From positions 160,001 to 224,000 of the forward strand of contig CAVWHO010000020.1 of the NCBI GenBank assembly GCA_963754875.1: 64,000 bases of DNA. Direction: 5' to 3'. The DNA is from Nitrospirota bacterium (GTDB taxonomy: Bacteria > Nitrospirota > UBA9217). Under the pieces are notes generated by a model. That model saw only the letters and a program-made list of their open reading frames with translations, was not told the origin of the DNA and searched no databases. Shown here in pieces: positions 1 to 64,000 of this stretch. Position 1 is the stretch's first letter; each line of letters starts with the position of its first letter. Made by a program: the position numbers and the translations under genes.

Positions 1-1
1 C

Positions 2-2026
2 GAGGCCATCCTCACGTCGCTCGAGGAAACGGGAAAGCTCACCGACGAGTTGAAGACCAGGGTCCGTGGCGCACAAACCTTGACGGAGCTTGAGGACATT
101 TACCTTCCCTATCGTCCCAAGCGACGTACCAAAGCGACGATCGCGCGGGAGAAGGGGCTGGAACCCCTGGCCCAGCGTCTGTTCTCTCAGGAGGCCGGGA
201 TCGATCCTGCGGCAGAGGCTGTTGCTTTCGTTGATAAGGAAAAGGGTGTTGAGACCGCAGACGATGCGTTGGCAGGGGCGCGCGACATCATTGCCGAGTG
301 GGTCAATGAAGACCCAAGCGCGCGTCAGAAGATGCGCGGGCTCTATGCGGAAAAAGGACGGTTCAAGACCAAGGTGTTGATGGGCAAGGAAGAAGAGGGG
401 GTCAAATTCAAGGACTACTTTGACTGGCAGGAGCCGGTCGCAACAGCTCCCTCGCACCGAATCCTGGCCATGCGGCGGGGGGAGAAAGAGGGCTTTCTGG
501 TCCTGCGACTTTCTCCGCCGGAAGATGAAGCCCTTGCGCTGCTCGAAGCATTGTTTATAAAAGGCGCTGGTCCAGCGTCGCAGCAGGTGAAATCGGCAAT
601 CCACGACAGCTACAAGAGGCTCCTTTCGCTCTCCATGGAAACGGAGATGCGCGTCGCTACCAAAGAGCGGGCGGACGCCGAGGCCATCCGCGTCTTTGCC
701 GGGAACCTGAAACAACTCCTCCTTGCGCCGCCGCTTGGACAGAAGAACGTACTTGCCATCGATCCCGGATTCCGCACAGGGTGCAAAGTCGTGTGTGTGG
801 ACCAGCAGGGGAAACTTCTTCATACGGACACGATCTTTCCTCTTTTTTCTGAAAAGAACGCAGGCGAAGCCGGGGAAAAGGTCGTAAACCTCTGCACGAA
901 ATTCAGCATCGAGGCCGTCGCGATCGGAAACGGAACAGCCGGACGGGAAACGGAAGCCTTCATCAAGCAGCTCGGCCTGTCAAATTCGATCCAGATCGTG
1001 ATGGTGAACGAGAGCGGTGCTTCCGTCTATTCAGCCTCGGACGTTGCCCGGGAGGAGTTTCCCGATCACGATCTGACCGTGCGGGGATCAGTCTCGATCG
1101 GCCGCAGGCTCATGGACCCGCTGGCAGAGCTGGTCAAGATCGATCCGAAGGCTATCGGCGTGGGCCAGTATCAGCACGATGTCGATCAGACTGCGCTGAA
1201 AAGGACCCTCGACGACGTGGTCGTTAATTGCGTCAACGGCGTGGGCGTCGAAGTCAATACCGCGAGCAAACAGCTCCTGATGTACGTCTCGGGCCTCGGG
1301 CCGCAGCTTGCCGGTAATGTCGTCGAGTACCGGAACCAGCACGGCCCCTTTCAAGCGCGGAGCGAATTGATGAGCGTTTCGAAGCTCGGGCCGAAGACTT
1401 ATGAACAGGCGGCGGGCTTCCTGCGCATTCGCGGCGGCCGCAACCCGCTCGATGCGAGCGCGGTCCATCCCGAGAGTTATCCCGTCGTGGATGCCATGGC
1501 GAAGGACATGAACTGCACGGTCCTCGATCTCATGCAAAGCGCCGAACTGCGCAAGAAGATCGACCTCACTAAGTATGCGAGCGATACCGTGGGCCTGCCC
1601 ACGCTTAAGGACATCATGGCGGAGCTTGCCAAACCCGGCAGGGACCCGCGGGAAACGTTCGAGGCCTTCAGCTTTGCCGAGGGCGTCGGGAAAATCGAGG
1701 ACGTGCAGCCCGGGATGAAGCTGCCGGGCGTGGTGACGAATATCACCGCCTTCGGAGCTTTCATCGACATCGGCGTGCACCAGGACGGACTGGCGCATAT
1801 CAGCCAACTGTCGGACCGCTATATAAAAGATCCGAACGAAGCGGTCAGGGTCCATCAGAAGGTCGAGGTCACCGTGCTGGAAGTTGATGTGAAGAGGAAA
1901 CGGATAGCGCTGTCGCTCAAGAAAAACCCGGAGAAGCCCCGACAGGAACAGGACCGGCAGAGAACAGAGAAGCCGCAAGCCGATATCAATGCGTTACAGA
2001 AGGCGTTCATGAAGAACCGGACATAA
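2..2026 (+). CDS. tex: Tex/YhgF transcription accessory protein (5' part outside window)
   Basis: LEDIYLPYRPKRRTKA, AIDPGFRTGCK YqgF-like domain, SIGRRLMDPLAELVKIDPKAIGVGQYQHDV, C-terminal S1 domain; frame open from base 2. Confidence 0.95.
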   Translation, partial: EAILTSLEETGKLTDELKTRVRGAQTLTELEDIYLPYRPKRRTKATIAREKGLEPLAQRLFSQEAGIDPAAEAVAFVDKEKGVETADDALAGARDIIAEWVNEDPSARQKMRGLYAEKGRFKTKVLMGKEEEGVKFKDYFDWQEPVATAPSHRILAMRRGEKEGFLVLRLSPPEDEALALLEALFIKGAGPASQQVKSAIHDSYKRLLSLSMETEMRVATKERADAEAIRVFAGNLKQLLLAPPLGQKNVLAIDPGFRTGCKVVCVDQQGKLLHTDTIFPLFSEKNAGEAGEKVVNLCTKFSIEAVAIGNGTAGRETEAFIKQLGLSNSIQIVMVNESGASVYSASDVAREEFPDHDLTVRGSVSIGRRLMDPLAELVKIDPKAIGVGQYQHDVDQTALKRTLDDVVVNCVNGVGVEVNTASKQLLMYVSGLGPQLAGNVVEYRNQHGPFQARSELMSVSKLGPKTYEQAAGFLRIRGGRNPLDASAVHPESYPVVDAMAKDMNCTVLDLMQSAELRKKIDLTKYASDTVGLPTLKDIMAELAKPGRDPRETFEAFSFAEGVGKIEDVQPGMKLPGVVTNITAFGAFIDIGVHQDGLAHISQLSDRYIKDPNEAVRVHQKVEVTVLEVDVKRKRIALSLKKNPEKPRQEQDRQRTEKPQADINALQKAFMKNRT

Positions 2027-2075
2027 GGGAGGGCGTTTTTCCGCGCCTTGCACGCTCCGCTCGGTGCGACGTTGT

Positions 2076-2345
2076 TCACCTGGGAAACCTCTGAGCAGCA
2101 CGTGCCCGTGCCTTTGCAGCCTCTTCTGCACGGTTTTTCGGCGGTGCGTTCGTTTCAAGCGCGCTCAGAAGGCTTCTGGAAGCTGTTGCTATCTCGTCCA
2201 CAGCCGCAAGGAATGCAGCTTCGTTGGCCTTCGATGGCTTGTTGAAGCCGCTCACTTTTCTGACGAATTGAAGCGAGGCTGCACGAATCTCTGCGTCTGT
2301 CACGGGCGGATCGAAGTTGAAGAGAGTCCTGATGTTTCTGCACAT
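2076..2345 (-). CDS. DUF2277-family small protein (cassette)
   Basis: MCRNIRTLFNFDPP...IRAASLQFVRKVSGF typical of DUF2277; RBS GGAGG upstream. Confidence 0.8.
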   Translation of the reverse strand: MCRNIRTLFNFDPPVTDAEIRAASLQFVRKVSGFNKPSKANEAAFLAAVDEIATASRSLLSALETNAPPKNRAEEAAKARARAAQRFPR

Positions 2346-2883
2346 AAGCGTTACCTCCCTGTATCGAATTGCCTAACGCGCGGGCGAGAGCGTGCCTTTT
2401 TGCGCGTCGGATTCGACCCGCATCGTTATCCTTTCGTAGGGAATCGACCCTCTCGATTAATTCAGCCACGATAGGATTTTTCTTGAATGGTATCAGACTG
2501 GTTGGAGGCATAAATGTAACCTCGGGGCCAATACGGGACGGATGTCGAAGCACAAGGGTTACTCTCGCTGGATTGGTTACGTAAGAATAGCTAATATTCA
2601 TAATATCCGATAACGGGATTCGTACTTCTTCATTCTTGTTTTTAACAATCAGCGCATCACCCACATCCCAAGCCTCGTCTACAAGATCAAAAACGAGTTT
2701 TTTCATTATTAAATATCCGAAGACCGTCATTACTATGGGGGTGATAAAAAATACTATTTGGAACACTCCCTTTTTAATCATGGAATATATTGAAATGACG
2801 ACAAAGAAGGCTAGGAACCCGAACCAAACTAATGGGAAAAGACGTTTATTTACAAATGTCATGCGGGAAGATATGCGACGCAT
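2155..2883 (-). CDS. Membrane protein cassette (~150 aa expected); as sequenced it reads through the attC
   Basis: ATG 2883 after GAGGTGG RBS, two hydrophobic helices; TAA of the inverse core at ~2426 is out of frame. Confidence 0.65.
   Translation of the reverse strand: MRRISSRMTFVNKRLFPLVWFGFLAFFVVISIYSMIKKGVFQIVFFITPIVMTVFGYLIMKKLVFDLVDEAWDVGDALIVKNKNEEVRIPLSDIMNISYSYVTNPARVTLVLRHPSRIGPEVTFMPPTSLIPFKKNPIVAELIERVDSLRKDNDAGRIRRAKRHALARALGNSIQGGNAYVQKHQDSLQLRSARDRRRDSCSLASIRQKSERLQQAIEGQRSCIPCGCGRDSNSFQKPSERA
2371..2431 (-). repeat. attC site
   Basis: Minus strand GGATAAC-GATGCGGGTCGA...TCGCCCGCGC-GTTAGGC, imperfect palindrome with extrahelical base. Confidence 0.85.
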
Positions 2884-2895
2884 TTTCCACCTCGA

Positions 2896-2952
2896 GGTTA
2901 ACATCAAAATCAGCCGTGGCTGCAAGACGTCGGCTGCATTGTCTCGTTGGGC
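2896..2952 (-). repeat. attC site
   Basis: Minus strand GCCCAAC-GAGACAATGCAGCCGAC...CGGCTGATTTTGAT-GTTAACC. Confidence 0.9.
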
Positions 2953-3036
2953 GGTCATATGGGGTTTTGCACTCAATCACATTTCAACATTTCCAGAGTG
3001 TCCCCATCGCCTGCTCAGATTATTCAATCGCTTTAT

Positions 3037-4917
3037 CTATTTCCCCTCATGTTTCGGTGTGTTTTGAGAAATCATTTGAGATAACCATGCATTGAATAGG
3101 TTGCCGCTCGCTGAGCCCTCCCCACCTCCAACCAGAACCTGGGGCACAATCTGAATCTTACCAGCCGCTATCTCCTGAATGAGCTTGATTATCGCTACAT
3201 TCTGCTGACCAATGGCCTCTTTCTGGGCATTGTAAGCAGCGGCAACACCGTCGCCCTCAATCTTGCTTTTGTAAGAATTGCCGTCAGCCACCAGTATTGT
3301 AGCTTCTTTAGTCCCTTGAGCTTGGAGAATCACAGAACGCCTGTTCCCGTCAGCTTCTTTAACCGTGGCTTCAGCCCTATCATTATTGATGTCTATAGAT
3401 AATTTGGCATCAATAACATCTTTTTGTTTATCCGCCCGGGACGATTTCTCCATGACCGCAATGCGTTTTTCTTGAGCTAGTGCCTCTTGGTCATACTGGG
3501 CTTGCTGCTGATTGGCAATTTCCTTCTTGGTTTGCGTATCCAACAAATCTTTAGGTATATCGATATAAGCAATGAGTAAGTTTTGGGCCTCAACGTTGTA
3601 CTCAGAAAATCTTTCTTGGGCGTGTGCCAGTGCTTCGGTCTGCAAGACCGTCCGGCTTTGGAAAAAGTCAATCGCTTTCTTCTCGCCGGCTTTATTCCTG
3701 AACGATGAATCAATCAGCGGATGTACGATTTGATCAATCAGATTGGCCACTGACCCGAATCTAGCTATGATGTAGGCCGCATTCCCCGGTTGAATTCGAA
3801 TCACCATTCGAACATTGACTTCCAATTGAAAGCCATCTTTAGAAGTCACCTTCAAGGGATCAAAACTGTACAGGACCCCCGCAGCCTTAGCCACCGTTGG
3901 TTTGACTCCCTTTACCTCTGTCCCGATTTTTCCCTCGCTTGCCCAATCGATGGTGACGGCGGAAGTAGGCACTTGATAGGCTGTGAAAGCAATCGCATTT
4001 AGATTGTATTTCCCAGGTGCTATCGGCTCTCTCCAAATACCGCGAGTATATTTATCGATTATCAGTATTTTCTCAACATCTTCATGGATCGGACCACCGA
4101 GTTTTCCTTCTTTGGTAGTTAGCTCGGGCCCTACCGGCGTCCTCTCCAACTCCGACCCAACGTTGGACCTGATTACTGCCACATATCCTGGAAGGACCTC
4201 AGCTACATCTTCAACTTTAATCTCAAATAAGTTCGGATTGATGAAATATATTCCCGGTTGCAGGGTATCTAACTGCGGTCCCCGGTATCCTTTGCTATCG
4301 ATAAAGAGCTGTCCATTTTGATAAGCTCTGTGGTCTGCTTGGGTACCGTCATCATTTTGAGCCTTTGGGGCGATGACATAGCCCGTCGGTAAGGGAATAC
4401 CATCTTTAGCAACAGCGATACCAATGGTATTCTCCTCTATTTTTACCGCGGGAGCTTTGTTAATATTGAACAGTATGGAATTGATCCGGTAGGTGCCTGG
4501 ACGTAGAATCCCAATCTGCGGTCCCTTCTTTCCATGGTTGGCTAAAAACATCTCTGCATCTTGAAATTGATTGCACTCGACTTCATCGGCTAACACTCTG
4601 CCTTTAGGTAGTGGTTCGCCGTCAATAGATTCGACGATACCGATACTGGCAATGTCTACCGTCACTACCGGAACTTTGGTAAATGACCAGACTATAGGTA
4701 ACCTCCAGTAGAGCCCTGGCATCAAAGTCCTCGCCTGAACCCCTATTTCTCCATGACGCGCGATTATTTGTCCTTCAGACATTTTTTTGCCAAACATATT
4801 TTTAGTAAGGATGCCGACTTGATTGGCCCCAATTAAACAAAAACCTTTAAGGACAACCATCAGAACAATAAAAACAACCACAATTGAGACAATCCATCCT
4901 ATCATTACTGTCATCAT
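3037..4917 (-). CDS. SPFH/Band 7 (flotillin-like) membrane protein (cassette)
   Basis: N-terminal TM, repeated G-x-Q-x-x-L-x-PG-x-Y units, SKDGFQLEVNV SPFH core, C-terminal coiled coil; AGGAGA RBS before ATG 4917. Confidence 0.85.
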   Translation of the reverse strand: MMTVMIGWIVSIVVVFIVLMVVLKGFCLIGANQVGILTKNMFGKKMSEGQIIARHGEIGVQARTLMPGLYWRLPIVWSFTKVPVVTVDIASIGIVESIDGEPLPKGRVLADEVECNQFQDAEMFLANHGKKGPQIGILRPGTYRINSILFNINKAPAVKIEENTIGIAVAKDGIPLPTGYVIAPKAQNDDGTQADHRAYQNGQLFIDSKGYRGPQLDTLQPGIYFINPNLFEIKVEDVAEVLPGYVAVIRSNVGSELERTPVGPELTTKEGKLGGPIHEDVEKILIIDKYTRGIWREPIAPGKYNLNAIAFTAYQVPTSAVTIDWASEGKIGTEVKGVKPTVAKAAGVLYSFDPLKVTSKDGFQLEVNVRMVIRIQPGNAAYIIARFGSVANLIDQIVHPLIDSSFRNKAGEKKAIDFFQSRTVLQTEALAHAQERFSEYNVEAQNLLIAYIDIPKDLLDTQTKKEIANQQQAQYDQEALAQEKRIAVMEKSSRADKQKDVIDAKLSIDINNDRAEATVKEADGNRRSVILQAQGTKEATILVADGNSYKSKIEGDGVAAAYNAQKEAIGQQNVAIIKLIQEIAAGKIQIVPQVLVGGGEGSASGNLFNAWLSQMISQNTPKHEGK

Positions 4918-4982
4918 GGTATTTCTCCTTTTTATTCTCAATGCCCTTCGGGCTTAGCGTTCTTGCTCCAGCGAGATTGAAA

Positions 4983-5041
4983 GCCTAACGAACAGGTGTA
5001 GGGCGCGATTTTCCGCGTCCCACACGACCCGCATGTTGTGA
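4983..5041 (-). repeat. attC site
   Basis: Minus strand TCACAAC-ATGCGGGTCGTGTGGGACGCG-GAAAAT-CGCGCCCTACACC...GTTAGGC. Confidence 0.85.
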
Positions 5042-5106
5042 CATCATCTCCTCATGTTCGATTTTCGCAATCGGCTCACTACCCGACCGAGCTACTGCCG
5101 GCTCTT

Positions 5107-5811
5107 TCATCGAATACCTGTATCGAACGTGAGACTGACCCGGGTCCACACATTTGGCCCTACAGACACATTCTGCGTCTGGGATTGAGGAGACAGGATG
5201 GGCGCATCAGCATCCGGCACGATTAGATAGTTCCCAGCGGGAACTTGGACTGCGAAGCAACCCTCCGAGGTCGATCGGAATGCGCCGACAGCAACGTTAT
5301 TCTTTTTGATCTGGAATCCAGCGGAAAAAGGCTCCTCGCATGATACGGTATCACTGCAAACCGGCTGTGTTGGCCCTCGCATAACGAATCCGCTCAGTCC
5401 GGCAGCAGTTTCAGGAATGATAGAGCACTGACTGGAGAGAATAGTTGAAGGGGAAGACGTGCAAATCGCGGCACTTTGAGCTGATTCAATCCCGGCCGCA
5501 TCATAAGCCGAGACGGTGTAGCAATATTGAGTCGATCCAGTGACTGAGCTATCAAGGGCAGCCGAGATTGCGACGGACTGAAGATAGAGGCCATCTCGGA
5601 ATATTTCATATCCGGTGACTTCACTATTATCGGTCGATGCCGACCAGGAAAGTCCGACTTGACCTGTCGATACAATAGCGGTCAAGTTTGAGGGGACCGT
5701 GGGCGGTGTGTTGTCCCGGTTACTGCATCTTTGAAAAATAAAGCTAATCACTATCAAAAAGAAAAACCACAAAACATACGGGATCCTATTTTTTAAACAC
5801 ATCATCTCCAT
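5107..5811 (-). CDS. Exported protein with fibronectin type III domain (cassette)
   Basis: Signal-like N-terminus; DNTPPTVPSNL...LSWSASTDN..V.GY.I.R...Y.YTVSAYDAAG.ES FN3 motif. Confidence 0.8.
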   Translation of the reverse strand: MEMMCLKNRIPYVLWFFFLIVISFIFQRCSNRDNTPPTVPSNLTAIVSTGQVGLSWSASTDNSEVTGYEIFRDGLYLQSVAISAALDSSVTGSTQYCYTVSAYDAAGIESAQSAAICTSSPSTILSSQCSIIPETAAGLSGFVMRGPTQPVCSDTVSCEEPFSAGFQIKKNNVAVGAFRSTSEGCFAVQVPAGNYLIVPDADAPILSPQSQTQNVSVGPNVWTRVSLTFDTGIR

Positions 5812-5870
5812 TGGCCTCCTCTAAGATTGATCGGTTCCTGTCAGGCGCACTTATGAGGAGCGTTCGGCAG

Positions 5871-5898
5871 TTACAACGCGGCCGTGAGACGGGCGCCG
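5871..5898 (-). repeat. Half attC (R'/L' arm)
   Basis: Core GTTGTAA matches inverse core at 5035-5041 in 6/7 positions; arm CACGGCCGC can pair with the half site at 6897-6923. Confidence 0.6.
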
Positions 5899-5911
5899 TT
5901 TAAGCAACCTT

Positions 5912-6842
5912 TAGGGTCAGGTCCTTTGTTATGGTATTAGCCCCTCATCCTCACAATGTTGCTCACTGTTGAGGTGTGGAGCCCCAGGTGTCGGGCGATT
6001 TCGCTCTGCCGATATCCATGCTTCTCAACAGCCTCGATCATCTTTCTGTCCCGCTTTCGTTTGTCCCCAAGTATACTCTCTTGGAATATTTTCTCAAGCA
6101 GCGGCCGATTCGCGTAGCGCTGACTCCTCGGTATCTCAGGAACATGCTTGTGTTTCTCCAGGTGATCTACGAGGCTGTCTACGAAATCATCTTCGCCCAG
6201 AATGATCTGCCCTTTGACGTCCGTCCAGATCGGCTTTGCCCCGATCCCCCATTTGACGAACTGGCGGTATTCTTTCTCGGCCTTGGCTCTCTTCCCGCTG
6301 AATTGCCCGAGGATCCAGTCCGTAGTGAGACAGGGGTGAGGCGTTTCTTTGCCTGCGGTTGCACGGTAACTGCTCCATTTCCACCGTTCAGGGCGTTCTA
6401 TCATCCGTGCCCGGACAGGATTTAATACAACGTATCGGCAGACTTCGAGAAGGTAGCTGTCTTTCTGGATAAGAATTCCTTTAAACCTGCCTTGGAAGAG
6501 GTGCCCCGTTCGTTGATGCCGATTGTTAAATAACTGCGTGTAAACGCCATTTAACTGTCTCATTCCAAGCGAGAGGTTCCCGTCTGGGGTTTCGATGAGC
6601 AGATGGTAGTGATTGTCCATGAGGCAGTAGGCATGGCACAGCCAGTTATAGCGCTTGCAGACGTGCTGAAGGGTGCGGAGAAAAGTTTCGCGGTCGGGGT
6701 CATCTTTGAAGACGGGCTTCTTTTCGTTGCCGCGAGTGGTAACGTGATACACGGCGCCGGGATATTCGATGCGAAGGGGTCGAGTCATGATGCGAACGTA
6801 GCATAGCCAATATAAAATGTCAACACAAAAGACCTGACCCTA
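5912..6842 (-). mobile_element. RAYT-like element 1 bounded by 18-bp inverted repeats
   Basis: TAGGGTCAGGTCCTTTGT (5912-5929) and ACAAAAGACCTGACCCTA (6825-6842), one mismatch. Confidence 0.8.
5937..6788 (-). CDS. REP-associated tyrosine (Y1 HUH) transposase with C-terminal HTH
   Basis: RPLRIEYPGAVYHVTTRGN, YCLMDNHYHLL (HUH), GHLFQGRF, RYVVLNPVRA, WSSY. Confidence 0.9.
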   Translation of the reverse strand: MTRPLRIEYPGAVYHVTTRGNEKKPVFKDDPDRETFLRTLQHVCKRYNWLCHAYCLMDNHYHLLIETPDGNLSLGMRQLNGVYTQLFNNRHQRTGHLFQGRFKGILIQKDSYLLEVCRYVVLNPVRARMIERPERWKWSSYRATAGKETPHPCLTTDWILGQFSGKRAKAEKEYRQFVKWGIGAKPIWTDVKGQIILGEDDFVDSLVDHLEKHKHVPEIPRSQRYANRPLLEKIFQESILGDKRKRDRKMIEAVEKHGYRQSEIARHLGLHTSTVSNIVRMRG

Positions 6843-6896
6843 TAGGTCCTTTTTCGCCATACGCCTCCCGTGGGTGAGGGGTTTTGATGGTTCACA

Positions 6897-6923
6897 GCGT
6901 CCCACACGAACCGCAGGTTGGAA
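6897..6923 (-). repeat. Half attC (R''/L'' arm)
   Basis: Plus strand GCGTCCCACACGAACCGCAG-GTTGGAA, nearly identical to the corresponding arm of the attC at 4983-5041. Confidence 0.7.
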
Positions 6924-6959
6924 TCATCGTTCTGTTCTACTTCGATCAATGGAAAAAGC

Positions 6960-6989
6960 TTGACATGTTGTTACCCTTTAGGTTACAAT
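6960..6989 (+). promoter_or_regulatory. sigma70 promoter of higBA with overlapping palindromic operator
   Basis: TTGACA-18 bp-TACAAT; TGTTACC-N5-GGTTACA overlapping spacer and -10. Confidence 0.7.
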
Positions 6990-6992
6990 TTA

Positions 6993-7274
6993 ATGGTGAT
7001 CGCTTCCTTTGCTCATAAAGGGCTTGAACGCTTCTACCGCACCGGAAACGTTTCAGGCATCCAGGCGATTCACGCTGCTAAACTGCGGTTAATTCTAAGC
7101 CTGCTTGACGCCGCACAAACCGTCGAGGGTATGAGGCTGCCGGCGTTAAAACTGCACAAACTGAAAGGGACGCGGAACGATACATGGGCCGTGACGGTTC
7201 AGGCAAACTGGCGGGTCACGTTCCGTTTTGAAAATGGCAATGCCCACGTTGTAAATTACGAAGATTATCATTAA
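6993..7274 (+). CDS. higB: HigB (RelE/ParE-family) toxin
   Basis: [13 protein letters not shown]...LHKLKG...[15 protein letters not shown]...VNYEDYH; start ATG 6993 or GTG 6996. Confidence 0.9.
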
Positions 7275-7284
7275 GGAGAATCTC

Positions 7285-7575
7285 ATGGCTACAATGCATA
7301 ACCCGGCCCATCCGGGAGAAATAATAAAAGGTCTCTGTTTGGAGCCGAAAGACATGTCCGTCGCCGACGCGGCAGAGCGGCTCGGTGTTTCGCGAAAAAC
7401 ATTGTATAAGATTCTCAATGGAAAAGGCGCCGTTACGCCTGAAATGGCCCTCCGGCTTGAATTGGTCTTTGGTTCCACTGCACAAACGTGGCTCAATATG
7501 CAGACCACCTACGACTTGTGGCGGCTTAAAGACAAACGTAAGGCGCTGAAGGCCGCCTTGCGACGAGCGGCGTAG
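7285..7575 (+). CDS. higA: HigA antitoxin (HTH-XRE)
   Basis: [11 protein letters not shown]...AAERLGVSR...VTPEMALRL...[10 protein letters not shown]. Confidence 0.92.
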
Positions 7576-7600
7576 TGTTTACACTCTCACCGGTCGATCT

Positions 7601-8040
7601 CTACACGTTTTTATGTCGAATTGGATTTTGGCCACCCATACCGACAGAGTTTCCGACGTATTCATCTCTGATATCCGACGCTACAAAGCCCTCAAACTCC
7701 CATCGTCCGTCATCCGTGACATCCTTCGCGTCGCGAGTATGGTATTTGAGAGTTCCTGAAGGATGCCATTTCTGGATGCGGTAGACTTCTCTGACGATCC
7801 CCTGAGACACAGCCATCGCGTATTCGCGTGTTCGCGCCTTGGTCCCACGACCCATATGCCGCAGGTTGCCTCATACAATTCTTCGGCAGTCATATCGCTT
7901 CGATAGAGCTTATATATCGTGATGAGAATCGCTCTATGCCGTGCATATACCGGTTTAGCGCTTAACATCGCAATAACCTCCCGTAATCCAATTCGTCCAA
8001 ATGATTTATCGTGATGACCTGCAACCCGATTAGTGAGGGA
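7601..8040 (-). pseudogene. Frameshifted, 5'-truncated gene, possibly C-terminal part of a LEM-3-like GIY-YIG protein
   Basis: LTNRVAGHH...ELYEATCGIW in one frame continues as YAMAVSQGIVREVY...RWEFEG...QNPIR in another; family call from memory. Confidence 0.5.
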
Positions 8041-8338
8041 CCTGAAGCGCGCCACAAATGATTCTGGTCAATTTGGCAGTTACCTTAAAAAAGCAATTGC
8101 AATTAATAAACCGTAGATGCTGTAGAGAAAAGTCCAGAGTGACATAACAGTAAAAACAGCAATCTCACTGGCTATTTTTGACTTTGATGCTACTGTAAGG
8201 GCAGACATGTGTATTCTGGTGAATTCAGGCAGGCATTCGGTTTCGTTTCGGGCACGCATTCCGATTCAATTCGGGCACTCTCCAACGGGATAACCGATTG
8301 CTGGGTTAAAGCTACTATCTCATAGGGATTTTGACTTG

Positions 8339-9079
8339 TCAACGATTGATCTTTGATTTGCTCTTTCTCATTGATTCTCCTTTCAGGTCTATTTTGTAGG
8401 CGTTATGCACCAGACGGTCCATGATAGCGTCAGCCAAGGTCGGGTCGGCCAGGATATCATGCCAGTGCTTAACCGGCATTTGGGTAGTTATGAGGGTCGA
8501 CCGGCGATCATAACGGTCCTCGATGATTTCCAGAAGATCTCTTTGCTGTTCCGTCGTGAGCGGAGCAAGTCCGAAGTCGTCGAGGACAAGCAGGTCTGCC
8601 TTGAGAAGTGACTTCATCAGTTTCCGATACCGTCCGTCGTGATGCGATAGGGCCAGATCTTCAAGAAGCCTCGGCAGCCTCTGATACACGACGGCATGAC
8701 CATCACGGCAGGCTTTGTGGGACAGGGCGCAGGCAAGATAGCTCTTTCCCACGCCGGTCGGGCCGATGATAAGCAGATTGTGATGCTCGATAATCCACTG
8801 GTTCGACGCAAGCGACAGAATGAGCGATTTGTCCAGCCCTCGGGGCTGACGGAAGTCGATGTCTTCGATAGATGCTGAGATTCTCAGTTTTGCAGCTCGT
8901 AAGCGCGTAACAAGCCGTCTGTTCTCTCGTTCTGTCAGTTCTCGGTCAATAAGGAGCCCAAGCCGCTCCTCAAAGCTTAGTGAAGTCGCTTTTTGATTCT
9001 GCAGTTGTTCACGCAGGGCTTTTGCCATGCCAAAAAGACGGAGTTGTTCGATCTTGTCGAGTGTGGGATGCGCTAACAT
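8339..9079 (-). CDS. istB: IS21 helper ATPase IstB
   Basis: GPTGVGKS Walker A, LLVLDDFG Walker B, ADAIMDRLVHNA...GESMR. Confidence 0.95.
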   Translation of the reverse strand: MLAHPTLDKIEQLRLFGMAKALREQLQNQKATSLSFEERLGLLIDRELTERENRRLVTRLRAAKLRISASIEDIDFRQPRGLDKSLILSLASNQWIIEHHNLLIIGPTGVGKSYLACALSHKACRDGHAVVYQRLPRLLEDLALSHHDGRYRKLMKSLLKADLLVLDDFGLAPLTTEQQRDLLEIIEDRYDRRSTLITTQMPVKHWHDILADPTLADAIMDRLVHNAYKIDLKGESMRKSKSKINR

Positions 9080-9097
9080 AATAGTCTCCTTTTGCAG

Positions 9098-10639
9098 TTA
9101 GTTATAGTATTCGCTGCCACGGATGTTGCTGTGAGTGATCGCCTGTGATGCGGCTTTTGGCTCTGGTAACGGTTTTTTGTCTAAATTTGTTTCAAGGATG
9201 GACTTGACGCTTCCGAAACTGATGCCCCCGATGGCGAGTGCTCGCTTGCAGGCAGCCTCGACGCGTTCTTTGCCAAACTTCTTGGAAAGAGTGATGATCC
9301 CCATACAGGAACGAAAGCCTTGTTGTGGGTGAAGCTTCTTTGCGAGAATGGCCGTAACCAGCTCTGCCGTTGATTTGCCGGTTTCCGATGCCCAGCGTAT
9401 CAGGCGCTCTGGGGTCCAGTCAGCATAGTCCCGATGGGACTTCGGCATGTGCTCGGCAAGTGTCGTATGTCTTCCCTTGGCATAGGACCGGATATGTGAG
9501 GCGATGCGTTTGTTGTGAAAGAAGACTTCTACAATCGATTCCGTTAGCCGTACGTCCAGGTATTCATTGCGGAGTTGGTAGGGTACGCTGTAATAGTGGT
9601 CATTGACTTCGACGTGGTAATCGATGCCGGAACGTTTTTTTATCTTCCATTCTGCGTACTCGAAGGCCACAGCAGGCAGCGGTTGTAATGCAGGCTTATC
9701 GATCTCCAGAAAACGGCTCATACGGCTGCCGGAGAGCTTCTTGAAGGGCCGGTTATTGAGTCTATCCAGCAGTTCCCGGATAGCGGCATTGAGTTCTGCG
9801 AGGCTGAAGAAGGTACGGTTCCTGAGGGCTGCCAGGATCCAACGCTGCACCAGAAGGACTCCGGCTTCAACTTTCGCTTTGTCTTTAGGCTTCCTGACGC
9901 GGGCAGGAATGACCGCAGCACCGTAATGAACTGCAAGCTCTTGATAGGTGCGATTGACGCCTGGCTCATAGCGACAGACCTTGGTGATGCCGGAGAGAAG
10001 ATTATCAGGGATCAGGATCTCGGGCACACCGTCGATGAACTTAAGGGTCCGGACATGGGAACCGATCCAGTCTGGCAGACCCTGCGTAAACGTTGCTTCG
10101 GCATATGTAAAGTTGCTGGCGCCTAGGACGGCGACGAAGATCTGACAGTTGTGTACCTCTCCGGTGGATTTGTCGATTACCGAGACTGTTTGGCCACAGT
10201 AATCAACAAACAGCTTTTCTCCTGCAAGATGAACCTGTCGCATGGAGATATCGAGCTTTTTTGCATAGGCGCGATAGAGGTCACAAAAATGTGCGTACTG
10301 ATATCCTTCAGGATATTGCGCTTTGTACTCGTCCCACAGGAGCATCAGGGTAACACTTTTACGCGCAAGCTCGCGGTGAACATCCTCCCATACAGGGAGC
10401 GGACGTGGAGATGTGGAGACAATGACCGGCGGGTAGAGAAGATGCTCGAGGGCGGTATCGTCCAGGTCTGCCGGCAGGGGCCATGATAGCCCGGCCTGTC
10501 TGGCTCGTTTCGTATACTCGTCAACGGTGCTTCTGGCTATTCCACAGCTTTTGGATATAGCGCGGCGGTCTAGGCCGCAGGACCATTTGAGGCGTAAAAC
10601 TTCTTTAATTGTTCGCACGGGTATTCTTTCTCTCGTCAT
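9098..10639 (-). CDS. istA: IS21 transposase IstA
   Basis: N-terminal HTH, GEKLFVDY, PDNL, PKDKAKVE, YYSVPY. Confidence 0.95.
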   Translation of the reverse strand: MTRERIPVRTIKEVLRLKWSCGLDRRAISKSCGIARSTVDEYTKRARQAGLSWPLPADLDDTALEHLLYPPVIVSTSPRPLPVWEDVHRELARKSVTLMLLWDEYKAQYPEGYQYAHFCDLYRAYAKKLDISMRQVHLAGEKLFVDYCGQTVSVIDKSTGEVHNCQIFVAVLGASNFTYAEATFTQGLPDWIGSHVRTLKFIDGVPEILIPDNLLSGITKVCRYEPGVNRTYQELAVHYGAAVIPARVRKPKDKAKVEAGVLLVQRWILAALRNRTFFSLAELNAAIRELLDRLNNRPFKKLSGSRMSRFLEIDKPALQPLPAVAFEYAEWKIKKRSGIDYHVEVNDHYYSVPYQLRNEYLDVRLTESIVEVFFHNKRIASHIRSYAKGRHTTLAEHMPKSHRDYADWTPERLIRWASETGKSTAELVTAILAKKLHPQQGFRSCMGIITLSKKFGKERVEAACKRALAIGGISFGSVKSILETNLDKKPLPEPKAASQAITHSNIRGSEYYN

Positions 10640-11224
10640 CCAGCTCTCCTTAGAAGCGAATTTTAAGGAGCAGGATATACGAATTTGTAGAATTTACCCA
10701 GCGTCGTTTAATGCGTTAGAGGGTGCCTGAATTGGAGCGGAACACCGGCCCGAATTGCAGTGGAATGGGTGCCTGAATTGGAGCAGAACAGGTGCCTGAA
10801 TTGCAGTGGAATGGCTGCCTGAATTGGAGCAGAATACTCAGCAGACAAACTTAAATTGATAGAAATAAACATCGTTAATATTGTAGATAGATCAAAACAC
10901 AGATAATAATTATGCTGATCGGATCGAGCGACTGGCGTATTAACCAATGATGTTAAAAAATGATATTGTCACTATCGAATAAAGAAAAGGAATTAGCGAA
11001 TGCAGTAGGTATCGTCTTCGGAGGAGTTTAATGTCCGGTTTATCCAGGATTAACAAGCTCAATGAATTGGAGGTCATCCCTTTTGATTTCAGATAATACC
11101 TTGCTAAACATTCTCTATTTAAAAGAAATCAATTGAAGGACGCCAAGAGTTATCTAAACTAACATGATCCCCAAGCATCTTTCATCCTCACTTGTCAACC
11201 AATGTGTTCTTGCCTGTGAACCAA

Positions 11225-11280
11225 AACTAACGACAGAGGGACACGCCGCGAAGCGGTCGGCGTGGAACGACGGGTTAACA
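11225..11280 (-). repeat. attC site
   Basis: Minus strand TGTTAAC-CCGTCGTTCCACGCCGACCGC-TTC-GCGGCGTG...GTTAGTT. Confidence 0.85.
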
Positions 11281-11302
11281 TCATTATTAAGAAAGGCCAA
11301 GT

Positions 11303-11734
11303 TCAAAAACAACTGGCAGCATAATCAGACAGATCAACATCTGTAAAAGTAAAAACGACCGGTGTGCACGTCCCACTTACTTCAGTTTGTCTTGTACATG
11401 GATGTGTGCTCCCGATGGTCAGGCCTTTACTAAGAAGATAATTAAGCGGAGGATTTTTGCCGTCGCCGACCGTAAGTACGCGATTTTTGTCTGTTGCATC
11501 GTTTGCGTCGGCCGGATTGGCAGGTGTAAAGTCAAAGACAGCTTCGACAGGATTATTATTACAATTATTACTGCCTGTACTCGCACCGTTGAGAGAGACT
11601 ATCGTCGCTGTCCCCGTCGTGCTTGTGTAAGTACAAGGTCCACCGGTTGGATCCGAGTTGCCAGACGAACAAGAGAGAAATAAGAAGATAGACATGAAAC
11701 AGACTGCTGCTTCGACTCTGATGTTATTTGGCAT
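11303..11734 (-). CDS. Cys-rich putative lipoprotein (cassette)
   Basis: Lipobox-like FLSC after hydrophobic stretch; bounded by attC sites. Confidence 0.7.
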   Translation of the reverse strand: MPNNIRVEAAVCFMSIFLFLSCSSGNSDPTGGPCTYTSTTGTATIVSLNGASTGSNNCNNNPVEAVFDFTPANPADANDATDKNRVLTVGDGKNPPLNYLLSKGLTIGSTHPCTRQTEVSGTCTPVVFTFTDVDLSDYAASCF

Positions 11735-11742
11735 ATTTATCC

Positions 11743-11860
11743 CCTTAACACCCCGGGTGAGCGGCTGACACCGCAGGGGTCAAGTCCGTCTCGAACCGGT
11801 TTGATCTGCCGCGCTGGTTTCGCGGCAGATCAGGTTCGGCCGCTCACCCGTTTGTTGGCG
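11743..11860 (-). repeat. Long branched attC site
   Basis: CCTTAAC..CGGGTGAGCGGCTGA...TCGGCCGCTCACCCG..GTTGGCG with internal hairpin TGATCTGCCGCG/CGCGGCAGATCA. Confidence 0.75.
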
Positions 11861-11877
11861 GCATTTTCCCGTTTATG

Positions 11878-12762
11878 CTATTTGGCTAAAAAGCGTGTAA
11901 TGAGTTCATTGACTACTTCCGGTTGTTCCTGATGAACGAAATGGCCGGCAGAAGAAATAATATGTCTTTCAAAATCACGGAGAAAAGCAGACTCCATTCC
12001 TTCAGTTGTCTCGACGCCTATGCATCCGTCATTGGCGCCATGCAGATACATTGTTGGAACGGGGATGGGATCGCTTAAGCGTTTCCGTATATCGGCCAAG
12101 CCCGGCTGATGAAGGGCCGGATTGAACTGGGAACGATAATACCCCAAAGCAGCTTTCAATACAGAAGGTTGTCGAAAAGCTTTCTTGATTTCGTTCATTA
12201 CCGATTTGGGGTAGAGCCAGCCAGGAGACCACTCTTGCCATAACCTTTCTATAAACTCGAAATCGTTATGGGCTATCGCCATCTCAGCGATGGGTAGCTG
12301 GAAGAAAAACATGTACCAGGATCGACGTTGTTGTTTTGGGTTTGATACCAGCGCTCGTCCAAAATTTGCTGCGGTCGGTACGGACATGCAGACAATTTTC
12401 GAGATTTTTTCGGGTGCAAGGATGGCAGCGCTGCGAGCAACTATGGCACCCCAATCGTGCCCGATAAGAATCGCGGGTTGTCCCGTCAGTTGATCAATCA
12501 ACGACAATACGTCTTGGGCAAGAGCTGCGACTTCATAAGGACCTTCGGACTCAACATCTGACGGAAAATATCCACGCATGTACGGAGCTACCACTCGGTA
12601 GCCTTTTTTTGCAAGGACAGGAATTTGATGCCGATAGGAAATCGGGAGATCGGGAAAGCCGTGCAATGCTACGATGAGCGGCCCCTTTCCCTCTTCGAGT
12701 GCATGGATTGTGTGACCATTCGACTCAACAGTGATGCGGTTATAAATTGGATCTTCGGCCAC
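11878..12762 (-). CDS. Alpha/beta hydrolase, epoxide-hydrolase-like (cassette)
   Basis: HGFP, GHDWG nucleophile motif, RRSWYMFFFQ, AGHFVHQEQP. Confidence 0.9.
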   Translation of the reverse strand: MAEDPIYNRITVESNGHTIHALEEGKGPLIVALHGFPDLPISYRHQIPVLAKKGYRVVAPYMRGYFPSDVESEGPYEVAALAQDVLSLIDQLTGQPAILIGHDWGAIVARSAAILAPEKISKIVCMSVPTAANFGRALVSNPKQQRRSWYMFFFQLPIAEMAIAHNDFEFIERLWQEWSPGWLYPKSVMNEIKKAFRQPSVLKAALGYYRSQFNPALHQPGLADIRKRLSDPIPVPTMYLHGANDGCIGVETTEGMESAFLRDFERHIISSAGHFVHQEQPEVVNELITRFLAK

Positions 12763-12835
12763 TTTATCTCCTTTTGAATGTTAAGCGGTCATATCCGCTT
12801 GGACTACTGGTTAGCGCAGTACGTTATTTTCCCTG

Positions 12836-12883
12836 AGCCAACGACGAGTTGAGCCCCGCGCCGCAGAGCGCGGGACTCGGAAC
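12836..12883 (-). repeat. attC lacking its R'' box (R'' found at 14882-14888)
   Basis: AGCCAAC-GACGAGTTGAGCCCCGCGC-CGCAGA-GCGCGGGACTCGGAAC; core GTTGGCT matches inverse core at 11854-11860 in 6/7. Confidence 0.75.
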
Positions 12884-12897
12884 AACTTAGAAAAAAA

Positions 12898-13835
12898 CTT
12901 AGGGTCAGGTCCATACTGTTTACCTTTTATAGTGTCCGCACAGAATTCTGCTCACATATGTGGAGTGTACGCCGAGGTGATCAGCAATTGTACGCTGAGT
13001 GTATCCGTACTTCTCAACAGCCTCGGCAATTTTCCTGTCCCGTTTGCTTTTGTCGTCCAGTATACTCTGACTGAATATTTTATTAAGTGTTGGCCTGTTA
13101 GCGTAGCGTTGGCTCTTGGGGATTTCAGGAATATCTTTTTGCCTTCTGAGATGATCGGCAAGGCTGTCAACAAAATCATCTTCGCCTAGAAGGACTTGGC
13201 CCTTAACATCAGTCCAGATCGTTTTCTTGCCGATCCCCCATTTCACAAACTGGCGGTATTCTTTCTCTGCCTTGCCTCTTGTTCGGCTGAATTGTCCGAG
13301 TATCCAATCTGTGGTAAGGCACGGATGGGCCGTTTCTTTCCCCCCTGTGGCCCGGTAGCTTGACCATCTCCAGTCTTCGGGTTTTTCTACCATCCTGGCT
13401 CGGACTGGATTCAGCACCACATAGCGGCAGACTTCAAGAAGGTGTGTGTCTTTTTGGATGATGATGGCCTTGTACCTGCCCTGGAAAAGGTGTCCGGTTT
13501 TGTTGTAGCGCTTGTTCCGTGCCTGAGTATAAACGCCGTTTAATTGCCTCATGCCGAGGGAAAGATTACCGTCGGGAGTTTCTATCATGAGGTGGTAGTG
13601 ATTGTCCATGAGGCAGTAAGCGTGACAGAGCCAGTGATAGCGTTTGATGACGAAGGCAAGGATTTTGAGAAATGTCTCCCGGTCCTGGTCGTCTTTGAAT
13701 ACGGCTTTTTTATCGTTGCCCCGATTGGTGATGTGGTACACCGCGCCGGGGTATTCTATGCGTAATGGACGAGTCATAAAGGTGAGTTTAGCAGAAGTTT
13801 AAAGAAAAATCCAACAGTATGGACCTGACCCTAAG
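12898..13835 (-). mobile_element. RAYT-like element 2 bounded by perfect 23-bp inverted repeats
   Basis: CTTAGGGTCAGGTCCATACTGTT (12898-12920) / AACAGTATGGACCTGACCCTAAG (13813-13835). Confidence 0.85.
12920..13777 (-). CDS. REP-associated tyrosine (Y1 HUH) transposase, paralog of 5937-6788
   Basis: Same HUH/Y1 motifs, clearly homologous but diverged. Confidence 0.9.
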   Translation of the reverse strand: MTRPLRIEYPGAVYHITNRGNDKKAVFKDDQDRETFLKILAFVIKRYHWLCHAYCLMDNHYHLMIETPDGNLSLGMRQLNGVYTQARNKRYNKTGHLFQGRYKAIIIQKDTHLLEVCRYVVLNPVRARMVEKPEDWRWSSYRATGGKETAHPCLTTDWILGQFSRTRGKAEKEYRQFVKWGIGKKTIWTDVKGQVLLGEDDFVDSLADHLRRQKDIPEIPKSQRYANRPTLNKIFSQSILDDKSKRDRKIAEAVEKYGYTQRTIADHLGVHSTYVSRILCGHYKR

Positions 13836-14577
13836 ATGTTGGGACTTTCTCTACGGCAATTCAGGAGCTGTGTTGATCGACCGGTTCGGCTGCAATCCGT
13901 ACCGAATCATCGAGACCGGGTACGACACATTCGCTGCATCCATGAAACAGGCGATTCCCCGTATTCGGCGGGATACGATCACCCGGCTCTGGCAGGATTC
14001 TGAAAGCTCGATTCTGAATGAGCTGCCATCAAGCTATCGCGATGTTCTGGAAGACCAGTTCCAGGACCTGATCGCTCAGTTTCGGGACAGAGAGCATCGG
14101 AAAGAACAGATCGTGGAGCAGATGACGATTATCTTCCGAAGGCTTCGCGATGACGACCCCAGAATCCCCCCGCCGACCGCCGGGGTCATCTCGGAAAAGA
14201 ACCTTGCGCTGCTTATCGCCGAGACCGGGCCGATGGCTGATTTCCGCAATTGGCGGCAGTTGATGCGGTATGCCGGTCTCAACATCCGGATGCGTCAGAG
14301 TGGAAAGTATCAAGGCAAAAACAAAATCTCCAAGAAAGGCAGCCCGCTGCTCCGAAAGGTTTTGAACCATATCGTGCTGCCGCTGGTGCGAAAAGGCTAC
14401 CTCTACGGAGATTACTATCACAAGAAGCGAGAAACGGAAAAGATGGCGGGGACGAAGGCCATGACCATTGTGTCGCGCCACTTTCTACGTAAGTTCCACG
14501 GCTGGTACAAATCAGGTGCTGCATTTGATGAAAAACGGTATTTTGCCTGTGAGGCGGAGTTTTTGAAAGCGGCCTAA
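13836..14577 (+). pseudogene. IS110/IS1111-family transposase, C-terminal half only
   Basis: ALLIAETG..DF...RQLMRYAGLN....QSG......ISKKGSPLLR Transposase_20 motif; N-terminal DEDD domain absent, replaced by RAYT element 2. Confidence 0.85.
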
Positions 14578-14619
14578 AAATGAACCAACGAACAAAGTAA
14601 TACGACTACTCCGGTGGAC

Positions 14620-14781
14620 CCTGGTCCCGAGATGACCGCTTGCGCCTTGTAATCTCTCTCGAGAGAATTATCCTGTCGACATTCCGTCACTCGGGATCAG
14701 GCGTTCCCAACATGGCCTATAAAGTATGGGTGTCCTGCAAAAGCAAGGACCGAACCCAGGTATGCTTGCCAGTTGCGGAAC
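14620..14781 (+). ncRNA. Candidate IS110/IS1111 bridge (seek) RNA
   Basis: Two consecutive stem/internal-loop/stem modules (14620-14701, 14703-14781) in the non-coding end downstream of the transposase. Confidence 0.65.
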
Positions 14782-14889
14782 ATTTATCGCCAGAGACTAA
14801 GGAGAAATTATCAAAGATCAAAAGATCGAAGGAGATCTCTGTCTCTTTTTCTTGACTATTTCCGCCTAAAGGTAGGCGCAGGTTAGTTT

Positions 14890-15381
14890 TCAATCTGTAT
14901 TTGCATCTTCGTCGTCTTTAGCCTTGTGCTTAATTTTGCCTGGCATTACCCAGCCGAAAATGAAGAATTCGATTGCCATCCGAATTTTGTCGAAAAGTGA
15001 ATAACCTTTAAAAGTGTCTTCGATCGGAACGCTCGTCTTCTCGATATAATCAGACAGAAGCTCTTTGGCCTTTTCGTATTGGTCGTCTTGAACCTGTATC
15101 ATCTTTGCATTATAAAGACCAATATGGGGCCCCACTTCCAGAGAGCCAAAATTATCATTCCTCACAAAATAGCTGATTTCCTCAGAATCGAGGATGCTTC
15201 TTATTAAACTCAACTCAGTTTCGTTTTTTGGGGAATACAGGTTGACGAAATTAACATATTCTGGCGCGGATGGTGCCTCTTCTCTGCGCAGTGTCTCCTC
15301 CTCGTGAATCAAAGGCACATCACAGTCCGGGCAAGTAAGAAGCATCCATTTATATTTTTTCTTGCACCTGGGGCAAAACAT
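14890..15381 (-). CDS. Zn-ribbon + DUF2007-like putative signal-transducing protein (cassette)
   Basis: MFCPRC...CPDC, ELSLIRSILDSEEI, IQV....YEKAKELL; perfect core/inverse core GTTAGTT/AACTAAC. Confidence 0.75.
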   Translation of the reverse strand: MFCPRCKKKYKWMLLTCPDCDVPLIHEEETLRREEAPSAPEYVNFVNLYSPKNETELSLIRSILDSEEISYFVRNDNFGSLEVGPHIGLYNAKMIQVQDDQYEKAKELLSDYIEKTSVPIEDTFKGYSLFDKIRMAIEFFIFGWVMPGKIKHKAKDDEDANTD

Positions 15382-15394
15382 AATAACCTTTCAA

Positions 15395-15455
15395 AACTAA
15401 CGATCGCATCACGCGCCGCCATATGGGCGCGTCGCTGTGGACGCGATTGGTGTAC
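15395..15455 (-). repeat. attC site with mutated inverse core
   Basis: AACTAAC-GATCGCATCAC...GTGGACGCGATT-GGTGTAC (GTT changed to GGT). Confidence 0.7.
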
Positions 15456-15468
15456 CTTATATGTTCTA

Positions 15469-16676
15469 GTGTAGTGTCTCTCAATTAACTGGTGTTATGC
15501 CATGACTTGTGATAGAATGCTGTTCATGGCACGACACGCTTTAATTATAGACCTTACGGCGTCAGATCGACAAGAACTGGAGCAATGGGTACAAGCTCAT
15601 CGCACCCCGCAACAAGTCGCTCAACGATGTCGAATTATTCTAGCAGCAGCGAGTGGCCAACAAGACAAGGCCATCGCAAAGCGAATTCAAATCAATTATA
15701 AAACGGCCGCATTATGGAGGCAGCGGTTCTGTAGCGAAGGTCCGGACTGCCTTTGGGAAGTTGCGGCAGGTCGCGGACGTAAACCGGAGTTAACGACAAC
15801 CAAAATTAATAAAATAATTAGATGCCACTCTGCAATCAAGGCCTGCTGGCGCGACCCACTGGAGTTGCCGAACAATGGCTGAAAAGCACGGCGTCAGCAA
15901 AGCAACGATCAATAGAATATGGCAGAGCCATAACATTAAACCGCACAGAACTAAGAGCTTCAAGTTGTCCCGCGACCCACGGTTTTTGGAGAAGCTTACC
16001 GATGTAGTCGGTCTTTATCTGAATCCTCCAGCAAAAGCATTAGTGCTCTGCGTGGATGAGAAAAGCCAGATTCAAGCGCTGGATCGCACACAACCTGGGT
16101 TGCCTTTGAAAAAAGGGCGTTGTGGAACAATGACCCATGATTATAAGCGCAACGGTACCACGACGCTATTTGCGGCGCTCGAATTGGCACAAGGTAAAGT
16201 CATTGGTCAGTGTTACGCGCGGCATCGCCATCAGGAGTTTCTCAAGTTCTTGAAGCAACTGGACGCTGAGTTCCCGGTCGAAAAGCAATTGCACCTGGTG
16301 ATGGATAACTATGGAACCCATAAACATCCCAATGTCCAGAAATGGTTATCACGTCATCCACGCTTTGTGACGCACTTCGTTCCGACCAGTTCAAGTTGGT
16401 TGAATCTTGTCGAGCGTTGGTTCGGAGAACTGACGGGAAAACGATTACGTCGTGGTGTCTTTGTCAGCGTGGACGCGCTCAAGAGCGCGATCGAAGAGTA
16501 TTTGGCTACTTGGAATAAAGACCCAAAACCGTTTGTATGGACCGCAACCGTCGAATCGATTGTTAAGAAACTTGGACGCTGCAAGCAGACATTGGAGAAA
16601 ATTCAGCCAGGCTGCACGTTACCTCGCTCTCGCAAGAAAAAGGCTGATAACACCAGTCGTTTGTGAGACACTACAC
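15469..16676 (+). mobile_element. IS630-family element, copy 1
   Basis: IRs GTGTAGTGTCTC/GAGACACTACAC, inserted at CTAG with TA duplication. Confidence 0.93.
15526..16666 (+). pseudogene. IS630 transposase with +1 frameshift at ~15821
   Basis: ATTAGATGCC versus ATTAATGCC in intact copy 2; [28 protein letters not shown]. Confidence 0.85.
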
Positions 16677-16692
16677 TAGCTTATAAATAGAA

Positions 16693-17046
16693 TCACGGCT
16701 TCACTAAAGGCCACATCCGCAGAAAGCTTCGAATAAGAAATAGTACAAACAGTAGCACAACAGAATAGCGAACGCGCCGCCAGTAACGCCAACCATCTGG
16801 GGTGAAGTTTTCTTGCCCTGCGCATAACTTCGACCAGAGAGTAATGTTCCAATATTCGTCTTGCCCCTCTGGTGATAATAATGTCATTGCTCTAAACCCC
16901 CAGTATGAGCCGAGGAGTATACTGCCCGCCATCATTAAGTCAATGATTGAAGCTGGTGGATTCCACGAAGTAATTGCGGGTATAGCTAAAATGAGACTTA
17001 CAAACAACATTCCGATGACATTCATTATTGCCACTGCTGCTCGCAT
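16693..17046 (-). CDS. Small membrane protein (cassette)
   Basis: Three hydrophobic segments; GGAG RBS just inside core site. Confidence 0.65.
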   Translation of the reverse strand: MRAAVAIMNVIGMLFVSLILAIPAITSWNPPASIIDLMMAGSILLGSYWGFRAMTLLSPEGQDEYWNITLWSKLCAGQENFTPDGWRYWRRVRYSVVLLFVLFLIRSFLRMWPLVKP

Positions 17047-17056
17047 ATTGACTCCG

Positions 17057-17114
17057 GTATAACGCGCGCGTGAGGAGCGTGGTTTTCGCGACTCACTCGA
17101 CGCGCTCGTTATGT
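17057..17114 (-). repeat. attC site
   Basis: Minus strand ACATAAC-GAGCGCGTCGAGTGAGTCGCG-AAAA-CCACGCTCCTCACGCGCGC-GTTATAC, overlapping stop of upstream ORF. Confidence 0.88.
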
Positions 17115-17506
17115 CATTTATGTGCCTTTAATTTCCTTAATGTGAGTGAGTATACGAGCAAGATGTTGCCGATTAAGAAACTCAAAACGCAACCACCGCC
17201 GCAAATATTGCCTAACCAATCGAGCGATGGCCATACTGAAAGAAGAAGAGCAAGACCAGCAAGGAAGGAAGGTATTATCCAGATAAAAAATAGCGATACT
17301 TTTAATAATATTTCGTTAACGAGTCTATCGTTCACAAGGAAGATGAAAAATACACTTTTTATGATAATAAATAATCCACCGAAGATCTTTAGTTTTTCAA
17401 ATACAGTTAGACCTGGAATGAAAATCAGAGAAAGGGCTATTATCGCTTCAGCAGATACCGCGATCACAGCTGATTGGTAAATTCGCTTTTTGTTATGTGT
17501 TGTCAT
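17114..17506 (-). CDS. Four-TM membrane protein (cassette)
   Basis: AT-rich hydrophobic ORF whose TGA abuts the inverse core. Confidence 0.7.
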   Translation of the reverse strand: MTTHNKKRIYQSAVIAVSAEAIIALSLIFIPGLTVFEKLKIFGGLFIIIKSVFFIFLVNDRLVNEILLKVSLFFIWIIPSFLAGLALLLSVWPSLDWLGNICGGGCVLSFLIGNILLVYSLTLRKLKAHK

Positions 17507-17857
17507 TGTAGCGCCTCAGGAGGCAGCGTATAGACTTTCTGCCCAAATAATGTTAAGGCTTCTTTCTGAACGCATTATTCAGAAAGAAGCTGGTTGGACT
17601 AAGCCGTAGCGCGCCACGTTGCTATGGGATTTCAAATGATTTTTCAGTTTAAAGCGAAGTCCGTGGAGGCGGCATTGGCAGGGGCATGAGACTTGTTCGA
17701 TTGAAAAGCGGCGATTCCGGACTGCTCCGCAAGCCCCTTTCGTAAATGACTATACAGGAAAAAGGGCTTTGGAGCAATAGAGTATCGTTGCGAAAAACAG
17801 GGCTGTTTTCGGGGGTGGATGTCGGGGCTGGGTTGTTCATTACAGTACTTGCGATAA

Positions 17858-18970
17858 TCATATTTGCGGCGGTCCTTTGCAGCGCGCGGGCTGCATGATC
17901 TCGATGGTACGCATTGTTCGTTCGCCGCAGGCAGGGCATTTGGCGACGTCGATGCCGGCGATCCTGAGCAGGGATTCCTGCCACGTCTCGGTTTTCTGTT
18001 CCCCCTTGTTCTGCTCGGCGCAGGCTAGAAGCTCCCTGCAGCGATCGAGTTTCTTCTTACGGCATCTGTTGCCCAACAAACCGTAGTGCCTGATCTTCAC
18101 GAACCTGTCGGGAAGGACGTGAAGCAGGAACCGCCTGATGAACTCATCGGGCTTAAGAGGCATGATTTTGGTTTTGTTGTTATCGGCGTAGTCGCGCCAC
18201 CGGAAGGAAACTTCGTCTTTATCGATCTTCACGAGCCGGTGATTGCTGATCGCGATACGGTGAGTGTACCTGCCGAGATATTCAAGAACACCCTTGGTTC
18301 CGTCGAACGGCGGCTTGCAGTAAACGACCCATTTCTTCTTGTACAGATCGGTGATCAAAGCCTTGAATGCCCCCGGCGACGCAAAATGGCTTACGGCGCC
18401 GGGGTAAATGAGTTTATTTTCGGCACGGAGCTTTTCCAGATAAGCAATAAATTTTCCCCGAAAGAGCTTCGACATCACTTTGACCGGGAGGAAGAAGTCA
18501 TTCTTGCATGACTTCCATTTCCGTCCATCACGGGACAAGCCTCCGCCGGTGACGATGTTGTGGAGGTGCGGATGGTCCATGAGATTCTGTCCCCACGTGT
18601 GTAGGATCGAGATAAACCCGATGTCAGCGCCAAGATGCTTCCGGTTTTCCGAGAGCTGGGCCAGGGTTTCTGAGGCGGACTTGAACAGGATTCCGTAGAG
18701 AACTTCCTGATTCCGGAGCACCAGAGGATTGAGAAGATCGGGGAGGGTGAAGATAACATGGAAGTACGGGATGGGAAGCAGATCTTTCTCCCGAGCCTCT
18801 ATCCACTGCTCTTTTTTGAGGAACTGGCACTTGGGACAATGCCGGTTTCTGCAGGAGTTGTACGAGATCACTTTCGTTCCGCAGTGCTCGCACTCGTCCA
18901 CGTGGCCGCCTTGGTCGGCGGTACGGCAGGTTTCAATCGCCCGCATGGCGCGAAGACGATTCAAGGGCAT
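17858..18970 (-). CDS. IS91-family rolling-circle (Y2 HUH) transposase
   Basis: YNSCRNRHCPKCQ Zn finger, HVIFTLP, HTWGQNLMDHPHLH, YLGRY; homology (EVADIFRRYG) extends upstream to ~19045 without an ATG. Confidence 0.92.
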   Translation of the reverse strand: MPLNRLRAMRAIETCRTADQGGHVDECEHCGTKVISYNSCRNRHCPKCQFLKKEQWIEAREKDLLPIPYFHVIFTLPDLLNPLVLRNQEVLYGILFKSASETLAQLSENRKHLGADIGFISILHTWGQNLMDHPHLHNIVTGGGLSRDGRKWKSCKNDFFLPVKVMSKLFRGKFIAYLEKLRAENKLIYPGAVSHFASPGAFKALITDLYKKKWVVYCKPPFDGTKGVLEYLGRYTHRIAISNHRLVKIDKDEVSFRWRDYADNNKTKIMPLKPDEFIRRFLLHVLPDRFVKIRHYGLLGNRCRKKKLDRCRELLACAEQNKGEQKTETWQESLLRIAGIDVAKCPACGERTMRTIEIMQPARCKGPPQI

Positions 18971-19072
18971 GGGATGAGCGTTCCGGTAAAGAGGACCGTA
19001 CCGGCGAAAGATGTCCGCGACTTCGATCTGTCGGCTATCTCGCGTCTACACGGCGGGTGTCGCGTGTGCAGG

Positions 19073-19255
19073 CTACGAGGGTTGCGAAGGATTTGAGAAG
19101 GGGCCTAAGTCCAGAGGGCTCACGATTTTCGAGAGGTTCTTTTTGCTCACGTGGAGATAAATGGTGGTCGTTCTCACCGACGCATGGCCGAGCAGAAGCT
19201 GAATATAGTGCAGATCAGCTCCCGACTCCAGCAGGTGTGTGGCGAAGCTGTGGCG
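19073..19255 (-). pseudogene. C-terminal fragment of the IS91-associated tyrosine recombinase
   Basis: [33 protein letters not shown]...SPLD directly upstream of IS91 tnp. Confidence 0.85.
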
Positions 19256-19282
19256 GCTATTCCGCATGCGGAATAGCCGCCA
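19251..19282. repeat. Perfect 32-bp palindrome joining two recombinase fragments
   Basis: TGGCGGCTATTCCGCA|TGCGGAATAGCCGCCA. Confidence 0.95.
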
Positions 19283-19433
19283 TTCATTTGCCACCCACCT
19301 TTTGCAGGCCGGCTATGACCTCCGCACGATCCAGGAACTGCTCGGGCACGCCGATATCCGGACGACGATGATCTACACCCACTGCGTGCCGAGCAAAACA
19401 TTGAAAGAGATGAAGATCCCGTTGGATTTCTAG
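19278..19433 (+). pseudogene. intI: C-terminal fragment of integron integrase
   Basis: [35 protein letters not shown]...PLDF, IntI-style box II, divergent from attC array; IntI-specific insertion not present to confirm. Confidence 0.75.
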
Positions 19434-19967
19434 GAAGGGAACATACGACTGAAGCTTGTGAACCGCGATGGCGACAGTTTATGCCGTGCCATGACAATAA
19501 CAGGGAACAGGGTACTTTCGTGCAGAAAACGAATATGTGGTTCTCTGTGCGGGATAATGAGTAGTTGAATTTTATCATGAATCGGATTATCATTGCTTAC
19601 TATCATTCGTATCAGCATTTAACTGGAAAAACTTTTAATTGTGCATTATCAAAAACCATCAGTTAACGGCTCACGTTTTGATCGATTTCATTTCATACTG
19701 CAATGCTGTTTACGCAATCCTTACGTTTTCTTTCATTAATGAAATATTCCTTTAAAGTTATTCGTCGTTTATGCCGATAAGTTAGATGAAGTGCGCGAGG
19801 TGCTTTTGCTCGAACAGGATGATCGGACGAGGCATTCAAGATGTCTGAATTCATTGTTTCTTTGCTCAAAAAAACATCCTCTTCGGTTGACAACTAAACA
19901 AAATGATGCTTAATTCCAGTCATCTGTTTTTTTATTTATTTAAAATCAATCGAGCCGGAGGTCGTAC

Positions 19968-20813
19968 ATGTATATTGTATTCCTCATCGCTGTAACTATG
20001 GGACTTATAGGCACCGCAGCCTACTTCTCGGTGTTCGGCATTGCCAGCATGTTCGCCTACAACTACATACCGGCCATGATCATGGGCATCACGCTCGAGG
20101 CGAGCAAGATCGGGGTTGCCGTTTACCTGTTTCGCTATTGGACGTTCATGTCCCGTCTGTTTAAAACGATTCTTATCGTATTTCTGGTGTCCCTCATGTT
20201 CATCACTTCTGTCGGCATTTTCGGCTTCCTGAGCCAGGGCTATCAGAAGACATCGGAGGATTTTAATCTCCTGTCCCTGGAACTGAAGAACCTCGAGGAT
20301 GACTATAAAGTCAAAACAGCCCGTTTGGAGGACATTAATTCTCAGATCGCCCTTCTTCCTGCTCAATCGGTAACCAACAAGATCCGCCTGTCCCGGGAGT
20401 TCAGCGACGAACAGGCCGAGATCCGGGACCGGCTGGCGGTGATCGGGCCGAAGGTCCAGGAACTGAAAGTCAAACGGCTCGCCTTTGAAACCCACATCGG
20501 TCCCATTGCGTATGTGGCCCGCATGCTGAAAGCGCCCCAGGACACGGTCGTCTTTTTTGCGATCCTGATGCTGGTGTTTGTCGCCGATCCTCTGGCCATC
20601 ACGCTCACGATTGCGAGCAATATGGTCCTCATCCGCTATTGGGAGCATGCCCGGCCGCAAGCCTCCAACCAGGCGTTCAAGTCTCCCATGGTGTTCAACA
20701 ATATCCTGAACCGGGTGCAGACCATGGCAAAGGAATCCTATGAGCACACGTTCAAGAAGAAGCGGGTCCGCAAAAAAGCCGCCAAGACCAAGACGAGCAG
20801 AAAAAAGAAATAG
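19968..20813 (+). CDS. Membrane protein with TM-coiled coil-TM layout (DUF4407-like)
   Basis: Three N-terminal TMs, ITSVGIFGFLS, coiled coil, GPIAYVA...VFVADPLAI, basic tail. Confidence 0.7.
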   Translation: MYIVFLIAVTMGLIGTAAYFSVFGIASMFAYNYIPAMIMGITLEASKIGVAVYLFRYWTFMSRLFKTILIVFLVSLMFITSVGIFGFLSQGYQKTSEDFNLLSLELKNLEDDYKVKTARLEDINSQIALLPAQSVTNKIRLSREFSDEQAEIRDRLAVIGPKVQELKVKRLAFETHIGPIAYVARMLKAPQDTVVFFAILMLVFVADPLAITLTIASNMVLIRYWEHARPQASNQAFKSPMVFNNILNRVQTMAKESYEHTFKKKRVRKKAAKTKTSRKKK

Positions 20814-20834
20814 AAAAGGGAAGGCGGAGAATTC

Positions 20835-21542
20835 ATGAGGAAACTGCTGAGTATTGTTCTTCTCCTGACCGCGGCAGGCTGCGCCACAACACTCCGCGCA
20901 CCGGAACCGGCGCCCCCGGAAACTGCTCAGGCGCCGCAGACGGTTCGTATCGAACCGGCGCCAGTGCCGCCTCTCGAAAAACCGGCCGCAATAATCACAG
21001 AACCTGCGTCACCTGTGCCAGGACACGGGGCGTCCCGGCCGCTTGCCGGGGAAAAAGAAAAACCGGAGCATCATCCTGCAACGGCCCGGAAGCCTGGAGA
21101 TCAGGCACAACCTCCCGTCGTCGCATCGAAACAACCGGGGACGCCGGCTGTAGAACAGAGAACAAGGCCCTCTGAGGAGTTACGGGAAAAACCCGTGCCT
21201 GACCATAAACTGCGGCCCCTGGCTGAGTTTGCCGCTGCCAACGACGATAAATTAATGAACGTGTACGTGGGAATGTATAAGAAGACCGTGGAGACGATCA
21301 TGGGCCCGGACCGCCGCAATCCTTACCGGAAGACGACGATCACGGGTAGAGAAGACCAGGTTTACGAGGTCCTGTTCTACCTCACGAGGGAACCGCGCCA
21401 GGGCAAGCCGATAACAGACCGGATGCTGTCGCCGGTCATTTTCAGGAAAGGCCGTGTTGTGGCAATGGGAAACTATAAGCTCAAAAAGCTGATACGCGAC
21501 GGAACGCTTGAGCGCCGGAGACCGGTGCTGAGCGTTCAATAA
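20835..21542 (+). CDS. Lipoprotein, Pro-rich linker, DUF3192-like C-terminus
   Basis: Lipobox AAGC; YEVLFYLT...PVIF..GRVV. Confidence 0.7.
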   Translation: MRKLLSIVLLLTAAGCATTLRAPEPAPPETAQAPQTVRIEPAPVPPLEKPAAIITEPASPVPGHGASRPLAGEKEKPEHHPATARKPGDQAQPPVVASKQPGTPAVEQRTRPSEELREKPVPDHKLRPLAEFAAANDDKLMNVYVGMYKKTVETIMGPDRRNPYRKTTITGREDQVYEVLFYLTREPRQGKPITDRMLSPVIFRKGRVVAMGNYKLKKLIRDGTLERRRPVLSVQ

Positions 21543-21559
21543 TAAGCTTACGAAAAATT

Positions 21560-21596
21560 AAAAAGGCTGGGGATTAAACACCCCCAACCTTTTTTT
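21560..21596. terminator. Probable bidirectional intrinsic terminator
   Basis: AAAAAGGCTGGGG...CCCCAACCTTTTTTT between convergent genes. Confidence 0.65.
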
Positions 21597-21741
21597 ATTT
21601 TACTGCAGCAACGTCTCTTCCTCAATTTCTGAGATACTTCTCATAAAAAAAATTAGAATCAATTCCACAGGAGTAAAAGTCATTTTTTTGCGTCTCTGCG
21701 GCAAAAAAGGGTCTTGACGTGAAGTCCAAATAAACGGGCCT

Positions 21742-23106
21742 TTATGAGATCCCGAGTTTTTTCCTGAGTGTCAACCTGTTGATGCCAAGCAGCCTGGCGG
21801 TCTCGGACTGGTTCTCCCGTGTATGAGACAGGAGATAGGCGAACACATGCCGGTCCACTTCGGTATGGACCTTGTCATAGATGTTTTTCTCCTTGTTGTC
21901 GAGCGCTTTTTTTACAAAGGGGACGAGTACGGCTGCAAGGGCGTCTGCATCGCCTGCCGGGGGCCTTGCCGTGGAATGCGAACCCAGGTCCCTCAGTTCC
22001 TGCGTAGTCAGGTAGTCTGTTTTGCAAAGGGCGATTGCCGACCGGAGGGTGTTTTCCAGCTCGCGAATGTTGCCCGGCCAGTCATAGGTGAGAAGCCGGT
22101 CCATGAAGGCCTTGGTCACTCCCTTGATCGGCTTCTGCGCCGTATGGGCATGGCGGTAGAACAGGCACTGGACCAGCGGCGCGATGTCCTTCTTGCGTTC
22201 GCGAAGCGGCGGCACGTGGATCGATGCGACGCGGAGCCGGTGATAAAGGTCTTCCCGGAACTTTCCTTCGCGCACCATGTCGGCAAGGTCGCGGTTCGTT
22301 GCCGAGATCACGCGTACGTTCACCTGTACCTCTTTCGTGCTGCCCACAGGATAAAATGTCTGGGTCTGAAGAAAGCGCAGGAGCTTTCCCTGGAGCTGCA
22401 GCGGAAGCTCTCCGATCTCGTCGAAGAACACGGAGCCTCCGTCGGCAGCTTTGAGCATGCCTTCTTTGGAGGCCACGGCGCCGGTGAATGCTCCGCGTTC
22501 ATGGCCGAAGAGTTCCGATTCAAGCAAAGTGTCGGGCACGGCAGCTGAATTGATGACAACGAAGGGTTTGCCGAAGCGAAAAGAAAGCTGCGCAATCGCC
22601 TCGGCTACCAGTTCCTTTCCGGTGCCCGTCTCACCGGTGACGAGAACGGGGACCTCGACCTGAGCGATGCGCGCGATTTTTTCGCACAGGCTCATGACGA
22701 GCGTGGACCTGCCCACGATGACACACGTTGCGGCAGGCGCCAGCAGGTCCTTCGATATCGTTACGGTGTGCTCCATTTCCGTGGTGAGCCCCTGCAGCTC
22801 CGCCAGGAGCCGCTCGAACCGCTCCTTCCTGAGCGGCCTCCGCATGATTTCATAGGCGCCCCACGTGGCGGCCTCCATGACCGGACCGGTCCGTTCCTGG
22901 TCCGTGATAGCGATGACGAACGTCCGTTCGCTGTATCCCTTGATCACCTGGGCATCAATCGAATCGAGGTCCACAAGAACGAAATATTCATCCCGGCCGG
23001 AGATCCCCGACTTACGGCCGGTCGTCAGCTTGTACCCTTTCGGCAGGATGGCGGAAACCTCCTGCTCCAGAGACTGGTCTTTCGTCAACAGCAGCACTTT
23101 TTTCAT
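21742..23106 (-). CDS. Sigma-54-dependent activator (degenerate REC, AAA+, Fis HTH)
   Basis: GETGTGKE, ESELFGHERGAFTGA, WPGNIRELEN, TARLLGINRLTLRKK. Confidence 0.92.
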   Translation of the reverse strand: MKKVLLLTKDQSLEQEVSAILPKGYKLTTGRKSGISGRDEYFVLVDLDSIDAQVIKGYSERTFVIAITDQERTGPVMEAATWGAYEIMRRPLRKERFERLLAELQGLTTEMEHTVTISKDLLAPAATCVIVGRSTLVMSLCEKIARIAQVEVPVLVTGETGTGKELVAEAIAQLSFRFGKPFVVINSAAVPDTLLESELFGHERGAFTGAVASKEGMLKAADGGSVFFDEIGELPLQLQGKLLRFLQTQTFYPVGSTKEVQVNVRVISATNRDLADMVREGKFREDLYHRLRVASIHVPPLRERKKDIAPLVQCLFYRHAHTAQKPIKGVTKAFMDRLLTYDWPGNIRELENTLRSAIALCKTDYLTTQELRDLGSHSTARPPAGDADALAAVLVPFVKKALDNKEKNIYDKVHTEVDRHVFAYLLSHTRENQSETARLLGINRLTLRKKLGIS

Positions 23107-23445
23107 AGCGCCTCCCTAATGTTTAAATAATATACAGTATGTATATTTATAAATCAATTCTTTTTCTTTATTGCCTAGCCGGAACCAACGTTTTGGTTGC
23201 AACAGTGTGCCGTCGTCCGGACGCGATATCTCGCAGGTTGATCCACACTTTATTTCCTTTACGCATTATTACCGTTTAACTCCATCACGAGTTCGATATC
23301 TGTTATTTTCTGGCCTGTCCTGAATTGTTCTGCACTTTATTATTCAGCATATGGACACTAGTAATCGGGTTTCGTGGGGAAATGTTATAGTAATTATGAG
23401 GGCTCTTTTCAATGCGAGTGACATCTGATTGAGTGGAGGATTGAC

Positions 23446-24387
23446 ATGTTTGGATGCAGAACCATTTTGGGGTTTGTTCTCGCGTGCATTATCGGCTTGA
23501 CCGGATGCAATGGAAAAGAAGCGCCGCGAAAAATTAGTCTTGAAAAGCGCCAAGAGACGCCCCGTCAAATTGATCTTCGGGAGCTGCATCTCCGCATCGC
23601 CGTCGGAGGCATGATCACCCCAAAGGCCGGGTACGGGTATTACCGGCAGTTTTTGGACTACATCGGCGAAAAGGTCGGCATGCAGGTGGATTTTGTGGAC
23701 CGCGATAATTATGCGGAGATCAACAAGCTGGTCAATACCGGCAACGTTGATGTCGCCTTTGTCTGCGGCGGCCCTTATGTGATAGGGCATGATAAATTCG
23801 GCATGGAGCTCCTGGCAGCGCCTCAGGCCTACGGCAAGACTGTCTACTATTCCTATATCATCGTTAACAGAGACAGTACCATAAGCGGGTTCGAAGGTTT
23901 GCGAGGAAAAAGCTTTGCCTTTACCGATCCTCTTTCCAACTCAGGCACGCTCGTGCCCACCTATATGCTTGCGCGGATGCATGAAACACCAAACACCTAT
24001 TTCAGCAAAACCATCTTCACACAGACCCACGATAAATCAATCAAGGCTGTTGCGCAGGGAATCGTGGACGGTGCGTCGGTGGACAGCCTCATCTGGGAAT
24101 ATGAGAACCGCGCGGATCCGGAATTTACTTCCCGGACAAGAATCATTAAAAAGTCTCTCCCCTACGGCATCCCGCCCGTTGTCGTTCGTCCGGGTTTAGA
24201 CCCCAAATTGAAGGAACAAATTCGTGTGGTCTTACTGAACGCCCATCATGATCCTAAAGGAAAGGCAATTCTGGCGGGCATGATGATCGATAAGTTCGTT
24301 CCTATCGGGGACAGCGCTTACGACTCCATCAGGGAAATGGATAAATGGATCGCGGACCATAGAGAAAAAGGAAACAAAAAACCGTAA
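23446..24387 (+). CDS. PhnD-like phosphate/phosphonate-type substrate-binding lipoprotein
   Basis: Lipobox LTGC; YYSYIIV, FAFTDPLSNSG, HDKSIKAVAQG. Confidence 0.85.
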   Translation: MFGCRTILGFVLACIIGLTGCNGKEAPRKISLEKRQETPRQIDLRELHLRIAVGGMITPKAGYGYYRQFLDYIGEKVGMQVDFVDRDNYAEINKLVNTGNVDVAFVCGGPYVIGHDKFGMELLAAPQAYGKTVYYSYIIVNRDSTISGFEGLRGKSFAFTDPLSNSGTLVPTYMLARMHETPNTYFSKTIFTQTHDKSIKAVAQGIVDGASVDSLIWEYENRADPEFTSRTRIIKKSLPYGIPPVVVRPGLDPKLKEQIRVVLLNAHHDPKGKAILAGMMIDKFVPIGDSAYDSIREMDKWIADHREKGNKKP

Positions 24388-24392
24388 GCATT

Positions 24393-25727
24393 ATGCAATC
24401 ACTTCGACTCAAGACAAAATTTTTTATCGGAACGATCAGCATCGTCGTGCTCCTTGGCCTGGCGATGATCCTGTTTGTCGAGATTGTCGTGTATAAACAG
24501 TTGTATGCCAATCTTGAAAAAAGGGGCATATTCATGGCCCGCAAGATCGCAACGGACAGCATTGACCCCATTTTGACGGAAAAGTTTTTTGAGCTCCAGA
24601 TGCTGATCAAGGACCAGAAAAACGCGGAAGATGATATAGAATATATTTTCGTTCAGAATGCACGAGGCGACGTCCTTGCGCACACGTTTGAACAGGGGTT
24701 CCCTGAAGACCTGCGACAGTTGGATGGCACCGGCAACGGCCGTACCAACGAAATCCAGCGTCTCTCCACCGAGCGGGGCGTAATCCTCGATTTCCCTTCT
24801 CCACTGCTCAATGGTACGATCGGTCGGCTGCACTTGGGGCTCTCGGAAGGGCCTGTCAGGGCAGGTGTGAATAAAGTCGTGGTTCTGTTGATGTGGACCA
24901 TCGTTGCTGTGCTGATCCTCGGCGGAGGATCGGCCGTGGTCCTTGCCAGGTCGATAACAAAGCCGGTCCACCTCCTTGCCGTTGCAGCCCAGTCCCTCGA
25001 GCACGGCAATCTTAACACCAGGGTTCCGGTCCGCACACAGGACGAGGTAGGACAGCTGGCAATGGCCTTCAACAGGATGGCCGAGACCTTGATGTTTGTA
25101 AATGATGCTCTTAGTGCCGGTGAAAAAAAGCTACGGGATATCACGTCGCATCTGGCGGAAGGACTCTATGTGATGGACTTGAACGGGAAGATCACGTTTA
25201 TGAATCCGGAGGCTGCGAATCTTCTGGGACGGAGCATGGACGAACTGAATGAGGGCGGACATTTTCTCATTCATAACCGAAAAGCCGATGGAACGCCGTT
25301 GCCGCTGGAAGAGTGCCGGATGCATAACGTCATCCGTACCGGGATACGATTCGTTTCGACAGAGGAAGTGTTTACCCGAAAGGACGGTACGGTCTTTCCG
25401 ATAGCCGTTGTCAGCAGTCCCCTTTTTGAAGAAGGGAAAATTGTGGGGTCCGTGACAGCTTTCCGGGACATCAGCAGGCAGAAAGAGCTGGAGCAGGACC
25501 GGGACCAGTTGATTCTCGCCTACCGGGATGCCCTTGAACGCGTCAAGACCTTGAAAGGATTCATTCCGATCTGTTCTTCCTGCAAAAAAATCCGCAACGA
25601 CAGCGGATTCTGGAGCCAGATCGAAGCATATATCAGCGAGCATTCAGATGTGGAGTTCAGTCACGGCATTTGTCCGGATTGTGCGCAAAAGCTTTATCCC
25701 GAATTTTACAAAGAAAAAGATCCTTAG
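24393..25727 (+). CDS. Membrane sensor: 2TM-HAMP-PAS with C-terminal Cys-rich domain, no kinase domain
   Basis: DEVGQLAMAFNRM HAMP, PAS/PAC, LKGFIPICSSCKKIR...SHGICPDC. Confidence 0.85.
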   Translation: MQSLRLKTKFFIGTISIVVLLGLAMILFVEIVVYKQLYANLEKRGIFMARKIATDSIDPILTEKFFELQMLIKDQKNAEDDIEYIFVQNARGDVLAHTFEQGFPEDLRQLDGTGNGRTNEIQRLSTERGVILDFPSPLLNGTIGRLHLGLSEGPVRAGVNKVVVLLMWTIVAVLILGGGSAVVLARSITKPVHLLAVAAQSLEHGNLNTRVPVRTQDEVGQLAMAFNRMAETLMFVNDALSAGEKKLRDITSHLAEGLYVMDLNGKITFMNPEAANLLGRSMDELNEGGHFLIHNRKADGTPLPLEECRMHNVIRTGIRFVSTEEVFTRKDGTVFPIAVVSSPLFEEGKIVGSVTAFRDISRQKELEQDRDQLILAYRDALERVKTLKGFIPICSSCKKIRNDSGFWSQIEAYISEHSDVEFSHGICPDCAQKLYPEFYKEKDP

Positions 25728-25993
25728 CCTTGGACTTCTTGACCATGAAATAATCATGTCCAGATGCGCTGTTATTATCACTAAGCCACGGGGCCCGTCT
25801 GTGTTCCACGTCATGCTGCTTTTTCCCGCCTCGCCATCTTCGTTGTCATTGCAAGATGCTTCGAGATAAAGGACGTTTCCGATGCCGGCATTTGCTTTGT
25901 TCGACAGAATGTGATATTAATCGAATAGGGCAGGGTATGAAACAGGACCTGTGTCTCTTTCCGTCTTTCAAACTGGGGGGAGGTATCCATATC

Positions 25994-27616
25994 ATGAAGG
26001 CGTCGGACTTGCTTGTCAAATGTCTCGAAAATGAAGGTGTGGAGTATATCTTCGGCATTCCCGGCGAAGAAACACTCGACCTCATGGAGTCGCTCAGGAC
26101 CTCTCCCATAAAATTTATCATCACCCGTCATGAACAAGCCGCGGCCTTTATGGCGGACGCGTACGGCCGGCTTACCGGCAGGGCCGGGGTCTGCATTGCG
26201 ACGCTGGGACCGGGCGCTACAAACCTTTTGACGGGCGTAGCCGACGCCTATCTCGATGCTTCCCCCGTGGTCGCGATTACGGGACAGGCCGATCTCAAGC
26301 GGATCCACAAGGAATCGCATCAGTACATCAATATCGTCGATATTTACGAGAGCGTGACCAAGTGGAACGGCAGGATCGAGACGCCGGAAGTCATCCCCGA
26401 AATGGTACGGAAGGCCTTCAAACTTGCTGAAGCGGAAAAGCCGGGCCCTACGCACCTGGAGCTTCCCGAGAACATCGCCTCAATGAAAACGCATGAGATG
26501 TATGCGGCAATGATCCCGCCCATCAGGGCCAGGAGGAGCTCTCCTGACCGGCAGTCCCTCAGGAAAGCCGCTGATTTGATAGAGTCGGCAAATTTCCCCG
26601 TCATCCTGGCAGGTCACGGCATTGTTCGCAAGGCGGCAAACGCCCAACTCCAGCAGTTCGCCGAACTGCTGTGCGTCCCCGTGGTAACAACCTTCATGGG
26701 TAAGGGGGCGATCAGCGCTAAAAGCCCGGCCTGCATCGGAAGCCTCGGCCTCTCGAACGACCTCCAGATCGAGGACGTTTTCAGCCGCGCCGACCTCATC
26801 ATCGCCGCCGGGTACGGCCTCGTCGAATATGCTCCGAAAAACTGGAACCCGAAAATCGACAAGCGCATCATTCACATTGATTTCACGTCGAGCGAGGTCG
26901 ATCTCCACTACGTGCCCGAGGTCGAGATCGTTTCGGACATCCGGGAGAGCATTGAGCTCCTCGAGGGCATGCTCAGCACGAACAAGAAGAGCCAGTGCGC
27001 CATCGACCTCCATGCCAACTTCCGCGGGGAATTTGAACGCATCGGCTCGGAGAAGACCTGGCCCGTCCGGCCCCCGCAGGTGTTATACGGCATCAGGAAG
27101 GTGCTCGGAGATCCCGATATTTTGATCTCGGACGTGGGAACGTGCAAATTCTGGGCGGCGAAATTCTACCCCGTCTATGCCAACAATACGTTCATTTTGT
27201 CCAACGGATTCGCATCCATGGGGTTTTCCCTCCCGACAGCTATGGTAGCCAAGCTCGTGCACCCCGACCGCAAGGTGGTCGCCCTCTCCGGAGACGGCGG
27301 TTTTCTCATGAACCTGCAGGACCTCGAGACCGCGGTCCGGTTGAAGCTCAACATGGCCATTGTCGTTTTCAACGACAGCAGCTACAACCTGATCAAATGG
27401 AAATCCATGAAGAAGTTCGGCGCCTCCTATGGCGTCGATTTCACGAACCCTGATTTTATCAAGGTTGCCGACGGTTTCGGCGCCATCGGCATGAGGCTGA
27501 AAACAGCTGAAGACTTTGAGCCCATGCTCCGTGAGGCCCTGACCAGGGACGTGCCGGTCATCATTGACGTTCCGATCGATTATTCGGACAATGAACTTAT
27601 TTACAAACTCCTTTAG
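25994..27616 (+). CDS. Acetolactate synthase large subunit-like TPP enzyme
   Basis: IFGIPGEE, RHEQAAAFMA, TLGPGATN, GDGGFLMN. Confidence 0.92.
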   Translation: MKASDLLVKCLENEGVEYIFGIPGEETLDLMESLRTSPIKFIITRHEQAAAFMADAYGRLTGRAGVCIATLGPGATNLLTGVADAYLDASPVVAITGQADLKRIHKESHQYINIVDIYESVTKWNGRIETPEVIPEMVRKAFKLAEAEKPGPTHLELPENIASMKTHEMYAAMIPPIRARRSSPDRQSLRKAADLIESANFPVILAGHGIVRKAANAQLQQFAELLCVPVVTTFMGKGAISAKSPACIGSLGLSNDLQIEDVFSRADLIIAAGYGLVEYAPKNWNPKIDKRIIHIDFTSSEVDLHYVPEVEIVSDIRESIELLEGMLSTNKKSQCAIDLHANFRGEFERIGSEKTWPVRPPQVLYGIRKVLGDPDILISDVGTCKFWAAKFYPVYANNTFILSNGFASMGFSLPTAMVAKLVHPDRKVVALSGDGGFLMNLQDLETAVRLKLNMAIVVFNDSSYNLIKWKSMKKFGASYGVDFTNPDFIKVADGFGAIGMRLKTAEDFEPMLREALTRDVPVIIDVPIDYSDNELIYKLL

Positions 27617-27674
27617 AGTGAGCGTCGGGAATCATCAAAGAAATGACGCAAGAAGGCAAAGAGGTGCTTAAACC

Positions 27675-28154
27675 ATGAAATGGGCTGTGCTTTTGCTTTT
27701 TGGAACTATCGGCTTGGCCTCGCTTGTCAGCGGGACAAGGTGGGGACTTGAATCCTACCCCCTTTATCGTGACAGCGTGCCGACCCAGGGCACGGTCGTC
27801 GATCAGTACCAGAAAAAGGACGATAAAACATCGGAGGTCGTGTATTTCCCGGTGATAGAATTTTCCACTTCGGGCATGGAAAAAGTTCGCTTCCGGGGCA
27901 GTGCAGGGTCCTTCAGCAGCCCCGGATATGAGTTGGGAACTGTGGTCGATGTCCTTTATGATCCCCGCAATCCTGCGAACGCGAAGATGGGCAGCATTAA
28001 GCAATTGTGGATGGGACCCTTAACAGCAGCGGGCATCGGGCTTGTGCTTTTGCTGCTGAGCATAGTTCTTTTCGTGAAAATCGGAAGCTTTGAAAAACAT
28101 CTCCGATCCATGCGACCTCGTACAAAAGAGGACAGGGGGGAGCGAACGGTTTAA
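27675..28154 (+). CDS. DUF3592-family membrane protein
   Basis: TM-GTVVD...YFPVIEF...V.VLYDPRNP..A-TM. Confidence 0.75.
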   Translation: MKWAVLLLFGTIGLASLVSGTRWGLESYPLYRDSVPTQGTVVDQYQKKDDKTSEVVYFPVIEFSTSGMEKVRFRGSAGSFSSPGYELGTVVDVLYDPRNPANAKMGSIKQLWMGPLTAAGIGLVLLLLSIVLFVKIGSFEKHLRSMRPRTKEDRGERTV

Positions 28155-28349
28155 AAGGCCGTACAACCTTGTTCATCCACTTCAACGAGTTTTTTCCTTA
28201 TCGAACACCGTTTCCCTCTCGAAGCCGCCATCCGACTGACTGTGCGCGGGTATTCATTGTATATATAAAAAATAAACAAATTGTATAATAAATTAACAGA
28301 TCTGAACGCTCCCCTTTGGTAAACCCTCTGAATTTGCCGTTGTTTTCGC

Positions 28350-28365
28350 TGGCATGCACGTTGCT
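28350..28365 (+). promoter_or_regulatory. sigma-54 promoter (-24/-12)
   Basis: TGGCATG-CACG-TTGCT upstream of 28489. Confidence 0.75.
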
Positions 28366-28488
28366 ATAACGTGCATAGCATCAATGCCGCGATGTGCGAA
28401 AGCATGAAGTGGGCCCCTTCCTCCCCTTAGGCAGTTCTTGCTTCGTGCCTTCACAACGCTGCGGCATACTTCTCTGAGAGGTGACAAA

Positions 28489-29634
28489 ATGAGCGAAGTT
28501 GCTGCGCAGGTTTCCGTCGACGAACTGAAACGGGTCGGGATCATCGGCCAGAAACAGAAGGATTTTTATCTCATTCGACTTCGGACCGTGGGCGGCGGAA
28601 TGACCGCCGAGGAACTGAACACGGTCTCGGAGGTCTCGCGGAAATACGGGAACGGGCAGGTGCACCTCACGACACGCCAGGCAATCGAGATCCACAACAT
28701 CCATGTCGAGAATCTTCAGGCCGCCCGTGAGGAAATAGAGGCGTGTGGGATCGTGCTTGGCGTATGCGGGCCGCGCGGCAGGGGGATCGTGGCCTGCCCC
28801 GGAAACGCAACATGCACCTCGGGTCTGATCGAAACCAGGGAACTGGCCGCAGAGTTCGACGAGGCCTATCTGCGCATGCCTGCTCCGCACAAGTTCAAAA
28901 TCGGCATTTCCGGTTGCCCGAACAATTGTTCTAAACCTATTGAGAACGATGTCGGCATTATGGGCGGCGTACTGCCGCGTTGGCACAAGGACACCTGCAC
29001 TGCCTGCCAGCTCTGCGTAAACATTTGTCCAACCAGGGCGATCGAGCAAAAAGGCGGGGATTTTGTCCTCGACAGCGGCAAGTGCCTCCTGTGCGGGCTT
29101 TGCATCAGTAACTGCCCGTCGTCGACATGGACTGCAGAGAAGACCGGTTACACGCTCTATCTCGGCGGGACCATGGGCAAGAAACCCCGCCTCGGGACCA
29201 GGGCAAAAGTATTAATTGAAACAAAGGAAGAGCTTGTAGCTGCGGTCCGCAAGGCGTTCGACTTTTACGTTGCCCACGGCAGGAAAAAAGAGCGTTTCGG
29301 CCACACCCTCGACAGGATCGGAGTGGACCAGGCTTTTGCCCAAATCTTTTCAGACAAGACTGAAAAGCCGGTGTCAGCACAGGATTCTACGGCAGCGTCA
29401 CCAATAAAAAGGAACCTCCTCGACCTGAGAGGCGTCTGCTGTCCCATGAATTTCGTGAAGGCAAAACTTGCAATGGACAAGATCAGGAACGGCGAAACGA
29501 TTGAGTTTTACCTTGACGATGGGGAGCCGATCGTAAATGTCACCCGCAGTCTCAAAGATGAGGGACATCAGGTGCTGAGTGTAGTGCCGCAGGACGCATA
29601 TTTCAAAGTACTGGTCGAGAAGAAGATCTCCTGA
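28489..29634 (+). CDS. Nitrite/sulfite reductase-like 4Fe-4S protein with ferredoxin insert and C-terminal TusA domain
   Basis: HLTTRQAIE, ACPGNATC, KFKIGISGCPNNC, two CxxCxxCxxxCP, ERFGHTLDRIG, LDLRGVCCPMNFVK. Confidence 0.88.
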   Translation: MSEVAAQVSVDELKRVGIIGQKQKDFYLIRLRTVGGGMTAEELNTVSEVSRKYGNGQVHLTTRQAIEIHNIHVENLQAAREEIEACGIVLGVCGPRGRGIVACPGNATCTSGLIETRELAAEFDEAYLRMPAPHKFKIGISGCPNNCSKPIENDVGIMGGVLPRWHKDTCTACQLCVNICPTRAIEQKGGDFVLDSGKCLLCGLCISNCPSSTWTAEKTGYTLYLGGTMGKKPRLGTRAKVLIETKEELVAAVRKAFDFYVAHGRKKERFGHTLDRIGVDQAFAQIFSDKTEKPVSAQDSTAASPIKRNLLDLRGVCCPMNFVKAKLAMDKIRNGETIEFYLDDGEPIVNVTRSLKDEGHQVLSVVPQDAYFKVLVEKKIS

Positions 29635-29831
29635 GAGGATGAACACCCTTTTGGTTTCCCCGCGGGAGTTCAGGGACGTTGGCGCAGAAATTGATTCTTT
29701 AGGGGTTCGACGTGCTGCGTTCGATTTTACCGGAACGGCCTGAAAGCGGGGGAAATCAAGGTGGACGGAGAAGGAGAAAAAGGCTGATTGTCTGTCGAAT
29801 GCGGGGCCTGGGGTACTGAAGGCTGTCGCCG

Positions 29832-30371
29832 TTACAACACCTTTCCCATAAGCACTTCACTGATGAAATCCCTGCCCATCCGTATCCTGTTCTTCCTTAC
29901 ACCTTCTTCAATGAAGCCGGCCTTCTTGAACATGCTGAGAGAGCGCTGATTTGTCGTGAAGATATTTGCCTCCAGTTTTTTGAACCCCATCTCGGTGGCC
30001 CATTCTATCGAATAGTTGAGCAGGTTTGCCCCGATGCCGAGCCCCCGGAACTTCTCTTTCAAATGAAGCCCGATGTGCAGAATGTGGGCTGTTTCCGGCC
30101 TCATCCCGGCATCTGCCTGCAAAGCCGCCAGGCAACCGACGACCTCATCGCCTGCTGAAGCAACGATGAGAAGGTTGCTCGTGCGCTCCAGTCCGCTTAT
30201 ATATTCTCTCTCCGACGCGGAATCCTTGCCATACTGCTCCATGAGGACATAACTGCGCTCATTTGCATTTGATCGCACGGTGTCAATGATGGCGCAGGAA
30301 TCATCAGGCTGGGCCGGCCTGATCGTTATTTCCGACCCGTCTTTTGCCATGAACGTCCTGATCGTGTGCAT
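29832..30371 (-). CDS. GNAT acetyltransferase
   Basis: FRGLGIGANLL acetyl-CoA motif, N.RSLSMFKKAGF.EEG. Confidence 0.88.
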   Translation of the reverse strand: MHTIRTFMAKDGSEITIRPAQPDDSCAIIDTVRSNANERSYVLMEQYGKDSASEREYISGLERTSNLLIVASAGDEVVGCLAALQADAGMRPETAHILHIGLHLKEKFRGLGIGANLLNYSIEWATEMGFKKLEANIFTTNQRSLSMFKKAGFIEEGVRKNRIRMGRDFISEVLMGKVL

Positions 30372-30401
30372 GGTCCCCTCCTTGCGGCCTCTATGAATTT
30401 G

Positions 30402-30430
30402 ATTATATACCTGAATCCCGCGACTTGCAA
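30402..30430 (-). promoter_or_regulatory. sigma70 promoter for GNAT gene
   Basis: TTGCAA-17 bp-TATAAT on minus strand. Confidence 0.7.
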
Positions 30431-30715
30431 TCCCCAGGCTCCTGCCGGAGGGGCTCCACTCGCAGCGATCACGATGCGTAATGAGAAAAAATGATGCTCA
30501 ACCGTTGAATGCCAATACCTCGGATCAACGGTCAAGCCATTGATCGACCTGATCGACCCGGCCCCGAGTATTATTTTGGAATTTGCAACGGCTCGTCTAC
30601 GGGGAAACTTTTGAGGGCATGCTCTTGGCGAGTACGGTGTACGGCTGGGATAAAATATCGCGGCAGGACGGGCGTTGAAAACAACACCCGGCCTGCCTTG
30701 TTCGGGGATCCTGTT

Positions 30716-30907
30716 TTACGGTTTCTTTTCTTCCAGTTTTTTCGCTTCTACCGTGTCTTCTTCCTTCTCAGACATGGCTTTCTTGAATCCCCGGATGCTT
30801 TTCCCGAGGCTTTCCCCGAGTGCCGGCAATTTCCCCGGGCCGAAGATGATCAAGACGATTACGAGAATCAAAAGCAAATGCATTGGCTGAAATAGTCCTC
30901 TACCCAT
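30716..30907 (-). CDS. tatA: Twin-arginine translocase TatA/E
   Basis: LIIFGPGKLPALGESLGKSIRGFKKAM. Confidence 0.9.
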   Translation of the reverse strand: MGRGLFQPMHLLLILVIVLIIFGPGKLPALGESLGKSIRGFKKAMSEKEEDTVEAKKLEEKKP

Positions 30908-30930
30908 GGTAGCACCCTCCAATATTCAGG

Positions 30931-31125
30931 TTACTTTTTTATATCGCGCGAAGATCGCGTCTTCTTTTTCAACGACGTTAAAATAAACATCACGAGGATC
31001 AGTATCCAGACAAATTTTAATGTTAAAAGAGTGAACGATAAATAGATAAATTGCTTTATCGACTTTAACGCTAAACCTGCAGCCACGATGAGGCCGCCGA
31101 TAAGTAATATTCTATCAAATTTCAT
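30931..31125 (-). CDS. Small two-TM hypothetical protein
   Basis: Hydrophobic ORF with basic tail upstream of tatA. Confidence 0.4.
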   Translation of the reverse strand: MKFDRILLIGGLIVAAGLALKSIKQFIYLSFTLLTLKFVWILILVMFILTSLKKKTRSSRDIKK

Positions 31126-31243
31126 ATCACACAATGAGGAAAACGACGTGTATACTGTAAATCTTTTTCCTTTGTTCTGCAACCTCTTTTTTCACATTGA
31201 GAAACGCCTTTACAACGCACCCGGCAGTTTTATGTTCATACGC

Positions 31244-32605
31244 TCACTCGCTTTCTAACCCATACTTCTTGAGCTTTCTCCAGAGGGAGACGCGATCTAT
31301 GCCCAGTATCTGAGCGGCGAGGGTCTTGTTGCCGCCGACCTCGTTCAGCACCCACTTGATATAGGCTTCTTCCTGTTCATCGAGCGACGGAATTTTGCCT
31401 TCCTTTTTTCGGAACGTTTTGATGCTGAGTTCCCGCAGGTCCTCGGGCAGGTGGCCGGTCTCGATCGCTCCGCCGTTCGCGAGCGCCACGCCCCGCTCCA
31501 TGATGTTCTCTAGTTCCCGTACATTGCCGGGAAAGTCGTAGTGCATGAGCAGGGCGATCACTTCTTCCGCGATTTCGGTGACCTCTTTCTTCATAAGCAC
31601 CGCATATTTTTTGAGGAAGTAGTAGGAAAGGAGGGGGATATCGTCCTTGCGTTCGACGAGCGGCGGGATGCGAAGCGAAACGACGTTCAGCCTGAAGTAC
31701 AGGTCCTGACGGAATGAACCGCTTTTCATCGAATCGTGAATGTCCCTGTTCGTTGCCGCTACGAACCGTACGTCTACCTTGAGCGGGTCAATGCCCCCGA
31801 CGCGCAGCACTTCCTTCTCCTGGATCACGCGCAGCAGTTTTACCTGCATGGACTGCGGCATCTCGGTCACTTCGTCCATGAACAGGGTGCCGCCCGACGC
31901 CATCTCGATCAGTCCCTTTTTCATGGCGCTCGCGCCGGTGAAGGCGCCCTTTTCGTGCCCGAACAGCTCGTTTGACAACAGCTCCTCGGTGAAGGCCCCG
32001 CAGTTGATGGCAAAGAAGGGGCCTTCCATGCGCTTGCTGTTAAGGTGGATGTATCGCGCGAAGAGTTCTTTGCCGGTTCCACTTTCTCCGGTGATCAGCA
32101 CATTGCAGTCCGTGGGCGCGATTTGGCGCGCGGTCTCAAGCAGCTTCTGCATCGACGGGTCCTGGGTGATGATCTTGACCTTGCCCTGGTAGCTTTCGAG
32201 TTGCTCGCGGAGGTGACGGTTCTCGGTCTTGAGCCTCACCTTATGCACGGCCTCCGACACGACCTTTCGCACTTCCTCCAGTTTAAACGGTTTCGCAATG
32301 TAGTAGAACGCCCCATCCTTCATGGTCTCAACGGCAGAGTCGAGCGTTGCATAACCCGTGATCATGACGACTTCCGTGTCCGGGTAAAGCTCGCGGGTCT
32401 TTTTTAGGATCTGCATGCCGTCTACTTTTTCCATACGGAGGTCTGTGAGCACGACGTCGAACTGCCGGTCTTCGAGAAGTTTAAGGGCGTTTGTTCCGCT
32501 CTGCGTGGCCGTAACGTCGTATCCTTCTTTTTTCATCACGTGCTCAAGGTTCCTGAGGGCTATCCGTTCGTCGTCGATGATGAGCAACTTACCTGAATCG
32601 GGCAT
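31244..32605 (-). CDS. NtrC-family sigma-54 response regulator
   Basis: REC (IIDDE, LTDLRM, KPF), GESGTGKE, GAFTGA, HTH. Confidence 0.95.
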   Translation of the reverse strand: MPDSGKLLIIDDERIALRNLEHVMKKEGYDVTATQSGTNALKLLEDRQFDVVLTDLRMEKVDGMQILKKTRELYPDTEVVMITGYATLDSAVETMKDGAFYYIAKPFKLEEVRKVVSEAVHKVRLKTENRHLREQLESYQGKVKIITQDPSMQKLLETARQIAPTDCNVLITGESGTGKELFARYIHLNSKRMEGPFFAINCGAFTEELLSNELFGHEKGAFTGASAMKKGLIEMASGGTLFMDEVTEMPQSMQVKLLRVIQEKEVLRVGGIDPLKVDVRFVAATNRDIHDSMKSGSFRQDLYFRLNVVSLRIPPLVERKDDIPLLSYYFLKKYAVLMKKEVTEIAEEVIALLMHYDFPGNVRELENIMERGVALANGGAIETGHLPEDLRELSIKTFRKKEGKIPSLDEQEEAYIKWVLNEVGGNKTLAAQILGIDRVSLWRKLKKYGLESE

Positions 32606-32722
32606 GAATATGACTCCTTGTCAAATCTTGTGAGGACCAGAGGAACGTCTATCTGGTTCATGATGCAATCTCTGTACTTCCCCTGCCTGTAACTGAGACA
32701 TCTTCTGTGATTCGTTTCTTCT

Positions 32723-34247
32723 TTAGTACTTCATCGGCAGCCGGATTAAAAAGCTCGTCCCTTTACCGGCCTCGCTGTCAACGGCGATACACCCGTCATG
32801 TTCCTCGATGATCTCATGGACGATGTACAGGCCGAGGCCCGAACCCTTTCCCACGTCTTTGGTAGTGAAGAAGGGGTCGAAAATCTTGGGAATGATGTCG
32901 ACCGGGATGCCGGGACCGGTGTCCCTGATCTCGATGTCGACGGTGTCCTGGTCAAGCGTGCACTTGCCGCCGTATTTCAGGTAATTATAAATACCGATCT
33001 TTCCGTCTTCAACGTCGTCCAGTGCCCTGCGTTTCTCCGCCTTGATCGTTACCGACCCTTCGGCAGACGTTATGGCTTCAATAGCGTTCTTGATCAGGTT
33101 CAGGAACGCCTGCTGGATCCGCTGCTTGTCCGCGAAGATCACGATATCGTCGGGAACTGCAACGGTGATTGCGATCCTGGTCGGGACCTGGCCCTTGATG
33201 AACTGGATCGTTTCCTCAAAGATCTTTTTGAGTACCAGCGACTCTTTCGTGAACTCCCGGTCCCGGGAAAAGTCGAGCAGGGAGCGGACGATATTTCGCG
33301 CCCGGTCTGTTTGATCGTTGATCTGATTGATCAGTTCCTGAACAAAATCAGGGTCTACGGGCCAGGAGACGTCCGCCTGTTTGCCGCGTGCTTCTTTCAC
33401 TTCTTCCGCCAGGATCTGGTTCGACGTCGAGATGTTCGAAAGCGGATTGTTCAGCTCGTGGGCCACGCCGGAGAGGAGCGTGCCCAGGGACGCGAGCTTC
33501 TCGGACTGGATGAGGTGCCGCTCGTGCAGCTCCAACTCCTTCAGCATCTTATTGAAGGCCCGTGTCAGCGAGGCGATTTCCCGGTCTTTCGAGTCAATGG
33601 CAATGCGTTCAAACTTGCCTTCCGCGATGATGCCCATGCTCTCTTCAAGAGATTTCAACGGCTTCACCACCATCCGGGACAGGATCTGGCCGATGACGAT
33701 CACGGCGACGGACAGGATCAGGATCGAGATGACCAGGATGAGCTGAGAGTTCTTCAGCAGCAGCTGCAGGCTCCTCCGTTCGGTTTTAGCGATATCTTCC
33801 GCGGCCGTGATGATGTCCTTGCCCGTAGCACGGATATTGCCGGCGAGCATGAGCTTCCGTGCACTGCTATGCCTGCCTGCGAGTGCGTACTCTTCCATGA
33901 GCTCCCGATAGGTTTTCAAGCCGACCTGAAGCGACGATATCTGTTGCGACGAAGCAAAAGCCCTGAACCCGCGGATGTTGCGGTCGATGAGGTCCTGTGC
34001 CCGGGCAACGTACTGCACGTTTTCGTCATAGTCCGATTGCTGCTCGTAGAGAAAGAAATTCTTCTCGAATCGCCTGATCTTCGAGCGTCGTATCGAAAAA
34101 CTCGGAGATCGCCTCGCCGACGATGATCTTCCGTTCCACGAACCGGAGTTCGAGATAGGTGAAGATCGTCAGACCGATGATCAGGGCGACGATCGCATAG
34201 TAGCCCAGGGTGATCTTCTGTCGTATGCTGGGTTGATAATTGAACAT
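32723..34247 (-). CDS. Sensor histidine kinase (HAMP-HisKA-HATPase), split by +1 frameshift at ~34080
   Basis: GVAHELNNPL, NLIKNA, DTGPGI, GSGLGL; removing one A restores TLEIRRFEKN joining 34026-34247 to 32723-34018. Confidence 0.85.
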
Positions 34248-34270
34248 GGTTTTCGCAAAGAGAGCTTTAC

Positions 34271-34328
34271 GTCTCAGGTCTCAAGTTTCTGGTTTTAAAC
34301 TTGAGACTTGAAACTGGAGACTTGAGAC
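34271..34328. repeat. Heptamer-repeat hairpin (GTCTCAA x4 / TTGAGAC x4, degenerate)
   Basis: GTCTCAG GTCTCAA GTTTCTG GTTTTAA ac TTGAGAC TTGAAAC TGGAGAC TTGAGAC. Confidence 0.8.
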
Positions 34329-34330
34329 AT

Positions 34331-36328
34331 CTAAATCAGCACCGCATGTACGGCGTCCATCACGTTGTCGACCAGGCGAAGCTCGATGTCCTTTTTTACT
34401 TCTTCATCCAGTTCATCCACGTCGTCGCGGTTGCGGGCGGGCACGATCATGGTCTTGACCTTTGCTCGCTTGGCTGCCAGGACCTTTTCCCTGATGCCGC
34501 CCACCGGAAGTACCCGTCCCGTGAGAGTGATCTCGCCGGTCACGGCGATGTCCTTTCGCGCCGGGCGCCCGGTGAGCAGCGAGGCAAGGGCAAGGAGGAT
34601 GGTGATGCCGGCCGACGGGCCGTCTTTCTGGATCGCGCCGGAAGGCACATGGACGTGGATGTCTTTCTGCTCAAAAAAATTGTCAGGGATGCCGAAGGCC
34701 TCGGCATTGCTCCTGATATAGGATAGGGCCGCCTGCGCCGACTCACGCATGACGTCGCCGAGGGATCCGGTGATGATCAACTCTTTCGTGCCGTTCATTT
34801 TTGCTGCTTCCACGAAAATGATGTCTCCGCCTGTTTCGGTCCGCACGAGTCCTGTTGCGACGCCGATGCGGTCTTGCTCCTCGACCACGTCGAAGTGGTA
34901 CTTCCGTTTGCCGAGATACGTCTCGACCGCGGCCGGCGTAATCACGACGGTTTCCGGCAGACCATGCCGGTCGACAGAGGATTTGGCGATCTTTCTGCAG
35001 ATGGTAGCGATCGTGCGCTCGAGGTTCCGGATGCCTGCTTCCCGGGTGTACTCCCGGATGATTTTTGCTACGGCGTCACCGGTAAAAACGACGTCGTCCG
35101 GAGACAGACCTTTCTCGCGGATCTGTTTCGGACAGAGGAACCGTGAAGCGATAAGCGCTTTTTCCTCCTCTGTGTAACCCGAGAACTCGATTACTTCCAT
35201 GCGGTCCCGAAGCGGGGCCGGGACGGTTTCAAGCACGTTCGCGGTCAGGATAAACATGACGCCTGAAAGGTCGAAGGGAGCGTCCAGATAGTGGTCCACG
35301 AACGCGCGGTTCTGCTCCGGATCGAGCACTTCGAGCAGCGCCGATGCAGGGTCGCCCTTGAAGTCACGTCCGATCTTGTCAAGTTCGTCGAGCATGATCA
35401 CCGGGTTGGCCGATTCGACGCGGCGGATCTCCTCTATCACCCTGCCGGGCTTCGCCCCGACGTACGTGCGGCGGTGCCCCCGGATGTCTGCTTCGTCCTT
35501 GAGGCCGCCGAGGGCGATGCGGGTGAACTTTCTGCCGAGGGCCCGCGCAATGGAACGGCCGAGGGACGTCTTGCCTGTACCCGGAGGACCGGCGAAACAG
35601 AGGACCGAGCCCTTCGTGTTTGCCCGCACTGTCTTTGTATCCAATGCCTTCTTGATGGTGTCACGGACTTCATCGAGCTTAAAGGGCTTCGCAATATAGT
35701 GGAAAGCCCCTTTTTGCATTGCCTCGATGGCGGAGGGGACCGTGGCAAAGCCGGTTATCATGACGACCCGGGCGTCCGGGTACCGGACCTTGATCCGGTC
35801 CAGGAGGTCCATGCCGTCGATTTTCCCCATGCGAAGGTCGGTCAGCACTACATCGAACTCGTCCATGTCGAGCTCTTTGAGCGCATCTTCGCCGCCTGCT
35901 ACGGCAACCACGTCATACTCTTCCTTCGTAAGCACGTGAGCAAGGTTCTTTCGCGCGATCTCTTCATCATCGACGATCAGGATTCGTGCCTTTTTGCTCA
36001 TCCTGAGCACCTTCACGGCCAGGTGCTCGAGGACCCGCTCCTTGATCGTGCTGAGGCCGTAGTGGTTTTCGTTCAGGATACGCTCGGCACGGGAGAGGTC
36101 GAGATTGTCTTCGGTCTTTTTGTTCCACGGCAGACAGGCGAGGTAGTCGATGTAGGTCACACCGATGGTGTATTCGGCAGACGATGGGCTGATCTTTGCC
36201 AGGATCGAGAGCTCCTGATCAGCGATCTTCTCCACCGGCCCGGGCATGCCGGCGCGAGATATTTTCTGGCGCAGCTCGGCAATGATAAGTTCGTGCTCGT
36301 TGTCGTCCGATTTTTTAAAAAATTTCAT
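34331..36328 (-). CDS. lon: Lon protease lacking the N-domain, with inserted receiver domain
   Basis: HYGL..IKERVLE, REC insert (ILIVDDE...LTDLRM...KPF), GPPGTGKTS, KDGPSAG, GGIREK. Confidence 0.9.
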   Translation of the reverse strand: MKFFKKSDDNEHELIIAELRQKISRAGMPGPVEKIADQELSILAKISPSSAEYTIGVTYIDYLACLPWNKKTEDNLDLSRAERILNENHYGLSTIKERVLEHLAVKVLRMSKKARILIVDDEEIARKNLAHVLTKEEYDVVAVAGGEDALKELDMDEFDVVLTDLRMGKIDGMDLLDRIKVRYPDARVVMITGFATVPSAIEAMQKGAFHYIAKPFKLDEVRDTIKKALDTKTVRANTKGSVLCFAGPPGTGKTSLGRSIARALGRKFTRIALGGLKDEADIRGHRRTYVGAKPGRVIEEIRRVESANPVIMLDELDKIGRDFKGDPASALLEVLDPEQNRAFVDHYLDAPFDLSGVMFILTANVLETVPAPLRDRMEVIEFSGYTEEEKALIASRFLCPKQIREKGLSPDDVVFTGDAVAKIIREYTREAGIRNLERTIATICRKIAKSSVDRHGLPETVVITPAAVETYLGKRKYHFDVVEEQDRIGVATGLVRTETGGDIIFVEAAKMNGTKELIITGSLGDVMRESAQAALSYIRSNAEAFGIPDNFFEQKDIHVHVPSGAIQKDGPSAGITILLALASLLTGRPARKDIAVTGEITLTGRVLPVGGIREKVLAAKRAKVKTMIVPARNRDDVDELDEEVKKDIELRLVDNVMDAVHAVLI

Positions 36329-36532
36329 GTGCCTTCGTAAAAAACAATAAAGTGGTTGCATTTTACAACGTTCAGATTATCAATGCAACACTCAAAAAAT
36401 CTTTTTTATTCAACGCGTAGCATGACTTTAGAGATAAAGCATTGCATTCTAAAACAATGGTGGACGAAAGTACGATTTTTTATATTTATGTATTGTATCA
36501 TTTTTTCAATGCATTATGCCGAGAAAAGGTTT

Positions 36533-36548
36533 TGGCACGAAGGTTGTA
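36533..36548 (+). promoter_or_regulatory. sigma-54 promoter; candidate activator palindromes upstream (e.g. GTTGCA-TTT-TACAAC at 36355-36369)
   Basis: TGGCACG-AAGG-TTGTA. Confidence 0.7.
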
Positions 36549-36602
36549 ATTAGGAATAGTGAAAGAGCACAAGAAAACATCACGGGAAAGGAGGAACAGA
36601 GT

Positions 36603-36779
36603 ATGAAAACCTTAATGGAGAAATTAGAAACCACCATGGCGGCAGCTGCATTTGCAGAGGAAGGCGAGTTCGAGACCGCCCTCCAGATCCTGAGGGAAGA
36701 TCAGCCGAGAAAAACCGACAGGCCGTCTGTTCATGATTATAAGAGACCATCTGCCAGAAAAGAACTGCGAGCCGACTGA
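36603..36779 (+). CDS. Small protein with AAAFAEEGE motif
   Basis: GGAGG RBS; motif shared with next gene. Confidence 0.7.
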   Translation: MKTLMEKLETTMAAAAFAEEGEFETALQILREDQPRKTDRPSVHDYKRPSARKELRAD

Positions 36780-36837
36780 TATTGCTGGCAACGCCTCAAG
36801 CGACTGTGAAAAAGCTGCATTCGTCAATAGAGGGACC

Positions 36838-37344
36838 ATGGAAACGACAAAGATCAAAAAGATGATGAAAATGGTGGAGCAGGCCCTGACAGCAGCATCA
36901 TTTGCCGAAGAAGGGGAAGCGGAGACCGCCAATGCATTACTGTGGGAATCGCGGCGGGTGCTGCTGGGGCTCAAGGCAGGGCAGATAGATCCCAAAACAC
37001 TGAAATACGCTCTCAACTCAGCCAGGCGGATCAATGCGCATCTCGACATTCTCTACGTTACCGGAGCGGTCAGCCAGAGTAAGGGTACGATTGATCCCGT
37101 ACTTGAGCCATTTGTGTCGGAACTAACTGCAGCAGGGATTCCTTTTCGCCTGATCCCCCGGTCCGGTTGTCTTAAACAGCAGATAATCGACTACTCGAAC
37201 AGTGAGAAGGAAATCCTGTTCGCCGTCATTGAGTCCCCGGCTACATTGGACGATGACTGCAATAAGCGCGACAAGGTGCTTGCTGAACTGTGGCGCCAAC
37301 TGAAGTGTCCGCTCGTCGTGGTTATGGACGGGGCTGGGGCGTAA
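36838..37344 (+). CDS. USP-like protein with N-terminal AASFAEEGE motif
   Basis: LKYALNSARRI.A.LDILYV ... LKCPLVVV. Confidence 0.7.
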   Translation: METTKIKKMMKMVEQALTAASFAEEGEAETANALLWESRRVLLGLKAGQIDPKTLKYALNSARRINAHLDILYVTGAVSQSKGTIDPVLEPFVSELTAAGIPFRLIPRSGCLKQQIIDYSNSEKEILFAVIESPATLDDDCNKRDKVLAELWRQLKCPLVVVMDGAGA

Positions 37345-37353
37345 TTAAGATAA

Positions 37354-37415
37354 GTCTCAAGTTTCATGTCTCAGGTCTCAAGAAACTCAAGTTTCAAGTC
37401 AAACCAGAAAACTCA
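37354..37415. repeat. Degenerate GTCTCAA heptamer tandem repeat
   Basis: GTCTCAA GTTTCAT GTCTCAG GTCTCAA ... GTTTCAA. Confidence 0.7.
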
Positions 37416-37449
37416 ATACAATATTATTTCAATTCAAGGAGGATTTATC

Positions 37450-37701
37450 ATGGCACACAGCACCACGAAGAAAAAGCCGGTCGCTGCGATGATCGTTATG
37501 GGCATCATATCCCTGGCGCTCTATGCGGCGCTCCTGCTCAAACAGGATATGGTAAACAGTATTTTTGCCAAGGGCGGGCTGTACGCGCTGCTGCCGATCA
37601 TCACGGCATTCATTTTTTCGTTTTTCCACGGCTCGTTTACCGGGCATTTCTGGACCGTACTCGGCGTAGAAGCGTCAAAGAAAAAAATGGAGGTAAAATA
37701 A
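37450..37701 (+). CDS. Small membrane protein
   Basis: AGGAGG RBS; FSFFHGSFTGHFWTVLGVE. Confidence 0.8.
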   Translation: MAHSTTKKKPVAAMIVMGIISLALYAALLLKQDMVNSIFAKGGLYALLPIITAFIFSFFHGSFTGHFWTVLGVEASKKKMEVK

Positions 37702-37702
37702 C

Positions 37703-38785
37703 ATGGACGATATCGTGACGAATTTCATCAATCTTGACGCTATTACCATCCTCTATCTGTTCGGTGTCGGATTTGTCGGCGGTCTGGTCAGCGGATTTAT
37801 CGGTTCGGGCGGCGCTTTTGTTCTCACGCCGGGCATGATGAGCCTGGGCGTCCCTGGTCTCGTTGCAGTGGCGAGCAATATGTGCCACAAGTTTCCCAAA
37901 GCGCTCGTGGGTTCAATCAAACGTGCAAAATACGGGCAGGTTGACGTAAAGCTCGGCATTGTACTGGGTATTTCGGCTGAAGCCGGCGTGCTCTACGGCG
38001 CCCAGATCCAGGAAAACATCAAAAAAGCCTTCGGTGATGCCGGTTCCAATCTGTACGTGAGCGTGGCTTTTGTTGTGATTTTGGCAACGGTCGGCGGCTT
38101 CGTTCTTTATGACGCGTGGAAAACCTACAAGGCCGGAAACTCCCATGCCGTGGAAACGACCGGGAAACTGGCCAAGTGGGTGCAGTCCATCAATATCCCC
38201 GGCACCATGGTCTATTTCAAGAGCATCAATGCACGCGTATCTATCCTCTTCACGATCCCCCTCGGGTTTGCCACCGGCATGCTGGCAGCCACGATCGCGG
38301 TCGGCGGCTTCATCGGCGTCCCCTCTATGATCTACGTCCTCGGTGCACCCAGCCTCATGGCCTCGGCCACGGAGCTGGTGATCGCTTTCGTCATGGGCCT
38401 CGGCGGTTCGCTCAAGTATGCCATGCACGGCATGGTCGACATCCGCCTTGCCATGATCATCCTCGCGGGATCGCTCTTCGGCATTCAGCTCGGAGCAATC
38501 GGCACAACCTATGTGAAGCCCTTCATGATCAAGGTCGTCATGGGCCTGATCATGGTAATCGTATTGTTCAGCCGGGGCCTCATGGTCCCTGTGTATCTTG
38601 CCCAGCTCGGTCTCATTGATAAATTGGGCGAGGGAACGGTGTCGTTGCTCAAGACCACGAGCTTTGCGATAATGATCTTTGCACTGATGCTCGGTGCCTT
38701 CATCGTCCTTCGTGCCATGTGGCAGGGACGCCAGGCCGAGAGATTACAGCATGCGACTGGAGCCCTGGAACGTGGGGAAGTATAG
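37703..38785 (+). CDS. TauE/SafE sulfite-exporter-family permease
   Basis: GLVSGFIGSGGAFVLTP and second repeat AVGGFIGVP. Confidence 0.88.
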   Translation: MDDIVTNFINLDAITILYLFGVGFVGGLVSGFIGSGGAFVLTPGMMSLGVPGLVAVASNMCHKFPKALVGSIKRAKYGQVDVKLGIVLGISAEAGVLYGAQIQENIKKAFGDAGSNLYVSVAFVVILATVGGFVLYDAWKTYKAGNSHAVETTGKLAKWVQSINIPGTMVYFKSINARVSILFTIPLGFATGMLAATIAVGGFIGVPSMIYVLGAPSLMASATELVIAFVMGLGGSLKYAMHGMVDIRLAMIILAGSLFGIQLGAIGTTYVKPFMIKVVMGLIMVIVLFSRGLMVPVYLAQLGLIDKLGEGTVSLLKTTSFAIMIFALMLGAFIVLRAMWQGRQAERLQHATGALERGEV

Positions 38786-39626
38786 GAAGATCCTTGTTGC
38801 TGTAGACGGATCGGAATCGAGCCGGAACGCCCTTCACCAGGCGTTCCGGTTTGCTATTGATGAGAAATGCTGGATCACCGTGACGTCGGTGGTGCCCCCG
38901 TACGAGGGGGAGATAGAGATCCTTGGCGTCAGGGACATCCGCGCTGCCTTGCGGAAACCTTGTGAAGAGGCCCTGGATGATGCCCAACGGTTCGCGGACG
39001 AGGAGCGCGCTCTCATCAAGACGGTTTGCGAAGAAGGGGAGGCGCATGAGCGCATTGTCGAACTTGCCGACGCGGAGAACTGTGACCTCATCATCATGGG
39101 GCGGCGGGGGCTCCGGCCCGTCGAGCGCATGCTGGTCGGGCGCGTCACGGCGCGGGTCATCGGCCATACGCATCTCGATGTCCTGGTTGTCCCGAACAAT
39201 ACGACCGTCGGCTGGAAAAAAATCGTGCTGGCGACCGACGGTTCGAAGTACAGCGCGGCAGCGGCAGAACGGGCGATCGCCTTTGCCAAATCCTACGGCG
39301 GGGAACTGAAAGTCCTGTCGGTTGCTGACCTGCCTCCGGAATTTTATGCCGAAGCCCCCCAAGCAGTAGAGGATCTTGTGCACAAAGCGAAAGGGTTCGT
39401 GTCTGCTGTAAAAAAACAGGCCGAGGCTGTGGGAGTGCCGGCAGAGACCTTTGTGGGGGAGGCGGAAGCGTATCAGGCGATCAATAACCTTAGGTGGGAT
39501 CAGAAGGCCGACATCATCGTCCTGGGGTCGCATGGCAGGACCGGTCTGCGCCGTCTCCTCATGGGAAGCGTCACTGAAAAAGTCATCGGATATGCGTCCT
39601 GTCCCGTGCTCGTTGTCAAAACGTAA
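38772..39626 (+). CDS. Tandem universal stress protein
   Basis: KILVAVDGS...DLIIMGRRG; IVLATDGS...IVLGSHGRTG...GSVTEKVI..CPVLVV; GTG start. Confidence 0.92.
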   Translation: MGKYRKILVAVDGSESSRNALHQAFRFAIDEKCWITVTSVVPPYEGEIEILGVRDIRAALRKPCEEALDDAQRFADEERALIKTVCEEGEAHERIVELADAENCDLIIMGRRGLRPVERMLVGRVTARVIGHTHLDVLVVPNNTTVGWKKIVLATDGSKYSAAAAERAIAFAKSYGGELKVLSVADLPPEFYAEAPQAVEDLVHKAKGFVSAVKKQAEAVGVPAETFVGEAEAYQAINNLRWDQKADIIVLGSHGRTGLRRLLMGSVTEKVIGYASCPVLVVKT

Positions 39627-39923
39627 TGCCATTTAGATGTTAATCTCATGGATCCCGCAACTTGCAATCCCCCGGCTCCTGCCTGCCGGAGGGTGCCCCA
39701 TTCGCACTCCCTGCTTATCCTGAATTTATTTGTCAGAACGATCTCTGTCAATGGGTACAACGACGCCGAAGGCTGGCTGGGAATAAAAAAAATCGGTTAT
39801 GCTCTCTGCCTCATGTTCGTCGAGTAACCGTGAACAGGCGCCGGAGGCCTCCTTCGCCCATTTATGAATTGACAGCATGAAGAAAGGCCGGTATAATAAA
39901 TTGTCGTTAAGGAGGGGAACACC

Positions 39924-40124
39924 ATGTTTGAAGGCCTGTTTCAGCCCATGCATCTGATTCTTATCTTGCTTATTGTGCTCATCATTTTTGGACCCGGCAA
40001 GCTTCCCGAACTCGGCGAGGGGCTCGGAAAAAGCATTAAAGCTTTTAAGAAGGCCATGAAGGACGAGAGCAGCGAAAAAACCGAAATACCAACCATAGAG
40101 CACAAGGAAGAAAAAAAGGCGTAG
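39924..40124 (+). CDS. tatA: Twin-arginine translocase TatA/E, second copy
   Basis: LIIFGPGKLPELGEGLGKSIKAFKKAM; AGGAGG RBS. Confidence 0.92.
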   Translation: MFEGLFQPMHLILILLIVLIIFGPGKLPELGEGLGKSIKAFKKAMKDESSEKTEIPTIEHKEEKKA

Positions 40125-40303
40125 CCTACACCCCGCCATATCAGTTCCTTTTGAATATTCAGCATACCAAAGACACGGGTTGAGGTAGTGATCCTCAATC
40201 CGTGTCTTTTTTGTGTTTATCCCGTTGTTTACCGGCAACTCCAGGAACAACGATAGTAAACCGGATAGATTCGGTCATTGAATACTGTTTGTCCATTATC
40301 TTT

Positions 40304-42118
40304 ATGCCTGACACAACCTCCTCGTTCAGAGGAATCATAAAGTCTCTCGGCCTGGTCTTCGGCGACATCGGCACAAGCCCGATCTACACCCTCACGGTCA
40401 TTATCCTGCTCACCCCGCCGACGATGGAAAACGTGATCGGCGTACTATCGCTCATCGTCTGGACTCTCATCATATTGGTGACCGTGGAGTATGCATGGCT
40501 CGCCATGAGTCTGGGCAAGCGCGGCGAGGGCGGGACCATAGTGCTTAGGGAGCTACTGGTGCCGCTGCTGAAGACAGGCCGGCAGGTGAGCCTTGTAACG
40601 CTGCTCTCCTTTATCGGCATTTCGCTCATCATCGGAGACGGTGTCATCACTCCTGCCATCAGTATCCTATCCGCTGTGGAAGGCATGCTTCTGATCAAGG
40701 GGCTTGAGGGGATAAGCCAGACGTCCCTCGTGGTCATCGCCGGTGCCATCGCCATCCTGCTCTTTTCATTTCAAAAAAAGGGAACCGAGCGCGTTGCCGG
40801 CGCTTTTGGCCCCCTGATGCTGGTTTGGTTTGCTGCCTTGAGTGTGTCGGGCCTGGCCTCCATCGTCCAGGTACCTGTGGTGATCAAGGCGATCAACCCT
40901 TACTACGCCCTTGTCTTCCTCGTCAAAAACGGAATAGGCGGGTTCTTCGTACTCTCCGAGGTTATTCTGTGCGCAACGGGCGGTGAAGCACTTTATGCCG
41001 ACATGGGCCATCTCGGCCGTGAGCCCATCGTCCGGGCATGGTACTTCGTTTTCATTGCACTCGTGCTCAATTATCTCGGCCAGGGCGCCTTTTTGATCCA
41101 GCATCCCGATGCCAAGAACGTGCTGTTCGAAATGGTCTATCACCAGGCACAATTCCTCTACATCCCGTTCCTTGTCCTCTCCATCATTGCAACGGTCATT
41201 GCGTCACAAGCGATGATCAGCGGCATGTTCTCGATCGTCTATCAGGGTATCACGACGCGGATCATGCCCATGTTCAAGGTCGATTACACGTCCGAAGAAC
41301 GACACTCCCAGATATATATCGGCTTCGTAAACTGGTTCCTGCTCTTCTGTGTGCTCTACATTATCAAAGAGTTCCGCGAATCAAGCAAGCTGGCTGCCGC
41401 CTACGGTCTGGCTGTCACCGGCACCATGACCCTTACCGGCATCTTCATGACCTGGATTTTCATGCTCCGGAAAAAATACGGACATGCGGCCGTTTCCCTG
41501 CTCGTCACGTTCGTAACTTTCACCTTTCTGTTGTCCAATACCTACAAGATACCGCACGGCGGGTATTGGTCCATCATTATTGCAGCCATCCCGTTTTCTA
41601 TCATCATGCTCTACCGCGTGGGGCAGCGGAAGCTCTACAATGCGCTCCAACCTCTGCCGATCGATGTTTTTTTGCTGAGCTACAATCAAATTTATCAAAG
41701 GGCGAGCAAGATCAACGGTACGGCGCTTTATTTTGCCAAGGATGCCAAAGAAATACCGCCCTACATCGTCCATACGATGTTCAAGAACAATATCCTTTAC
41801 GAAGACAATATTATTGTTTCAATCGTAAAGCGGGAAGACCCCTTCGGCGTTACCGGATTTTTCAAAGGGGAGCTTGCCCAGGGCCTGCGCGCCTTCGAGA
41901 TTCAGATGGGATACATGGAAGTGCCCGATGTTGAGGAGATTCTTAGGGAGGCGGGGATCCAGGAGAAGACGATTTTCTACGGCGTCGAGGACATCCTGCC
42001 GAGCAACCTTATCTGGCAGATTTTTTCGTTGATCAAGAGGCTGACGCCGAACATCGTCCAGTTCTACAAACTTCCTTACAATAAACTTCACGGTGTCGTG
42101 ACGAGGATTGAGTTATAA
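40304..42118 (+). CDS. kup: KUP/HAK/KT potassium transporter
   Basis: GLVFGDIGTSPIY, GDGVITPAISILSAVEG, EALYADMGH, LAAAYGLAV. Confidence 0.95.
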   Translation: MPDTTSSFRGIIKSLGLVFGDIGTSPIYTLTVIILLTPPTMENVIGVLSLIVWTLIILVTVEYAWLAMSLGKRGEGGTIVLRELLVPLLKTGRQVSLVTLLSFIGISLIIGDGVITPAISILSAVEGMLLIKGLEGISQTSLVVIAGAIAILLFSFQKKGTERVAGAFGPLMLVWFAALSVSGLASIVQVPVVIKAINPYYALVFLVKNGIGGFFVLSEVILCATGGEALYADMGHLGREPIVRAWYFVFIALVLNYLGQGAFLIQHPDAKNVLFEMVYHQAQFLYIPFLVLSIIATVIASQAMISGMFSIVYQGITTRIMPMFKVDYTSEERHSQIYIGFVNWFLLFCVLYIIKEFRESSKLAAAYGLAVTGTMTLTGIFMTWIFMLRKKYGHAAVSLLVTFVTFTFLLSNTYKIPHGGYWSIIIAAIPFSIIMLYRVGQRKLYNALQPLPIDVFLLSYNQIYQRASKINGTALYFAKDAKEIPPYIVHTMFKNNILYEDNIIVSIVKREDPFGVTGFFKGELAQGLRAFEIQMGYMEVPDVEEILREAGIQEKTIFYGVEDILPSNLIWQIFSLIKRLTPNIVQFYKLPYNKLHGVVTRIEL

Positions 42119-42248
42119 AGTTCGAATGCCGGTTGGGACCGTTTCAAGTTGAACCAGAGTGGTCATCAGTCCAATCGGGGGTCGTTTTCTGACCCATAGT
42201 AATCTTTTTTCGGCTGTGGTATAGTATTCTCGAAGGTGGTGAACTTTT

Positions 42249-42554
42249 ATGGTGGACAACATCAATAATGCACCGTTAACAGCGCTTAATGCTTATAGCA
42301 CTCTGCTGAACAATACGGCCAATAATGTTGCCAATATGAATACCGATACCTATCGACCTCTTGAAACCACCATGCAGGATTCCACTCCTTCAGGCGTCAC
42401 GGCAATAACGTCGCGGAACGAAAATGGAGACCGTGTCGATCTTTCAAGGGAGGCGGTGAGTCTGATCACCGCGGAGACCGGTTTCAAGGCAAACATCGAC
42501 GTTTTAAAAACCGTTCAAAAAATGCAGAAGAGCGTTATTGACATAATTGCATAG
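42249..42554 (+). CDS. Short flagellar basal-body rod-like protein (N- and C-terminal rod motifs only)
   Basis: ANNVANMNT; VDLSREAVSLI...KAN...VIDIIA. Confidence 0.75.
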   Translation: MVDNINNAPLTALNAYSTLLNNTANNVANMNTDTYRPLETTMQDSTPSGVTAITSRNENGDRVDLSREAVSLITAETGFKANIDVLKTVQKMQKSVIDIIA

Positions 42555-42588
42555 GTTCGTGAGAGGGTAGGCGTTGTTGGGGAAGGGG

Positions 42589-43689
42589 TTATAGCGGAAG
42601 TTTCGTTGTCTCCTCGATTACGGCGTGGGATTCCGTCCCGCTTAAAGACTGCAGCCGGTCCCCGAACTTTTCCAATCTCTTGTCCGCATCATCGTATTTC
42701 GATTTCGTATTTGTCAGATGTTTTCCCACCAGTTCAAAATCCGCCCTGAACTTCTCAAAATCACCGGACAGTCTCGCCAGGCTTTTCAGGATCTCCTGCG
42801 CCTGTTCTTCGACGTGCATTCCTTTAAGACCGAGAAGTATCGTCTGGAGATAAGCATAGAAACTGTTCGGCGACACGGGGATAACGCGTTTCGTAAAAGC
42901 GTAGTTCAGCAGAGCCTTGTCCGTGTCCACTGCCTCGTCTTTAATGATGAGCTCGTAATAGACATTTTCCGCCGGGATGTACATAAGTGCGAAGTCAAAG
43001 GTCCCTTCGTCGGGCAGGATGTACTTGCCTGCAATGGCATCGATATGTTTTTTCACGTCGCTGATGAACTTCTTTTTTGCGGCCTTGCGATCCTCTTCCG
43101 TGGCCGTCTCCACGACGCGCTTGAAATTCTCCAGAGGAAACTTGGCGTCAATCGGCACAAGGTTGTGGCCGAGCCTGATGACGGCGTCTACGGCCTCGCC
43201 GCTCTTGAACCGGTGTTGAAGCGAGTAGTGGGCCGGCGGAAAGATTTGCGCCAGCAGGTCGCCGAGGAACAACTCCCCGAGCCCGCCGCGAAGTTTTGGC
43301 GACCGCAGGATCTCCTGCAGGCTTGCGATGTCCTTCCCCACGTCGAACACCTTTTTCGTGGCCTCAGAGAGGCTGCCCAGTCCCTTGCTTACCTCCTGGA
43401 CCACGCGCGCCGCGTTATCGAGCCGCGTATTCAGGTCTCCCGTTGATTTCTGGAGTTGCTGCGTCACCTGGCCGAGCTGCGAGTTGACCTGGAGCGTTAT
43501 TTGGCCGAGTTGCTGGTTCACGGTCTCCTGGCTTTTGAGCATGGCCTCCGTCAGCTGACCGCGGAGGGATTGCACTTCCTGTTGGAGCATCCCGACCGTA
43601 GGATCGATGCTCTTCTTCTGCGACTGGAGTACGAGCCAGAGAAGGATGAAGACGACTGCTGCAAGGAGTATGAGGATGGCGGTAAGCAT
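42589..43689 (-). CDS. rmuC: DNA recombination protein RmuC
   Basis: TM + coiled coil, RGGLGE, IDAKFP, DFALMYIPAE, VIPVSP. Confidence 0.92.
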   Translation of the reverse strand: MLTAILILLAAVVFILLWLVLQSQKKSIDPTVGMLQQEVQSLRGQLTEAMLKSQETVNQQLGQITLQVNSQLGQVTQQLQKSTGDLNTRLDNAARVVQEVSKGLGSLSEATKKVFDVGKDIASLQEILRSPKLRGGLGELFLGDLLAQIFPPAHYSLQHRFKSGEAVDAVIRLGHNLVPIDAKFPLENFKRVVETATEEDRKAAKKKFISDVKKHIDAIAGKYILPDEGTFDFALMYIPAENVYYELIIKDEAVDTDKALLNYAFTKRVIPVSPNSFYAYLQTILLGLKGMHVEEQAQEILKSLARLSGDFEKFRADFELVGKHLTNTKSKYDDADKRLEKFGDRLQSLSGTESHAVIEETTKLPL

Positions 43690-43773
43690 AGGTACGTTCG
43701 GAGTATTACCTTCGGAGTGATGAGTGCCGAGTCTGGAGCGCTGATTAAATTTGCTCCGAACTCTGGACCGCTA

Positions 43774-44980
43774 GTGTAGTGTCTCACAAACGACTGGTGT
43801 TATCAGCCTTTTTCTTGCGAGAGCGAGGTAATGTGCAGCCTGGCTGAATTTTCTCCAATGTTTGTTTGCAGCGTCCAAGTTTCTTAACGATCGATTCAAC
43901 GGTTGCGGTCCATACAAACGGTTTTGGGTCTTTGTTCCAAGCAGCCAAATACTCTTCGATAGCGCTCTTGAGCGCGTCCACGCTGACAAAGACTCCGCGA
44001 CGTATTCGTTTTCCCGTCAGTTCTCCGAACCAACGCTCAACAAGGTTCAACCAGCTTGAACTGGTCGGGACGAAGTGGGAAACAAAACGTGGATGCCGTG
44101 TTAACCATCTCTGGACTTTGGGGTGCTTATGCGTGCCATAGTTATCCATCACTATGTGCAGCTGCTTTTCGACCGGGAATTCAGCATCCAGTTGCTTTAA
44201 AAACTTGAGAAATTCCTGATGGCGATGCCGAGCATAACATTGACCGATCACTTTACCTTGCGCCAATTCGAGCGCAGCAAAAAGGGTTGTCGTGCCGTTA
44301 CGCTTATAGTCATGAGTCATGGTACCGCAACGCCCTTTTTTTAAAGGAAGTCCCGGTTGTGTACGATCTAACGCTTGAATCTGGCTTTTCTCATCCACAC
44401 ACAGCACTAATGCTTTTTCTGGAGGATTGAGATAGAGCCCGACGACATCGGTAAGCTTTTCCAAGAACCGTGGATCGCGTGACAACTTAAATCCCGTGGT
44501 TCTGTGCGGCTGAATATGATGACTTTGCCAGATCCTATTGATCGTTGCTTTGCTCACGCCCTGCTGTTCAGCCATCGTTCGGCAACTCCAATGGGTGGCT
44601 CCAGCAGGCTTCGTTTGCAGTGTGGCATTAATTATTTTATTAATTTTGGTTGCCGTTAACTCTGGCTTACGTCCGCGACCTGCCGCAACTTCCCAAAGGC
44701 AGTCCGGACCTTCACTACAGAACCGCTGCCTCCATAATGCAGCCGTTTTATAATTGATTTGCATTTGCTTTGCGATGGCCTTGTCTTGTTGGCCATTCGC
44801 AGCGGCTAGAATAATTCGACACCGTTGAGCAACTTGTTGCGGGGTGCGATGAGCCCGCACCCATTGCTCTAGTTCTTGTCGATCAGACTCAGTAAGGTTT
44901 ATGGTTAAAGCGTGTCGTGCCATGAACAGCATCCTATCACAAATCATGACATAACACCAGTTAATTGAGAGACACTACAC
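43774..44980 (-). mobile_element. IS630-family element, copy 2
   Basis: Same IRs as copy 1, CTAG/TA target. Confidence 0.95.
43784..44923 (-). CDS. IS630 transposase (intact)
   Basis: HTH + DDE motifs in a single frame. Confidence 0.93.
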   Translation of the reverse strand: MARHALTINLTESDRQELEQWVRAHRTPQQVAQRCRIILAAANGQQDKAIAKQMQINYKTAALWRQRFCSEGPDCLWEVAAGRGRKPELTATKINKIINATLQTKPAGATHWSCRTMAEQQGVSKATINRIWQSHHIQPHRTTGFKLSRDPRFLEKLTDVVGLYLNPPEKALVLCVDEKSQIQALDRTQPGLPLKKGRCGTMTHDYKRNGTTTLFAALELAQGKVIGQCYARHRHQEFLKFLKQLDAEFPVEKQLHIVMDNYGTHKHPKVQRWLTRHPRFVSHFVPTSSSWLNLVERWFGELTGKRIRRGVFVSVDALKSAIEEYLAAWNKDPKPFVWTATVESIVKKLGRCKQTLEKIQPGCTLPRSRKKKADNTSRL

Positions 44981-45978
44981 TAGTGTATCTCCAGCATCCT
45001 GTCCAGCGCACGCTTGGCAGGGATACGAATGTCTTCCGGTACTTTTATCACGTACTGCATCTTTTCCATGGCCGCGAGCACGCTTTCGAGTTTGGTCCGT
45101 TTCATATTGGGGCAGACCATTTCCTTGTTCAGGACATAGAACCGTTTGTCAGGGCTTTCTTTTTTGAGACGATGGAGGATTCCTTCTTCGGTGCCGATAA
45201 TGAATTCTTTATGATTTGACTCTCTGCAGAAACGGAGCATGCCCGACGTGCTCGTGATCTGATCAGCCATGTCCTGGACTTCAGGCGGGCATTCGGGGTG
45301 TACGACCAGGACCGCGTCGGGGTGTTCCGCCCTGGCGCGTTTCACATCGTCCACATCGAGATGAGCGTGATGCACGTTGCAGAACCCGTCCCAGGAAATG
45401 ATTTTCTTTTTTGTCCGCTTCGCTGCATAGGCAGAGAGGTTGCGGTCGGGGATGCAAATGACGGTGTCTGCCTTCAGGGATTCGACGACCTTGACGACAT
45501 TGGAAGAGGTGCAGCAGATATCGCTTTCGGCCTTGACCGCCGCCGATGTGTTCACGTAGGCCACGACGGGCACGCCGGGATATTTTTTCTTCATGTCCAG
45601 GAGCGTGAAATCATCGGCAAACTGAAAGGTTATTCCCATGACGTCCGAGTAGAGGTCTCTCCGCGTCTTGCGCGGTCCTTTGACCGTGACCATGTCCGCC
45701 ATGGGACAACCGGCACTTATCTCCGGGAGCAACACGGTCTTGTCCGGGGAGAGAATCGATGCGCTTTCGGCCATGAAATGTACGCCGCAGAACACGATCA
45801 CGTCGTAGTCAGTCTTCGCAGCTGCGCGCGACAGTTCCAGGGAATCTCCGGTGATGTCGGCGATGTCCTGCACCTCGGGGCGCTGATAATTGTGGGCGAG
45901 GATGACGGCATTCAGATCTTTTTTCCGTTTCCGAATTTTGTCGTGGAGGATGTCGATGTCCGATGCATGGGCAGTCAT
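44980..45978 (-). CDS. nadA: Quinolinate synthase A
   Basis: [42 protein letters not shown]. Confidence 0.95.
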
Positions 45979-46106
45979 AAGTACGCTGATAATACCGATA
46001 ATCGCTGCCGCTTGTCAAATGGAAAGTACTGAAGAGAAGTTGAATGGCAGGGCTTGCACGTCCGCCCGAAAGGAGGCGTTTTCCCGCGTTTATAAAAACA
46101 TCCTGA

Positions 46107-46649
46107 AATACCCAGCAGCTCTGCTGCTGGGATGAAAAGGATATCCTGACGAAGTCAGGATGAGAATCTGTTACAATACGGGCCATGAGCCCATTGAGAA
46201 GAAGCAAACATAGCGTCTATGATCTGAAGTACCATTTTGTATGGATACCAAAATATCGAAGGAAGCTGTTCAGCGATCGAATGACGACGAGACTGAAAGA
46301 GATATTTCGTGAGATCGCAGAGCGATATGAATTTGAAATAGATACGATGGAAGCAATGGATGATCATGTGCATTTGTTTTTGGTTGTGCCACCGAAGTAT
46401 GCTCCAGCGAGGGTAGTACAGATAATCAAAAGCATATCGGCAAAGATGATGTTTCGAGAATTCCCCGAGATAAAGAAAAAACTTTGGGGAGGAGAACTCT
46501 GGAATGACGGCTACTTTGTCCGTTCGGTTGGCGACAAAGTAACGGCAGAAGTTATAAGAAAGTATATTCGGTATCAGCATGATGAGCAAGTTGGCTTTAG
46601 GTTCTAGCGCATTTAGGATGCCCCGCAGCTCTGCTGCGGGGTAATTCAC
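46107..46649 (+). mobile_element. IS200-type element (tnpA only) with terminal hairpins
   Basis: CCCAGCAGC-TCT-GCTGCTGGG (46111-46131) and CCCCGCAGC-TCT-GCTGCGGGG (46621-46641). Confidence 0.85.
46185..46607 (+). CDS. tnpA: IS200/IS605 transposase TnpA
   Basis: YHFVWIPKYRR, DHVHL, LWNDGYFV, YIRYQ. Confidence 0.95.
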   Translation: MSPLRRSKHSVYDLKYHFVWIPKYRRKLFSDRMTTRLKEIFREIAERYEFEIDTMEAMDDHVHLFLVVPPKYAPARVVQIIKSISAKMMFREFPEIKKKLWGGELWNDGYFVRSVGDKVTAEVIRKYIRYQHDEQVGFRF

Positions 46650-49129
46650 TCGCGAACCTTTCCGGATGCATCAGCCGGGCCGGCCGCGGATTTCGTGCGG
46701 AGCGGAACCGTGACGCGGACGCACGTCCCCTCATCCGTCGAGACAGTGACTGTCCCCCCGATCTCATTTGCCCGGTTTTTCATATTGGTCAACCCCCTGC
46801 CTCGGTTCAGGGTGGCAGAACGATCCCGTCCCCGGCCGTTGTCCTGCACGGTCAAAGTCAGGTCCTCCATGCCGATCCGGAAACTGACGACGACTTTGGT
46901 TGCCTGAGAATGCTTTACGATATTGGTGAGCGCTTCACGGTAAATCCTGAATAGGTTCAAATATAAAATGCTTCCGGGCTCGCCGCTGACGTCATCAATT
47001 TGTGAAGTCATGTCAAAGGATATCTTGTGGGCCTTGACGATCGACATGCCCTGGTTTCTCAATTCCGCGACGCAAGCATGCCAGCTCAGGTCCTTACTGT
47101 CAAGGCTGTGCATGAGGCTTCTTATCTCTCCCAAACCCTCCCGCGACAGGCTCGCGATGGTGGCGAGCGCCCTGTTGACGTCTTCCGGGGACTGCGCCTT
47201 CCGGGCGACCTCGGACAGCAGGCTGATATTGGTCGTTATGCCGCCGATCCCGTCATGAATGTCCATGAGTATCTTCTCTTTCTCCCGCTGGTGTCTCTTT
47301 TCCTCTTCGACCCTCTCACGGTATTGACTGACATTTTGTTCGTTCAGGCGTGCACGCTCATCATCCGCCTGTTTGTGCTCCGTGATGTCTAGGAGCGCCG
47401 CGATGGTCGCGGGTTCCCGCCCAAAATCGATGAGCCCCGCCGTGGCCAGCAGCCACCGTTCTTTGCCGTTTTTCCTGATGATCTTGAACTCATACTGGCT
47501 GGGGACGGGCTCCCCCTGGAGCCGTGCGATGACACGCTGGCGCACCAGGTCCAGATAGTCCGGATGGATGATATTGCTGAAGTTCAGCCCGAGGAATTCT
47601 GCATGAGTATACCCCGTAATGGATTCAGTTGCGGGATTGATGTAGAGGAACTTATCGTCCCGGTAGATAACGATCCCCACCTTAATGGTTTCCGCAAGGG
47701 TCCTGAATTTCTGTTCGCTCTCCTTGAGTGATTCCTTCACAAGACGGGCCTCTTCGTACAGCGCTGCATTTTCGATAGCCAGGGCCGCTTGCCCGGCCAG
47801 CGTCTGCAGGAGGTCGACGTCGCTTTTCACATAGGGTCTCCCGTTTCCCTTCGGTCCAAGCGCCAATATCCCCTGTATCTTACCCTTATAAATGAGGGGG
47901 ATGAGGATTTCAGCGCCCATCTGCACCATCGCGGCGTGCAGTCTGGCTGGCTCCCCCTCGCCGGAGGCTCCTTCGAGTTCCTCCCTGATGATGATTTCGC
48001 GGACCTTTCCCAACCACAGCATGATCTCGTTGGTCCGGGCCTCAGTATTCGAGACACCGTCACCTTGCAGGGGTGTACTACGACCGGCCTCGTTCATCAG
48101 AAAAAGGTGGACCGTAACGACCTTCAGGCTCTTTTTGATGCTGTCGATGATGGTATTCAGAAGGATATCCCGGTCGAGGATCGTGATGATTGCCTGGGTG
48201 GAGTCTTTCAAAATCTGTTGATAGTCATACCTGCCCCGAAGGACAAGCGCATTTATCCAGACGATGATGGTTTGCGCAAAAGGCGTTGCAATCAAAACCA
48301 GGCCGATAAGGGTGAGCGAAACCAGGTCAGCCGGCATGTCACCCATGGCCGGTCCTAAAATTCTGTCCAGTCCGAGATGGATGCTCTCAAAGAGAGACAG
48401 AAGCAGTACGACACTGATGACTTTCGAGACCATAAGCGGTATGTCGAACAGGCGGTAGCGGGTTATAGCGTAGAACGTAAGCAGCACCCAGGGGAAGCTG
48501 AAATAGGAGGAGAGGGTAGGGTCGAACTTCCCCCAACCGAAGACGTGCAGAAAAGCGCCGATCATCGATCCGCCGAGGGCGAATACGAGGGTGCCGTAGA
48601 AAAAGTAATCGAGCTGCGCTTTTTTCATGCCGCTGACTTTTTTCCTGAACAGATATATCTCGACGATCAACCACAGAATCAGGCTCCCGTCGAGGATACG
48701 GGCCGGTGTATCGAGGAAACCGGGATTGTAAATGAAGGGTACCAGCGTATACGGGCCGGCAACGATCCAGTTCGTCAGGAGCGAGATCAGCAGGATAAGC
48801 GACATGAGGGGATACAGGACCAGTCCGATAATCCGCGCCTTCCGGCTCTTTTCATTCTTGAGATAGGAGATAAACTGGAGCGCGGGAGGGATGCAGAGCC
48901 AGCCGACCCACGTCGCTTTGGCGAAGGGAAGGAAGTCGAGGCCGAGGGAAGCTCGGAGGTACATGATTGCCGTCAACAGAGAAAAGGCGGACGAGAAAAA
49001 GGAAAAAGCGGCGACCGCTTTATTGATGGGGCTGTTGCGCGGATTGTGCCTGATGAGAATGATCCCGAGGACGATCTCCAACGCCGCAACGAAAAACAGC
49101 GGATATCCGATTATTTCATGCAGGTTCAT
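46646..49129 (-). CDS. 7TM-GAF-PAS HisKA_3 (NarX/DesK-type) histidine kinase
   Basis: Multiple TMs, GAF (DVDLLQTLAGQAALAIENA), PAS, DIHDGIG, EALTNIVKHS, DNGRG, GRGLTNM. Confidence 0.9.
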   Translation of the reverse strand: MNLHEIIGYPLFFVAALEIVLGIILIRHNPRNSPINKAVAAFSFFSSAFSLLTAIMYLRASLGLDFLPFAKATWVGWLCIPPALQFISYLKNEKSRKARIIGLVLYPLMSLILLISLLTNWIVAGPYTLVPFIYNPGFLDTPARILDGSLILWLIVEIYLFRKKVSGMKKAQLDYFFYGTLVFALGGSMIGAFLHVFGWGKFDPTLSSYFSFPWVLLTFYAITRYRLFDIPLMVSKVISVVLLLSLFESIHLGLDRILGPAMGDMPADLVSLTLIGLVLIATPFAQTIIVWINALVLRGRYDYQQILKDSTQAIITILDRDILLNTIIDSIKKSLKVVTVHLFLMNEAGRSTPLQGDGVSNTEARTNEIMLWLGKVREIIIREELEGASGEGEPARLHAAMVQMGAEILIPLIYKGKIQGILALGPKGNGRPYVKSDVDLLQTLAGQAALAIENAALYEEARLVKESLKESEQKFRTLAETIKVGIVIYRDDKFLYINPATESITGYTHAEFLGLNFSNIIHPDYLDLVRQRVIARLQGEPVPSQYEFKIIRKNGKERWLLATAGLIDFGREPATIAALLDITEHKQADDERARLNEQNVSQYRERVEEEKRHQREKEKILMDIHDGIGGITTNISLLSEVARKAQSPEDVNRALATIASLSREGLGEIRSLMHSLDSKDLSWHACVAELRNQGMSIVKAHKISFDMTSQIDDVSGEPGSILYLNLFRIYREALTNIVKHSQATKVVVSFRIGMEDLTLTVQDNGRGRDRSATLNRGRGLTNMKNRANEIGGTVTVSTDEGTCVRVTVPLRTKSAAGPADASGKVRE

Positions 49130-49500
49130 GTCCTCTCCGATCGCGGGAGTACTATTACTGTTACTATCGCAAAAGACAGGCTAAGCGTCAAGAGGATTCT
49201 TCACCGGGGCCGCGATTTCAGCGGTTGTTGCGCTCAAGCCGCGTGTCATCGGAGCGCCGCTCACTCTTGCGGAGTGCGTCTCATCTGGGGAAGATCTTAC
49301 CGTGGAATACGATTGGTTCCGGTCTGCCCAGTCAGGCACACCGTCAAAGATACTCCTCGAAGCTCTTGCAATCGTGAAACGATTGTAGTACGCTCGACGC
49401 ACTGGGAAAAGCATCGGCCTGAAGGGCTTTTCACAGACCGTAGACGACCTGTCATGAACGATACAGTCATGCAAAATGGAATCAGCATTCGAACGTTGCC

Positions 49501-50019
49501 ATGCGCAAGATCATTCTTTTCATAGCGTCAAGCCTCGACGGGTTCATAGCAAGGAAGTCCGGTGGGATCGACTGGCTGTTCACTGACCAGGATTACGGGT
49601 ACACTGAATTTTTCAAGACCATCGGCGTAGTCATCATGGGAAGAAAGACCTATGATCAGACCTTGACCTTCGGCGAATATCCCTTCAAAGGGAAAGAGGC
49701 CTTCGTCTTCTCACGGTCCCGCGCAGGAGCAACGGATGGGAACGCGAGGTTCATTTCCGGAGATGTGGAAATCTTCATGGACTCTCTCAAGTCCAAACAA
49801 GGGAAGGATATCTGGCTCGTAGGCGGGTCCGAACTCATTCAGCAATTCCTAAAGCATGATCTCATTGATGAGTTCGTTATCTCCATCCATCCCATTATCC
49901 TCGGCGAGGGCATTCCCCTGTTTCTTGCCCCGACCCCCCAGAAAGCATTGCATCTGGAGCAGTGCAAGACATTTGACACGGGACTCGTCCAGATAACGTA
50001 TAGCCGGAAATCTTTTTAA
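49501..50019 (+). CDS. Dihydrofolate reductase/RibD-C family protein
   Basis: IASSLDGFIA, MGRKTY, IWLVGG, PIILGEGIPLF. Confidence 0.9.
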   Translation: MRKIILFIASSLDGFIARKSGGIDWLFTDQDYGYTEFFKTIGVVIMGRKTYDQTLTFGEYPFKGKEAFVFSRSRAGATDGNARFISGDVEIFMDSLKSKQGKDIWLVGGSELIQQFLKHDLIDEFVISIHPIILGEGIPLFLAPTPQKALHLEQCKTFDTGLVQITYSRKSF

Positions 50020-50045
50020 TTATCACATAAACGGGAAAAACCTCT

Positions 50046-50522
50046 ATGCTGCGCTCAAAGTTCATGATAGCGTTTCTGTTCCTAAGTTTGTCTCTTTTGA
50101 CCCACGGCCAGGCATCCGCTGCCGGGCTGGGCGATTTCACCAGCGACGGCTGCAGTCTGTTCCCCGATGGAACGATCGCGGACCGTGTGCTCTGGTGCGA
50201 CTGCTGTCTTGCTCACGATATCGCTTACTGGCAGGGAGGAACTAAGAAAGAACGCCTGGCTGCGGACCGGATGTTGAGCGAATGCGTGTACGATCGTACG
50301 CACAACAAAGCTCTGGCAGACATGATGTATGACGGCGTCCGTGCAGGCGGTCATCCCGCATTTCCCACCTGGTACCGTTGGGCCTACGGCTGGAAATACG
50401 GCAAGGGATATGCTCCTCTTACGGAGGAGGAGAAAAAACAGGTCCAGGAAAAGCTTGGCGCTTACCATGCAAAACATCCGGCTGGCTATTGCCGTGAAAA
50501 GCACGGCGAGACGAAGCAGTAG
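50046..50522 (+). CDS. Secreted Cys-rich protein with phospholipase A2-like CC..HD motif
   Basis: Signal peptide, DGCS, CCLAHDIAYW, GVRAGG. Confidence 0.65.
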   Translation: MLRSKFMIAFLFLSLSLLTHGQASAAGLGDFTSDGCSLFPDGTIADRVLWCDCCLAHDIAYWQGGTKKERLAADRMLSECVYDRTHNKALADMMYDGVRAGGHPAFPTWYRWAYGWKYGKGYAPLTEEEKKQVQEKLGAYHAKHPAGYCREKHGETKQ

Positions 50523-50645
50523 TGCGGCGGGAAAAGGAAATCAACGCTTTTTTCTGGGGTGATTCGTTATTACGTTAAAAAACAGGCCGGCGGATTTGGA
50601 CAACGCCGGCCTCTGCGAAAGGAAATCAGCAACGGACCACGCTTA

Positions 50646-50984
50646 CTACGACGGCCCGTCCATCGGCCCCATGTGCTGCCTGCCTGGTCCGCCATTGCGC
50701 CTGCCGCCGGGACCCATTCCTTCAGGCCGCTCGGGACGGCATTTTCTCAATGCGTCATTGTTCGTTGCAGCTTCTATGCATGTCTTTGCCTGATCGAGCT
50801 TCGCCCTGCGCTCCTCAATCATCTGGAGGATGCGGGCTTTTCTCTCCTGGAATTGCTCCGGCGTGACCGTCTTCCCGGTCCCTCCCGGCGCTGCTTGGGA
50901 GCCGGGGCCCTGCTGGGCCAGCGCGACCTGCGAAATCCCTGCTAAAAAAAGTATAATAACAGCAAAACGCAATATGCCTCTCAT
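50646..50984 (-). CDS. Small exported protein
   Basis: Signal peptide, helical core, Gly/Pro tail; AAGGAGG RBS. Confidence 0.7.
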   Translation of the reverse strand: MRGILRFAVIILFLAGISQVALAQQGPGSQAAPGGTGKTVTPEQFQERKARILQMIEERRAKLDQAKTCIEAATNNDALRKCRPERPEGMGPGGRRNGGPGRQHMGPMDGPS

Positions 50985-51174
50985 CGTATGCCCCTCCTTT
51001 TCAGATGAATGCCTTGTGCTGTATGAGACTCTCGATCAAGAAAAAGGTTGAACGCGTGGTTTGAGAAATGGCTAAAGATGACCGGAAAACCCCGGGCATA
51101 CGGTATTCTTATAAAAGACCTTCGCGTCGCTGAGCTTTTTATGCTTTTTACAGTTGTTTACATGCGTACAACAA

Positions 51175-51474
51175 TCATCCTTTGTTTTTGTAGATAAACC
51201 CGAGAAATATCCGGTAGGGACCCGGTGTGCCCCATGGTACGAATGCCACGCGGTCTCCCGGCTGGATAGCATAGCTCAAAGACTGGGTGTAACCGTTGAC
51301 AATTATTACTTCAATTTCTTCCCGGGCAAGTTCCAGCTTGTGGGCCAAAGCAGTACCCGTGATCGGCCCTTCGATGTCAAGCAGGAGAGGGGTTGGTAAA
51401 CCTCTTTTCTCGAAGATCCCGGATAAATGACCGAATGCTCTCACTTCAACTGGTTTCTTTGCAGGTTCTGGCAT
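51175..51474 (-). CDS. MoaD/ThiS-like ubiquitin-fold protein
   Basis: IIVNG...GDRVAFVPWGTPGPYR; lacks terminal GG. Confidence 0.7.
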   Translation of the reverse strand: MPEPAKKPVEVRAFGHLSGIFEKRGLPTPLLLDIEGPITGTALAHKLELAREEIEVIIVNGYTQSLSYAIQPGDRVAFVPWGTPGPYRIFLGFIYKNKG

Positions 51475-51661
51475 TGATTGAAAACCCTCCGATCTCGTAA
51501 TGTACACCTCTAGTATAGCAAACGAAATCCTGCGCAATTTCGAAATCGCACATTGGAAGGTTCATTGCATACACCTTGGTCGGAACGCAACGCATCTGTA
51601 TATTCCGTTGGTTCCGGCTTTTCTGTTGCGTGCAGCATGCATTTCGGGTATTCTGTCTTCC

Positions 51662-52561
51662 ATGGCAGGGGAAAAACCATTCAAATCAGGATTCATCTCG
51701 ATCATCGGCAGACCGAATGTGGGCAAGTCCACGCTTTTGAACGCCCTTCTCGGCGAGAAGATCGCCATCATCTCCGACAAACCCCAGACAACGAGGAACC
51801 GTATCCTCGGCATCGTGAACAAGCCGGGGGCGCAGATGGTGTTCATGGACACGCCGGGCATCCACAAGCCCATGCACAAGATGAACGAGTTCATGGTGCA
51901 GACCGCGCTCCGGACGTACAACGAAGTCGACATCATCCTCATGCTTGTTGAGGCAACCACGCCGGCCGGGTCAGGGGACCAGTTTATCATCGAGACTCTA
52001 TCGAAGGTGAAGACGCCGGTCTTTCTCTTGATCAACAAAATCGATCTTATCAGTAAAGAAGCGCTCCTACCGCTTATCCAGCAATACAGCAACCTCTATC
52101 ATTTCGCCGAGATCATTCCGATTTCCGCGCTCAAGAACGATCTCAGCAGCCTCCTTGACGCGATCCTGAAACGCCTTCCGCAGGGGCCTCAGTATTTCCC
52201 CGACGACCAGCTGACGGACCAGCCTGAACGGTTCGTCGTGGCTGAACTTGTCCGAGAGAAGGTCTTCGAACTCACGAAAGAGGAGATTCCGTATTCCACG
52301 GCCGTGGTCATCGAGGAAATGAAAGAGGAACCGGACATCACGCGCATCCATGCGATGATCATCGTGGAACGGGACTCGCAAAAGGGCATCCTGATCGGCA
52401 AGGGCGGCGGCATGCTCAAGCAGATCGGAACGCTTGCCCGGCAGGACGCGGAAAAACTGCTCGGGACCAAGATATTCCTGAAACTCTACGTCAAGGTCAA
52501 AAAGGGGTGGCGCGAAGACGAGCGGCTGCTCAAGAACTTCGGGATTATCGAAGAAAAATAG
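51662..52561 (+). CDS. era: GTPase Era
   Basis: GRPNVGKS, PQTTR, DTPG, NKID, KH-domain ILIGKGG. Confidence 0.97.
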   Translation: MAGEKPFKSGFISIIGRPNVGKSTLLNALLGEKIAIISDKPQTTRNRILGIVNKPGAQMVFMDTPGIHKPMHKMNEFMVQTALRTYNEVDIILMLVEATTPAGSGDQFIIETLSKVKTPVFLLINKIDLISKEALLPLIQQYSNLYHFAEIIPISALKNDLSSLLDAILKRLPQGPQYFPDDQLTDQPERFVVAELVREKVFELTKEEIPYSTAVVIEEMKEEPDITRIHAMIIVERDSQKGILIGKGGGMLKQIGTLARQDAEKLLGTKIFLKLYVKVKKGWREDERLLKNFGIIEEK

Positions 52562-52696
52562 AAAGCGGATGAGGGAGATGCGGCCCTGCGTAGCCGCCTA
52601 TTTCAGGACAACACCCTGCTCTTGCGAAGGCGCGGGTGCGAGACCACACAGGGTTGCCTCTCCATTCGGATTTCGTACCTGGAAGGGAATAAATAA

Positions 52697-53320
52697 ATGC
52701 ATGAACTGATCAACTGGCTCGTTCAAACCATCGGCGCCCTGGGCTATCCCGGTATCTTCCTCCTTATGGCCTTGGAGAGCTCGGTCATTCCGATCCCGAG
52801 CGAGTTGGTGATGCCGCCGGCTGGATATCTTGCCCAGCAGGGGCAGATGAACATGGCGATCGCTATCCTCTGCGGCACTGCCGGCAGCCTCATCGGCGCT
52901 TACGTGAATTACTTCGCGGCCCATTATCTCGGCAGACCACTCATCCTGAAATACGGCAAGTACGTCTGGATCACCGAGGAGAAATTCTCCCGGGTAGAGG
53001 GTTTTTTCAAGGACCACGGCGAGATATCGACCTTCATTGCGAGGCTCCTGCCGGTGGTTCGGCACCTTATTTCGCTCCCTGCAGGACTCGTCGGCATGAA
53101 CCACCTGAAGTTCTCGCTCTACACCGTGCTCGGAGCCGGCATCTGGGTCACCGTGCTCTCGTATATCGGCTATATCATCGGCGCGAATCAGGAGCTCATC
53201 ATGAAGTATTCTCACCAGGCGGTCATCGGCGTGGTAATCGTGAGCGGATTCATCATCGCCGTGTATGTCCGGAACCACCGGAAAAAAAAACAAAAGGCCG
53301 GAGTTGTTGATAGCCAGTAG
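52697..53320 (+). CDS. dedA: DedA-family membrane protein
   Basis: LESSVIPIPSE, FIARLLPVVRHLISLPAG. Confidence 0.9.
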   Translation: MHELINWLVQTIGALGYPGIFLLMALESSVIPIPSELVMPPAGYLAQQGQMNMAIAILCGTAGSLIGAYVNYFAAHYLGRPLILKYGKYVWITEEKFSRVEGFFKDHGEISTFIARLLPVVRHLISLPAGLVGMNHLKFSLYTVLGAGIWVTVLSYIGYIIGANQELIMKYSHQAVIGVVIVSGFIIAVYVRNHRKKKQKAGVVDSQ

Positions 53321-53852
53321 GCGGTCTTCTTGTATGACTCTCCAAAATATGATGCGTTCAAATAACGTCATGATACAAACGAACCCAGTTCTGGATAAAT
53401 TCCATGCTTCCATTTCAGTATCTCCTGGCGTGAACGAATCAGGGGAAAACTGTGACAGAATGCCAAGTGGGGATGGGCCTCGACAATAAGCGCAATCCCC
53501 GATACCTGCGTCAGGGAAGAGGTCTTGAAAAACATCTCCAAAAGATAGCAGCCCGGGATTCGGATCGCGCGGTTGGGTTCTTTTACCTGGAACTCTGTAC
53601 TCTGAACGCTGTACTCTGTACTGCAGTAAGCTCCTACCCCGAAAATACCCCATTTTTCCCCTTTATCTCCTTTCGAAAATTCATTATACTTTACACAATC
53701 TTTCCAGCAGCACGTTCTAGCCTTTTTTACCCTGCATGCAGTATCAATGCAGAGATGATAGCAGCTCATTTCTGCTCGTAACTGAAAAACCAAGTCTCGC
53801 CGTTATTGCGTTAACAACACAACCGACAGCAGCCAAACAGGAGAGATATATC

Positions 53853-56800
53853 ATGAATGTCAAAACAGTCTTGGGAGTGATTCTGGGATTTTGCATCACC
53901 CTGGGGCAGGCAGGCGCGGAAGAAGCGTCAATCGATATGTTCAGCCCTCAGGGAGAAGTGAAGAACGTACGCCAAGTGACAGCCCGATTCACTGAACAGA
54001 TGGTACCCTTCGGAGAGCCACGGCTTACGGAGCCTTTTGACATCACCTGCCCGGGAAAGGGGCAAGGCAGGTGGGTTGACGGCAGAAACTGGGCGTACGA
54101 CTTCGATCGCGATCTTCCCGCAGGGGTCGTCTGTGAATTCACCATCAAACCTGATCTCAAAACACTTGCCGGCAAAAAGATCGGCGGGCAGCAGAGGTTT
54201 ACTTTTACCACGGGAGGGCCGGCAGTGAAGCGATCCAACCCGGCCGAAGGATGGCAAATTGACGAGGAACAGGCGTTCGTGCTGGCACTCGATGCAGAAG
54301 CGAAAGAAGAATCAATGCTCCAGAACGCTTACTGCTCCGTGGACGGGATCGCGGAGAGGATCGGGATCAAAATCCTGAAGGGCGACGACCGTGAAGAAAT
54401 ACTCAAGAACGAGGGGCGGCATTTCAGCTTCGGAATTTCCCGCGAAGAAGCAAAGGGCTTTCCGCTTGTGGTCGTTCAATGCAAGCAGCGTTTCCCCAGC
54501 AACGCAACGATGCGACTTGTCTGGGGCAAGGGCATCGAATCCCTGAACGGCGTGAAAACGTCGGCTGATCAGGTGCTGTCCTACAAGGTCCGCGAGCCGT
54601 TCAGGGCAACCTTCAGCTGTGACCGCGAGAATGAAAAGGCCGACTGCATTCCTATTCTGCCTTTTCAAATATATTTTACGAGCGCGGTCTCCGGTGAATA
54701 CGCAGAAAAGATCGTCATGCGGGGCCCGAACAATACCATCTTCAAACCTGTGCAGTCCAGGTCTGGAGAGGAGGGCGAGGGCACTGCAAAAAAGCCGGAT
54801 TTCGTGAACCGCCTTGTGTTTGCTGCGCCGCTGCCGCCTCTTGCCTCGTTCACCATCGAGTTCCCGAAGGATCTTAAGGATGATGCGGGTAGGTCTCTGT
54901 CGAACGCGGACAAGTTCCCGCTTACGGTGAAGACAGCGGACTATCCGCCGCTTGCCAAATTTGCTGCGGACTTCGGCATTGTCGAACGGGCAGATCCGTT
55001 CCTTCCGGTGACCCTGCGTAACATCGAGGCCGAAGTTAAGGCGCATGTGTTCGATGCACGAGATGCCAAGAACATCGCTGAGAAAGCTGCAGATGGCGTC
55101 TCCGGCACTATCAAGAATTTGATTTCCGGCCAAGTCACGGGCAAGGTCAGGACCTTCGCTGCTGATACAGACATCATGATCTGGCTGGACCGTGTGGAAG
55201 GCAAGTGGGAACGACCTGGACAAACCCTGTTTCCTGGTACCGAGGCGGAAACCAAGGCAACGGAGCTGACTCTGCCCAAACCCAATGGGCCCAAGGCATT
55301 CGAAGTGATCGGCATCCCGCTCAAACAACCGGGGTTCTACGTTGTCGAATTGGAGAGCCGTATCCTCGGTGAATCGCTGTTAGCAGAACCAAGACCCTAC
55401 TATGCTTCCGCGGCCGCGCTGGTGACGAACCTTTCAGCGCATTTTAAACGCGGCCGTGAATCGTCCCTGGTCTGGGTCACGACGCTCGATAAAGCGGAGC
55501 CGGTGAAGGACGCCCAGGTCACTATCCGTGACTGCGGGGGCACGGTCCATTGGGAAGGAAAGACCGATGCATCCGGCGTCGCGTACGTGAATAAGGAACT
55601 GCCGCAGGAGAAAAGCTGCAGGAACTCCCGGACGTGGGGGTACTACATTTTTGCTCGAACGTCCGATGACATGACCTTTGTGCGTTCTGATTGGAACAAG
55701 GGCATCGAATCCTGGCGTTTCAATCTGCCGGAGGCGTCTTACGAGGGGCCGGTGATCGCCCACACAATCCTCGACCGCAGCCTCTTGCGCGCGGGCGAAA
55801 CAATCTCCATGAAGCATCTCATCCGAAAACACACGACCTCGGGCTTCTCACAGGTGAAGGATTTGCCCAATGCCGTCGTGATCCAGCACCAGGGCAGCGA
55901 TCAACGATACGAGTTTCCCCTGGCATGGGACCAGAGCGGCATCGCCGAGACGACCTGGCAGATCCCGAAAGACGCAAAGCTCGGGACTTACACCATTACT
56001 CTGCTTAAGAAGGCGAGTGCTAAGACGAAGCAGAGGACATCAGTGGGAGGTTATGAAGAGGGCGACGAGGAGTATTTCAGCGCCGATGGCTGGCAATCCG
56101 GCACCTTCCGGGTGGAGGAATTCCGGGTGCCGCTCATGAAAGGGATCATCCAGCCGCCCAAAGAGCCGCTCGTGAATGCGCGTGAGGCAACGGTTGATCT
56201 CTTCGTAAAGTATTTGGCCGGAGGAGGTGCCTCCAATGCTTCGGTCAAGTTCAGGACACTGACTTCACCGAAACAGGTGAGCTTCGACCAGTATGAGGAT
56301 TTTCTGTTTGCCAACGGAAAGGTCAAGGAAGGGCTCACCAGCCGCGAGCAAGAACGGAATTATGAGGAAGAATATGAGGGGGGTGAAGGCGAAGCTGAGG
56401 AGGTGTCGCCCCGCACAAGAAGGATTGCGGTCCTTAAGGAGGCAAGGACCAGAGAACTTATGTTGGATATGACCGGCGCTGTAAGAACGACGATCATTGA
56501 TCTGCCGAAGGCTGCGGTTCCGCAGGACATCCAGGCTGAGATGGAGTTCAGGGACCCGAACGGAGAGGTGCAGACCGTGTCTTCACGCATTCCTCTCTGG
56601 CCCTCGGCCATTCTCGTGGGCATCAAACCCGACTCCTGGGTCGCATCGAAAGAGTCCTTCAAATTCCATGTTCTTGTCGTTGACCTGGCAGGCAAGCCGC
56701 TGTCGAACCGCCCGGTAACAGCCGACCTCTTCGAACGAAAGACCTATTCTCATCGCAAGAGGCTGATCGGAGGCTTCTATGCCTATGAGCATACAACCGA

Positions 56801-59652
56801 AACAAAAAAGGTAACGCAGGTCTGTGAAGGGAAGACTGATTCCAAAGGTCTTCTTATCTGCGAGTCGAAGTCTCCCGTGTCCGGGAACGTGATCATCCAG
56901 GCGCGGGCAACAGATGATGCCGGCAACGAATCAATCAGCCACCGGGACATCTGGATAGCGGACAAGGGCGAGTGGTGGTTCGATGTGTCCGACAACGACC
57001 GCATCGACCTGCTGCCGGAGCAGAGACACTATGAACCGGGCGAGACAGCGCGATTCCAGGTCCGGATGCCATTCCGCGAGGCAACGGCCTTGGTGACCGT
57101 GGAACGAGAGGGAGTCATGGAGACCTTTGTCAGACACCTTTCGGGAAAGATGCCCGTAGTAGAAGTTCCTGTCAAAGGAAACTATGCACCGAATGTATTC
57201 GTTTCCGTACTAGTCGTGCGCGGACGGGTCGGAGACATAAAACCTACGGCATTGGTGGATCTGGGAAGACCTGCATACAAACTCGGCATCGCCGAGATCA
57301 ACGTGGGCTGGCGCGCGCATGAGCTCAGGGTTTTCTTAACCCCGGAAAAGCAGGTCTACCGCATTCGCGACAAAGCAAAGGTCTTCATAAAAGTCCGTCA
57401 GAGGGACAGAAATAATCCCTGGCCCCCGAAAAGCACGGAACTGGCAATTGCTGTCGTGGATGAGGGACTTCTGGAACTCATGCCGAACAAAAGCTGGAAG
57501 CTTCTCGATGCCATGATGGGACGCCGGGGCTATGAGGTGCATACGTCCACTGCCCAGATGCAGGTCGTGGGCAAGCGGCATTACGGGCTCAAGGCATTCC
57601 CGCCGGGCGGCGGAGGCGGCAGGACGGTAACGCGCGAAATGTTCGACACGCTGCTTTTATGGAAAGGCAGGGTCAAGCTGAACGAGAACGGAGAGGCAAC
57701 TGTCGATATTCCTCTGAACGACGCACTCACCAGTTTCAGGATCGCTGCGGTCGCGAACGCCGAATCAGGACTCTTCGGCAGCGGCGAAACCTCGATCCGC
57801 ACGACCCAGGACCTGATGCTCCTTTCCGGTCTGCCGCCGGTCCTCCGTGAAGGGGATAAATATAAAGCAGGGTTTACGGTCCGGAATGCCTCGGACCACA
57901 AGATGGATGTCGACATCACAGCATCGGTAAGCGGCGCATCGATCAAGCCTGAATTGAAAACAGAAAGCCTCGGCCCCGGCGAGGCTCGGGAGATTTTCTG
58001 GGACGCAACAGCGCCGCTCAATATCGACTCGGTCCTCTGGGAAGTTTCTGCGACAGAGAAGAATGGCGGAGCAGCAGACAGGCTCAAGATCAAGCAGAAG
58101 ATCGTCGAAGCAGTACAGGCTCGCGTGTTCCAGGCAACTATCACTCAGGTGGACAAGGTCCATACGCTCACAATCGAAAAGCCGAAAGACGCGATGCCGG
58201 GCAAGGGTGGCGTGAACGTCTCGTTTAGGAAGAAGTTGTCGAACGGCCTTGGCGGTGTAACGTGGTACATGAAGAACTATCCTTACACGTGCATGGAGCA
58301 GAAGACTTCCCGTGCGATTGCTCTCCGGGATGAAGCGCTCTGGAAAGCGGTGATAGCGGAACTACCAGCGCATCTCGACAGTGACGGCCTGGTCAAGTAC
58401 TTCCCGACCTGTCTTGTGGGGAGCGATACCCTTACCGCATATATGCTATCGATTTCAAACGAGGCAGGCTGGGCAATACCCGACGATCTCCAGAATAAAA
58501 TGATTGAAGGCCTGCGCGGGTTCATCGAGGGAAAGGTCATCCGCTGGTCTGCGCTTCCCACTGCCGATGTCTCGATCAGGAAGATGGCGGCGCTTGAGGC
58601 CCTTTCCCGCTATAACAAAGCAGAGTCGGGTCTCCTGAGCTCGATCATGCTCGAACCGAACCTGTGGCCGACGTCAGCGGTGATCGACTGGCTGAATGTG
58701 CTCGTGCGCGTGCCGGACATGCCGGACCGCGAAAAGCGCATCAACGAGACTGAGCAGATCATCCGCTCGCGCCTCAACTTCCAGGGGACCACGATGGGCT
58801 TCTCAACGGAGAAGACCGACTACTTCTGGTGGCTCATGGTATCGACAGACGTGAATGCAGTCCGCACCGTGCTCACCTTCCTCGACAGGGACCAGTGGAA
58901 GGACGACATTCCGCGGCTTGTGCGCGGCGCCATCAACAGGCAGTACCACGGCGCGTGGGGCACGACCACTGCAAATGCCTGGGGCGTTCTGGCCATGGAA
59001 AAATTCTCGAGGAAATTCGAGAATGTTCCGGTTACGGGCAAAACATCTGCCAAAATTGGGGACAAAGCAAAAAGCGTTGACTGGCAGGCTGCCGCAGAAG
59101 GAGCGGCATTGATGTTCAACTGGCCGGCCAAAGAGACCGATCTCACGGTAAACCACCAGGGCACGGGCAAGCCCTGGGCCACGATCCAGAGTATCGCAGC
59201 GATCCCGCTTGAAGGAGCCGTTCTCGAGCGGGTATACGATCAAGAAGACAGTGACGCCCGTAGAGCAGAAACAGCAGGGTGTCTGGTCGCGCGGCGACGT
59301 AGCGCGCGTCAAGCTTGAGCTCGATTCCCAGGCGGACATGACCTGGGTAGTGGTGAACGACCCGATTCCTGCGGGATCGACGATCCTCGGAAGCGGTCTG
59401 GGCGGAGATTCAAAAATGCTCACGAGCAATGAACAGAAAGCCGGTTGGGCCTGGCCGGTCTTTACGGAACGCACTTTCACGGCATACCGCGCCTATTATG
59501 AATATGTCGCAAAAGGCAAGTGGTCACTGGAATACACCGTGCGTTTGAACACGAGCGGCGCCTTCCAACTTCCCGAGACCCGCGTGGAGGCGCTCTATGC
59601 CCCGGAAATGTTCGGGGAGATGCCGAATGCAGGAATGACGATCAATCCTTAA
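53853..59652 (+). CDS. Bacterial alpha-2-macroglobulin (YfhM-like), +1 frameshift at ~59209
   Basis: MG domains, FRVEEFR, YPYTCMEQ thioester, ETRVEALYAPE C-terminus in next frame; adjacent pbpC. Confidence 0.9.
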
Positions 59653-59777
59653 TGATACGATGGATGTGTCTTCGCTGGTTCAGGCGTGCAGCCCGAACCG
59701 GTTGTTAATGTGTGGTTCAATCTTCAAGATTGAACCAGCGAAGAGTCCATAGCAACGCATTGTATGGGTAAAAGAAC

Positions 59778-61865
59778 ATGAGATACACCTGGACCATAAT
59801 AGTTTTGTTCCTGCTGGCCGGCCAATCCTTCGGGATGTCCTCGTTTGACGAAGTGAATGCCGCCTATCATTCGTCCGACGCGGTCCTTCTTGACCGTCAC
59901 GGCGAGGTGATCCATGAACTGCGCGTTGATCCGAATTCCCGAAAGCTTCAGTGGACGAGGCTTGCTGATATTTCTCCGGCGCTCGTGAAGGCGGTTATCA
60001 GGTCCGAGGACAAGCGGTTCTACCTGCATCACGGCGTTGACTGGACAGCCTTGTCGTCTGCTGCAGTAGGGAGCATATTCTCGGGCAGGCCGCGTGGCGC
60101 GAGCACGATCACGATGCAGCTTGCTTCACTCATTGACGCGAAGGTGAAATCGAGGAGAGGCCGGCGCACCATCGGTGAGAAGTGGGAACAGATAAAGGCT
60201 GCTCAATCGATCGAAACTACCTGGACAAAAGACCAGGTGCTCGAAGCCTATCTGAACCTCGTGAGCTTTCGGGGAGAACTGCAGGGGATCGCGGCTGCGT
60301 CGCGCGGTATTTTCGACAAGGCACCGGCTGGATTGGATGATACTGAGTCGGCGATTCTTGCTGCGTTGATCCGGTCACCCAATGCTTCTCCTGAAAAAGT
60401 CGGAGAACGGGCCGAGCAGCTTGCCGCGTCCCTGGGGAACTCTCTCCCGGCAGGAAAGATCAGACAACTTGCAATTGACCGGTTGTCCAAAGCATATTCT
60501 GTGCGAAAGAGCATTGACCTTGCGCCGCATGTCGCGAAGATGCTCTTGCGAAAAAGTGTCAGGACTGCAAAAACGACGCTTGATGCCTCTATCCAGCGTT
60601 TCGCGGGGGAAGCTCTCAGCCAGGCAATCAGAGCCCTTGCTGAACAGAATGTGCAGGACGGCGCCGCCCTGGTCGTGGACAACAAAACCGGCGACGTTCT
60701 CGCCTATGTCGGCAATGTAGGCAGTGGTTCTTCGGCCGCCTATGTTGACGGCATTCAAGCGAGGAGGCAGGCAGGTTCTACGCTTAAACCGTTTCTCTAC
60801 GGTCTCGCCATCGAGAAGAAGATTGTTACAGCAGCCTCGCTCATCGAGGATTCTCCGCTGGACTTGCAGACCGGGCGCGGCGTTTACCGGCCTGAGAACT
60901 ACGACAAAAACTTTCGCGGCTTTGTTCCTGTCAGGACCGCTCTTGCCTCGTCCCTCAATATCCCGGCAGTAAAAACGCTGAATCTCGTGGGGGTGAGTGA
61001 ATTCGCTTCAAAGCTTCGCCAGTTCGGATTCAGCGGGCTTAGGGATTCGGAATACTACGGCCCTTCTCTTGCGCTCGGAAGTGCTGATATCACGCTCCTT
61101 GAACTGGTGAACGCATACAGAACGCTTGCAAACGACGGGGTCTGGAGCAGGCTGCGGATGTCGCCCGGCGATAGCAGACATCTTCGCAGACGCGCTCTTT
61201 CCCCGGAGGCGGCCTTTATTATTTCCTCCATCCTCTCCGACCGCGAGGCAAGAAGCGCGACCTTCAGCCTCGAAAGCCCGCTCTCCACGCGCTTCTGGAC
61301 TGCGGTAAAGACCGGTACGAGCAAGGACATGCGGGACAATTGGTGTGTGGGCTTTTCCGACCGCTACACCGTGGGCGTCTGGGTGGGGAACTTTTCAGGC
61401 GCAGCCATGTGGAACGTATCAGGGGTGAGCGGGGCAGCGCCGGTATGGCTCGAGATCATGAATTTTCTCCATCAGGACTCTCCGAGCCGCGCGCCTGCTG
61501 TTCCTGCCGGCGTTACATCACGGCTCGTCACGTTCGCTGATAAGGGATCGTCCGTGCGAAAACAAGAGTGGTTCATCAAAGGTACGGAACAGGACCGGGT
61601 CAGGACCGACGTCGCACTAGTGCAACCGAAGATCATCTATCCCGCACCGGATATGGTGATTGCTCTTGATCCGGACATCCCGCATGATGTGCAGAAAATC
61701 TTTTTCGAAGCATCATCAGATTCAACCATGCGATTCGTTCTGGACGACCGCCTCATCGGGTCAGCGCCTCTCGCATCGTGGCGGCCCGTACGAGGCATGC
61801 ATAGAATTTCGCTTACAGGCGGGAATGGCGCTGTTATTGACCGGGTTACTTTTGAGGTGCGATGA
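59778..61865 (+). CDS. pbpC: Penicillin-binding protein 1C
   Basis: SEDKRFY.H.GVD, RGASTITMQ, GSTLKPF, SLN, KTGTS. Confidence 0.93.
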   Translation: MRYTWTIIVLFLLAGQSFGMSSFDEVNAAYHSSDAVLLDRHGEVIHELRVDPNSRKLQWTRLADISPALVKAVIRSEDKRFYLHHGVDWTALSSAAVGSIFSGRPRGASTITMQLASLIDAKVKSRRGRRTIGEKWEQIKAAQSIETTWTKDQVLEAYLNLVSFRGELQGIAAASRGIFDKAPAGLDDTESAILAALIRSPNASPEKVGERAEQLAASLGNSLPAGKIRQLAIDRLSKAYSVRKSIDLAPHVAKMLLRKSVRTAKTTLDASIQRFAGEALSQAIRALAEQNVQDGAALVVDNKTGDVLAYVGNVGSGSSAAYVDGIQARRQAGSTLKPFLYGLAIEKKIVTAASLIEDSPLDLQTGRGVYRPENYDKNFRGFVPVRTALASSLNIPAVKTLNLVGVSEFASKLRQFGFSGLRDSEYYGPSLALGSADITLLELVNAYRTLANDGVWSRLRMSPGDSRHLRRRALSPEAAFIISSILSDREARSATFSLESPLSTRFWTAVKTGTSKDMRDNWCVGFSDRYTVGVWVGNFSGAAMWNVSGVSGAAPVWLEIMNFLHQDSPSRAPAVPAGVTSRLVTFADKGSSVRKQEWFIKGTEQDRVRTDVALVQPKIIYPAPDMVIALDPDIPHDVQKIFFEASSDSTMRFVLDDRLIGSAPLASWRPVRGMHRISLTGGNGAVIDRVTFEVR

Positions 61866-61953
61866 TCAGTTGCCTCCTGGTTGATTCCGCAGTATTGGGT
61901 TGTTTTTTTCCTTCTTTGCTCTCTTCCCCCGACAGTGTATAATGTCGTCACCC

Positions 61954-62706
61954 ATGAAATCCAAAACCGAAGCCATCATTATCAGCAGCATGAACCTGGG
62001 CGAAGCGGACAAGCTCGTTACGTTCTTCTCCCTTGACCGGGGCATGCTCAAAGGCGTAGCCAAGAACGCGCGAAAATCGTTCAAACGCTTCGGTGCAGGG
62101 CTCGAGAGTTTTACCCTCGTCCGGCTCCATCTCTACGAACGCGAGCACCAGGAACTTGCACGGATCGAATCTGCCGATATCATCGAGCAGCACTCCGGGA
62201 TCAGCGCAGACCTCGGCCGCACTGCCGCCGGGGCAGTGATGCTGGAAATGGTGCGGGAAATGTCCCCGCTCGGCGAGCGGAATGCCGCGGCATTCCTGCT
62301 CCTCTCCCACGTGTTCCATCTTCTCGACGAAAGCGTAGACCCGCTTTTTCTGCTCAGCATCTTCAAAATAAAGTTCCTGTCGCTTTTGGGATATCAGCCC
62401 AAGCTCGACCACTGTCTGTCCTGCGGGAACCAGCCGAAAGGGGAGATCATTTTCCTCAGCATGAAGGGAGGCATTCTCTGCCCGGACTGCATGGTGTCTT
62501 CCGGCGAACCGCAGGTGAAACTGTCTCCCGGAGCGGTCGGCTTTTATTACCAGGCGCTCAGGATGGAGATGGACAAAATATCCCGGCTCAAGCCTTCATT
62601 GGGCATCGTGCAGGAGCTTGATAAGACGTTCACTGCCCACACCTTCCACATTCTCGGCAAACGGCTCAAAGCAACGGAGTTTCTGAAAACAATAACGGCA
62701 TTGTAA
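61954..62706 (+). CDS. recO: DNA repair protein RecO
   Basis: GEADKLVTFFS...AKNARKS, GYQPKLDHCLSC...CPDC. Confidence 0.93.
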   Translation: MKSKTEAIIISSMNLGEADKLVTFFSLDRGMLKGVAKNARKSFKRFGAGLESFTLVRLHLYEREHQELARIESADIIEQHSGISADLGRTAAGAVMLEMVREMSPLGERNAAAFLLLSHVFHLLDESVDPLFLLSIFKIKFLSLLGYQPKLDHCLSCGNQPKGEIIFLSMKGGILCPDCMVSSGEPQVKLSPGAVGFYYQALRMEMDKISRLKPSLGIVQELDKTFTAHTFHILGKRLKATEFLKTITAL

Positions 62707-62737
62707 GGTTAGTTTCGCCACGGAGTCGCTGCGAATG

Positions 62738-64000
62738 TCAGGATGCTTTTTCCCGAATTTTTGCGGCCTTTTTGGAGAGGGCAGTGGCTTTTCTCGGGAT
62801 TTTTGCCAGCAGGATCAGGCTTAAAATCACGCAGGCATAGGAGAAGAGGTCGCCGTACCGGGTATAGAAGGAGTGTTCGGTCCCCGGTACGAGCTTGTGC
62901 GTAAGGTATGCTTCGGTGAAGATCCCTGAGGTTTCGAGGATCCTTCCCCGTGAATCGATAAACCCCGAAATGCCGGTATTCGCAGCTCGGGCGACCGGCA
63001 CGCGGTTCTCCACGGCACGGAAAACCGCCATAGAAAAGTGCTGGTAGGGGGCCGCGGTCCTGCCGAACCAGGCATCGTTCGTGATCGTTGTCACGATCTC
63101 GGCCCCTCGATCGACAAATCTTCTGACGAGATCGGGGAAAATGATCTCATAACAAATGACCGTACAGAGCTTTGTTTCTTTCCGCTGCCCCGGCTCTCCA
63201 TAAGGCAGCGTCATCACCGTGTACTCGTTTCCGCCCTGGAAGTCGCCGATTGCCTGCACCATCTTTTCGATAAAGAACAGGACTTTTTTGAGCGGCACGT
63301 ATTCACCGAAGGGGACCAGGTGCATCTTATGGTACACGGCGTCGATGTTGCCGTCTCCCGAGATTAGAAACGCTGAGTTCCTTCCGATGATCCGCCTGTT
63401 GGGTTGTATTTCGTACGTCGGGCTGCCCGTGAGCAGCGGCACATGGTTCTGCCTCACGAATTCAATGAGGTCGGCAGTCATAACGCGGTCGGTCGTACCG
63501 ACTCCCGTGAAGTAGAACGGTGTAGCGGTCTCAGGCCAGATGACCAGATCAGGACGCTGCCTGAGTGCTTCCTGCGTGAGCCGCTTGTAGGTCGAGATCA
63601 CTTCTGACTGGTAGGCAGGGTCCCATTTTTTGTCCTGCTCGATGTTTCCCTGAATGACGGAGATCGAAACCCCATCGGACGCCTGAGGAGCGCGAAGCTT
63701 CGCGAACCCGTAGCCCAGAACGAGGATCACCACGAGGGAAGCCGTGATGATAGGAACATGGTTTTTCCTGTCCATGATGGCTGACGCCAGGGCGGCATTC
63801 ACCAGTACGATAAAAAACGAGACCCCGTACACGCCGGTGATGTCAGAGATCTGTATGACCGGAAGCACGGAGTATTGCGAGTAACCGAGCAATGACCAGG
63901 GGAAGCCGCTGAATACATAAGTCCGCGCAAGTTCAAGGGCGGTCCAGATCAAAGGTGCTGCGACGAAAAACAGTTTCGGATGATTGTACCTGATGTTGAC
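62738..64000 (-). CDS. lnt: Apolipoprotein N-acyltransferase (5' part outside window)
   Basis: GFPW..LGY, QGNI, WPET, KMHLVPFGEY, ICYE, TNDAW, RAANTGIS. Confidence 0.95.
   Translation of the reverse strand, partial: VNIRYNHPKLFFVAAPLIWTALELARTYVFSGFPWSLLGYSQYSVLPVIQISDITGVYGVSFFIVLVNAALASAIMDRKNHVPIITASLVVILVLGYGFAKLRAPQASDGVSISVIQGNIEQDKKWDPAYQSEVISTYKRLTQEALRQRPDLVIWPETATPFYFTGVGTTDRVMTADLIEFVRQNHVPLLTGSPTYEIQPNRRIIGRNSAFLISGDGNIDAVYHKMHLVPFGEYVPLKKVLFFIEKMVQAIGDFQGGNEYTVMTLPYGEPGQRKETKLCTVICYEIIFPDLVRRFVDRGAEIVTTITNDAWFGRTAAPYQHFSMAVFRAVENRVPVARAANTGISGFIDSRGRILETSGIFTEAYLTHKLVPGTEHSFYTRYGDLFSYACVILSLILLAKIPRKATALSKKAAKIREKAS

Follow-up and report, generated by a model that had tools for sequence, protein, structure and literature searches.

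The window, the 64,000-nucleotide stretch of Nitrospirota DNA analysed here, contains an integron cassette array in which the tail of an element of an IS110 family with a 425-aa protein (13841-14873, the whole surviving part) lies between a RAYT element and a DUF2007 cassette gene (Table 1). The boxes of an attC site are named R', L', L'' and R''. The open reading frame at 13819-14577 has PF02371 as its sole domain match, represents the last ~245 codons of a protein family with both IS110 domains, and gave 308 homologue matches, the best of them 93% identical. DNA identity to L021, the closest intact element, begins only at 13841-13842, at about codon 181, from which it follows that the DEDD domain and the left end have been lost; the start at 13836 given in the first-pass annotation falls inside the RAYT element. 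Because this RAYT element stands in place of the left end and the catalytic domain, the window copy is dead. The IS110 element and its RNA region occur as a single copy in the genome, and no intact allele of the attC of the DUF2007 cassette was found among the relatives and genomes searched. The motifs picked out by the first-pass annotation (TGCGCCT at 14641-14647, AGGCGCA at 14874-14880 and CGCAG-GTTAGTT at 14877-14888) are all present, and it was right that the element is antiparallel to the cassettes, the transposase lying on the plus strand and the cassettes on the minus strand.

Table 1 Features of the IS110 remnant and its surroundings, in window positions
Feature	Position	Strand	Remarks
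Truncated separate attC: R' box, L' GTTGAG, own L'' and spacer, without R''	12836..12888	+	Not a half of the IS110 target site
RAYT (Y1 tyrosine transposase) element	12898..13839	-	Takes the place of the left end and the first ~181 codons of the IS110 element
RAYT 23-bp terminal inverted repeats	12898-12920 and 13813-13835
RAYT gene	12920-13777	-	Within element 12898..13839
IS110-family recombinase 3' remnant, from a 425-aa protein gene	13841..14577	+	PF02371 domain and catalytic-Ser motif present, DEDD domain absent
Predicted bridge RNA, two stem/internal-loop/hairpin modules	14601..14790	+	RNA ends approximate
Target loop 5' guide, 9 nt	14639..14647	+	Reverse complement of 14874-14882; IS621 LTG equivalent
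Target loop 3' guide	14673..14681	+	14673-14679 = left target; CA 14680-14681 = first two left-end bases
Donor loop 5' guide	14721..14728	+	Matches reverse complement of intact relatives' left end at 7/8 positions
Donor loop 3' guide: GGTA (= right end) and two bases covarying with first two right-target bases	14759..14764	+
TTGACT, predicted -35 box	14852..14857	+	17 nt before left-end CATACT in circle junction
Right end of IS110 element and single shared A (14874)	14865..14874	+
Surviving half of target attC: L'' end, spacer, R'' box GTTAGTT	14874..14888	+
DUF2007 cassette gene, its attC invaded by the IS110 element	14890..15381	-

Other mobile DNA is also present in the array, including an IS21 element and a two-frame DDE_3 transposase (8339-10639 and 15502-16666). 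At 17858-19433 an IS91-family transposase adjoins two head-to-head tyrosine-recombinase tails, one of which (19275-19433) scores best with the integron-integrase model by a narrow margin (72.7 vs 67.3 bits).

The truncated attC at 12836 had been read, together with the R'' half at 14877, as a single site. In such a layout a single site, 12836-14888, was interrupted by the IS110 element and the RAYT element invaded later, which agrees with an R' half that lacks R'' on the left and an R'' half on the right; the joined halves measure 59 nt, the length of an attC, and form 4 of 6 L-box pairs, pairing as poor as that of 2 of 14 comparable native sites. However, sites of the 12836 type do not run into AGGCGCAG: among the 29 other matches in 64 genomes none continues in this way, the next letters being AAC in 23, AAT in 2 and GAAG in 1, while 3 are overshoots of the pattern. 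The window itself reads GAACAACTT after the 12836 half, that is, its own L'' and spacer, and so retains AAC-AACTT; its CTCG is not followed by the left-end CATAC; and L021, identical in guides and right flank, differs in its left half, which matches its guide at 7/7 positions. A single split attC is thus very improbable, and by sequence comparison the 12836 half is part of a different site from the IS110 target. The RAYT insertion would have been accompanied by a deletion that removed the R'' of the 12836 site, the IS110 left end and the left target half. In the window copy the RAYT element would occupy what were once the left end, the DEDD domain and the left half of the attC. Both RAYT elements of the array (5866-6910 and 12836-13839) begin directly after a cut-off attC left half, and at 5866-6910 an attC right half lies ~60 nt downstream; such elements may have a preference for attC hairpins and remove adjacent DNA.

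Relatives of the element and the predicted bridge RNA

The 171 relative loci fetched comprised 80 of 149 metagenome, 80 of 254 genome and 11 viral loci, and the set analysed consisted of the 119 loci at at least 36% identity together with the window (120 in all). Parsing succeeded for the left end in 95 of these, for the right end in 61 and for loop 1 in 83, and 81 RNA cores were aligned; since the loci were parsed by end motifs of our own choice, tidy cases are favoured in all these counts. At 50% identity clustering and E ≤ 1e-30 the protein family has 173 representatives, and the genomes of relatives include Nitrospirota, Desulfobacterota and Bacteroidota. Full-length relatives combine PF01548 and PF02371 (the DEDD RuvC-like and C-terminal Ser domains) with the motifs in 99-106 of 107 and a length of 425 aa in 82 of 107, and the NF033542 profile gives 120.9 bits, below its cut-off of 140. 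Intact elements start with CATACTATTAG directly after an A and finish with CCTAAAGGT directly before an A, with non-coding ends of 90-130 nt on the left and 225-449 nt on the right. Their terminal inverted repeat has five well-kept positions (42-52 of 52 loci) and four partial ones (29-40), after which agreement falls to 8-16 of 52. Close relatives were absent from 60 related genomes (best 27-42% identity), from viral contigs (11 loci, 21-36%) and from plasmids (178 records, all below 60%, the best 30 of the 178 being at 22-26%).

Several further observations were made on the relatives. In the left ends of L021-L151, CTTCTCC ... GGAGAAG occurs in 79 of 92 and is predicted to form a hairpin over the ribosome-binding site of the recombinase gene, and the right flank of L027 continues into another attC-like stretch, possibly a rearranged array. 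The proteins P0002-P0120 and L146-L191 mostly end in ...AA (often LKAA), a trait common to the sister group of 420-440 aa; this ending resembles a degradation tag. Sister elements L146-L179 (23-28% identity) start with AGCTTGCTATATT and lie in short purine-rich repeats, with flanks that are not attC-like by eye. As a group, L146-L191 share with the present family the length class, the C-terminal ...AA and the long right end, but differ in their ends and flanks at 20-29% identity, and the RNA model R1 matches just one of them, weakly (L158, E 0.0045).

The region 14578-14880 folds at -100.5 kcal/mol (z -3.87), a stability reached by none of 100 shuffles, and this fold contains the stems named in the first-pass annotation. 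Counted in the alignment of 81 ends (not with RNAalifold or R1), these stems are kept across the relatives: the pairs of the outer stem at 14630-14636 in 80-81 of 81, those of the inner hairpin at 14649-14655 in 69-81 of 81, and those of 14703-14716/14768-14781 mostly in 68-81 of ~80. Compensatory changes occur in both outer stems and both inner hairpins. The pairs that the single-sequence fold places inside loop 1 are present in only 11-36 of 81, so pairing within the loop is not conserved. RNAalifold, applied to 20 ends, found module 1 and, of module 2, the inner hairpin but not the outer stem, because of which R1 was built without that stem; R1 matches relatives down to 38% protein identity. 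Rfam gave no match at E ≤ 1 in 12500-15500. The conserved two-loop layout is that of the IS621 RNA.

Loop letters, element flanks and the attC target

In a register-free scan, in which each RNA column was compared with each flank position (4296 and 4320 tests), the top ranks were taken by 14640-14646, which complements the right flank, and by 14674-14678, which has the same letters as the left flank; the single other high match outside the two predicted diagonals was 14764. With identical rows removed, guide-flank matches numbered 186 against 112.5 ± 7.5 expected by permutation (49 loci) and 206 against 119 ± 6.7 (53 loci), values reached in 0 of 20000 permutations in either case. On disjoint pairs of the protein tree, from which three frameshifted loci were left out, the own flank was preferred over the swapped flank by 10:2 and 19:0, while off-register controls gave 1:10 and 4:4. 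Loop 1 thus covaries with its targets on both guide strands, and together with the conserved fold this supports the proposal of the first-pass annotation of a two-loop bridge or seek RNA downstream of the transposase, with loop 1 as the target guide.

Two details of that proposal are borne out only in part. The final C of the TCGAC noted in loop 1 does not read the target, being C in 74 of 81 RNAs when the target base is C in 15 of 55. The guide was also said to be programmed against the attC sites of this lineage; indeed, when the 62 guide pairs are compared with 10 attC-like sites of the genome, places 1-7 all go to the seven pairs of the clade to which the window copy belongs, but the window guide matches at most 7 of 11 positions at any site, and the perfect 12-mer occurs 0 times in the genome. 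Loop 1 varies, with 62 distinct guide pairs among 81 loci, and its match is loose: 11/11 in 2 of 42 loci, with a mode of 8 and six or fewer in 8 of 42. The right flank is matched at just 0-1 of 6 positions in 8 of 49 loci.

Loop 2 reads both ends of the element, its 5' side the left end, which is lost in the window copy, and its 3' side the right end. The donor-guide role earlier ascribed to it stands, but the match then given, to the right end, does not: over 50 loci, loop 2 agrees with the reverse complement of the left end at a mean of 6.7/8 and with the right end at 5.1/8 at the best offset. Each matching position of 14721-14728 agrees with the reverse complement of the left end in 54-65 of 67 loci, position 2 never doing so; as this guide is nearly invariant, its assignment rests on identity rather than covariation. 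On the 3' side, the letters of 14759-14762 are those of the right end followed by A in 62 of 65 loci, and in four of these loci both have changed together; the four co-changes all come from one clade, and three distant loci disagree. In 59 of 62 loci, joining the ends leaves 17-18 nt between TTGACT and the CATACT that follows it; TTGAC was part of the search anchor in this count, with the spacing left free from 15 to 23.

The first base of the right flank is A in 55 of 55 loci, and GTT follows eight bases on in 37 of 55. Empty sites rebuilt with long left flanks have GTT at +8 in 28 of 36, and 17 of these 28 also have an upstream AAC box and L'/L'' pairing of at least 5/6 around one unpaired base. 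This L-box test allowed a spacer of 5 or 6 nt, a fixed 5-nt spacer having missed sites (8 of 28); it is passed by 1.9% of shuffles and 34% of chimeric sites, and failed by 11 of the 28 rebuilt sites. The geometry of the rebuilt sites (AAC box, L' pairing, one unpaired base) therefore indicates that insertion adjoins the extrahelical base of L''. Whole-site folding was dropped as an attC test, native (12/39) and chimeric sites (33/156) being barely separated. The rebuilt sites are attC-like, antiparallel to the cassettes and cut at one spot in the L'' box, in agreement with the earlier proposal of attC as target, and the attC words that it listed near 2413, 5023 and 17096 are indeed there. In the 36 loci of at least 4 kb, the other strict attC sites were 18 in the same and 0 in the opposite orientation, all from just 8 loci, and no match to IntI was found in the 119 loci. 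Contig C13 of the genome carries an intact intI (371.8 bits) and five attC sites. At C13:77983-78042 lies an intact attC with an 11/11 match to the guides of element L023, a cognate pair.

Mismatched guides are common, yet the position within attC is fixed, and this would also be expected if the protein read the attC hairpin as the main target signal and the RNA loops merely fine-tuned or registered the cut, a dual match as in ISPpu10, whose efficiency, in the available part of its description, is raised by a stem-loop of the target (10.64898/2026.03.19.712850). The same account states that the stem-loop is no substitute for base pairing, and in the present family the guides follow their targets position by position across independent pairs; we regard a primary role of the hairpin as rather unlikely, although it is partly compatible with guidance by RNA. 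Our main reading, to which we assign a probability of roughly 0.88, is that the window holds the dead 3' half of an insertion sequence of a 425-aa IS110 family, with a non-coding end that probably specifies a bridge RNA with two loops, by which the recombinase would be directed to the L'' box of attC in antiparallel orientation. By analogy with IS621, the element would circularise, its junction forming a TTGACT-17-CATACT promoter, and the predicted bridge RNA would load on the recombinase before exchange of the top strands.

The core at position 8 and known guide-RNA systems

When core positions are numbered as in IS621 along the cassette strand, the two 5' guides, of 9 nt for the target and 8 nt for the donor, end at positions 9 and 8, respectively. 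Position 9 is T in donor and target and is the sole core base they share. Position 8 is G in the donor and C in 27, G in 15, A in 8 and T in 3 of the 53 targets, and so differs in 38 of 53. In these 38 loci, 14680 matches the incoming donor in all 38, and 14763 matches the incoming target in 28 and the cognate donor in none; independent tree pairs gave 8:0 for 14763 and 8:1 for 14764. The identical dinucleotide core of the IS621 type is lacking, which marks a variant, and we infer either a shifted cut or a third handshake base. In the accessible parts of the IS621 papers, handshake pairing involves positions 6-7 and the CT core is called invariant (PMC11208160, PMC11208158), in contrast to the 38 of 53 unlike cores here; the ISCro4 site pairs were filtered for identical cores, and published design filters, so far as that text was available, demand matched cores (PMC13626964).

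The mismatch could be an artefact of register, with a single-base core flanked by two loop bases acting as ordinary handshake guides, and the counts fit this equally well: there is one shared A, followed in each loop by two bases that match the other partner. Nevertheless, the shifted register gives the guide lengths of IS621, T at position 9 and a donor left arm identical at 6 of 7 positions, for which reason an artefact seems somewhat unlikely; both it and a third handshake base depart from the shared dinucleotide. By analogy with IS621, the loop bases beside the shared A would pair only with the incoming strand and would thereby favour insertion.

As far as the available parts of the reports on IS621 and ISCro4 (IS622) extend (PMC11208160, PMC11208158, PMC13626964; PDB 8wt6, 9t56), these elements share with the present family the DEDD plus Ser recombinase, two internal loops with the target loop first, the junction promoter, handshake covariation at position 7, T at core position 9 and guides of equal length (9-nt LTG, 8-nt LDG); the donor of IS621, ACAGTAT.CT, resembles the ATAGTAT.GT found here, with 6/7 identity in the left arm. 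In contrast, the RNA lies downstream of the gene in this family and the target is attC, and the IS621/ISCro4 proteins, of 328-341 aa against 425 aa, are weakly similar (E 7.5e-11 and 2.3e-8). ISPpu10 is likewise an IS110 element with its target in one hairpin arm, but that target is described, in the accessible text, as a conserved intergenic sequence with a CT core (10.64898/2026.03.19.712850).

The first-pass annotation had pointed to the IS1111-attC group, works on which reportedly include Tetu and Holmes 2008 and Post and Hall 2009. In the part of PMC11187229 available, guide RNAs directing ISKpn4, ISPst6 and ISPa25 to attC are already published, IS110-group elements with a downstream non-coding region are noted as exceptions, and the IS1111-attC elements (ISKpn4, ISPst6, ISPa21, ISPa25) resemble this family in inserting into attC with a downstream guide RNA that has top- and bottom-strand matches. 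A divergent member of that group would also explain the long non-coding region downstream of the transposase, the shared order of the guides, with the top-strand match lying 5' of the bottom-strand one, the fitting 7/3 terminal offsets and the GGCCGATAA word common to both RNAs. The assignment fails, however, on length (425 aa against 330-350 aa), on motif (GLNI....SG instead of GL-P----S(t)G, with GLNI in 98 of 107 and P in none) and on the end repeats (5-9 bp and imperfect instead of 11-13 bp subterminal and near perfect), and the N-terminal motifs and termini differ when compared by eye. Six motifs of the family have no exact match in the ISfinder protein file of PMC11187229, and no IS1111-type motif was found in the DNA searched. 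Published IS1111-attC members, as far as that source goes, have one common guide against 62 guide pairs in 81 loci here. Membership is highly unlikely; comparison with ISKpn4 by motifs and by eye suggests an independent origin.

In the literature searched, which included little of the subscription journals, neither this family nor an unlike core was found described, and the 86 bridge-RNA models of 10.64898/2026.10.21.760802 may already hold this RNA family (further sources: PMC11616780, PMC9229058, PMC11089894, 10.1101/2025.05.14.653916, 10.64898/2026.08.31.748434, 10.1101/2025.10.25.684509). The loop letters change in step with integron sites across relatives, which makes a separate lineage of RNA-guided recombinases likely, one that would do without a complete match of the dinucleotide core required in the model enzymes; the family is probably distinct from known guide-RNA elements, the principle itself being known. 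More tentatively, and at slightly less than even odds, we propose an undescribed lineage of the IS110 group in which attC targeting evolved independently of IS1111-attC, guides are retuned host by host to the drift of attC, and unlike cores are recombined with position 8 of both loops set to the incoming strand. If this is true, position 8 is a third handshake base, insertion is more one-way, and the matched-core rule of bridge-editor design is lifted; for IS621 and ISCro4 it predicts recombination of unlike position-8 cores once the loops have been matched to the incoming strand. The relatives also amount to a collection of 62 naturally occurring guide pairs of one recombinase family, together with the attC sites that they target. 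The finding suggests that RNA-guided attack on the cassette sites of integrons has arisen repeatedly and separately, and such attack would freeze or reshape cassette arrays.
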